Origin: Methanobacteriota archaeon
Lineage (GTDB): Archaea; Thermoplasmatota; Poseidoniia; Poseidoniales; Poseidoniaceae
DNA length: 38,960 nt
Direction of reading: 5' to 3'
Assembly (NCBI GenBank): GCA_038130705.1
Contig: JAYPOA010000006.1
Coordinates: forward strand, 1 to 38,960
Shown here: positions 1 to 38,960 of the stretch, in pieces
Position numbering within the stretch: the stretch's first letter is position 1
Layout: every line of letters begins with the position of its first letter
Notes under the pieces: model-generated
Database searches by the model: none
Told to the model about the DNA's origin: nothing
Seen by the model: only the letters and a program-made list of their open reading frames with translations
Position numbers and translations under genes: made by a program

Positions 1-60
1 CCGTGGGAAGACCCATCGGATTAGCAATCCGACGCAATGGCCAGGCTATGCGATCACCGC
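1..60 (-). tRNA. tRNA-Ser(GCT), 3' part (T arm and acceptor 3' strand) cut by window edge
   Basis: Reverse complement reads GCGGTGA-TC-GCAT-AGCCTGGCCA-TTGC-G-TCGGA-TTGCTAA-TCCGA-TGGG-TCTT-CCCA-CGG. It has a perfect 5-bp anticodon stem with GCT, a D-loop TGG, and the long variable arm hairpin typical of Ser tRNAs. Confidence 0.92.
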
Positions 61-83
61 AACGGTCTCGGCACAAACGACCT

Positions 84-96
84 TGAATTAAATTAG
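84..96 (-). promoter_or_regulatory. Probable archaeal TATA box of the tRNA-Ser gene
   Basis: Minus strand CTAATTTAATTCA, an AT-rich box about 25-35 nt upstream of the mature tRNA 5' end at position 60. Confidence 0.45.
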
Positions 97-102
97 ACGG
101 TC

Positions 103-3066
103 TCAACTAAAGAAGTCGTCAAATTCATTATCGTCTATATTTTGCTTGGATCCTCGCTTTTCTAAGACTCTCTTGAGTCGTTTCCTTTTCTTTATAATCA
201 ATGGCAAACCTATGAAATTAATCATAATGGAGAAAATCATGATTATGCCTGATATTTGGAAATTAGTTTGTTGCATATCATCTACTAAGACTCCTAACCA
301 GTCCACTCCGTATGGAGGTTCTGGGGGAGGTGGTGGAATAGGAATTCTATCTTGATTGAAATCCCAATATTGGTCATCAACATAGACTCTTTCTACATTC
401 GGAGATGGATAGTCAATGAACGTTAATTCGTTACCAACGTAATCCAAAGGTGTCAAGATGTAGTAGTATGTTCGATATGGCTTTATTCCGTCAAAATCAG
501 TGCCGTTCTGAACATACATTCCACTTTCTCCAGGGTTATTCTTCAATCCTGTTTCTATCGGTTCAATATATCGAAGGTCAACTTCATCTGGACGGAATTC
601 CACTCTGTAGAGGTTCCAGCTAATGTTACCATCAGGTTCATGATTTGGCCAATCCCAAGTAAGTGTCAGCACATAACATCGACTCCAATCTATGAACATA
701 TCATAACAATCAGTACTATTGGTATAAACTATGCTGGATTTGAAATTAGAGACTTCAGAATTCGGGTCAATTGAGTCTCCACAAGTCAGTCCAGGGACGC
801 CGTTGACTTTGGAAACCTGTGCTTCTGTATACTTTGCCTCTCCTGCTCTGTCAGTTGGTATTACTGCATATGATGCACATGTGCCTATTTCCAATCTTCT
901 TTCATCATGCCAAGAGTTGTAGGTCCCTGGTAGTGAGGTAGACAGAGTATCTGCCATCAATCCACTCCAAACGAATTCACTTGAAACTTCATTGGGATCT
1001 GGGAAGTAAGAAGAAGCAGTAATTGGAGATGCGATTCTGAAAATTTTCCATCCTCCGAAGTACGGGTTTTCCAAGTCGCCGGTTGGTTCCCACTCAACTA
1101 ACATTTCACCATCAGGTTTCTTGGTGAGTGTGACATTTCCAGCATCCACTTCTGGCGTTGGCAAAATTCCGACAATTAAAATATCCATATTTTGAGTTAG
1201 GTGTACGTTTAGAGTATCATTATCGATTAATTCGAAAGAATCATCGCCGAAGAACTGGCCCCAACTCGTTGATTCAAAGTTTTCTAATTGATATACTGCA
1301 ATCGAATCACGCGGTATGGTATCAGGGATGATATTGGTTAGATTCAAATCGAAATCCATCCAATCCATACCGGCATCTAATTCACCTCCAGTTGGAACTA
1401 CATCAATAGATAATCTCAATAATGGAGATAGTTCATTTCCGACTCGGTAATTTAGACCAGCAATAGGGTAGTCAAGATTAACCACGCTTTCTGCATGTGT
1501 TCGTGTTACGGCAGTACCGTTTAGCCAGTCGCCTTCTATGACACTAGTACTGTTGAAAATCGTGAAGTTCGCATATGCATATTCTGTTATAGAGTATGGA
1601 ATCATTGAATCCCTGGCAGTTAATTGGAAATAGTGGTCCCCCAAACCGATATCTGCAGCATTGACTTCAATTTCGGAGCCTTCGATTGGGTCCATGAGTC
1701 CGTATAGGCTCCATGAATATGTGACGGGTTGAGCTGCGTTACCCATCACTCTGGCGCTAAATGTAATCGTATCAGCGGTTTTGTAGATTCCATTTTCGTT
1801 ACTTTGGTCGATAATTGGATTCATTGCACCGCGCTCGACAAGTACATTTTGGTCAATCATGTTGTCTGATGGTTTGGCATCGACGCCCTCGTTGAGATTT
1901 TGGTCTATGTAAACCTTGAATTTCTTATCGCCCAGTTTCTTTATGTCAAAGTAACATTCTACTTCATCTCCTGTTGCAATTACCTCCGGCGTGCAAGTTT
2001 CATCATACTCCGTAACGTCAAAAGCATCTAAGATTAGGAACCTTACACTTGGATTTTCAACTGTCATGTTGCCGTTGTTTGAAATCTTTACGAGAAGACT
2101 ATCGTTCCCGAAGAAGTATGTTGGGTCTGATTCGTTGATGGTAAAGGCAGGTTCCATTGAGGTTATTTCTATGTCGACAGTATTGTCGAATACAACTTCA
2201 ATTGATTGTATATTGTTATATGAATTCATGTCGCCATTAGGTGTCCCACTTGATGAAAGTAAACCAAAGTACATGGTGTAACGGCCTTCTTCAGTATAAT
2301 TTAGAGGTGGTAAATTTCGAGTGAATGATGCATCTGACCATGAGGGTAGGTCTGTGTAGTTTTGCACTGAACTGGCCACTTCAATTCCGTTATCATCGAC
2401 TAAATTCCAACCTAATCCTGCGACTAAACCACAACTTCCACAAGAGGTGACATCTCCACTAACTGTCATTTGATAACTAGTGTTTGTGTTCATGACGGGC
2501 TCCCCATCATACATTGCTACATCTGTAAGTTGCGAAGTTAGATCTTGTGAATCAAATCGTATATCGACTAAACTACGAGTGAAATTTATTGTAAATGATT
2601 TTGCATCATTTGTTGCATTATTGTCCTCATCCACGAACCGATAAACTAGAGTAAAAGCACCTTCTTCCCCATTGGGGTTGAATCCTTGAGTAAATGTGAA
2701 TACGGTAGTTTGCCCAATTGGGATTGATTCTATATCACCTTGCCCTCTGTCTTCCTTGTCCAAGAAACAGGAGTTGACATCCTGAATTCCTTCGCAAATA
2801 AACCATTCAATCGTTCTAAGGTTTACATTGTAGAAAAACCCTGGATTTGAGACCTGCACAGTTAGAGTTATCGGGTCCCACGAGGTCATGTAATCGTCAG
2901 GTCTCGGGGATATGGAGGTTGTAATTTCATAGTCCCCACTGACTGTTGCAGCGGCGCTCGGGGTGAACGTGATGCCCGTGAAAAGTGACAAAATCAATAC
3001 TGCTACCAAACTCAGACTTTTTCTTGTCGAATCGGTTTCAGTGACAGCATACGCCCTGGACATCAT
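103..3066 (-). CDS. Large secreted, C-terminally membrane-anchored surface protein with CARDB/Ig-like, PKD-like and FN3-like modules
   Basis: N-terminal signal peptide (RKSLSLVAVLILSLF...SAAA). Repeated D-x-N-x-x-N-[ND]-like module ends (DNNATND, DMNSYNN, DAKPSDN) typical of CARDB-like domains. PVTYSWSL is PKD-like; VEWEP..GWKIFR, LTWDWP..WNLYR and YYYILTPLDYVGNE are FN3-like. Pro-rich linker PIPPPPPEPP, a TM helix and a KKRKR stop-transfer follow. Start placed at ATG 3066 (or 3063) rather than TTG 3090. Confidence 0.8.
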   Translation of the reverse strand: MMSRAYAVTETDSTRKSLSLVAVLILSLFTGITFTPSAAATVSGDYEITTSISPRPDDYMTSWDPITLTVQVSNPGFFYNVNLRTIEWFICEGIQDVNSCFLDKEDRGQGDIESIPIGQTTVFTFTQGFNPNGEEGAFTLVYRFVDEDNNATNDAKSFTINFTRSLVDIRFDSQDLTSQLTDVAMYDGEPVMNTNTSYQMTVSGDVTSCGSCGLVAGLGWNLVDDNGIEVASSVQNYTDLPSWSDASFTRNLPPLNYTEEGRYTMYFGLLSSSGTPNGDMNSYNNIQSIEVVFDNTVDIEITSMEPAFTINESDPTYFFGNDSLLVKISNNGNMTVENPSVRFLILDAFDVTEYDETCTPEVIATGDEVECYFDIKKLGDKKFKVYIDQNLNEGVDAKPSDNMIDQNVLVERGAMNPIIDQSNENGIYKTADTITFSARVMGNAAQPVTYSWSLYGLMDPIEGSEIEVNAADIGLGDHYFQLTARDSMIPYSITEYAYANFTIFNSTSVIEGDWLNGTAVTRTHAESVVNLDYPIAGLNYRVGNELSPLLRLSIDVVPTGGELDAGMDWMDFDLNLTNIIPDTIPRDSIAVYQLENFESTSWGQFFGDDSFELIDNDTLNVHLTQNMDILIVGILPTPEVDAGNVTLTKKPDGEMLVEWEPTGDLENPYFGGWKIFRIASPITASSYFPDPNEVSSEFVWSGLMADTLSTSLPGTYNSWHDERRLEIGTCASYAVIPTDRAGEAKYTEAQVSKVNGVPGLTCGDSIDPNSEVSNFKSSIVYTNSTDCYDMFIDWSRCYVLTLTWDWPNHEPDGNISWNLYRVEFRPDEVDLRYIEPIETGLKNNPGESGMYVQNGTDFDGIKPYRTYYYILTPLDYVGNELTFIDYPSPNVERVYVDDQYWDFNQDRIPIPPPPPEPPYGVDWLGVLVDDMQQTNFQISGIIMIFSIMINFIGLPLIIKKRKRLKRVLEKRGSKQNIDDNEFDDFFS

Positions 3067-3184
3067 GTAGTCGTAACGCTCGCCCCTCAAATATCAATCG
3101 GTGTATGATGCCCTAAATCTGTCATTTTGATACCTGCATCGAGAAACAGGCGACCCTCTTGAAACGGCTCGTATTCGGAGGTTC

Positions 3185-4261
3185 ATGCAGGAAGGTGCTT
3201 TGATTAGTCGTCAAGCGCCTGAAAATGAAGGCGTTGTAGCAGTTGTTGAGTTTTTGAGTGCTTTTACTCTGTTTTTGATGATTTTAACAGCATTCATGTC
3301 TCTTGCTCAACTCGAATTAGGCAGTAACGACCCGTATACAGACCTAATCGACAGATCCGCAATAGATGGATTAGACAGATTAACAAGCGCAGAGGGCTAT
3401 TTTGTTCCTTACATTGATGGCGTTAGGGACCAAAATAATGCCACGAAAGACTGGCATCTTGTTCCTGTGCTTGATCTGTATGAAGGTCTACTTCAACCAG
3501 GTATTGTCAATAACGGAACACTTGATTTCAATAGGATAAATGCTCTGCCTAATGTTAGTATTGAGGCCATGGCGAATGGTCTTGGTTTAGCAAAGGGGTT
3601 GCAGTTACGCCTTCAGATAGTTATTGAATCCTCTTCAAATTCATCTAAAATCGGAGAGGTACTTTTCTCCGGAGGCTCCGATCGGTCAACATCCGACACA
3701 TCTTCCGTAGCTAACAGAAAATTCATCAATGGAGAAGATATCATTTCTGTAAGTCTCGAAGTCCATGATGGAGCATCTACACCTAAGTTGTTGAGAATTA
3801 CAGAATTCTCTCCTCGTCCAACTAATGGTGGCCCTGAATGGATTGAAATTCAAAATCAGAATGGATTTGCCCTGTCCATGAAGGGTTGGTCCTTTGAAAG
3901 GAGCGGAACTTCTGGCACTACTGACTATCTCTACAAAGAGGGTGTTATCCCTGGTGGCCAAATCGGGTTATTCACTGGAGACCCTAATTCGCAGATAACA
4001 GGAAATGCATCTGTTGTTTATGATTTGGGAACAACAGGTTTCCTTGGCGTTGGCTCAATCAATGGGCTAGATGATTCAAGCGGTAGGCTTCGGTTACTAT
4101 TTGCTGAAGAGGATGAAGGAGTGGGCACAATAGTTTCCCAGATGCAGTGGAATCCAAGCACGGGTATACTTGCGAACAGTACAGTAGTTTGGAATGGGGG
4201 GCCCCCTTCATCACCATCATCATGGTTTGTTTCAACATCTCCTACCCCGGGCGAAGTCTGA
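3185..4261 (+). CDS. Pilin-like (class III signal peptide-like) protein with C-terminal lamin-tail domain
   Basis: ENEG/VVAVVEF followed by a hydrophobic helix resembles archaeal prepilin N-termini. The C-terminal LRITEFSPRP...PEWIEIQN...SMKGWSF...TPG matches the lamin-tail-domain consensus (I-x-E...EWIEL-x-N...L-x-GW...TPG). Confidence 0.7.
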   Translation: MQEGALISRQAPENEGVVAVVEFLSAFTLFLMILTAFMSLAQLELGSNDPYTDLIDRSAIDGLDRLTSAEGYFVPYIDGVRDQNNATKDWHLVPVLDLYEGLLQPGIVNNGTLDFNRINALPNVSIEAMANGLGLAKGLQLRLQIVIESSSNSSKIGEVLFSGGSDRSTSDTSSVANRKFINGEDIISVSLEVHDGASTPKLLRITEFSPRPTNGGPEWIEIQNQNGFALSMKGWSFERSGTSGTTDYLYKEGVIPGGQIGLFTGDPNSQITGNASVVYDLGTTGFLGVGSINGLDDSSGRLRLLFAEEDEGVGTIVSQMQWNPSTGILANSTVVWNGGPPSSPSSWFVSTSPTPGEV

Positions 4262-4313
4262 GTAATTTGGCGTATCGTTCATTTAGTGTGATGTATTCGG
4301 TTGTCTGTTCCCC

Positions 4314-5096
4314 ATGCAACCATCAGCAGTTTACAGCCGAGACCGGTGCATCACTGGTATCCATGGAATGGATGAAATCCTTAGAGGTGGAATCCCTTAT
4401 GGGTCAACAGTTTTAGCTGCTGGCACATGTGGTTCAGGAAAGACCACAATGGGAATGGAATTTTTGGTTAGAGGTGCGCTAGCAGGAGAAGCTTGTGCGC
4501 ACTTTACAGCTACAGAGCCAAGTGTGAAGTTGTTGGAGAACATCAGGCAATATGCGTTTTTCGATATGAACATGATCGACTCAGGTTTGATCAACGTTTT
4601 TGATATGGATGTATTGTATTCATGGTTAGGCTTGGACAAAGCATCGTTCGATTTGGATGACGTTCACGCTTTAATTAAAGCAATTGTAGATATTGTCAAT
4701 ACAATAGGTGTAACAAGACTGGTTATAGATTCGGTTACAACTCTCTGTTACAAAATCAAAAGTGAGCAGTTGATTCGAGACTTTTTGTTTACTCTGGGTA
4801 AAAAACTCGCAACATTAGGTTGCACGACTATCTTAATTTCAGAAATAACTTCTGCGACTGAGAATGCTCACTGGTCATCCTTCGGTGTTGAAGAAGCGAT
4901 TGCAGACGGCATTATCGTGATGGGAGATGTTGAAAGAATGGGGCACTTGCTGAGGTTTTTACAAGTGGTCAAAATGCGAGGTACATCACACAGCCGTGCT
5001 AAACATTGTATTGAGCTAACTCCGCTTGGGGTTATGTTGACTCCAATGCTAAAATGGGGTGCTGTTAGCGATAAAACAAGTAGGTGGGGGCAGTAA
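4314..5096 (+). CDS. KaiC/RAD55-family RecA-superfamily ATPase (single domain, intact Walker A)
   Basis: TGIHGMDEILRGGIP, Walker A AGTCGSGKTT, Walker B RLVIDS, EEAIADGII and the VVKMRG arginine-finger motif. Confidence 0.9.
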   Translation: MQPSAVYSRDRCITGIHGMDEILRGGIPYGSTVLAAGTCGSGKTTMGMEFLVRGALAGEACAHFTATEPSVKLLENIRQYAFFDMNMIDSGLINVFDMDVLYSWLGLDKASFDLDDVHALIKAIVDIVNTIGVTRLVIDSVTTLCYKIKSEQLIRDFLFTLGKKLATLGCTTILISEITSATENAHWSSFGVEEAIADGIIVMGDVERMGHLLRFLQVVKMRGTSHSRAKHCIELTPLGVMLTPMLKWGAVSDKTSRWGQ

Positions 5097-5098
5097 TC

Positions 5099-5683
5099 AT
5101 GTTTGAATTAGACCAAAGGATTGCTGAACAACTTACAGAAGTGAGTCTTTCCTCATCAGTGCAGGTGAGATGTGGTACTACTAACGCCTTTATGGTGACA
5201 GCATCTACTGTAATTCCACTTATGCAAATGTTTGAGATGGGCGGAGTTTACATTTGTGCTACAAGAGGTGCGGTTGAAATTATTGATGCGTTTAATTCAA
5301 TTGGAGTTGACGTTTCAAATATCCAATTCATTGATTTAGTTTCTTCAGGAATACTTGGAGGAACTGATGTTGAATACAACAACATCACATTTGTAGACAG
5401 CCCCATTATGTTGGAAAGCGTACTCTTACGAACGCTTTACACCCTAAGGATTATTCCAACAGAGAGAAACTTTGTCTTGATTGATTCTGTAAATGCGTTA
5501 GCGATTTACAATGAAGAAAAGATGCTAGCAGAGTATCTTCACACTTTTATCAACACATTCAGGCAAAGAGAAGTATTGTCGGTAATTTTGAATGTACCTG
5601 ACCAGGTTCCCCCAACGGTTTTATCAAATTTAGACCTATATTGTACCGACTTAATCGACCGTGGACAGGTGGTTATTCACTAA
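5099..5683 (+). CDS. Degenerate RecA/KaiC-fold protein (DUF835-like inactive ATPase)
   Basis: Retains GVYI, IQFIDLVS and a Walker-B-like FVLIDSVNAL but has no GKT/S P-loop. ATG 5099 follows an AGGTGG ribosome-binding site and lies between two KaiC paralogs. Confidence 0.65.
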   Translation: MFELDQRIAEQLTEVSLSSSVQVRCGTTNAFMVTASTVIPLMQMFEMGGVYICATRGAVEIIDAFNSIGVDVSNIQFIDLVSSGILGGTDVEYNNITFVDSPIMLESVLLRTLYTLRIIPTERNFVLIDSVNALAIYNEEKMLAEYLHTFINTFRQREVLSVILNVPDQVPPTVLSNLDLYCTDLIDRGQVVIH

Positions 5684-5694
5684 GTGGTGATATT

Positions 5695-6498
5695 ATGGAT
5701 AAGCAGATTCAATTCAGTAAGGATGATGAAGAATTCTTCGGTTCTGTAGGAAGCTTTGGTGTTCCAAAGTTCGACAATGCCATGCACGGAGGTGTCCCAA
5801 GAGGATTCCTCGTTGTTGGATTCACCGACGTTGGTTCCGGTTCAGAATTGTTTGCCAAGCAATTTACATCACCTGCAGAGGAACCTGATAATACAATTCT
5901 GATTTCAACGAATGAAAGTCAGTTGGAAATTGCTCGTGTATTCAACAAATATAGATGGCCAACAGATATCGGCGTGAGAACTCTTGGTGAAGAATACAAT
6001 GCAAGGGTTCTAGAAAAGGAACTACTGGCCAGTCGATACAGATTGGAAGGATTCAAGCTCCCAGATATTCAGAGATTGGCCCAAACGAGATTTGTAGATG
6101 ATGACACTCAGGATTTCCTTACCGAGATGACCAATGAAATAATGGCTATGGGGCCATATTTCAGAGCTGTAATAGATTCTCTTGACTTTTTCATGCAAAG
6201 AGAAGATCCGAGCAGAGTTGTCGCAATGTTGAGAATGATGCAAGCACATACTCAAATCCATAGAGGAATCTTATTCATTACAGTTTCAAAGGACACAATC
6301 ACGCCTGCAATAAAGCAAGAAATGGCTGCAATTGCCGACATGGTATGTGACTTCAAAGTCAGAACAATCGGTTCGGATTTCGAAACATCGATGACGGTTA
6401 CAAAGTTTAGAAACGCACCTGAAAATCTGTCTATCATGGTATACAGAGTTACGCCAGAAGAAGGAATAACTCCAGAAACCGTGGAGCGTATTGCTTAG
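5695..6498 (+). CDS. KaiC/RAD55-family protein with degenerate Walker A
   Basis: FGVPKFDNAMHGGVPRG, P-loop DVGSGSE (Lys absent), AVIDSL and VTKFRN. ATG 5695 follows a GGTGA ribosome-binding site. Confidence 0.85.
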   Translation: MDKQIQFSKDDEEFFGSVGSFGVPKFDNAMHGGVPRGFLVVGFTDVGSGSELFAKQFTSPAEEPDNTILISTNESQLEIARVFNKYRWPTDIGVRTLGEEYNARVLEKELLASRYRLEGFKLPDIQRLAQTRFVDDDTQDFLTEMTNEIMAMGPYFRAVIDSLDFFMQREDPSRVVAMLRMMQAHTQIHRGILFITVSKDTITPAIKQEMAAIADMVCDFKVRTIGSDFETSMTVTKFRNAPENLSIMVYRVTPEEGITPETVERIA

Positions 6499-6563
6499 TG
6501 TTTCTGTATAGGTTGAAAAACTTTGAACATTGAGTTCAAATAAAAACACCATAAGCAACCCCT

Positions 6564-6848
6564 GTGTCAGAAGACGAAGCAGTCTTACAAGACTCGGTAG
6601 TTGGTGGAGATCTACATGTTGGAGATGTTCACAATAATATCCACACAACTAATGTTTCAAAATCAACAAATGTAGAGATGCCAGCGTTTGAAAATGTTGG
6701 TGAGGGAATAGTGAATATAACACAAACTGTTTTTGATTTTATCAAAGGTATCATTAACAGAGTATTGCTCTTTGCTACGGTTACAGTATTGGTTTGTGGG
6801 TTTTTGATTTACAATGGAAATATTGACGTGAATGAACTATTCAAGTGA
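6564..6848 (+). CDS. Small hypothetical protein with C-terminal transmembrane helix
   Basis: 94-aa ORF filling the gap, GTG start, hydrophobic VLLFATVTVLVCGFLIY, and an N-terminal DSVVGGDLHVGDVHNN segment. Confidence 0.65.
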   Translation: MSEDEAVLQDSVVGGDLHVGDVHNNIHTTNVSKSTNVEMPAFENVGEGIVNITQTVFDFIKGIINRVLLFATVTVLVCGFLIYNGNIDVNELFK

Positions 6849-6860
6849 AGATAATAAGTC

Positions 6861-7604
6861 TCAATCACTATTTTTTCTCGCCTTAAATCTGCTAGACATG
6901 CCAGGGAATAGCAATCTTGCTTTAACATCTGTAAATCCAATTTCTTTCATGATTTTCTTGTAATATGAATGTGTTCCATAGTGTGTGTAAGTGCGCGCTA
7001 ACCACTTCCATGGATGATTCGGATCTTTTGTTACAATCCGTGCAACCCACTGAACGAAGGTTGCCATGTAGATGCGCCCGAAGATACCGTGCAACCAGTT
7101 GGCTTTCCCCGCATCGCATATTACTAACTGACCTCCTGGCTTTAGAACTCTGTGAATTTCTTCTAATCCCTTTTTCTTGTCCTTAAAATCACGGAAAGAG
7201 AACAAGCAAAAAACTCTGTCAAAAGTGTTGTCAGGAAGCGGGATTTCTTCTGCGATTGCTTCTACATAAGCTGCTTTAGAGTCTCCATTTTGACTTCTTG
7301 CCGCATCTACTCTCTTTTTACAAACTTTCAACATTTCAGCACTCGGGTCAAGGCAAGTTAGTTCGGTATCTCTCAAATCTACGGCAAAAGAACCGGGGCC
7401 GCACCCAATTTCAAGAACATTCATCCCGGGTTTTGCATGACTTCGGACATGCTTTCTCATTCCTTTGTCAAATCCCAAAGTCATAATTTTATTCACTCTG
7501 TCATAAACTGGAATCGTTGCTTCAAGTTGCCTTTCAAGTTCTGTCCAAGCATCATCATCAATCCCTGAAGGGTCAAATCCGCCTGTGCTTGAACGGTCTG
7601 CCAT
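6861..7604 (-). CDS. UbiE/MenG-family class I SAM-dependent methyltransferase (probable quinone C-methyltransferase)
   Basis: YDRVNKIMTLG resembles the UbiE YD-x-x-N motif. SAM motif VLEIGCGPG, plus IPLPDNTFD and EIHRVLKPGG. The real start is likely ATG 7604, since the longer ORF overlaps atpH. Confidence 0.85.
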   Translation of the reverse strand: MADRSSTGGFDPSGIDDDAWTELERQLEATIPVYDRVNKIMTLGFDKGMRKHVRSHAKPGMNVLEIGCGPGSFAVDLRDTELTCLDPSAEMLKVCKKRVDAARSQNGDSKAAYVEAIAEEIPLPDNTFDRVFCLFSFRDFKDKKKGLEEIHRVLKPGGQLVICDAGKANWLHGIFGRIYMATFVQWVARIVTKDPNHPWKWLARTYTHYGTHSYYKKIMKEIGFTDVKARLLFPGMSSRFKARKNSD

Positions 7605-7736
7605 AATGGGGCGGTTAGTAATGTGGTTTTGACCATTTGGGGTAGAATTCCAATTGAATCGAATCCAATAAAGTAAAATTCCAACCAAGAGGGTTATGAA
7701 CCCGTTGTAGTTGGCAGGGACTACAGGGTGATTTTT

Positions 7737-8054
7737 ATGGGTATGTCCGATGTACTTCAACACATAAAAAATGCTGAAGAATCTGCAAAAGAAACCTTGG
7801 CTGATGCCAAAGAAAAAGCAACCAAGATTGTCGCAGATGCTCGCAAAGAAGCTTCTGAAATTTTGCAAAACGCTCAGGATGGAGCTGTTTCGTCAACTGT
7901 AGCAACCATCGATTCAGCAAAACAAGAGGCCGGAAAGGAAGCTGAAGGAGTCCAAGCAGAAGGCGCCAAAGCGGTTGAATCTATTCATTCATCCGCAGGT
8001 GACAAAAGAGATGCCGCTGTTCAAATAATCATAGATTCATTGATGTCAAACTGA
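7737..8054 (+). CDS. atpH: A-type ATP synthase subunit H (peripheral stalk)
   Basis: Ala/Glu/Lys-rich coiled coil (VLQHIKNAEESA...), first gene of the operon, GGTGA ribosome-binding site upstream. Confidence 0.85.
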   Translation: MGMSDVLQHIKNAEESAKETLADAKEKATKIVADARKEASEILQNAQDGAVSSTVATIDSAKQEAGKEAEGVQAEGAKAVESIHSSAGDKRDAAVQIIIDSLMSN

Positions 8055-8063
8055 GGTGATAAT

Positions 8064-10091
8064 TTGCTGAGCACTGTCGAAATGGTTCGTCTAACTATGG
8101 CCGGGTCAAATGACAACTTGGACGATGTTTTGAGAATATGCGCGGACCTTGGATACATCCACATCACTCCTTATTCGGGTGATACTGATGGCATTACGGT
8201 CGGTACTCCTCATCCTTCAGCAGATTCAAAGTCCAGCCTACTTTCAAAAGTTAGGTCGGTCAATTCAGTTCTATCATGTTCAAACAAACAAGGACCGCTA
8301 TCGAAAATCGATGTTGAGAAAGTTTTGGAAAGAGGCTTCTCAGGAAAAATCGATTCTGTTTCAGAATACATTGCTGAAATGAACGAAGCGGAAGCATCCA
8401 TTATCAGGCTCAAAGAGAAGGCATCGATTTTGGAAAAGATTTCACCTCTGGACATTCCTCTTGAATTGATGACTCAAATTGAATCAGTAGAAGTATATCT
8501 TGGCGAAACAAGCAAGACTGAAAGAGCAAAACAAGTATTTGGAGAATTGGCAAACAGGGTTGAAATTCACGTCGTTAACAATTTGATTGCCGTTGCATGC
8601 GCTGGAAAAGATGCTGCTGAAGTTCAGATGGCTTTGGGCGAAATCGGTGTTAAACCAATCCAGATTCCAACCGGGAAAGGAAAGCCTAGTTCTCTTTACG
8701 CTCAAGCAAGAAAAGACATAGATATCAACCAGTCAAAAATAGATGAGTGCCAAGACAAATGCGATTCTTGGGCAAATGAAAACGGTCGCACTCTTTTAGC
8801 AGTTCAGGAATACTTAGAACGAGAAGTAGAAATCCTCACAGGTCACACTCTTTGTGCTACCAGTGAACATGCCTTTGCTTTGGAAGCATGGCTTCCTGCA
8901 AACAAAGCAGACAAAGCACGAAGCATTCTTACAAAACACGCATCTCATGTTACTATCGAAGAATTTGTGGATGACCACCACGGCCATCATGATGACCACC
9001 ATCACACAGAATATCCTCCAATTGAATATGATACACTTCCGTCAACAAGGCACGCATCACTTTTGACAAATTTAGTGGGTAGGCCAAAGTATGGGACAAT
9101 CGATCCTACAAGCCTTATCGCTTTCACATTCCCAATTTTCTATGGATTAATTCTTGGAGATGCAGGCTATGGCCTTGTTATCATGCTTCTTGCGCTTCTG
9201 CTCAAATCAAAGATAGGTCATGACCCATCAGGAAAGATTGCTGCAAGAATTCTAATGAACATGGGAATTGCGACGTTCATAGTTGGTATGCTTACGGCCG
9301 AAGCATTCGGATTCGTTATAGAAAAGTGGGCGATTTTCACGTGGTTGTATGAGCCGATGTACAGCGCTACACATCACGCTTTAGAAGGCACTGTATTCAT
9401 TGAATGGTTTGGATTGTCACATACGTATCTTCCGTTCCATCGAGCAGGAGGCGCTCTTCCTGATTACATATTACTCTCAATTTATCTTGGGTGTGCCCAC
9501 CTATTGCTCGGTTTCATCATAGGTTTCGTGAACGTATTGAAGAACCACGGATTCGTAGCGGCATTCTTTGAAAAAGGGTCCTGGCTACTAATCCTAATTG
9601 GTGGGTCTGCACACATTCTCAGATTCATAACCGATGATAGCTATGGAACTTTCGAGTTGTCAGGATGGTCTATCACTGTAATCGTTGGTGTAATCTGTCT
9701 AATCATCGGATTGGCAGTTTACGAAGGCTTTGGATGGCTTGGTGGGCTAATCATGGGCCCAATAGAGACATTCGGTCTCTTGGCAAATACTCTATCTTAT
9801 CTCAGAATAATGGCTGTTGGAGTAGCGGGCGTCAAGATTGCAGAAATTGTCAATGAAATGGGCTTCCACGGTATGGCCGATGCAATTACAGCTGGAGATT
9901 ACCTACTTGTCATACCACTATTCCTATTATGGATTGGAGTTCAAGTATTTGCCTTAGCACTTGGACTACTTTCACCAAGCATTCACGCAGTCCGTCTACA
10001 CTTCGTTGAGTGGATGGGCAAGTTCCACGACGGCTCCGGCGAGGAGTTCAAACCATTGGGTGGCCGTCCTCTACACGTGGAGGGTTACTAA
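8064..10091 (+). CDS. atpI: A-type ATP synthase subunit I (a)
   Basis: IDPT, FYGLILGDAGYG, LSYLRIMAVG (essential Arg) and RLHFVEWMGKF. TTG start after GAGGTGA. Confidence 0.95.
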   Translation: MLSTVEMVRLTMAGSNDNLDDVLRICADLGYIHITPYSGDTDGITVGTPHPSADSKSSLLSKVRSVNSVLSCSNKQGPLSKIDVEKVLERGFSGKIDSVSEYIAEMNEAEASIIRLKEKASILEKISPLDIPLELMTQIESVEVYLGETSKTERAKQVFGELANRVEIHVVNNLIAVACAGKDAAEVQMALGEIGVKPIQIPTGKGKPSSLYAQARKDIDINQSKIDECQDKCDSWANENGRTLLAVQEYLEREVEILTGHTLCATSEHAFALEAWLPANKADKARSILTKHASHVTIEEFVDDHHGHHDDHHHTEYPPIEYDTLPSTRHASLLTNLVGRPKYGTIDPTSLIAFTFPIFYGLILGDAGYGLVIMLLALLLKSKIGHDPSGKIAARILMNMGIATFIVGMLTAEAFGFVIEKWAIFTWLYEPMYSATHHALEGTVFIEWFGLSHTYLPFHRAGGALPDYILLSIYLGCAHLLLGFIIGFVNVLKNHGFVAAFFEKGSWLLILIGGSAHILRFITDDSYGTFELSGWSITVIVGVICLIIGLAVYEGFGWLGGLIMGPIETFGLLANTLSYLRIMAVGVAGVKIAEIVNEMGFHGMADAITAGDYLLVIPLFLLWIGVQVFALALGLLSPSIHAVRLHFVEWMGKFHDGSGEEFKPLGGRPLHVEGY

Positions 10092-10131
10092 TATCACAGT
10101 CCCAAATTGGACAAACAGGAGGTAAAAAAAT

Positions 10132-10428
10132 ATGAACGCAAAAATTGTGAAGATGAGCCTAAGAGCATTGATCATCCTTATGGGTATCTCTATGCTAGCA
10201 CAAGGAGTACTAGCAGCACCAGAGGCCTATGATGGATGGGGTAAGTACATGGGATCCGGTATTGCACTGGGTCTGGCTGCTATTGGTGCAGGATACTCCC
10301 AAGGAAGTATCGGAAGCGCAGCAGTCGGCATGCTTGCTGAAGACGGATCAAAATTCGGACCAGCTCTTATCTTTACTGCATTACCAGAATCTATCGTTAT
10401 TCTAGGTGCGCTACCACTGTTCCTATGA
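10132..10428 (+). CDS. atpK: A-type ATP synthase subunit K (c, proteolipid), single hairpin with N-terminal extension
   Basis: GIALGLAAIGAG...Q...AAVG...ALPES, with the ion-binding Glu. GGAGG ribosome-binding site. Confidence 0.95.
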   Translation: MNAKIVKMSLRALIILMGISMLAQGVLAAPEAYDGWGKYMGSGIALGLAAIGAGYSQGSIGSAAVGMLAEDGSKFGPALIFTALPESIVILGALPLFL

Positions 10429-10480
10429 GCAGTTTTGTTCAACTTGGAGTCAATCTCCAAGATGAACCGGAGGTGAACTA

Positions 10481-11044
10481 ATGACGCTAGAACAATTAAA
10501 GAATGATATTTCTGCTTCAGCGAAAGCAGAGGCAAAAGCTACCATTAAGGCGGCAGAGGATGAAGCAAAAGCTATCATCGACGAGGCAAAATCTCGAGCG
10601 GACTCAATCAAGAGTGAAGCATCAGGGAAGGCAGAAAAAGACGCTGGTCAACTTTCGAAAGAATTGGTTGCATCGGCCCGTCAAGCCAATCAAAAAGAGA
10701 TTCTCGTTGCAAGGAGACAAGAATTGGATGCTACTCTATCGAGTGCTCGGGAGAAACTGGGAGACGCAAGCCTATCAGGCAGAGCAAGTTTACTCAAGAG
10801 TCTCGTAAAGAAGGCTGAAGGTATGTCCTCTGGAAAGATGGTTATGAGACCTACTAAGATCGATAAAGCGGCTCTTGAAGACGCCGGTAAGAGTTTCAAA
10901 ATGGGAACTCAAGTTGACGGCTTAGGTGGATTTATCCTTGAGGCTGAAGATGGTACACTGTCCTTTGATTTCCGTTTCGATACATTACTCGAAAATGCAT
11001 GGAATGACCAAAGGGCTGCTGTTAACCAAACATTATTTGGATGA
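10481..11044 (+). CDS. atpE: A-type ATP synthase subunit E
   Basis: N-terminal coiled coil, C-terminal LGGFILE...DFRFDTLL. GGAGGTGA ribosome-binding site and operon position. Confidence 0.92.
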   Translation: MTLEQLKNDISASAKAEAKATIKAAEDEAKAIIDEAKSRADSIKSEASGKAEKDAGQLSKELVASARQANQKEILVARRQELDATLSSAREKLGDASLSGRASLLKSLVKKAEGMSSGKMVMRPTKIDKAALEDAGKSFKMGTQVDGLGGFILEAEDGTLSFDFRFDTLLENAWNDQRAAVNQTLFG

Positions 11045-11059
11045 TGGAGTTGAAAAATA

Positions 11060-12100
11060 ATGTCGATATTAGGGAATAACACTGCGTACGTCGCTTCCCG
11101 TGCTAAGGCACGAAAGTCCAATTTGATGGACAGGACAAGACTAAGGCAGTTAATTCAACAATCCCCTGACCAGCTTACTGTAGCAGTTGCTGACAGTGGT
11201 TACAGGGCTGAAATCGATTTGTACGCAAGTCGATTCAGTGGTGGAGACCTGGTAGAAGCGGCATTAACCCATAACTTACAGAACGAACTGAATAGCATTA
11301 TTGGATTATGTAATGGCAGAGTGAGGAGCATTGTTGAAATTTACACTAACAGGCACCAATATCACAACGCAAAAGTAGTTCTAAGAGCGGTTTTCAATGA
11401 GGTTGAAGTAGGTAAAGTGTCACATTCTATACTTCCTGAGGAAAGTGAAGTGAATGTGCCATGGCTAAAGATTATTGAGGAGTCCTCAACTATTCAAGAG
11501 GCTGCAGGTCAGATGAGACGTCTGCCATTTGGTAAGGCTTTAACAGCTATTCCAGAAGACAAAGGTCTCCAGGTCTACGAAGATGAATTAGATATTCATT
11601 ATTTCAGTAGCTCCATGAAGAAACTGACAGGTGGTAGCCCAGATGTAAGATTCCTTAGAAACTATTTGGCAACCGAAATCGACCATCGAAATATCATTAA
11701 CATCCTTGAAGGGCACGCCTTTGGCTTGTCTCAAGAGGAAATTACCCAGTCATTAATCAAAGGCGGAAGAATTCTGAACGAAAGAAGTTTTTCTCAAGCG
11801 TCCTCAAGCAAGGATGGTTTGATGGATTTACTTCGCCAATCAAATAACTTCGACTTTGATGCTTTCCAAAATAACATGTCAATATCTGAAGAAGAGAGGA
11901 CATTGGATCCAGTAATTACTTGGTTGCGAGAACGCGAAAATGCGCAAATGCAACGAATGAGTTACCTCCATCCGATTTCTGCATTGCCGATAATTCACTA
12001 TGTTTCGGCTAAAGTGCAAGAAGTAGAGGATTTACGCCTTATCGTTAGAGGCCGTTTAGCAGGCCTGTCAACCGAGGTTCTGGAGGCACACGTTCTTTGA
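11060..12100 (+). CDS. atpC: A-type ATP synthase subunit C
   Basis: YVASRAKARKSNL, EIDHRNI and EVEDLRLIVRG; expected size and position. Confidence 0.92.
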   Translation: MSILGNNTAYVASRAKARKSNLMDRTRLRQLIQQSPDQLTVAVADSGYRAEIDLYASRFSGGDLVEAALTHNLQNELNSIIGLCNGRVRSIVEIYTNRHQYHNAKVVLRAVFNEVEVGKVSHSILPEESEVNVPWLKIIEESSTIQEAAGQMRRLPFGKALTAIPEDKGLQVYEDELDIHYFSSSMKKLTGGSPDVRFLRNYLATEIDHRNIINILEGHAFGLSQEEITQSLIKGGRILNERSFSQASSSKDGLMDLLRQSNNFDFDAFQNNMSISEEERTLDPVITWLRERENAQMQRMSYLHPISALPIIHYVSAKVQEVEDLRLIVRGRLAGLSTEVLEAHVL

Positions 12101-12110
12101 GGTGTTATGA

Positions 12111-12410
12111 ATGGATATAGCAGTAGTTGGTAGTCCGGAATTCACATTGGGATTCCAATTGGCTGGAATTAGCAATTTACACAACCCTGAAGGCGAAGAT
12201 GAAACGTCAAAAGTTTTCAGGGATTTACTTACAACAAAAGGGATTGGAATTGTGGTTGTCGACTCCGCAGTTCTTGCTTCCCTTCCAGACCGTCTCAAAG
12301 AGAGACTGTCTGAAAGCGTCACTCCTACAGTTCTTGGAATAGGAACTGAGGAGGACACAACGCTGCGTGAAACAATTCGCAAAGCAATAGGAGTCGATTT
12401 GTGGAAGTGA
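12111..12410 (+). CDS. atpF: A-type ATP synthase subunit F
   Basis: IAVVG...GFQLAGI and [11 protein letters not shown]. Confidence 0.95.
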
Positions 12411-12432
12411 TTCAACAAAAGGAGGAAGAGAA

Positions 12433-14172
12433 ATGAGCAATGAAGGAGTAATTTACCGAATTTCTGGGCCGGTTGTAACAGCGACTGGAATGGAAGCGGG
12501 AATGTATGACGTTGTCCGAGTAGGACACGAAGGTCTAATGGGAGAAGTGATTGAATTACACGGCGATAAAGCTGTTATTCAGGTATATGAGGATACCAGC
12601 GGTATCAGGCCTGGAGAACCAGTACTAAACACACGTGAAACACTATCTGTCGCTTTAGGTCCAGGTCTGTTAACGCAGATTTACGACGGTATCCAAAGGC
12701 CGTTGGCTACCTTGGAAGAAGTAATGGGTGTATTCATTACAAGAGGTGTTGACGCTGATGGTTTTGATATGGAAAAGAAGTGGCAATTCGACGCTACGGT
12801 TTCAAATGGCGATGATGTCGTCAGTGGTCAAGTAATTGGCACTGTCCAAGAAACCGAAACTATCGTACACAAGATTATGGTTCCACCCGGAAAAGGTGGA
12901 AAGGTCAAGTCTATATCATCAGGAGAATTTAACGTGACAGAAGACGTTTGTACTCTTGATGATGGCACTGCTATCCAAATGATGCAGAAGTGGCCGGTTA
13001 GAACACCAAGACCATATCAACAGAAGTATGCTCCAGATACGCCACTAATTACCGGTATGCGCATCCTCGATTTCCTCTTCCCTCTTGCTAAGGGTGGTGC
13101 AGCTGGTATTCCTGGTCCATTCGGTTCTGGAAAAACAGTTACCCAACAATCACTTGCAAAGTATTCAGACGCTCAAATTGTAGTTTACATCGGTTGTGGA
13201 GAGCGTGGGAACGAAATGACGGAAGTATTAGACGAGTTCCCTCACCTAATAGATCCAAACACTGGTAAGCCACTGATGAACAGAACAGTAATGATTGCAA
13301 ACACGTCAAACATGCCGGTAGCTGCCCGTGAAGCATCTGTGTATACAGGAATCACAATTGCGGAATACTTCCGTGACATGGGATACGACGTAGCACTAAT
13401 GGCTGACTCAACAAGTCGCTGGGCTGAAGCAATGCGTGAAATTTCATCACGTTTGGAAGAAATGCCCGGTGAAGAAGGATACCCTGCATATCTTTCGAGT
13501 AGGATTGCAGAATTCTACGAGAGAGCTGGGCGTGTCCAGACCCTAAATGGAGACGATGGTTCAGTAACTGTAATCGGTGCAGTATCACCTCCTGGTGGAG
13601 ACATCTCAGAACCAGTTTCTCAAGGTACACTTCGTATTGTAAAGGTATTCTGGGGATTAGATGCAGGATTAGCAAGACAAAGACACTTCCCTGCTATTAA
13701 CTGGCTAAGTTCTTACAGTCTGTATCCTCCATCTTTGGACCAATGGTTCAGAGATAACATTGCACAGGACTACCCTGAAATCAGAACCGCAATCAGCGGT
13801 CTTCTACAGGTTGAAGCCGAATTACAAGAAATTGTGCAACTGGTGGGTTCAGATGCATTGCCTGTTGACCAGCAATTAACATTGGAAGTCGCAAGAATGA
13901 TTCGTGAATACTTCCTTCAGCAAAATGGATTCCACGAAGTTGACGCATTCTGTACTGTAGACTTGCATTACAAGATGGCTAAGGCAATCCTAACTTTCCA
14001 AGAATCTGCTAAATCCGCAATGGCTTCAGGCGCAGACCTGCAAGACGTAGTAAATGTTCCATCAAGAACAGACCTAATGCGTGGTAGATTCGAATCAACA
14101 TACATGGATGACATCGATGCATTAGTTGAGAAGATGAATGATGAAATTGCAGCTGCAATAGGAGAAAACTAA
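12433..14172 (+). CDS. atpA: A-type ATP synthase catalytic subunit A
   Basis: P-loop [31 protein letters not shown] and [11 protein letters not shown]. No intein. Confidence 0.98.
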
Positions 14173-14184
14173 GGAGGAATATGA

Positions 14185-15564
14185 ATGTCTGGAAAAGAAT
14201 ATCGAACAATTACTGATGTTAAGGGACCTCTAGTGTTCCTTAACAAAACTGAACCGGTCGCTTTCGGAGAAATTGTACAACTACGATTAACCGATGGGTC
14301 AATGAAGAATGGTCAGGTATTGGATACCTCAGAAGACCTTGTTGTTGTACAGGTGTTTGAGGGAACTGCAGGAGTAGATTTGAACACTGGTGTCAAATTT
14401 ATGGGGGATGTGTTCAAACTGCCAGTTTCAGATGACCTTATCGGTAGAATTCTCGATGGTGCAGGAAGGCCACGTGACGGCGGACCTGACATTGTCGCAG
14501 AAGAAAACGCCGATATTATCGGTGCTGCTATCAACCCATACTCAAGGCAGAGTCCACACGATTTCATTCAAACTGGAATCAGCGCAATCGATTGTTGTAC
14601 TACACTCGTTAGAGGACAGAAGCTTCCAATTTTCAGTGCTTCAGGTCTTCCACACAACGATATTGCATTGCAAATCGCAAGACAAGCAAAACTAAAAGAT
14701 TCAGATGAGGAATTTATTGTAGTATTCTGTGCTATGGGTATTACTGCTGAAGAATTTAATTTCTTCAGAAGTGACTTAGAAAGAACAGGAGCACTTGAAA
14801 ACGCTGTATTATTCGTTAACCTGGCGGATGACCCAGCTGTTGAAAGAATCATTACTCCAAGACTTGCTTTGACAGCAGCAGAGTATCTCGCTTTTGAGAA
14901 AGACTACCACGTACTTGTTATTTACACTGACATGACAAATTACTGTGATGCTCTTCGACAAATTGGTGCGGCTCGTGAAGAAGTACCTGGAAGGCGTGGA
15001 TATCCTGGTTACATGTACACTGATTTGGCTATGCTTTACGAGCGTGCTGGAATTGTAAAAGGTAAGAAGGGAAGCATTACGCAATTCCCAATTCTAACAA
15101 TGCCTGGTGACGATATCACTCACCCAATTCCGGATTTGTCAGGATATATTACCGAGGGACAGATTGTTATCTCCCGTGAATTACACCAAGCTGGTATCTA
15201 CCCGCCGATTAACGTATTACCGTCTCTATCAAGATTGATGGGATCATGTATCGGAGCAAAGACAACACGTGAAGATCACAAATCGGTTTCCGACCAGATG
15301 TATGCTGCATACGCTCAGGGAAGAGAATTGAGAGGATTGGTTGCAATTGTTGGTGAAGATGCACTAAACGAGCGTGACAAGCAATTGCTTGATTTCTCCG
15401 GTGTATTCGAGGATAAATTCTTGAGACAATCAAGAGATGAAGACCGTTCTATAGACGAAACTCTGGACCTGTGCTGGACATTGATGTCAGAAATCGACAC
15501 CAAGTATTTGGTAAGACTTGACCAGAAATGGATTGAGAAATACCACCCAGACAACAGAGCTTGA
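14185..15564 (+). CDS. atpB: A-type ATP synthase subunit B
   Basis: [26 protein letters not shown] and [10 protein letters not shown]. Confidence 0.98.
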
Positions 15565-15594
15565 AACCGTTGCGAGATTTTAGGAGGTAATCAA

Positions 15595-16212
15595 ATGGCA
15601 CTGGATATCAAACCAACCCGAAGCGAATTGATTAATCTCAAGCGTAGAATCAAGCAGACCAAAAACGGTTACAAACTGTTGAAGATGAAGAGAGACGGTT
15701 TGTTTCACGAATTTAGGACCCTTCTATCGGATATGATTCAAGCAAAGAGAGAGCTTACTGAGTCTTATGTTCTAGCAAAATCTCGTATCGATCTTGCAAA
15801 CGCAATTGAAGGAGGATTGAAAGTAAAATCTGCCGCAATCGCTAACTCATCTTGCCCTGAAGTTGAGGTAGAGAGGAGAAATATCATGGGAGTTGTAGTG
15901 CCTTCGGTCTCAGGAACAAACTTGAAGCAGGCTTTCGGTGAAAGGGCAATTGGATTTACAGGCTCTTCACCTTACATCGATGAAGCGGCGGATTCTTTTG
16001 GCAATTTAATTGAGAGAATGGTAAAAGCCGCTGAAATGGAAGCTACACTCAAGAGATTGTTAGCTGAAATTGAAGCAACCAAGCGTCGTGTAAATGCTTT
16101 AGAATTCAAGGTTATACCAGAACTTGAAGAAGCAAGAGTATTCATTCAACTAAGATTAGAAGAAATGGAGAGAGAGGAAACATTCCGTCTCAAGCGTTTC
16201 AAAAACAAGTGA
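15595..16212 (+). CDS. atpD: A-type ATP synthase subunit D
   Basis: KPTRSEL, LLKMKRDGL, TKRRVNALE and EREETFRLK. Confidence 0.97.
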   Translation: MALDIKPTRSELINLKRRIKQTKNGYKLLKMKRDGLFHEFRTLLSDMIQAKRELTESYVLAKSRIDLANAIEGGLKVKSAAIANSSCPEVEVERRNIMGVVVPSVSGTNLKQAFGERAIGFTGSSPYIDEAADSFGNLIERMVKAAEMEATLKRLLAEIEATKRRVNALEFKVIPELEEARVFIQLRLEEMEREETFRLKRFKNK

Positions 16213-16273
16213 TATTATACCCGATTGATTCATTGAGGACGGGTAACACCCCATCAAGTAACGGGGAATTGAT

Positions 16274-18643
16274 ATGACTGAGGCCGAAACTATCTCTGTC
16301 CATGCAAAATCATGGAATAACAGAGAATTATTTCACTCGATTTTATCAAGATATTGTGTTGTTCTTGAAGACCTTGGTGGGCGCAGTCCCACATACCTCA
16401 TATCAGAAAAAAAAGGTCAAGATATTCATGATGTCTTGGAAGAAATCAATAATCATCTCAAAAAATTGGGATATAGCGCAAGGCTTTTTCCGGATGAACC
16501 GTGGATTATTCAGTTAATTCCAGATCCAAGATATCAGTGGCCATCTCCAAGATTCGTTATCTCGATGTGGCTCATATCCCTCATAACAACCATCTATGCG
16601 GCTGAGAAATGGATGAATTCTGGAAGGCCTGTCGGTGGGTGGTTTGTTGAGAATGCATCATTAGATGCAATGGTTGGATATACTCTTCCGATATTTTTGA
16701 CACTACTAATCGCATCACACATACAAAGGAAAGTTGCAAAAAATCACGACGTACATTTACCACACATTTTCCCTATCCCTGGACCAGCGATGATTTGGTG
16801 GCCTTTCGGTATGATAGGTTTCGCATCATTACCACGAAGTGATGCACGTTTGTGGCCTGATAGATCTTCACTAGGTAATACCGGTCTCTCTGCACCTTTT
16901 GTGATGGTATTATTCGGTATGGTGCTAATTTTTGTAGGACTGCTTTTGACTCCAGAAATAGTAGTGATAAACTCCGCGCCTTTCGTGGTAGAGTTACCAT
17001 TTTTAGCCAATATATTAGCTCTTATTTTAGAAGGGGAGAGGTCGGTCTTCCTCAAAACAGCATGGGCACATCCATTTACGAGGGCAGGTATGACTCTCAC
17101 TTTCTTTGGTTGGATTGCATTATTACCTATTCCAACTCTACCTGGTGGTAGAATACTGATTGCGAGAATGGGTATCCCCGAAGCAAGGTCAGGGTCATCA
17201 CAAGTGATGCTACTGTTAGTTGTCTTGTTATTTGCATTTTTATTCGGAGCTTTTGCTGAGTGGAACATATGGGTTCCAGTGGTCGCCCTTTGTGCTTCGT
17301 TGTTAATCACTAGGGGTAGCGATCCAACTCTGCCAATAGTTCTCGATGATTTCAAAGGCTTACCTGAAAAAGACCATAGAAGATTGGGAATAATTTTGTT
17401 TATGATATTCATGTTTGCATTACCATCTCAGTTGCCGTTTTCGGAGGATAATAGTTGGAATGATGAAATATCTTACAGCCTTTCCGATGACATAATTGAG
17501 ATAGATGAAGGATGGTTCAACCAGTCAATTACTATCACCAATCCATCACTAATTACCCAGTCATGGTTTGTCGGTTATCATGAAGGACCCTTTGGAGATA
17601 TTAATTTGTCATCGATTGACTGTTCATCAGGAAAAGAGATTACTTCGAACAAATGTGGTGGTGAAATTGAACCTTTATCCACGATTACAGTAGAATTTAA
17701 TTTCCAATGGCTCGAGTCATGGAACTCGGCAGGATTCGACTTAGTGTGGCATACAAGTGAAGGTTTTGAGACTAATTCAGTAATTCCAAATTTGGATATT
17801 TATCCAATATCAAATTGGATATTCAATGATGACTACGATGACCCAAAGGTCTGTCTTGACATTTTTGTTGATTCAAAAAACAACACTATCTCATTGAGTT
17901 CCTCTCCCGGATTTTCATCTTGGAGAGATATTGATGTCAACAATAACTATACCGTTACTAAAGGTGTAAATCAACTCTGTTTAGACGGTTTGTCAGGTGA
18001 CAACATGGTATGGGCATCAGAACTGCAATTTTCGATAGATAATCATACATTTGTAAGCGGTTATGAAGCGTCTCGTTTCGTTTCAATCCCTCAGGCCGGA
18101 ATAATCCTTGATTCGGCTGAATCATTATTCCCATTCTCTGTAATGGGTTCAAATTACAACGGGACTTGCGAAGATATTGGAGTCGTAACTCCTCCCTCCA
18201 CAATAGTAAACAATACTACAATTTGGGACATGAGAGTTTTACAATTTGCAGAATACAATGAAGCAGGACCTATCCTACTACTTGTAGAACCAAATACCGA
18301 GATATCAGTGTGCTCAGATGATTATTTACCAGAAGTATATCGCGTTCGTGAAGGACCTGAATTGTTATTGATGAAAGATGGTAATCTATCTCACGATTGG
18401 ATTGGAAATGTAATAGTTGAAAATGATTCAATTGTGATAAATAACCCAACTGATGACAATTTAACGATAAACATAGAATTCGATGGAAATGGAGAACAGT
18501 GGCAAATTTCAAACACGATTGTAATTCCTTCAAACTCTACTGAGGACATATCTGCAATCGCTCCTGAAACAGGTACGTCATTTGTTTGGCTTGAATTAGA
18601 TGAAGGAGATGTAATACTTCATTTGGTAAACCATGAGGTGTGA
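16274..18643 (+). CDS. Site-2 protease (M50, EGY-like) homolog lacking metal-binding motifs, fused to a large C-terminal extracellular beta-rich region
   Basis: The multi-TM N-half follows the archaeal M50 pattern (YTLPIFL..., PHIFPIP, FGMIG, PDRSSL...GLSAP, AHPFTRAG, LLP...GGRI). HExxH and NxxPxxxLDG are replaced. The roughly 400-aa tail is rich in Asp, Asn, Ser and Thr and contains several Cys. Confidence 0.7.
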   Translation: MTEAETISVHAKSWNNRELFHSILSRYCVVLEDLGGRSPTYLISEKKGQDIHDVLEEINNHLKKLGYSARLFPDEPWIIQLIPDPRYQWPSPRFVISMWLISLITTIYAAEKWMNSGRPVGGWFVENASLDAMVGYTLPIFLTLLIASHIQRKVAKNHDVHLPHIFPIPGPAMIWWPFGMIGFASLPRSDARLWPDRSSLGNTGLSAPFVMVLFGMVLIFVGLLLTPEIVVINSAPFVVELPFLANILALILEGERSVFLKTAWAHPFTRAGMTLTFFGWIALLPIPTLPGGRILIARMGIPEARSGSSQVMLLLVVLLFAFLFGAFAEWNIWVPVVALCASLLITRGSDPTLPIVLDDFKGLPEKDHRRLGIILFMIFMFALPSQLPFSEDNSWNDEISYSLSDDIIEIDEGWFNQSITITNPSLITQSWFVGYHEGPFGDINLSSIDCSSGKEITSNKCGGEIEPLSTITVEFNFQWLESWNSAGFDLVWHTSEGFETNSVIPNLDIYPISNWIFNDDYDDPKVCLDIFVDSKNNTISLSSSPGFSSWRDIDVNNNYTVTKGVNQLCLDGLSGDNMVWASELQFSIDNHTFVSGYEASRFVSIPQAGIILDSAESLFPFSVMGSNYNGTCEDIGVVTPPSTIVNNTTIWDMRVLQFAEYNEAGPILLLVEPNTEISVCSDDYLPEVYRVREGPELLLMKDGNLSHDWIGNVIVENDSIVINNPTDDNLTINIEFDGNGEQWQISNTIVIPSNSTEDISAIAPETGTSFVWLELDEGDVILHLVNHEV

Positions 18644-18645
18644 TA

Positions 18646-19536
18646 ATGAGGATCGCTGTAATAGGCGGAGGAGCTATTGGAAGCCTTATTGCTGCGAAAC
18701 TCGTCGAAGATGGAAATGAAGTTTTGATTCATGCTAGAGGCCAGCATGGCGCCGAGATGGCTTTGAATGGCTTACATATTACTGGAATCTGGAATAGAAT
18801 AATTTCTCCTGATGAGTGGTTTGTGAGTTTGGATGAAATAGAGAAACCACCAGAATTGGAAAACTATTACGACCAAGCAATCATTACTGGAAAGTCAAAA
18901 GATACTTCCAATCTCTGTAAAATTGCTAATTTTTTCACTAAAGGGCCTGTTCTATCCCTTCAAAATGGAATAGGTAATTTAGAAATCCTTCATGATTACT
19001 TTTTCGAGAAATCTGCGGTTGGCGTTACTACAAACGCGGTTACTAAAATTGAGCCTGGTAGGATTATTTGGGTCTCAAAAGGAAAATTGGAAATCTCAGG
19101 AAATGCGGGTCAGGAATTCGTTTCATCACTCAATTGCCTTTCTCCTGATTTCTTCGTAAAGCCGGATGAAATCTTGTGGAACAAACTTTTAATCAATGTT
19201 GCAATAAATCCGATAGCAGCAATGTGTGGAGTAAGAAACGGTGAACTAGCCAAAGAACCGTTATTATCCCAATGTGAATCAATAATGTTAGAAGCAGCAA
19301 ATATTGCACGCCTGTCTGGTGTAATGGTGGCAAATGACATCCAATTAATCGAAAACTTGCATAAGGTTATTTCAGATACTTCGGAAAACATATGCTCAAT
19401 GTTATCTGATGTAAAATCCGGGAAAGACACTGAAATCGATTTCTTATGCGGCCAAGTAGTTCTACGTGGCGAAAAGTTAGGTGTTCCAACACCATTAAAT
19501 TCTATGCTCCTTAGTCAAATAAAATCTCTCAAATGA
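18646..19536 (+). CDS. panE: 2-dehydropantoate 2-reductase (ketopantoate reductase)
   Basis: IAVIGGGAIG, SLQNGIG, WNKLLINVAINP and SMLSD...TEIDFLCG. Confidence 0.93.
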   Translation: MRIAVIGGGAIGSLIAAKLVEDGNEVLIHARGQHGAEMALNGLHITGIWNRIISPDEWFVSLDEIEKPPELENYYDQAIITGKSKDTSNLCKIANFFTKGPVLSLQNGIGNLEILHDYFFEKSAVGVTTNAVTKIEPGRIIWVSKGKLEISGNAGQEFVSSLNCLSPDFFVKPDEILWNKLLINVAINPIAAMCGVRNGELAKEPLLSQCESIMLEAANIARLSGVMVANDIQLIENLHKVISDTSENICSMLSDVKSGKDTEIDFLCGQVVLRGEKLGVPTPLNSMLLSQIKSLK

Positions 19537-21109
19537 GGTCTATATTGTAGTGCAAGCCCTTGTTTTCTTTTCGCAACAGTGCGTCTTCAGTGATGTGGGT
19601 TGCAACAAGAACGAGGTTTCTTATCTCTACAAGTTCTCTTGTTGGAATGCTTGTTCTCCAAATCAAGTCAACTTCTTTTGTCAATAATCCAAGCATTCTT
19701 TTTGCTCTTTCTAATCTACTGAATGATCTCACTATTCCCACATCATGAGTCATGGTTTTTCTCAGGGTTTCCAAATCTCTTACCAGCGGAGCATGCTCAA
19801 TCAATTCTTGCATCCCATCCGCTCTCCACTTTGGGATATCTTCAGTTGAATCGATTACATTTTCTATAAAATGTAGGGCTGCTCTATTGGCAAATACTAC
19901 GGCTTCGATTAAGCTATTTGATGCAAGTCTATTTGCTCCATGCATTCCAGTACAAGCGACTTCCCCAATTCCGTATAATCCAGGAATGGATTCATCATTC
20001 TCCATCATTACTTGGCCTTGTATATTTACCTTCAATCCGCCAACCATGTAGTGAGCGGCTGGTGCTACTGGAAGTGGGTCGTCTCCCAATGATAACCCAA
20101 ATTTATTAAGTCGATTTTCAATTGTAGGGAAGTTGCTTAGTAGCATATCTTTCGATAGATGGTCAGTGACCAACCACACGTTTTTCGCACCGGTTATTTT
20201 CATTCTTTGGTCACAAGAACGTGCGACTACATCTCTTGTAGCCAAACTTCCAAGTTTTGAATATCTCAAAGTAAATGAATAATTTTCTGGGTTCCCACCT
20301 TTGTTTTTGTACTCTTCTAATCCTTCATCATCAAGTATGATTCCGCCCTCTCCCCTCAAGGCTTCAGTAATCAGGAACGGCTTTTCGTTACCGGCCATCA
20401 ATGCTGTAGGATGAAATTGGAAAAACGCCATGTCCTTGCTACATGCACCAGCACGAACCGCCATAGCGAGCCCATCTCCACTTGCAACTTTTGGATTAGT
20501 TGTCTTTTCCCATAGTTGTCCGCAACCACCAGTTGCTATCAAGACAGCATCTGCATAAAGTGATATCATATTTCCTGATTCCAAATCGAGACACCAAATG
20601 CCTTTGATTCCATCCTTTGGATTTCCATGTGTTCTTTGAATCAAGTCTACTCCGAGGCAATATTCCTTAATCTCAATATTTGATTTATTCAAAACTGAAT
20701 TTGTAAGGGCTCTTTCGATTTCAGCCCCAGTTGCATCTTTAGCATGTAAAATACGTCGTGCTGAATGGCCACCTTCTTTCACGAGATGATATTCTTCTCC
20801 TTCTTTTTGGAAATCCACCCCGTATGAAAGTAGGTCCCTGATTCTATCCCCTGCCTCCTCTACAACACATCTCACAACAGATTCATCACAAATTCCATCT
20901 CCCGATGAGAGTGTATCATTAATGTGTAATTCCATTCCTGGGCCATCGGTTTTGTCTAATATCCCAGCAATGCCGCCTTGGGCCCAATTCGTGGATGAAT
21001 CTACTGACCTTTCTTTGGTAATAATAGTCACATCATGGCCTGCTTCACTAAGCTTCAACGCAGCAAAAAGGCCGGCAATGCCACTTCCAATTATGACGAC
21101 TTTTGACAT
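19529..21109 (-). CDS. nadB: L-aspartate oxidase
   Basis: IIGSGIAGL, WAQGGIA, EGGHSARRILH, QFHPT, LITEALRGEG, HYMVGG and TGMHGANRLASNSL. Confidence 0.96.
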   Translation of the reverse strand: MSKVVIIGSGIAGLFAALKLSEAGHDVTIITKERSVDSSTNWAQGGIAGILDKTDGPGMELHINDTLSSGDGICDESVVRCVVEEAGDRIRDLLSYGVDFQKEGEEYHLVKEGGHSARRILHAKDATGAEIERALTNSVLNKSNIEIKEYCLGVDLIQRTHGNPKDGIKGIWCLDLESGNMISLYADAVLIATGGCGQLWEKTTNPKVASGDGLAMAVRAGACSKDMAFFQFHPTALMAGNEKPFLITEALRGEGGIILDDEGLEEYKNKGGNPENYSFTLRYSKLGSLATRDVVARSCDQRMKITGAKNVWLVTDHLSKDMLLSNFPTIENRLNKFGLSLGDDPLPVAPAAHYMVGGLKVNIQGQVMMENDESIPGLYGIGEVACTGMHGANRLASNSLIEAVVFANRAALHFIENVIDSTEDIPKWRADGMQELIEHAPLVRDLETLRKTMTHDVGIVRSFSRLERAKRMLGLLTKEVDLIWRTSIPTRELVEIRNLVLVATHITEDALLRKENKGLHYNIDLI

Positions 21110-21195
21110 TATGGTCAGCCTTGCGAGAAGCCATCTATTTTCAAAGGTGCCTACTCTATTATTCCGACATCAATAAGTGATTGTTACCTTTCAGT

Positions 21196-21996
21196 ATGGA
21201 TATGGGGCTATTGAAGAAATTCTCTGCCGTTGCAGGGTTGGCGATGATAATCGCTGCAATAGCAAACGTAGAATTTGGGGCTCTCATGCAGTTAGACCCT
21301 CCTCAAAAATTAATTTTAGCAAGAGCCGCTGACCCAGGTTGTAACTCTGAGGAAATCCAAAAAGACTTAGATGACGGTAACATAAACGAATGCGTTACTT
21401 CCATCGGAGTGTGGGATGGACCTGATTTGCTATTGTTAGCAGAGGGTGGAATTCTATTCCTGTCTACCTTTTTAAGATGGCCACGTAAAGGAAGGTGGGC
21501 GATGAGAATTAGACGTTTAGCAATCGTTTCAGGAATTGTTCTTTGCGGTCTTGCAGTCGCAGATAGATTTGATAAATTACCCGGAACCTCATCTGAAGAA
21601 ATAGCAATTTTACTCCCTTTCCCTGCTCCTGGAATAGCAGTTCAAATAGGAATTTTTGCGATTGGAATATTTTTGATTAGAGGCCCGAAGTATGGTGTTG
21701 ACTATGAAAATAATGCGAAGAAGCAATCGAAGAGAAATCAGAATGTCACTCATCACCAATTAGATGCCGCATACGCCGCCGGTGGTTCTCTCGGCGATCT
21801 CGAGAAAAAGCGCAGGAAAAAATCGTACAAGTACAATACAATTGGTGATTTGTGGAAGGACCAAGGTTTGTCCCAATACGAGGATAAGTTCGAGGCGGGT
21901 TCACGTGATGAATTCGCAGGAGAAAACAAGAGAACTTGTCATTTGTGTAACGGAGAAGGATGTGCAGGATGTAATCGAAAAGGATTCATCGCCTAA
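21196..21996 (+). CDS. Hypothetical membrane protein (about 4 TM) with C-terminal DnaJ-type Cys4 zinc finger
   Basis: Four hydrophobic segments and a C-terminal CHLCNGEGCAGCNRKG. The start is uncertain (ATG 21196 or 21202). Confidence 0.75.
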   Translation: MDMGLLKKFSAVAGLAMIIAAIANVEFGALMQLDPPQKLILARAADPGCNSEEIQKDLDDGNINECVTSIGVWDGPDLLLLAEGGILFLSTFLRWPRKGRWAMRIRRLAIVSGIVLCGLAVADRFDKLPGTSSEEIAILLPFPAPGIAVQIGIFAIGIFLIRGPKYGVDYENNAKKQSKRNQNVTHHQLDAAYAAGGSLGDLEKKRRKKSYKYNTIGDLWKDQGLSQYEDKFEAGSRDEFAGENKRTCHLCNGEGCAGCNRKGFIA

Positions 21997-22131
21997 TCGT
22001 TGTATTCGGCTTGAATTACACTATTCAATAAACGACATCTTTCTCTTGAGATATTCGTAACCTTCAAGACCCCTATCGTCCCCTGAGCGATTTGAGGTCA
22101 AGAGCGTAGTATCTTGATTTGAGGGATAGGG

Positions 22132-25100
22132 ATGTATCTAAAACAATTAGAAGTGGAAAACTTCAAGTCGTTCAAAGGCGAAGCTGTGATACCTTTCGAT
22201 AGAGGTTTCACAGCAATAACTGGGCCAAATGGTTCTGGGAAATCGAATTGTGGCGACGCAATCCAATTCGTCCTTGGTGCACGTTCTTCCAAGGTTTTGA
22301 GGGCTCAAAATTCAAAAGATTTGATCTTTAATGGAGGCAAATCCAACAGGCCGGCAAGAAATGCAAAAGTGACATTGGTTTTTGCGAATCCACTATTGTC
22401 TAATGGTAGAAGAAGACTTCAAATCGATTCAGATGAAGTTAGAATGACACGTGAGGTCCGCTTGACAAAATCAAACAATGTAAACTCGACATATTTGCTA
22501 AATGGAGAAGAAACCAACCAAAAGGCATTCCATAGATTACTCGGGCAAGCAAACGCGAGACCAGATGGCTACAATATCGTTCTACAGGGCGATGTGACCC
22601 GATTATCTTCAATGACTTCAGTAGAAAGAAGAAAGGTCTTGGACTCTGTAGCAGGTGTAACTTCTTATGATGACGAAATCAAAAAAGCTGATAAGCAGAG
22701 GCTACAAGTTGAAGATTTCATAGAAAGGATATCACTCGTGGAGGAAGAACAGAAAGCTAGGCTGAAAACTCTTGAATCAGAAAAGAAGGTTGCTGAGCAG
22801 GCAAAGTCAACAAAAGAGGCGTTCGATGAAGCAAATATCGTGCTCTATCAAACAAAATACCTGACTTCTAAAGGCGAAATAGAATTCCAAATAAATGAAA
22901 GGACGCGTTTACTGTCAGAAGCGACTTTGCTAGATGAATCAGTTACGAGTGCTGAGAAAGAATTGCTTGCTTTAGATGATAAAATCGGAGAATTACAAAC
23001 TCAAATAGACGCGGTCATGGGAGGGGAAAATTCAGGATTAACTGAAGAAATTAGGCAATTGCAATTGTCAATAGACCGAAATAGCGACAAAATCGAGACT
23101 GCTGAAAATGCAGATGTGTTTGCAAACGAACAACTCGAGGAGCTTGAGGAGAAGATAGGTGATGCAAAAAATGATCTAAATCAACATATAGAGTCATTAA
23201 AATCTGCAAAAGGTGATTTGGAAGAGAGTCTTGCTATTTTGAAGTCCCTAGAAGAAGAGGAAGAATCGATTAGGGAATCTTTGGAATCATCAGGTTCTGA
23301 AACGGCAAAATTGTCCAAAGCCGTTAGTGAAGCAAAAGCCTTCTTTGAAAAATGTCAAACTGCGCTCCATGACGCAAATCTTGAGGTTGAAAAAATCTCA
23401 AATGAAGCGGAAATCATCGCAAAGCAATTGTCAGAAGCTGAAGAGGAAGAAGCAGATGCTCAACTCAATCTTGATGACATAGAATTACAGATAGAGGATT
23501 ATGGTGGGTCAGCAGGAACTACCGACCGAACCAAACTCGCTGAAGACTTGATTGCAGCACAATCCGCAGAAAAGAAGCTACTTGAAGAAGCAAATGCGGT
23601 AGAAAGGAAATTCAAGCAAGCGAATAGGGACTTATCCGATGCAAGAATCGAATTGGAGAAAAAGTCTGGCAATAATGGAATGGCTCCTGGGGCTGCAGCG
23701 GTTATGGCTGCAAGAGATAGAGGGGATTTATCCGGCATATTGGGGACAATTGGGGAGTTATGTGCCCCAAGAGACCAATCTCATGAGGATGCACTTGTTA
23801 CAGCGGTAGGAAACGGCATGAATTCAGTTGTTGTTGAAAACGATCAAATCGCCGTAGAAGCAATGGCTTATCTAAGGAACAATAAACTCGGCCGTGCAAC
23901 ATTTTTGCCACTCAACAAAATCCAATCCAACAGAGCATCAGGTAAGGCCACAATGGTTTCAAGAAAACCAGGAGTTCTCGGGTTTGCCCATGAATTGTTA
24001 GATTACGATCCCAGAATATCAACAGCGGTTGCCTATGCTCTTAGAAACACCCTTGTTGTAGACAACATGAATACTGCAAGGTCGCTAATGGGCGGAGTTC
24101 GTCTCGTTACATTACGCGGAGAGGTTACAGAACCCGGTGGCGCAATGGTTGGTGGAGCCAAGCAGAAGATGAAGACCGGTTTTGGAGGAAAGATCCAGGG
24201 GGCAAACGAAGTTGAGAAATTGGTAGGCGAAGTTAACCGATTATCTCTGTTATCTGAAACAGTAAGTGCCGCTCTAAGGGAAGCTAGAACCCAACAAAGC
24301 GAAATAAGAGGCAAAATCAATGCTTTAGCCAACAACGACGAATCACAAAAATTAGGACTACTGAAAGGAGAATTGGAAGGTGCAAAGAAAGTTCTCGTCA
24401 AGGCTAAAGGGAAATCTAATCAATTGCGAAATAGGTTGGATGATTTAGATTCTCAGCACGCAATGAAACAGTCTGCTTATGAAGTTTGTAAAAAGCAGTT
24501 AATTGAAGCCGAGTCTGCGAAAGAACAAGCAGAATTAGAACTTACAAACTCATCACCGGAGTCGATCCAAAAGCAATTATTCGAAGCTCAATCAAAGAGA
24601 ATGGAGGCTGAAGGAATTGCAAACAAAGCATCTATTTTGATAGAAAGTGGTGACGATAAGACAAAAATGCTCAATTCTATGCTGGATTCAATTACAGCAA
24701 GAGCAGATGAAATACAAGGTGACATGGCAGGAAGAGAAGTGTTGATAAAAACCTGCAGAGAGTCTATAGAAATAGATACTAAGAAACTGGAAGAGAAGGA
24801 AGAAGAATTCTCGAGCCTACTCGCTGAACACAAAGGATTAGACGTTGAGAGAAATGAATTAATTGACGAAAGAGCAGAACTTCGTGCTAAAACCAATTCA
24901 AGTGTAAGCGAGGCTATCAATAAAAGAAGTCTCGCCGATGATGTTACACGCAGTATAGCGATTAAGGAACAAGCCCTCGTTGAAATATTGGCTGAAATGG
25001 CCGAGGAAGATATTCCGGTTGTCGATGATGACGCAGAACTTCCAAATATTTCAGATGCTGAAAGAGCAATGACCAAATTGAGGAAGAAATTAGATTCTTT

Positions 25101-26031
25101 TGGAGATTTCAATATGCTTGCAATCGAGCAATATGATGCTTGTAAAGAAAGATTGGATGAGATGAAGGATGACTTCAAAACACTGCAAGCCAGAAGAAAG
25201 AAATTAATCGACATTGCAGAGAAACTCGAATCTCAAAGAAAGGCAAGATTAGTAGCAACATTGAGAGAAGTTAATGAAAACTTCAAGGTTGTCTATAACA
25301 GACTTTCAAATGGCGGTAGAGGTGAATTATTCCTTGAAAATCCAGACGAACCATTCAAAGGCGGTCTTGATATGTGGGCTCAGCCACGTGGTAAATCGAA
25401 TAAGTCAAGATTGCAAGCGCTCTCAGGCGGAGAGAAATCAATGGCATCATTGTCACTCATTTTCGCCATACAGGACCACGATCCGAGTCCTTTCTACTAC
25501 TTTGACGAAGTAGACCAGAACCTGGATGTACCTAATTCAAAATTAATCGCTAAGGAATGCCGTAATAGAAGCGAGGCTGCACAGTTCATTATGGTGACTT
25601 TGAGAAAAGTATCTCTTGAGTTAGCCGACCACCATATAGGTATCACACACGGTGGAGATGGATGTTCAAGAAGAATTGTAGATTTCGATAGGGCACGTGC
25701 AATCGAATTAGGAGAGCAAGCAGAGAAAGAAGCATCTGAAGCAGCCGACAAGAACCACTCACGTATTGAAGAAGCAAGGGCTATGGAAGTCGATATGCCT
25801 GAGGTTCCCGAACCTCTACCTGCTCCTAAAAGTCTAGGGGGTCTGCTTAAGCATATCAAAGAGGAAGAAACCGAAATGGATGATGAATCCGAAAATGCGT
25901 TCGCATCTTTGGCAGAAAGGGCAGAAGAATTGTCTGAGGATATTCAAGAAAGACAGGACATAGTATCACAACTACTCGAAGATGATGTGGAAGTAGAATT
26001 AGAAGAAATCGAGGAAGATAAGGAGGTTTAG
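22132..26031 (+). CDS. smc: Chromosome segregation protein SMC
   Basis: NFKSF, Walker A GPNGSGKSN, Q-loop VLQGD, hinge GRATFLPL and GGAMVGG, signature LSGGEK, Walker B YYFDEVD, and long coiled coils. Confidence 0.97.
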   Translation: MYLKQLEVENFKSFKGEAVIPFDRGFTAITGPNGSGKSNCGDAIQFVLGARSSKVLRAQNSKDLIFNGGKSNRPARNAKVTLVFANPLLSNGRRRLQIDSDEVRMTREVRLTKSNNVNSTYLLNGEETNQKAFHRLLGQANARPDGYNIVLQGDVTRLSSMTSVERRKVLDSVAGVTSYDDEIKKADKQRLQVEDFIERISLVEEEQKARLKTLESEKKVAEQAKSTKEAFDEANIVLYQTKYLTSKGEIEFQINERTRLLSEATLLDESVTSAEKELLALDDKIGELQTQIDAVMGGENSGLTEEIRQLQLSIDRNSDKIETAENADVFANEQLEELEEKIGDAKNDLNQHIESLKSAKGDLEESLAILKSLEEEEESIRESLESSGSETAKLSKAVSEAKAFFEKCQTALHDANLEVEKISNEAEIIAKQLSEAEEEEADAQLNLDDIELQIEDYGGSAGTTDRTKLAEDLIAAQSAEKKLLEEANAVERKFKQANRDLSDARIELEKKSGNNGMAPGAAAVMAARDRGDLSGILGTIGELCAPRDQSHEDALVTAVGNGMNSVVVENDQIAVEAMAYLRNNKLGRATFLPLNKIQSNRASGKATMVSRKPGVLGFAHELLDYDPRISTAVAYALRNTLVVDNMNTARSLMGGVRLVTLRGEVTEPGGAMVGGAKQKMKTGFGGKIQGANEVEKLVGEVNRLSLLSETVSAALREARTQQSEIRGKINALANNDESQKLGLLKGELEGAKKVLVKAKGKSNQLRNRLDDLDSQHAMKQSAYEVCKKQLIEAESAKEQAELELTNSSPESIQKQLFEAQSKRMEAEGIANKASILIESGDDKTKMLNSMLDSITARADEIQGDMAGREVLIKTCRESIEIDTKKLEEKEEEFSSLLAEHKGLDVERNELIDERAELRAKTNSSVSEAINKRSLADDVTRSIAIKEQALVEILAEMAEEDIPVVDDDAELPNISDAERAMTKLRKKLDSFGDFNMLAIEQYDACKERLDEMKDDFKTLQARRKKLIDIAEKLESQRKARLVATLREVNENFKVVYNRLSNGGRGELFLENPDEPFKGGLDMWAQPRGKSNKSRLQALSGGEKSMASLSLIFAIQDHDPSPFYYFDEVDQNLDVPNSKLIAKECRNRSEAAQFIMVTLRKVSLELADHHIGITHGGDGCSRRIVDFDRARAIELGEQAEKEASEAADKNHSRIEEARAMEVDMPEVPEPLPAPKSLGGLLKHIKEEETEMDDESENAFASLAERAEELSEDIQERQDIVSQLLEDDVEVELEEIEEDKEV

Positions 26032-26033
26032 AT

Positions 26034-27179
26034 TTGCAACAATCCTTACTTGATAATTGGTTTCTGAGGCAGGACATACTCGACCAATTGGTTAGCAATG
26101 ATGAAGATATTTCTGAAGCAGAAAGATACGCTGACCGTGTTATGAGGATTGCACAGGAAGAAGAAGCAGAACATCAAGTCCTTTCTGATCCATTTGATAG
26201 GTCTGTAGCACTGGTATTGTCTCTTGTAAAAGAGGAAGATATGGATCCCTGGAATATTGACCTGTCTGCATTCCTTAAACTATTTACAGAAAGGGTGAGA
26301 AAAGAGGCTAAGAGCTTAGATTTACCAGCTTGCGGACGACTAATACGCCTATCATGGGAAGTTCTGAACCAGCAAGCATCGACTTTGTTGGATAAAGTAA
26401 CAGCGATAGAATATGAAGAGTATGATGAATTTTCAGATTTTGGCTGGGAAACAGAGTATGATGATCAAGAATTTATGTTCACAACTGCAGTTCTTGAGGG
26501 CGCGGCAGATGGCATTCTACCGTCTTTCTTTGGTGAGAGAGTGAGAAGGGATGAAGGTAGGCCATCTACATTGGGAGAATTGCTTTCAGCGCTAAAAGAC
26601 GCATGTGATGAAGCTGAGATATTCAAGGCTAAGGAAGAATATAGAAAATCTCATGCTGAGGAATTGAAGAATATGATTGATAATGTCGGTGCGAGGATGC
26701 ACAATGAAGACATGGAAGGCGACATTCGACGTTGTTGGAATGCAATGAGAGATGTAATGTCTTCGATGAAATCTAACACAGTTCCGATAAGTGAAGTAAC
26801 CTCAAAATTATCCAAAATTCTGCTAGAGGAATTCGGTGAAATACCTGAGGGGTATGAAGTTGAATCGAAAATAACATCATTTGTTGCGGGATTATTTTTG
26901 ACACACAGAGGATATGCTTGGATAAGTCAAGATGGACCAGAAGATCCAATCCTCATAGAAGACAGGTGGCCAAATGCAAAAACATTCGATGAGGTCACGG
27001 AATTTGCATCAAAGTTGTTTGATGACGAATCAGAGGCATTGAAATCAGAAGAAACAGAATCAATGAGGCACGCTGCAAGACTTGCAGAACGAGCAAGAAT
27101 CGCGGCTGAAGAAGAAGAAATTGCAAAGCTTAAAGAAGCATCGGAATCAGAGAATCCTGATGATTGGCTGGTCGAGTAA
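26034..27179 (+). CDS. scpA: Kleisin ScpA
   Basis: MDPWNIDL kleisin motif, TLGELLSALK, C-terminal FVAGLFL...WISQ winged helix, and position directly after smc. TTG start is tentative. Confidence 0.88.
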   Translation: MQQSLLDNWFLRQDILDQLVSNDEDISEAERYADRVMRIAQEEEAEHQVLSDPFDRSVALVLSLVKEEDMDPWNIDLSAFLKLFTERVRKEAKSLDLPACGRLIRLSWEVLNQQASTLLDKVTAIEYEEYDEFSDFGWETEYDDQEFMFTTAVLEGAADGILPSFFGERVRRDEGRPSTLGELLSALKDACDEAEIFKAKEEYRKSHAEELKNMIDNVGARMHNEDMEGDIRRCWNAMRDVMSSMKSNTVPISEVTSKLSKILLEEFGEIPEGYEVESKITSFVAGLFLTHRGYAWISQDGPEDPILIEDRWPNAKTFDEVTEFASKLFDDESEALKSEETESMRHAARLAERARIAAEEEEIAKLKEASESENPDDWLVE

Positions 27180-27191
27180 GGAGTTGATTAC

Positions 27192-27797
27192 ATGAGCGAA
27201 ATACCACTTGAAACACTCCTTGAAGCAACCATGTTCAGTGCGGGAAAATCTCTTAGTCCAACTGAATTTTCTGAGGTTTTAGGATATGAAGAAGAAGAGG
27301 TCTTGGAATCATTAAACAATTTGCAAGCAACTATCAAAAGAAGGAAAGGAGGAAGTTTACAGGTTGTCGAAATCGGCGGTAAATGGGCTATCGAGGTGAA
27401 GCCGAGTATTGCGGATCATCTTCCCAAGGAAACTAAGTCTGATTTACCACCAAAATTGTTGAAAGCAGCATCGCTGATTGCCTACCTCCAACCTATGCCA
27501 CAATCGAGGCTAGTGGAACTTTTAGGGCCAAAGGCATATGACCACATACGAGAATTAGCACAGTCAGGCCTAATTAATCGTAGACGTGATGGCAATACTA
27601 GGAGGTTGACCACAACACGTCGTTTTTCAGAATTGTTTGGTTGTCCGCATACAGACCGAAAGAAGGTAAGAGAATGGTTCAGAGAAATGGTGCATAACTC
27701 TGGGGTGTTGAAGGGAATGGAAGATACCCTTGCCTTGAGGGAAGTTGAAGAGGATGGTAGTATCCAAACAACTCTAAACGTTGATGATGAAGAATGA
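27192..27797 (+). CDS. scpB: SMC-Scp complex subunit ScpB (kite)
   Basis: LEATMFSAG, LIAYLQP, AYDHIREL and TTRRFSELFG; position after scpA. Confidence 0.92.
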   Translation: MSEIPLETLLEATMFSAGKSLSPTEFSEVLGYEEEEVLESLNNLQATIKRRKGGSLQVVEIGGKWAIEVKPSIADHLPKETKSDLPPKLLKAASLIAYLQPMPQSRLVELLGPKAYDHIRELAQSGLINRRRDGNTRRLTTTRRFSELFGCPHTDRKKVREWFREMVHNSGVLKGMEDTLALREVEEDGSIQTTLNVDDEE

Positions 27798-27800
27798 GAT

Positions 27801-29102
27801 TCATCCTTGATTTCTAATCATCTTTAATGTGTCCTCGACCAGTTGCTGAGTTACTTGTTTATTGGAAGAATTTACGATGTTTGCAACTCTCTCTATTTCA
27901 TCACCCTTTGCACCAGCGCTTACTGCCATATTCTTGGCATGTAATTTCATGTGACCCGCTTGGATGCCACTTGTTGCCAATGCACGCATTGCACCTAGAT
28001 TCTGGGCAAGACCTGCAGCTGCCATTATTCCTGCCAATTCTTTTGCAGATTCCACGCCTAAAATAGAGAGATTTGCTTTTGCTGCAGGATGGACCTTAGA
28101 TGCGCCTCCAACAATACCAACTGCCATTGGAGTCTCAATTTTCCCAATCAAATTCCAATGTTCATCTTTCTCCCATCTTGTCATAGAGGTGTATGTTCCA
28201 GTTTCCACTGATGCCCAGGCATGACATCCAGCTTCGATTGCTCTCCAATCCTGCCCACAAGCCATTGCAATAGCGCTTATTGCATTCATTACACCTTTAT
28301 TGTGCGTTGCCGCACGATATGGGTCTGCCATAGCAAAGTGATGCGCTTCGAGAATACCTTTTATCACCTTAATCCCTTTTTCTCTACTCCCGTCATCCGA
28401 CATTTCTTCAGGTGTAAATTTGGCCTCAACTTTAGCCAGTCTGTGAGATGCAAGATTCGACAGAATTCGTAAATGTACGCGGCCAGATGTAATTTCTTCC
28501 ACTTTTGAGGTTATTCGTTCAGCCATAGAATTGACTGCGTTAGCTCCCATTGCATCTTTTGTATCGACAAGCAAGTGAATAACCAACATTTTACCCAGCA
28601 AAGAATCAATGATCTTTACTTCTATGTCCTTACATCCCCCTCCCAGTCTAATCATGGTGGATTCAACAGAATTGCAGGCTGAAATTAATTCATATTTCGC
28701 AGTCTTTATTGATTCAGAAGCCTTTTCAGGGTCATCCAGGTCTAAAACCTGTATTTGTGCAATCATTATCGAATCATCGCTGTAGGTTCTAAATCCTCCA
28801 TTTTTGAGGCAACGCTTTGCCATATTGCTTGCGGCTGCAACTATGCTTGACTCCTCTACACAAAAGGGGATCAAGTAGGCTTTTTCATCGATTACAAAGT
28901 TAGTAGCAATGCCAACAGGTAGCGACATTGTACCAATTACGTTCTCAATCATGTGATCGGCCGCTTCTTCGGATAATTCTCCATGAGTGGCTAGCGCTTC
29001 AATTTCAGATGAAGACAAACCAGATAGCGATGCAACAATGTCTCTACGCTCTTCGACAGATAATTTGTAGAAGCCTGAAAGTCTACTATCATCTACCGGC
29101 AT
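27801..29102 (-). CDS. mvaA: Class II (bacterial-type) hydroxymethylglutaryl-CoA reductase
   Basis: SRLSGFYKL, IENVIG, EESSIVAA, DAMGAN, ATHNKG, GQDWRAIEA, GLAQN and GIQAGHMKLH. Confidence 0.93.
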   Translation of the reverse strand: MPVDDSRLSGFYKLSVEERRDIVASLSGLSSSEIEALATHGELSEEAADHMIENVIGTMSLPVGIATNFVIDEKAYLIPFCVEESSIVAAASNMAKRCLKNGGFRTYSDDSIMIAQIQVLDLDDPEKASESIKTAKYELISACNSVESTMIRLGGGCKDIEVKIIDSLLGKMLVIHLLVDTKDAMGANAVNSMAERITSKVEEITSGRVHLRILSNLASHRLAKVEAKFTPEEMSDDGSREKGIKVIKGILEAHHFAMADPYRAATHNKGVMNAISAIAMACGQDWRAIEAGCHAWASVETGTYTSMTRWEKDEHWNLIGKIETPMAVGIVGGASKVHPAAKANLSILGVESAKELAGIMAAAGLAQNLGAMRALATSGIQAGHMKLHAKNMAVSAGAKGDEIERVANIVNSSNKQVTQQLVEDTLKMIRNQG

Positions 29103-29151
29103 GGCCTATCCTCTATCAACATGCAGAAGTGTGTACTTGATGAACAAATCG

Positions 29152-29257
29152 GTTAATTAACGCGAAAATTAACGCGTTAACAATGCGTTAGCGTAGCGTT
29201 AATAGGGCTTTTTTTTACCAGACCGTTGATTGATTAACATGTAATAACGCTTACATG
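29152..29257. repeat. Cluster of TAACGC/GCGTTA repeats and palindromes in a divergent intergenic region (putative protein-binding array)
   Basis: AATTAACGCG at 29155 and 29167; GCGTTA at 29174, 29185 and 29196; palindromes GTTAATTAAC (29152-29161) and TTAACGCGTTAA (29169-29180); inverted repeat CATGTAA-TAACGC-TTACATG (29238-29257). Confidence 0.75.
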
Positions 29258-29309
29258 CAGACAGGTTTTTCACCGAAACATCATATACTCGGAAAAATCA
29301 ACTAAATCC

Positions 29310-30893
29310 ATGAGTGATGAATATCCAATATTGGGCATTCCTGCCATAAGAGAGAATCCGTTTCAGTCTCGACCACTTGAAGCTCGAAATTCGGATCTAT
29401 TCGTTGGTAGGTCAAAGCTTTCTACTACCTGGGTTAGATTCCTTAAATCTCGGACTGCAAGATTGAATTTGTTGATTGGTGAGAGTGGAACTGGTAGGAC
29501 CTCTTTGATGAGGTGCATAGCTTCTGAGACTCAGAAATATCTACATCTTGATATGTATCCTACTGAAAATCACGTCGCTAGAATTTTGGATGAAATTTAT
29601 ACTAAGTTCGTTGACTTTGAAATTCCTTCAAATGGTCAAGAATTAGTAGATAGATTAGTCGCTGTTACAGAAGAATCGAATGAAGGTATGCCATTAATTA
29701 CCTTCGACTACCCTAATGCAGATGGCGAACAACTAGCGAATATTATTGCTAATCTATTACCTGCTCTCGAGAGATTGAAAGCAATGGTCGTCGTCATTCT
29801 ATCTGTAAATCAAAGAGCGCAATGGAAAGAAAACCTAATTGAAAAATTTGAGCATCTTGAGGTTATTGATCCATTTACAAAAGAGGAAGTAAGAGAAATT
29901 TGTGAGTTGAGAATAAATAAGGTCTCTAATGTTGCTTGGAATATAACCGATGAAGCACTAAATTTCGTCTTTGAGGCATCCGCTGGGAAAGCGAGCAAGG
30001 TCATTAGAACGATGCGAGATATAGTGGATTTTGAGAGAGATAACCCGAGGGAGATTAAATTCGAAGAAGAAAAGAAAATTGTAATCGAAACGGATATAGA
30101 ACAAAATTCCGATGTGGAGATAAATATCAAAAATAGCGATTTCGATTTAGATTTAGAGAAGCTACAAGAACAAACAAAAGACATAGAGAGGCCTATGGTA
30201 TCAGATTTACCACCAGTCCCTGCGATGTCATATGGAGGATTTGGAGGCCTTGTAAGCAGGAACAGAGTAAATATGCACGTCGATACAAGATTTGATGAGA
30301 ACACTGAACGAAATCCACTGGATATTCAATCGGATGAATCCGATTTTTGGCAGGCAGATGCAACTGACGCAGTCCTAATAACGGAAGAAGAAAATGATGA
30401 AATTACAGAAGAGTCCGATTTTGATGAAGAAATCCAAATCGATGAAGACATCTATGAGCCTATGCTTGAATCTTCTACAAATGGGGAACCAAACAGTAAT
30501 CTTGAGCAAGTAGTGTTAGATTTGTTTGGTAAAATACTCTCTAACCCTAACAATCAAGGAGTTGAAACCTTGTCACAATTGTTGATGAATTTGAATACTC
30601 CAGTTATTGGGAGAAAAGAAAGCAATCCCCTTAATATTCACATTTTACGAAATTTAGGTAGAAACGAAGCAGTTCTGGTAGAAGTATCGACTCAAAGAGA
30701 GTTTTCACCCTCTGACCCCCGTCTTCAGGACCAATTAGGAATTAAGAGGCCTAGAATGTCTCAAATATGCAACAAATTGTACAGGGCAGGAATCCTTTCT
30801 GTTCAACAAAAAGGCAAATCTAGGGTGTTTAAATTAACAAATGATGCTAGAGGGCAATTAATAGCATGGGGAATGATGGAGGCGGAAGCATGA
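29310..30893 (+). CDS. Degenerate AAA+/STAND-like P-loop protein with acidic linker and C-terminal winged helix-turn-helix
   Basis: ENPF...LFVGR N-terminal motif, P-loop GESGTGRTS, Walker-B-like LITFDY, lid PFTKEEV...ITDEAL...SAG, long D/E-rich linker, and wHTH LQDQLGIKRPRMSQICNKLYRAGIL...GKSRVFKLT. Confidence 0.8.
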   Translation: MSDEYPILGIPAIRENPFQSRPLEARNSDLFVGRSKLSTTWVRFLKSRTARLNLLIGESGTGRTSLMRCIASETQKYLHLDMYPTENHVARILDEIYTKFVDFEIPSNGQELVDRLVAVTEESNEGMPLITFDYPNADGEQLANIIANLLPALERLKAMVVVILSVNQRAQWKENLIEKFEHLEVIDPFTKEEVREICELRINKVSNVAWNITDEALNFVFEASAGKASKVIRTMRDIVDFERDNPREIKFEEEKKIVIETDIEQNSDVEINIKNSDFDLDLEKLQEQTKDIERPMVSDLPPVPAMSYGGFGGLVSRNRVNMHVDTRFDENTERNPLDIQSDESDFWQADATDAVLITEEENDEITEESDFDEEIQIDEDIYEPMLESSTNGEPNSNLEQVVLDLFGKILSNPNNQGVETLSQLLMNLNTPVIGRKESNPLNIHILRNLGRNEAVLVEVSTQREFSPSDPRLQDQLGIKRPRMSQICNKLYRAGILSVQQKGKSRVFKLTNDARGQLIAWGMMEAEA

Positions 30894-31918
30894 GTTGGTC
30901 AGTATTCAGGTCATGGCAGGCCCCAAATCAAATCTCAACCACTTGTGAAGTAGGTAATGATTTCTTAATATCAGCAGGGTTAGAGATAATTCTGCTTGAT
31001 GAAGAATGTAACATTAGATGGAAGAGGTCAATGCCGTTTAGAGTTCATGGTGCATCGCATGATTCAGGAAGAATAGGGATACTTTACGGACACGGCTTCC
31101 ATTTGCTACAAGTAAGTGATGGCTCACCAATAAATGAAGGTCGCTCCACTGAAGGTGGTTTTAGCGATATTCTACCCCGTCCTGGCGGGGGGTGGGTTCT
31201 TTCTTGTCGGAAAGGCAATTTGCATATTTTCAGCTCAGAAGGACGTGGAATCAAGCGATTATCAGCAGGTGGGGTTAGGAGACTAATTGGTTGGTTTGAT
31301 AGAGAACACTTAATGTGGCAGGATGAAAATGGAAAATTAAGGTGTGCAAGGTTAGCAAATGAAGATTCACAAAGACTGCTAGAAGATAGAGTATGGTCTT
31401 GGGTAAGCACCATGAAGGGAGGTAAGATTCTACTCCAATCGGCAGATGGCATGTTGTGGGAAGGAGTTCCTCACCCGTACGGTTGGGATAGTTTAGATAC
31501 AATTGATACACGTTCACTCGAACCATTGAGCGCACACAAAGCCGGAGATGGTTGGTGGATTTTGTCAATTGAAGGTTCTGTTCATTCAATGGCACAACAA
31601 GTTACAATAAGCCTTGGAAATAGTGACTTGGGAGATTTCTTAATTGGACTTGCTCCAGACACTATGGCTACTGTAAAAAGAGATGGTCTTGTTAGGATTT
31701 GGCAATCTCCTGAATTATCTAACCTAAGAAGAATTGAATTACAAAAAATGGTTGCTGAAGCAAAGGTTGCGAGTGATTGGGAGGAGAGAAGAAAGATATT
31801 CAAGCGAGCTTGCGCTGCAGAAGACGAAGGAAGAATATCACTTGCTATTGACCTATATCAATCGCTAGGAAGAACGTCAGATGTGAATCGATTAATCGCA
31901 CGTCTCAAAGGTGATTAA
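30890..31918 (+). CDS. Hypothetical protein, probable beta-propeller (WD40/PQQ-like) with C-terminal helical TPR-like segment
   Basis: Repeated short beta strands with Trp/Gly turns (GGWVLS..GNLHIF, DGMLWEG, DGLVRIWQ) and C-terminal AEDEGRISLAIDLYQSLG. The ATGA start overlaps the upstream stop. Confidence 0.65.
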   Translation: MSWSVFRSWQAPNQISTTCEVGNDFLISAGLEIILLDEECNIRWKRSMPFRVHGASHDSGRIGILYGHGFHLLQVSDGSPINEGRSTEGGFSDILPRPGGGWVLSCRKGNLHIFSSEGRGIKRLSAGGVRRLIGWFDREHLMWQDENGKLRCARLANEDSQRLLEDRVWSWVSTMKGGKILLQSADGMLWEGVPHPYGWDSLDTIDTRSLEPLSAHKAGDGWWILSIEGSVHSMAQQVTISLGNSDLGDFLIGLAPDTMATVKRDGLVRIWQSPELSNLRRIELQKMVAEAKVASDWEERRKIFKRACAAEDEGRISLAIDLYQSLGRTSDVNRLIARLKGD

Positions 31919-32216
31919 TTTGGAATTAAATAATACGATACTTAGAGAAAGGCTTGAACATTATCTAAATTTGACTAAGAAAGCAAGGGAGAAGGCTACT
32001 CCTATTCCCCTAAAGGGCACAAAGGATGATGAGATGCTACAAATTTTACTCCGAATGGCTGATGATTATGCTAGCGATGCCAAGCATTTCATGGAGATAG
32101 GCGACTACGTTAGATCGTTTGGAGCAATCAATTATGCTCATGCATGGATAGATGCTGGTGTCAAGTTGAGATTATTGGATGGCCATGAGGATGATGAATT
32201 ATTCACCCTGCCATAA
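31911..32216 (+). CDS. DUF357 family protein
   Basis: MADDYASDAKHF...GDYVRSFGAINYAHAWIDAG is characteristic of this archaeal family. Confidence 0.85.
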   Translation: MINLELNNTILRERLEHYLNLTKKAREKATPIPLKGTKDDEMLQILLRMADDYASDAKHFMEIGDYVRSFGAINYAHAWIDAGVKLRLLDGHEDDELFTLP

Positions 32217-32585
32217 TCATTCTACAAGTCGTAAATGTTTGTTACCAATCACTTCTAACCATGTTAAATTTGATTGTGAAATCCTTCTTTTTAATTCAGA
32301 ATCAACGGTTAAAATTGGCCAGTTATTCTCTATAGAATAATGTAATAGTTGGTCATCTGTATGATTTCCTAATCCTTCAGGCGTATCGATAATTGTAGAT
32401 TTAGCGATTAACATATCAAGCATCAAGTTTCCACCAATAGATTCAATCTCTTTTATCACATTTGGTAAAATTGCTAGATTTGTGACACCTACTGTTTCAA
32501 GTAGAGCTTTGTCGATATTGATGCCAGCATCAATAACTGCTTTCCAACCACAGGCATCAATCAGTACCATAATCATGAGACTCAC
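32217..32585 (-). CDS. PIN-domain protein (Fcf1/Utp24-like putative RNase)
   Basis: VLID, VIKEI, TDDQLL and ILTVDSELKRR acidic PIN motifs; usual archaeal position downstream of aIF2gamma. Confidence 0.85.
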   Translation of the reverse strand: MSLMIMVLIDACGWKAVIDAGINIDKALLETVGVTNLAILPNVIKEIESIGGNLMLDMLIAKSTIIDTPEGLGNHTDDQLLHYSIENNWPILTVDSELKRRISQSNLTWLEVIGNKHLRLVE

Positions 32586-33820
32586 TCAATAGTACCGTGG
32601 CCTATTAATCTCCATCTCGAGCCAACTCTTCTTGAAAGAGAAACTCTCTGACCTGAATCTGCACATATTGGTAATCTTAGAGTTAAGGTTGCTTTTCCTT
32701 TCCCAGAGTTTGAAACAACGCCTACGCTTGTAGCAGTTGCTACATTTACCATTAGCATCTCATTTGATCTCAGAGGCATTATTGGCGAAGCATCCTCTCC
32801 CTCGCCTGCGACCATGTTTTTCATTAGGTTGACATTTATGTCAATGACATCTCTTACTTCGGGAAGGTCACCTACTTTAGCAACTATTTGGCCAGTAAGA
32901 TTGTCTGCAGTTGTGATTGCAGGGTCTAATGGAGTAGCCATTCCACACAAACCCCCAGCATTCATGCTGTCCAAACTCAATCCTCCGCCTTGCATGCTTG
33001 ACACTTTAGAGATAATAGGTTGATAATGGACCTTATTTCCTTTCTTGATCTTTCTTCCAGGCCCAATCTCTATTTCATCACCTACATTGAATGTGCCTTC
33101 AACAATACTTCCTCCGATTACCCCTCCTCTGAGTTTAGCGGGACGAGTTCCAGGTTTGTTTATGTCAAAAGAGCGTGCTACATGCATTATTGACCTTTTA
33201 TCCTTGGATCTATCCGGAGTTGGAATTGTCGCTTCAATAGCTTGTATCAAGATGTCTAAGTTAACGTCATGGTGTGCTGAAACTGGAATAATTGGTGCAT
33301 TTTCTGCGATTGTACCACTAAGGAATTCTTTGATTTCAGCATGTGATTCAATTGCTCTCTCTCGACTTACGAGGTCTATTTTGTTTTGAACTACAACAAT
33401 ATTTTCAATTCCCGCTATTTCTAATGCCATTAGATGCTCTCTGGTTTGAGGTTGAGGGCATTGTTCGTTAGCAGCAACCATCAGCATTGCTCCGTCCATA
33501 ATGCTGGCGCCAGTGATCATTATTGCCATTAAAGTCTCGTGACCTGGGGCGTCCACAAAGGAAATAACTCTCTGGAGTTCAGTAACGTCATCATTACCGC
33601 CATCTGGCTTTCTACCAGTTGCGTAATATTCTCCCTTGTCGGTTTTGTAGAAGGCCGTGTCCGCATAACCAAGTTTAATCGAAATTCCTCGCTTCCTTTC
33701 CTCAGAATGCGTATCTGTCCAGATTCCGGATAGCGCCTGTGTAAGGGTGGTTTTACCATGGTCGACATGACCTACTAAGCCGATGTTTACTTCTGGTTGA
33801 GAGGGAAGCTTTCTTGCCAT
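32582..33820 (-). CDS. eif2g: Translation initiation factor 2 subunit gamma
   Basis: QPEVNIGLVGHVDHGKTT, RGISIKLGYA, DAPGHE, PQPQTREH, QNKID and RWRLIG. Confidence 0.97.
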   Translation of the reverse strand: MARKLPSQPEVNIGLVGHVDHGKTTLTQALSGIWTDTHSEERKRGISIKLGYADTAFYKTDKGEYYATGRKPDGGNDDVTELQRVISFVDAPGHETLMAIMITGASIMDGAMLMVAANEQCPQPQTREHLMALEIAGIENIVVVQNKIDLVSRERAIESHAEIKEFLSGTIAENAPIIPVSAHHDVNLDILIQAIEATIPTPDRSKDKRSIMHVARSFDINKPGTRPAKLRGGVIGGSIVEGTFNVGDEIEIGPGRKIKKGNKVHYQPIISKVSSMQGGGLSLDSMNAGGLCGMATPLDPAITTADNLTGQIVAKVGDLPEVRDVIDINVNLMKNMVAGEGEDASPIMPLRSNEMLMVNVATATSVGVVSNSGKGKATLTLRLPICADSGQRVSLSRRVGSRWRLIGHGTIE

Positions 33821-33860
33821 GCTTCCCATCTCCGTTTGTCCTCAATCAAGCCTCGCGGCT

Positions 33861-34349
33861 TCACTCACTGCTTTCCTCTGCACTTTCACTTGAGCCGAGG
33901 ATATCCTCGAGGCTCTTTGTTGCGGCTTCAACCACTTTCAGGTTGATTTGCCTTGTATCTTGAGTTACTGTGTTTCCACGGAAGTTTCTTCTCTTTCTCA
34001 TACCGTCTGGCTTGTATCGGAATCTCTTTTTCTCTCCACCCTTGGTTTTCTGAACAAGTGAATGTCCCTTGAATCCTGTTGAAGCGGTAACAAGAACGGA
34101 TTGCCTTGAACCGCCATCCAAATCGGATCTCATTGGAGTACCAGTCTTATCTGAACCTCCGGTAATTTGCAATTTGTAACCTGCAAGTGTTTGGTCACCT
34201 TCTCCTACGAAGATTCCATCCACGAGGTCTCCAATCTTCTTTCCTAAGAATTGGGACATGTTGTTTCCACTAACGGTCATGTTGTAAGAACGGCCTCCGT
34301 TAGCCGGGTTTGTGTCACTGACTACTGCGATAAAAGTAGATTCTGCCAT
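33861..34349 (-). CDS. rps6e: 30S ribosomal protein S6e
   Basis: GKKIGD, LQITGGSDKTGTPMRSD and RKRR..RGN..QIN. Confidence 0.95.
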   Translation of the reverse strand: MAESTFIAVVSDTNPANGGRSYNMTVSGNNMSQFLGKKIGDLVDGIFVGEGDQTLAGYKLQITGGSDKTGTPMRSDLDGGSRQSVLVTASTGFKGHSLVQKTKGGEKKRFRYKPDGMRKRRNFRGNTVTQDTRQINLKVVEAATKSLEDILGSSESAEESSE

Positions 34350-34421
34350 GCTGTCAACTCCTTAGAGCAATTCGCCGACATAGGACAGGTATATAGGCCC
34401 TTTGAGGGCTAAAATTCTAGA

Positions 34422-35606
34422 TTATCTCTTAATTTTACTTGGTATTAGCGTTTCTAACCGTCTTGCTACATCACTTGGAAGCATGTGTGGCATCGAAATG
34501 AATTGTGTTCTTCCTCTGCCGACTTCGGCGTTCGAAGTCTTTGTCGAGATGATGTTTTCTTGCGCCAATTTCTTAAGATGCTTCCAAAAAGTAGTATGTC
34601 CTTTTGGGTCCACCTCGTATTCTTCACAAGCTACGTGGTACAATTTTTCAGCCTCGCCAGTTGTCATAGAATCCTCTTTCCTCAGTCTTCTGCAGATTCC
34701 TATCAAAATTAGCATGTGATGAGCGCTTAGGTTATCGATATTTATTGAATCAACATTTCCAGGTAGCGAAACAACGGTTTTCTGAACATCTTTTGGCTCA
34801 ATTTGGGAACGTCCAGCCGCTTCTGCTCTTTTTGAGGCTCCTTCTAACAGTTCAATTGCGTGCCTCGCATCGCCAGAAGGCTCCGCCGCCTCTGAGATTA
34901 ATTCGAGAATCTCGTCAGAACACGTGCCGTTTACAAGCGCTAGATCTCTTCTTTGTTCAGCAATTTTGTACAGTCCAGACTTATCATAAGGCGGTATTCG
35001 TAAATGATTAGTCCTTCCAATTCTTGATATGACAGCATTCTCGAGAAGGTCGAGAACTTGTTCTTGACTGATCATTATCAACGATAGAGTTCCTGTATTA
35101 TCTCCATCTTCGTCAATCCTCATCAATTGATAGATTATTCCATCACCTGATTGCCTCAACAAGTGGTCAACCTCATCCAATGTGACAATTAGGTGAGAAT
35201 TACTTCCTCTAATTATTCGTTTTAGACTTGTCAACAACTCTCCAAGGCCCAATCCTCTATCGGGATGTCCGGGGTCCAACTTCTGTACTATAGTCTGCAT
35301 TACTCGAGAAGAAGTTGCAGCGTTCCTGCAATTTACATATACGGATTTGATATTTCTTTTATCAGATAAGTGCTTGATAATATCTTGACAGAACAACTTC
35401 GTAACAGCAGTTTTTCCAGAACCAACCGGCCCCGTTATGACGGCTCGACTGGTTCCATTTGGGTGCGCAATATTGCTAAATATAGACGCTAATTGAACTT
35501 GATAATCTTCTCTTCCTACGAGTTCATTGGGCAGAAAATCAAACCCGAAAACATCGGGGCGATTGATAATCAGCCCAGCTCCGATACGGTCGAGGTAGGT
35601 GCTCAT
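34422..35606 (-). CDS. cdc6: Orc1/Cdc6 replication initiator
   Basis: LVGRE, Walker A GPVGSGKT, YVNC, Walker B VTLDEVD, sensor-2 GDARHAI, and C-terminal winged helix ending GRGRT. Confidence 0.93.
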   Translation of the reverse strand: MSTYLDRIGAGLIINRPDVFGFDFLPNELVGREDYQVQLASIFSNIAHPNGTSRAVITGPVGSGKTAVTKLFCQDIIKHLSDKRNIKSVYVNCRNAATSSRVMQTIVQKLDPGHPDRGLGLGELLTSLKRIIRGSNSHLIVTLDEVDHLLRQSGDGIIYQLMRIDEDGDNTGTLSLIMISQEQVLDLLENAVISRIGRTNHLRIPPYDKSGLYKIAEQRRDLALVNGTCSDEILELISEAAEPSGDARHAIELLEGASKRAEAAGRSQIEPKDVQKTVVSLPGNVDSINIDNLSAHHMLILIGICRRLRKEDSMTTGEAEKLYHVACEEYEVDPKGHTTFWKHLKKLAQENIISTKTSNAEVGRGRTQFISMPHMLPSDVARRLETLIPSKIKR

Positions 35607-35660
35607 GACTACTGATGGTTATCGTCTATGGTTATTGAACTTTCAATAAAAAAACCTCAA

Positions 35661-36803
35661 TCAAGGTATTTCATCGAACTGATATCCGGTTTCCCACTTC
35701 TTTTCACCAAGAGCAACTTCTAATTCAAACGGGGTAACCAACGGCTTTGCGTATTTTACAGCATCATCGATTGCGATTCTTGGACAAGCAGTATTAACAA
35801 AAGCATCGACTGGATAGAAATCGATTAATTCTGGACCCACGTGTTCGAGAGCGAGCAAGTATCCTTTTTTGCCATGTTTTTCTAAGGTCCTCTTCAGTTT
35901 TAGTGCCAAACTTCTCCGCATTTGTCCCGGCTTTTCTCCAATAAGAATGGCAAAATTTTGTGCATCTTGAATAGACATAATCAAACCAAATCTCTGCCTA
36001 AGTATTCGTTCAATTCTTTCAAAACTCATTTCGGTAGCGTCTCCCGTATATGGGTCGAGCATTGCAAGAGGTTTTCCTGTGTGTAGTACAAGTCCGATAG
36101 GGTGGAAATCACCACTCCCTAGGAAAAGATAGTGGCCGATTTCGTCGTCATCTCCTGAATAGTTGCAACCAAGCACCTGGCCTGGGAAAGTCAATCTAGC
36201 GCCACCAACGGGCACTTCCACCTCATAACCGGCGTCTTCGAATTTCTTTTTATAATCGAAAATTAGGTGTAAATGTTGTATTGAAGCAACCAAACCAAGT
36301 TTTGAACCTTTCAAAGGAGCTACGCGTCCAACAGCATCAAGAAATTTCTCTTGAGCCTCTTCTTCGCTCAAATCTGAGTCGTTTGACTGCATTAGACGAT
36401 GCTCAGCAATCGCCTTGTGTTGTGCTAAAATCGGTAATACAGGGTCAATGGCAGGGTCTCCATCGTAAGTTACTTCGATGAATTGAGTAGGCATTCCTGA
36501 ATCGATGTTCATTTGAGAATGCCCCATGTGTGCTACCAACTCAACCCCCATTAGTTTCATTTTGTCATGAACTAAATCACATGCTCCGTAACACGGATCT
36601 GCAGCTAAGATGACCTTCGCAGAGGTTTCATCCTCTATTTTATCCATCATCTCTAACGCTTGCATCTTCAGCCCTTCAGGAATTTGAAGAGCAACAAGTC
36701 GATTGTCGTGTGCCTTGATTCTTTCAACCAATTCATCTAATTGGAAATCGTGTCTATCAAGGTCCATTTTCAACACACTCAAGGCATTTTGTGATAATGC
36801 CAA
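35661..36803 (-). CDS. dph2: Diphthamide biosynthesis radical-SAM-like enzyme Dph2
   Basis: LQIPEGL, PCYGACD, GQVLGC, GDFHP and TACPRIAIDD; the three Fe-S cysteines are present. Confidence 0.95.
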   Translation of the reverse strand: MALSQNALSVLKMDLDRHDFQLDELVERIKAHDNRLVALQIPEGLKMQALEMMDKIEDETSAKVILAADPCYGACDLVHDKMKLMGVELVAHMGHSQMNIDSGMPTQFIEVTYDGDPAIDPVLPILAQHKAIAEHRLMQSNDSDLSEEEAQEKFLDAVGRVAPLKGSKLGLVASIQHLHLIFDYKKKFEDAGYEVEVPVGGARLTFPGQVLGCNYSGDDDEIGHYLFLGSGDFHPIGLVLHTGKPLAMLDPYTGDATEMSFERIERILRQRFGLIMSIQDAQNFAILIGEKPGQMRRSLALKLKRTLEKHGKKGYLLALEHVGPELIDFYPVDAFVNTACPRIAIDDAVKYAKPLVTPFELEVALGEKKWETGYQFDEIP

Positions 36804-37205
36804 TCAGTTTTCAGCGAGGTACTCAACATATTCGTCAGCATCCAACAACATTTCCATATCGTGGTCATGCGGGTCCAATATGATAATCCAACCAGAGTCG
36901 TATGCTGAGTCGTTTATCAGTTCAGGATTAATTTCTACTTCTCCATTAACTTCGGCAATTTCTCCTGCAAAAGGACTTGGGAAGGTTAATTTTTCTTCAG
37001 CAGTCCAAATTGAGAACAAGCTTTGCTCTTCATCTACTTCAGTTTCAGCGTGTGGTAGGATAACTCTCAGAACTTCTCCAATATCGGAAGCAAGAAAATC
37101 TGATATTCCTATCACGAGTCTTTCATCCTTCTCTTGATACCACAAATGGTCTCGAGAATATTTTCTATCGTGTGCAACTCCAAATTCCATGATGTCGTCT
37201 TCCAT
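36804..37205 (-). CDS. Glycine cleavage H-protein-like protein lacking the canonical lipoyl-lysine
   Basis: YSRDHLW, IGISDF and SPFAGEIAEVN...PELINDSAYDSGWI give the GcvH fold. The ESVK motif appears as WTAE. ATG 37205 follows a GAGG ribosome-binding site. Confidence 0.85.
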   Translation of the reverse strand: MEDDIMEFGVAHDRKYSRDHLWYQEKDERLVIGISDFLASDIGEVLRVILPHAETEVDEEQSLFSIWTAEEKLTFPSPFAGEIAEVNGEVEINPELINDSAYDSGWIIILDPHDHDMEMLLDADEYVEYLAEN

Positions 37206-37317
37206 TGTCAACAACCTCGTGGCGCCGTAAAACAAGTAATATTTAACACGGTGCCCTAAATCAGGGTTTAGACGGTATAGGGCATTCCTCAAATGCTATT
37301 GCTTTCTGGGTGATTTT

Positions 37318-38490
37318 ATGCGATTCGAGGAGACAGATGAACAGCAGATGGTTCGCGAGATGGTCAGAGATTTTGCAGAGTCAGTTTTGACTCAAACAGT
37401 CGAACACAGGGATGCAAATCAGATACCTCCTTCTGATGAATGGGAGCAGTTCTTGGATTATGGTTTACAGGGAGTAACCATTCCAGAAGAGTATGGTGGG
37501 AATCCACTGGATGATATTTCTGAATCAATAATTGTAGAAGAATTAGCAAGAGTTGACCCATCATTCGCCGTTATGTTTTGTGTCCACGTCGGATTATGCG
37601 CTAAAACTATCGCACTACACGGAAATGAAGAACAGAAACAAAAGTACCTCTCAAGGCTCGCAGCAGGAGAAGTAGGTGCCTACTCACTTTCAGAGGCGGG
37701 CGCTGGTACAGACGCAGCAGCCATGGTCTGTAAAGCAAAACTGTCAGATGATGGATCACACTACATCTTGAATGGTGAAAAGATGTGGGTCACAAATGGT
37801 GCACAAGCCCAGATCTATGTCCTGTTTGCAAAAGATGTTGACCACCCCGATTATGGAGTGAAAAAGCATGGAGGGACGACAGCGTTCATAGTAGAGCAAT
37901 CATTTGATGGATTCACTGTGGGCAAGAAAGAAGACAAACTTGGAATAAGGTCTTCAGATACCTGTACTCTAATTCTCGAGAATTGTAAAGTTCCCGTAGA
38001 AAACGTACTGAAAGGAAGTGGCAAAGGGTTCGCAATCGCAATGAATGCTCTTGATAACTCAAGGATTGGCATAGCTGCACAAGGGCTTGGAATTGCCCAA
38101 GGAGCTTACGAAGCGGCTTTGAAGTACTCACATGAAAGGGAAGCATTCGGTAAGCCAATCGCTCATCACCAAATGATTACAGCGTACTTGGCAGACATGG
38201 CTACAAAAATTGACGCTGCCCGATTATTGGTATACAAAGCGTCATGGGCAAAACAAGAGCATTACGAGAACGGTGGGCCAAGGCATACAAAGGAAGCAAG
38301 CATGGCAAAGCTGTATGCTGGCGATACAGCAATGTGGGTTTCTGAGAGAGCAATCCAGGTATTAGGAGGATATGGTTACACTAAGGAGTTCCCTGTAGAG
38401 AGATTCTTCAGAGACGCAAAGATAACACAAATCTATGAAGGAACACAAGAAGTGCAAAGAATCGTTATCGCAAGGGCCATACAGCCTTAG
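37318..38490 (+). CDS. Acyl-CoA dehydrogenase (short/branched-chain, butyryl-CoA-like)
   Basis: SLSEAGAGTD, LNGEKMWVTNG, KLGIRSSDT, RIGIAAQ, QVLGGYGY and IYEGTQEVQ. Confidence 0.95.
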   Translation: MRFEETDEQQMVREMVRDFAESVLTQTVEHRDANQIPPSDEWEQFLDYGLQGVTIPEEYGGNPLDDISESIIVEELARVDPSFAVMFCVHVGLCAKTIALHGNEEQKQKYLSRLAAGEVGAYSLSEAGAGTDAAAMVCKAKLSDDGSHYILNGEKMWVTNGAQAQIYVLFAKDVDHPDYGVKKHGGTTAFIVEQSFDGFTVGKKEDKLGIRSSDTCTLILENCKVPVENVLKGSGKGFAIAMNALDNSRIGIAAQGLGIAQGAYEAALKYSHEREAFGKPIAHHQMITAYLADMATKIDAARLLVYKASWAKQEHYENGGPRHTKEASMAKLYAGDTAMWVSERAIQVLGGYGYTKEFPVERFFRDAKITQIYEGTQEVQRIVIARAIQP

Positions 38491-38508
38491 AAACAAACTA
38501 AAATTAGA

Positions 38509-38960
38509 CTACTGCTCATCAATTACAGATTTAGCAATTTGACGAATATCTGCGTCATATTGAGTGAATTCCGGCATTTCCATTGGGTCAATACCATGAA
38601 CTGCGTGAAGCCAAATCAGTGTCCCAGTATCGACGAGAATGTCTCCCGCATGCCCCTTGTCATCGGTGAAGAGTGAGGTCGCCCTTGGCCCCTGAAGCCG
38701 CTCCACGTCTCCATCAAGATCTCCTGCTTCGAACATTTCTCGCATCTCATAAGCAAGGGCGCCATGATGGAAGGTGAAAACATCTGTACCGGGATAATCT
38801 GCACTTAGATCGTCGGAAAGGTTGCCCCAATACGGATAAAGGTCGAGCGTTGAATTGGTTGCATACTCGCTCGCATTTTCGTATTCACCTGGGAAATCCT
38901 TCCACGGCATGGCCAAACCGATGCGTACGTTAGGATTCTTCTCAACAGCGTAATCTGTGA
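38509..38960 (-). CDS. Hypothetical protein, 5'-truncated by the window edge
   Basis: The frame stays open from the window end (TDYAVEKNPNVRIGLAMPW...) to the stop at 38509; acidic composition; converges on the acyl-CoA dehydrogenase. Confidence 0.7.
   Translation of the reverse strand, partial: TDYAVEKNPNVRIGLAMPWKDFPGEYENASEYATNSTLDLYPYWGNLSDDLSADYPGTDVFTFHHGALAYEMREMFEAGDLDGDVERLQGPRATSLFTDDKGHAGDILVDTGTLIWLHAVHGIDPMEMPEFTQYDADIRQIAKSVIDEQ

What the first reader, a model, noticed from the sequence alone, without database searches (positions are those of the whole stretch)
29103..29309. Helically phased TAACGC repeat and palindrome array upstream of a wHTH gene: operator, centromere-like site or origin?
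Seen: this is the largest intergenic gap in the window and holds six copies of TAACGC/GCGTTA. Three reverse copies are exactly 11 bp apart (29174, 29185, 29196). Two forward copies are 12 bp apart within a 10-bp direct repeat, AATTAACGCG (29155, 29167). The two arrays meet in the perfect palindrome TTAACGCGTTAA. A sixth copy forms the spacer of a 7-bp inverted repeat (CATGTAA-TAACGC-TTACATG, 29238-29257). A T8 run sits between these elements, and ACATGCAGA occurs on both flanks (29119, 29253). Known: one-helical-turn spacing characterises iterons, centromere-like partition sites and cooperative operators; these repeats do not match archaeal ORB boxes. Inference: this is a multi-site binding platform, most simply for the adjacent AAA+-wHTH protein. 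It may be a non-canonical origin or an SMC-loading/partition site, given smc-scpAB 1.3 kb away and cdc6 5 kb away.
Basis: partly seen in the sequence, partly recalled or inferred. Interest (0 to 1): 0.78.

Follow-up and report, generated by a model that had tools for sequence, protein, structure and literature searches.

The report
Conserved phased repeat array, divergent promoter
A 150-base stretch between the HMG-CoA reductase gene and an Orc/Cdc6-like ATPase gene with a DNA-binding tail carries seven helically phased copies of one short motif, is unique in the genome and is kept throughout the marine archaeal order Poseidoniales; it is most likely the control site of that protein, not a replication origin.

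Summary
Six exact TAACGC/GCGTTA copies lie in 93 bp; this is the only cluster of 3 or more in the 1.86-Mb genome.

The array is conserved. All 50 Poseidoniales loci with upstream sequence carry it, always between HMG-CoA reductase (HMGR) and the AAA+/winged-helix (wHTH) gene. Protein identity there falls to about 30%.

The unit is 11 bp, roughly GCGTTAAyAAt. There are five distal and two proximal copies. Their distance to an invariant promoter-like 14-mer is 105 bp in 23 of 25 genus loci, although the spacer sequence varies.

Four sister-lineage genomes lack the ATPase and also lack the motif upstream of HMGR.

Canonical ORB boxes sit at other loci hundreds of kb away, and the one closed relative shows no skew inflection at the array.

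Best reading (about 0.55): a phased operator platform in a divergent promoter, read by the adjacent AAA+-wHTH protein. That protein would control its own operon and HMGR. A non-canonical origin or a centromere-like site is not excluded, but unlikely (about 0.1 and 0.05). No binding has been shown.

The parts
27801..29102 (-). HMG-CoA reductase gene, transcribed away from the array
   Evidence: Pfam PF00368, E 4.3e-108. It is the divergent neighbour in 29/29 + 17/17 + 2/2 loci by tblastn and in 2 genus-g20 loci by PF00368.
29136..29152 (-). Conserved element CTTGATGAAnAAACCG; inferred core promoter of HMGR (reads TTCATCAAG on the gene's sense strand)
   Evidence: ATGAA, A, and CG are invariant in 14/14 aligned genus sequences. 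TTCAAG/TTCAAA-type hexamers are the commonest at -42..-18 of 670 crude gene starts. The promoter role is inferred; there are no TSS data.
29157..29163 (+). Distal unit 1 (TTAACGC)
29169..29180 (.). Distal units 2 and 3, overlapping in the palindrome TTAACGCGTTAA
   Evidence: Unique in the genome. TAACG-GTTA is invariant in 14/14.
29185..29190 (-). Distal unit 4 (GCGTTA), 11 bp after unit 3
   Evidence: GTTA is invariant in 14/14.
29196..29202 (-). Distal unit 5 (GCGTTAA), 11 bp after unit 4
29203..29234 (.). Spacer with variable sequence but fixed length (holds the non-conserved T8 run)
   Evidence: The sequence is not conserved, yet the palindrome-to-promoter distance is 105 bp in 23/25 loci. 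AT content of the 34-bp spacer segment measured (29202-29235) is 0.65, so it is not a marked unwinding element.
29235..29250 (+). Proximal pair: TTAACATG (degenerate; genus consensus TTAACGCG) and TAACGC, phased about 10-11 bp apart
   Evidence: T..AC..GT..TAAC is invariant in 14/14. In other genera the equivalent GCGTGAA/ACGTGAA units abut the promoter.
29275..29288 (+). GAAACATCATATAC, inferred BRE/TATA of the ATPase operon; ends 21 nt before the ATG with no Shine-Dalgarno sequence between
   Evidence: GAAACATCATATA is invariant in 14/14 and unique in the genome. Related GAAACATCAAATAC / GAAACCATATAAG occur in other genera. The promoter role is inferred.
29310..30893 (+). 527-aa AAA+ (initiator/loader-like fold) protein with a disordered acidic linker and a C-terminal winged helix; the proposed reader of the array
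   Evidence: Present in 125/126 sampled Poseidoniales other than G000 and in 0/24 genomes of families f4/f5.
30866..31918 (+). 350-aa gene overlapping the ATPase stop by 28 nt; no Pfam family; probably co-transcribed
31911..32216 (+). DUF357 gene, last of the same-strand run; follows the ATPase gene directly in G039
   Evidence: Pfam PF04010, E 1e-20

Best explanation
The 29136-29288 core is a rigid cis-regulatory module of a divergent promoter. It holds seven copies of an 11-bp unit (about GCGTTAAyAAt). Five are distal (two forward and three reverse, meeting in a palindrome) and two are proximal. All are spaced 11-12 bp apart, so they lie on one face of the helix, at fixed distances from the two core promoters.

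The most likely reader is the C-terminal winged helix of the AAA+ protein encoded immediately downstream, with one monomer per unit. Nucleotide-dependent association of the AAA+ modules would make binding cooperative. This would set transcription of the protein's own operon and of HMG-CoA reductase, the committed step of archaeal lipid synthesis.

Shown here: the array, its uniqueness, its conservation, its phasing, its fixed spacing, and its co-occurrence with the gene.

Inferred: who binds it, oligomerisation, the direction of regulation, and the promoter assignments.
For: 1. Uniqueness. It is the only cluster of 3 or more hexamers per 100-120 bp in G000 and in the closed relative G039. No other exact phased pair exists in either genome. 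This fits a dedicated local site, not a regulon.

2. Conservation.
- 29/29, 17/17, 2/2 and 2/2 loci carry the motif upstream of the ATPase gene, covering families f1, f2 and f3.
- An exact phased pair GCGTTA-N5/6-GCGTTA occurs in 163/201 genomes of the order.

3. Phasing and spacing.
- Among 216 oriented units, same-orientation neighbours are 11 bp apart 54 times, 12 bp 20 times, and 22-23 bp 7 times.
- The palindrome-to-promoter distance is 105 bp (ten helical turns) in 23/25 genus loci, despite an unconserved spacer.

4. Position. The module lies between two divergent genes, flanked by conserved promoter-like elements. In other genera the proximal units abut the promoter-like element.

5. 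Link to the protein.
- SPSD and R-x-R-(L/M)-S-Q of the wHTH are kept in 18/18 order-wide matches among 22 loci searched.
- Four of 4 sister-lineage genomes without the ATPase have no hexamer copy in the 1.5 kb upstream of HMGR.

6. Fold. AAA+ plus lid plus winged helix; archaeal Orc1/Cdc6 ranks first.

7. Precedent. Sulfolobales Orc1-2, of the same architecture, is a transcription regulator. I saw only the abstracts of PMC6061795 and PMC9738581 in the listing.
Against: - No binding, TSS or expression data exist; no RNA run was listed.
- ATPase gene, HMGR gene and array are never separated in any locus. Synteny therefore cannot tell which gene is the target, or whether the neighbour is the binder.
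- Relatives are not independent, so the locus counts overstate the support.
- The Walker A lysine is arginine in most orthologues, and Walker B is D-Y rather than D-E. ATP-driven assembly is therefore uncertain.
- Seven phased monomer sites are more than most archaeal operators have, and resemble initiator or centromere arrays.
- The promoter assignments rest on position and on a crude hexamer count.
Confidence: 0.55

Rival explanations
1. The array is an operator of the divergent promoter, but it is read by a transcription factor encoded elsewhere. The AAA+-wHTH gene is only one of the regulated genes.
For: The architecture and fixed spacing favour transcription control but do not name the binder. 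ATPase, HMGR and array are never uncoupled.
Against: The site is unique in the genome, so the factor would have a single target. Such local regulators are usually encoded next to their site. In 4/4 sister genomes the motif and the ATPase gene are missing together. The conserved wHTH parallels the conserved motif.
Confidence: 0.2
2. The array is a non-canonical replication origin, or an origin-control element. The iteron-like units are bound by the lineage-specific Orc/Cdc6-like AAA+-wHTH protein acting as an extra initiator, by analogy with WhiP at Sulfolobus oriC3.
For: - The protein's best structural matches are archaeal Orc1/Cdc6 bound to origin DNA (2qby_A, Z 16.4, 310 residues aligned, rmsd 14.4; 2v1u_A, Z 15.8).
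- The units are inverted around a spacer.
- cdc6 lies 4-6 kb away in 5/5 relatives checked across two families.
- The cdc6 flanks leave only 54-bp and 72-bp gaps.
- The gene is near-universal and found at one locus per genome.
Against: - Canonical ORBs with a G-string occur in 32/41 relatives: 84 matches against 3 for the reversed control. They include inverted pairs about 155 bp apart at a locus orthologous to G000:C15:25,560-25,860.
- These ORBs are far from the array or on other contigs: G044 at 305,935 and 1,824,166 against 695,081; G016 on C9 against C2; G039 at 307,181 against 614,400.
- G039 shows no GC- or AT-skew inflection at 614 kb.
- The spacer is only 65% AT.
- The fixed 105-bp distance to a promoter element is not expected of an origin.
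- There is no sequence-level kinship to Cdc6: hhalign probability 20%, Walker A region only.
- No homologue was found on viral contigs.
Confidence: 0.1
3. The array is a chromosomal centromere-like or SMC-loading/organising site. It would resemble the phased 11-bp iterons of plasmid R1 parC, which flank the par promoter and also autoregulate.
For: The units have 11-bp periodicity and lie in two clusters upstream of an operon whose first product is a DNA-binding protein. The site is unique. smc-scpA-scpB end 1.3 kb away, and this synteny is kept in G039. The parC comparison is recalled, not tested.
Against: No partition motor (ParA, ParM or TubZ type) is encoded in the operon: the downstream genes have no Pfam family or are DUF357. 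smc-scpAB are convergent with HMGR, not adjacent to the array. No archaeal SMC-loading site is known for comparison.
Confidence: 0.05
4. The conserved sequence encodes a structured small RNA or a 5' leader element.
For: High conservation of a non-coding stretch that contains palindromes.
Against: No meaningful Rfam match: the single hit scores 23.6 bits against a gathering score of 56, E 0.39. The RNAalifold consensus is -5.85 kcal/mol with a covariation term of -0.37, and only 1 of 18 pairs shows compensatory change. The same unit occurs in both orientations at DNA helical spacing.
Confidence: 0.02

Closest known systems
Archaeal Orc1/Cdc6 with ORB / mini-ORB origin boxes
   Same: An AAA+ module, lid and C-terminal winged helix reading several short asymmetric repeats in both orientations. 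Orc1/Cdc6 gives the best structural matches. A cdc6 gene lies 5 kb away.
   Different: The units do not match the ORB consensus quoted in PMC4153887 (passages read). True ORBs lie elsewhere. There is no Cdc6_C or Cdc6_lid Pfam match. hhalign probability is 20%. A 190-aa disordered acidic linker is inserted. Units are 11 bp apart rather than flanking a long AT-rich region.
Orc1-2 of Sulfolobales (a non-initiator Orc1/Cdc6 paralogue acting as a DNA-damage transcription regulator)
   Same: The same AAA+/wH architecture used for promoter control rather than initiation (abstracts of PMC6061795 and PMC9738581 seen in the listing).
   Different: Orc1-2 is a global regulator with many target promoters. 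Here the site is unique in the genome, and the protein is not a sequence-level Orc1/Cdc6 member.
Archaeal ATPase (Pfam PF01637 ATPase_2 / AAA_16) fused to a MarR-like winged helix, e.g. PABY2304 (PDB 2qen)
   Same: Distant compact relatives of the family (P0202, P0206; profile E 1e-17) pass the PF01637 cut-off and carry a MarR-like wHTH. 2qen is among the Foldseek hits.
   Different: The Poseidoniales proteins themselves stay below every Pfam cut-off. They have the long acidic linker with conserved short motifs, and most have Arg in place of the Walker A Lys. I know of no described DNA target for the PF01637 class (recall).
STAND-type regulators such as MalT, with arrays of short asymmetric boxes
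   Same: A P-loop oligomerisation module plus an HTH, with several short sites in direct and inverted order upstream of promoters. There is a weak nSTAND1 match (22.9 bits against a cut-off of 27.1). The MalT comparison is recalled.
   Different: No fused sensor domain. The fold search ranks initiator/loader AAA+ proteins above NLR/STAND chains. This is an archaeal TBP/TFB-type promoter.
parC of plasmid R1 (two sets of five 11-bp iterons around the parMR promoter, bound by ParR)
   Same: An 11-bp period, two clusters, a site upstream of the operon that encodes the presumed binder, and likely autoregulation (comparison recalled, not tested).
   Different: Chromosomal. The binder would be an AAA+-wHTH protein, not a ribbon-helix-helix protein. 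There is no motor gene. Units occur in both orientations.

Membership tests
Archaeal oriC (Orc1/Cdc6-dependent) | ORB or mini-ORB boxes matching the archaeal consensus | tested here: not met
   No ORB core with 1 mismatch or fewer on contig C6, which is the window. The units (GCGTTAA) are unrelated to the consensus quoted. Canonical ORBs occur on other contigs and loci.
Archaeal oriC (Orc1/Cdc6-dependent) | AT-rich unwinding element between inverted boxes | tested here: not met
   The spacer is 34 bp at AT 0.65, against 0.62 for the whole gap.
Archaeal oriC (Orc1/Cdc6-dependent) | Nucleotide-skew inflection at the site | tested here: not met
   In the closed relative G039, cumulative GC skew rises steadily from 440 to 720 kb, and AT skew falls steadily from 400 to 1,175 kb. 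The array at 614 kb lies mid-slope. Only one genome was tested and its skew is weak, so the power is low.
Archaeal oriC (Orc1/Cdc6-dependent) | Replication starts there (marker frequency, 2D gels) | not testable with these tools
   Only contigs of DNA runs were on offer, so no depth profile could be made.
Orc1/Cdc6 protein family (for the 527-aa protein) | Sequence-profile membership (Cdc6 lid, Cdc6_C winged helix) | tested here: not met
   The window's true Cdc6 hits PF22703 and PF09079; the 527-aa protein does not. PF24389 is matched below its cut-off in 6/19 homologues. hhalign probability is 20% over 50 columns.
Orc1/Cdc6 protein family (for the 527-aa protein) | AAA+ base, lid and C-terminal winged-helix fold | tested here: inconclusive
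   VIA-align gives 2qby_A Z 16.4, and 1w5t, 1fnn and 2v1u Z 15.8-15.9. However, MuB (15.6), TnsC (15.1) and RFC (14.5) are within about 1-2 Z. The model's mean pLDDT is 67, and residues 250-437 are disordered.
Pfam PF01637 archaeal ATPase + wHTH class | Score above the PF01637 gathering cut-off | tested here: inconclusive
   PF01637 is not among the families matched by P0001 (section A) or among the 25 families shown of 43 for the 19 homologues at E up to 1. Distant relatives P0202 (36.4 bits) and P0206 (35.7 bits) pass the 33.2 cut-off.
Local transcription-factor operator in a divergent promoter | Sites lie between two divergently transcribed genes, next to a gene for a DNA-binding protein | tested here: met
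Local transcription-factor operator in a divergent promoter | Fixed, helically phased distance to core promoter elements | tested here: met
   105 bp in 23/25 loci. There is at most a 1-bp indel between the HMGR-side element and unit 1. The promoter identity itself is inferred.
Local transcription-factor operator in a divergent promoter | Sequence-specific binding and an effect on transcription | not testable with these tools
   Needs EMSA, footprinting, DAP-seq and in vitro transcription.
Type II (parC/ParR-like) centromere | A partition motor gene in the same operon | tested here: not met
   The downstream genes have no Pfam family (350 aa) or are DUF357.
Structured RNA | Covarying base pairs or an Rfam match | tested here: not met

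The most novel reading that the evidence does not exclude
Poseidoniales carry, next to cdc6 and smc-scpAB, a lineage-specific initiator-like pair. It consists of an Orc/Cdc6-fold AAA+-wHTH protein and its own unique array of phased 11-bp iterons. This pair would act as a second, non-ORB replication origin or as a chromosome-organising/segregation centre. Its promoter coupling would be autoregulation, as at many origins and centromeres.
Probability: 0.1. Interest if true: 0.85.

Novelty: new variant of a known kind. Interest (0 to 1): 0.52.

Why it matters
Poseidoniales (Marine Group II) are among the most abundant planktonic archaea, and none is cultured. Almost nothing is known about their gene regulation. 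Searches for Poseidoniales with transcription factor and promoter, for the palindrome itself and for the ATPase class found nothing relevant.

This work defines three things:
- an order-wide, single-copy cis element with base-level anatomy;
- a near-universal, order-specific protein (125/126 sampled genomes) as its probable reader;
- HMG-CoA reductase, the gateway to archaeal membrane lipids, as a probable target.

The pair can be tested directly with recombinant protein and a 170-bp DNA fragment, so no culture is needed. If the protein is the binder, it would be a second case, after Orc1-2, of an Orc/Cdc6-like AAA+-wH architecture used for promoter control. Here it would act on a single, multi-site, helically phased operator.

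Tried and rejected
- Rfam scan of 28800-29600: one sub-threshold hit only.
- RNAalifold on 14 genus sequences: no covariation.
- Earlier findings of this scan, by place and by sequence: nothing to show.
- Sequencing runs: 20 DNA holders, all kept as contigs; no RNA holder listed. Read laying was not used, because contigs give neither depth nor transcript ends.
- Complex prediction with three copies of the AAA+ module (residues 1-248): no verdict, median score 0.37 against a mark of 0.42, one control at 0.38. This is neither for nor against oligomerisation.
- Viral contigs: no relative of the protein, using two peptide patterns.
- ESM Atlas: only the protein's own Thermoplasmatota clusters and generic AAA_16/AAA_22 clusters.
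- PDB sequence searches: only the Walker A region (Clp/Hsp104, RuvB) and a weak ArsR/BigR wHTH match.
- Looser motif scans in G000 and G039: the other hits each carry a mismatch; the three G039 hits inspected lie in apparent coding sequence.
- Genus g20 seemed to lack the module, with 0/4 exact phased pairs and no HMGR or ATPase match in G128. G184 and G214 do carry HMGR, the ATPase and a variant array; G238's HMGR sits at a contig end. G128 is therefore probably an assembly gap.
- In G039 the broad AT-skew maximum (about 340-400 kb) is only roughly near the ORB at 307 kb. The skew there is too weak to place an origin.
- The sigma-70 promoter scan tool was not used, because it does not cover archaeal promoters.
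- The reversed-pattern control also gave hits (0-4 per genome). I did not sum them.

Full report
OBSERVATION

The gap 29103-29309 separates a minus-strand gene (27801-29102) from a plus-strand gene (29310-30893). By a crude ORF tiling it is the largest non-coding gap in the window: 207 bp, with the next at 195 bp.

The hexamer occurs 16 times in the window against 8.1 +/- 3.0 expected, and six of those copies lie within 29158-29250. The whole assembly (1,860,939 bp, 154 contigs; the window is contig C6) holds 444 copies, and this is the only place with three or more in 100 bp. A Poisson estimate gives 1.6e-13 for six in 93 bp. None of 20,000 Markov simulations of the gap's own composition exceeded four copies.

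CONTEXT

- The minus-strand gene is HMG-CoA reductase (PF00368, E 4e-108).
- Upstream of it, convergent, lie smc, a probable scpA, and scpB.
- The plus-strand gene encodes a 527-aa P-loop protein with only sub-threshold Pfam matches (nSTAND1, AAA).
- It is followed by an overlapping 350-aa gene with no family and by a DUF357 gene.
- A bona fide cdc6 lies at 34422-35606.
- Record titles of the three closest public contigs name Poseidoniales, or "Methanobacteriota archaeon" MAGs.

CONSERVATION

The 527-aa protein has a match in 39 of 41 relatives, counting G000. In a wider draw, not counting G000, it is matched in 125 of 126 Poseidoniales genomes (f1 77/77, f3 48/49) and in 0 of 24 genomes of two other families of the class.

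In every locus with upstream sequence, the divergent neighbour is HMGR and the hexamer cluster is present:
- 29 of 29 loci. One further locus, L023, is cut at the gene. 28 of the 29 have three or more exact copies; L013 has two.
- 17 of 17 loci.
- 2 of 2 loci in genus g20, as a variant form.
- 2 of 2 loci in family f2.

Protein identity in these loci falls to 25-38%, so the DNA motif is conserved at great depth. An exact phased pair GCGTTA-N5/6-GCGTTA is found in 163 of 201 genomes of the order. Where the ATPase position is known, the pair lies beside it. The reversed control there also gave some hits, which I did not sum. The kinship of these genomes means the counts are not independent.

ANATOMY

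Alignments of 22 and of 14 genus sequences show a rigid module, in this order:
- a conserved element CTTGATGAAnAAACCG on the HMGR side;
- two forward and three reverse units meeting in TAACGCGTTA;
- a spacer of variable sequence;
- a proximal pair, TTAACGCGT-N2-TAACG;
- about 24 bp of variable sequence;
- an invariant GAAACATCATATAC that ends 21 nt before the ATG, with no Shine-Dalgarno sequence.

Pooling 216 oriented units from 46 loci gives a unit of about GCGTTAAyAAt. Same-orientation neighbours are 11 bp apart 54 times, 12 bp 20 times, and 22-23 bp 7 times. The distance from the palindrome to the invariant 14-mer is 105 bp in 23 of 25 genus loci. It is 106 bp in one locus, and in one other the palindrome sits a unit earlier. 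That is ten helical turns kept across a spacer whose sequence is free to vary.

The T8 run, the ACATGCAGA pair and the 7-bp inverted repeat of the window are not conserved.

In other genera the 14-mer becomes GAAACATCAAATAC or GAAACCATATAAG, and degenerate units (GCGTGAA, ACGTGAA) abut it. I read the 14-mer as the BRE/TATA of a leaderless or short-leader transcript, and the HMGR-side element as the other core promoter. A crude survey of 670 gene starts finds TTCAAA/TTCAAG-type hexamers to be the commonest at -42..-18. There are no TSS data, so these assignments are inferred.

THE NEIGHBOURING PROTEIN

The model (mean pLDDT 67) has three parts:
- a confident AAA+ base and lid (about residues 27-245);
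- a disordered acidic linker (250-437) with a few invariant short motifs;
- a confident winged helix (about 440-520).

Foldseek and VIA-align put archaeal Orc1/Cdc6 first (2qby_B E 2.5e-9; 2qby_A Z 16.4 over 310 residues, rmsd 14.4; 2v1u_A Z 15.8). MuB, TnsC and RFC follow within 1-2 Z. At sequence level there is no kinship to Cdc6 beyond Walker A (hhalign probability 20%), and no Pfam family is passed.

A search of 1.84 billion representatives finds 307 relatives. The most distant compact ones (about 400-440 aa) pass PF01637 (archaeal ATPase) and carry a MarR-like wHTH.

Walker A reads G-x-G-R-T/S in most orthologues, with K in a few. Walker B is D-Y. The module may therefore bind nucleotide rather than hydrolyse it efficiently; this is an inference.

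The wHTH is the best-conserved part. SPSD and R-x-R-(L/M)-S-Q are kept in 18 of 18 order-wide matches among 22 loci searched. This parallels the conserved DNA unit.

WHO GOES WITH WHAT

Four sister-lineage genomes lack the ATPase gene with this query. In all four, HMGR has other neighbours and there is no copy of the hexamer in the 1.5 kb upstream. The array therefore travels with the ATPase gene and is not an ancestral feature of HMGR. Within Poseidoniales the three are never uncoupled, so comparative data cannot go further.

ORIGIN TEST

The ORB consensus was taken from passages of PMC4153887.
- Canonical boxes with a G-string occur in 32 of 41 relatives: 84 matches against 3 for the reversed control.
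- Several genomes have inverted pairs about 155 bp apart.
- In G000 such a box (with an inverted partner carrying a mismatch) lies in an AT-rich gap on another contig, C15:25,560-25,860.
- 5 of 12 fetched ORB loci share its flanking genes.
- In the closed genome G044 the boxes are at 305,935 and 1,824,166, while the ATPase gene is at 695,081.
- In G016 the ORB pair and the array are on different contigs.
- In the closed G039 an ORB lies at 307,181 and the array at 614,391-614,440.
- In G039 neither cumulative GC skew nor AT skew turns at 614 kb. The skew in this genome is weak, so the test has low power.
- The spacer is 65% AT, which is not an unwinding element.
- In favour of the origin reading: cdc6 stays 4-6 kb from the ATPase gene in 5 of 5 relatives checked, and it has no room for boxes beside it.

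This is why I keep the initiator-like reading alive at about 0.1.

OTHER READINGS

- A structured RNA is not supported.
- A centromere-like site resembles the array in period and layout. There is no motor gene in the operon, however, and the smc operon is not adjacent to the array.
- A factor encoded elsewhere could read the array. Its uniqueness in two whole genomes argues for a dedicated local regulator.

VERDICT

The element is real, unique and deeply conserved. It is best explained as a helically phased, multi-site operator platform of a divergent promoter. Its most probable reader is the winged helix of the neighbouring Orc/Cdc6-like AAA+ protein, and its most probable targets are that protein's own operon and HMG-CoA reductase (about 0.55).

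As precedent, Orc1-2 of Sulfolobales shows that this architecture can serve transcription control; I saw only the abstracts. I found nothing in print on this element or protein. Binding, direction of regulation and oligomerisation all remain to be shown.

Noticed in passing
outside the window: G000 contig C15:25,560-25,860: An AT-rich gap with a canonical ORB (core plus G-string) and an inverted ORB-like box about 155 bp away. The same flanking genes and boxes occur in 5 of 12 ORB loci fetched from relatives. This is a good candidate for the chromosomal origin of this genus, and it is not next to either cdc6 gene found in G000 (C6 and C13).
   Followed up: partly
window 34422-35606 and relatives: The Orc1/Cdc6 gene has only 54-bp and 72-bp gaps beside it and no ORB core on the contig. 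Yet it stays 4-6 kb from the ATPase gene in 5/5 relatives checked across two families. A second, divergent cdc6 paralogue lies elsewhere (G000:C13; about 100 kb away in G039 and G037).
   Followed up: partly
window 29310-30893 (residues 57-65, 129-134, 250-437): Walker A has Arg where Lys is expected in most orthologues (Lys in a few), and Walker B is D-Y. The disordered acidic linker keeps invariant short motifs (F278..L285, G309..L314..R317, W347) that look like docking sites for partner proteins.
   Followed up: no
window 30866-31918: A 350-aa protein with no Pfam family whose start overlaps the ATPase stop by 28 nt. No ORF of that size lies between the ATPase gene and DUF357 in G039, so it may be specific to this genus.
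   Followed up: no
L064 14586-16710 (G039:C1:614,586-616,710): In the closed relative G039 the ATPase and wHTH parts fall into two overlapping ORFs (454 and 275 aa). Most f3 genomes have one open frame of about 600-650 aa. This may be a frameshift, an assembly error or a real split.
   Followed up: no
window 26034-27179: The gene between smc and scpB, presumably scpA, gives no ScpA Pfam match. It has only a sub-threshold DUF2383 hit.
   Followed up: no
window 7869-8063: The second-largest gap (195 bp), also between divergent genes. It was not examined.
   Followed up: no
whole genome G000: ACGCGT, the core of the palindrome, occurs only 51 times in 1.86 Mb, so the array is built from a rare word.
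   Followed up: no
window-wide: GC and AT skew in the window follow the coding strand of the genes (positive over plus-strand genes, negative over minus-strand genes). Local skew here therefore reflects gene orientation rather than replication.
   Followed up: partly
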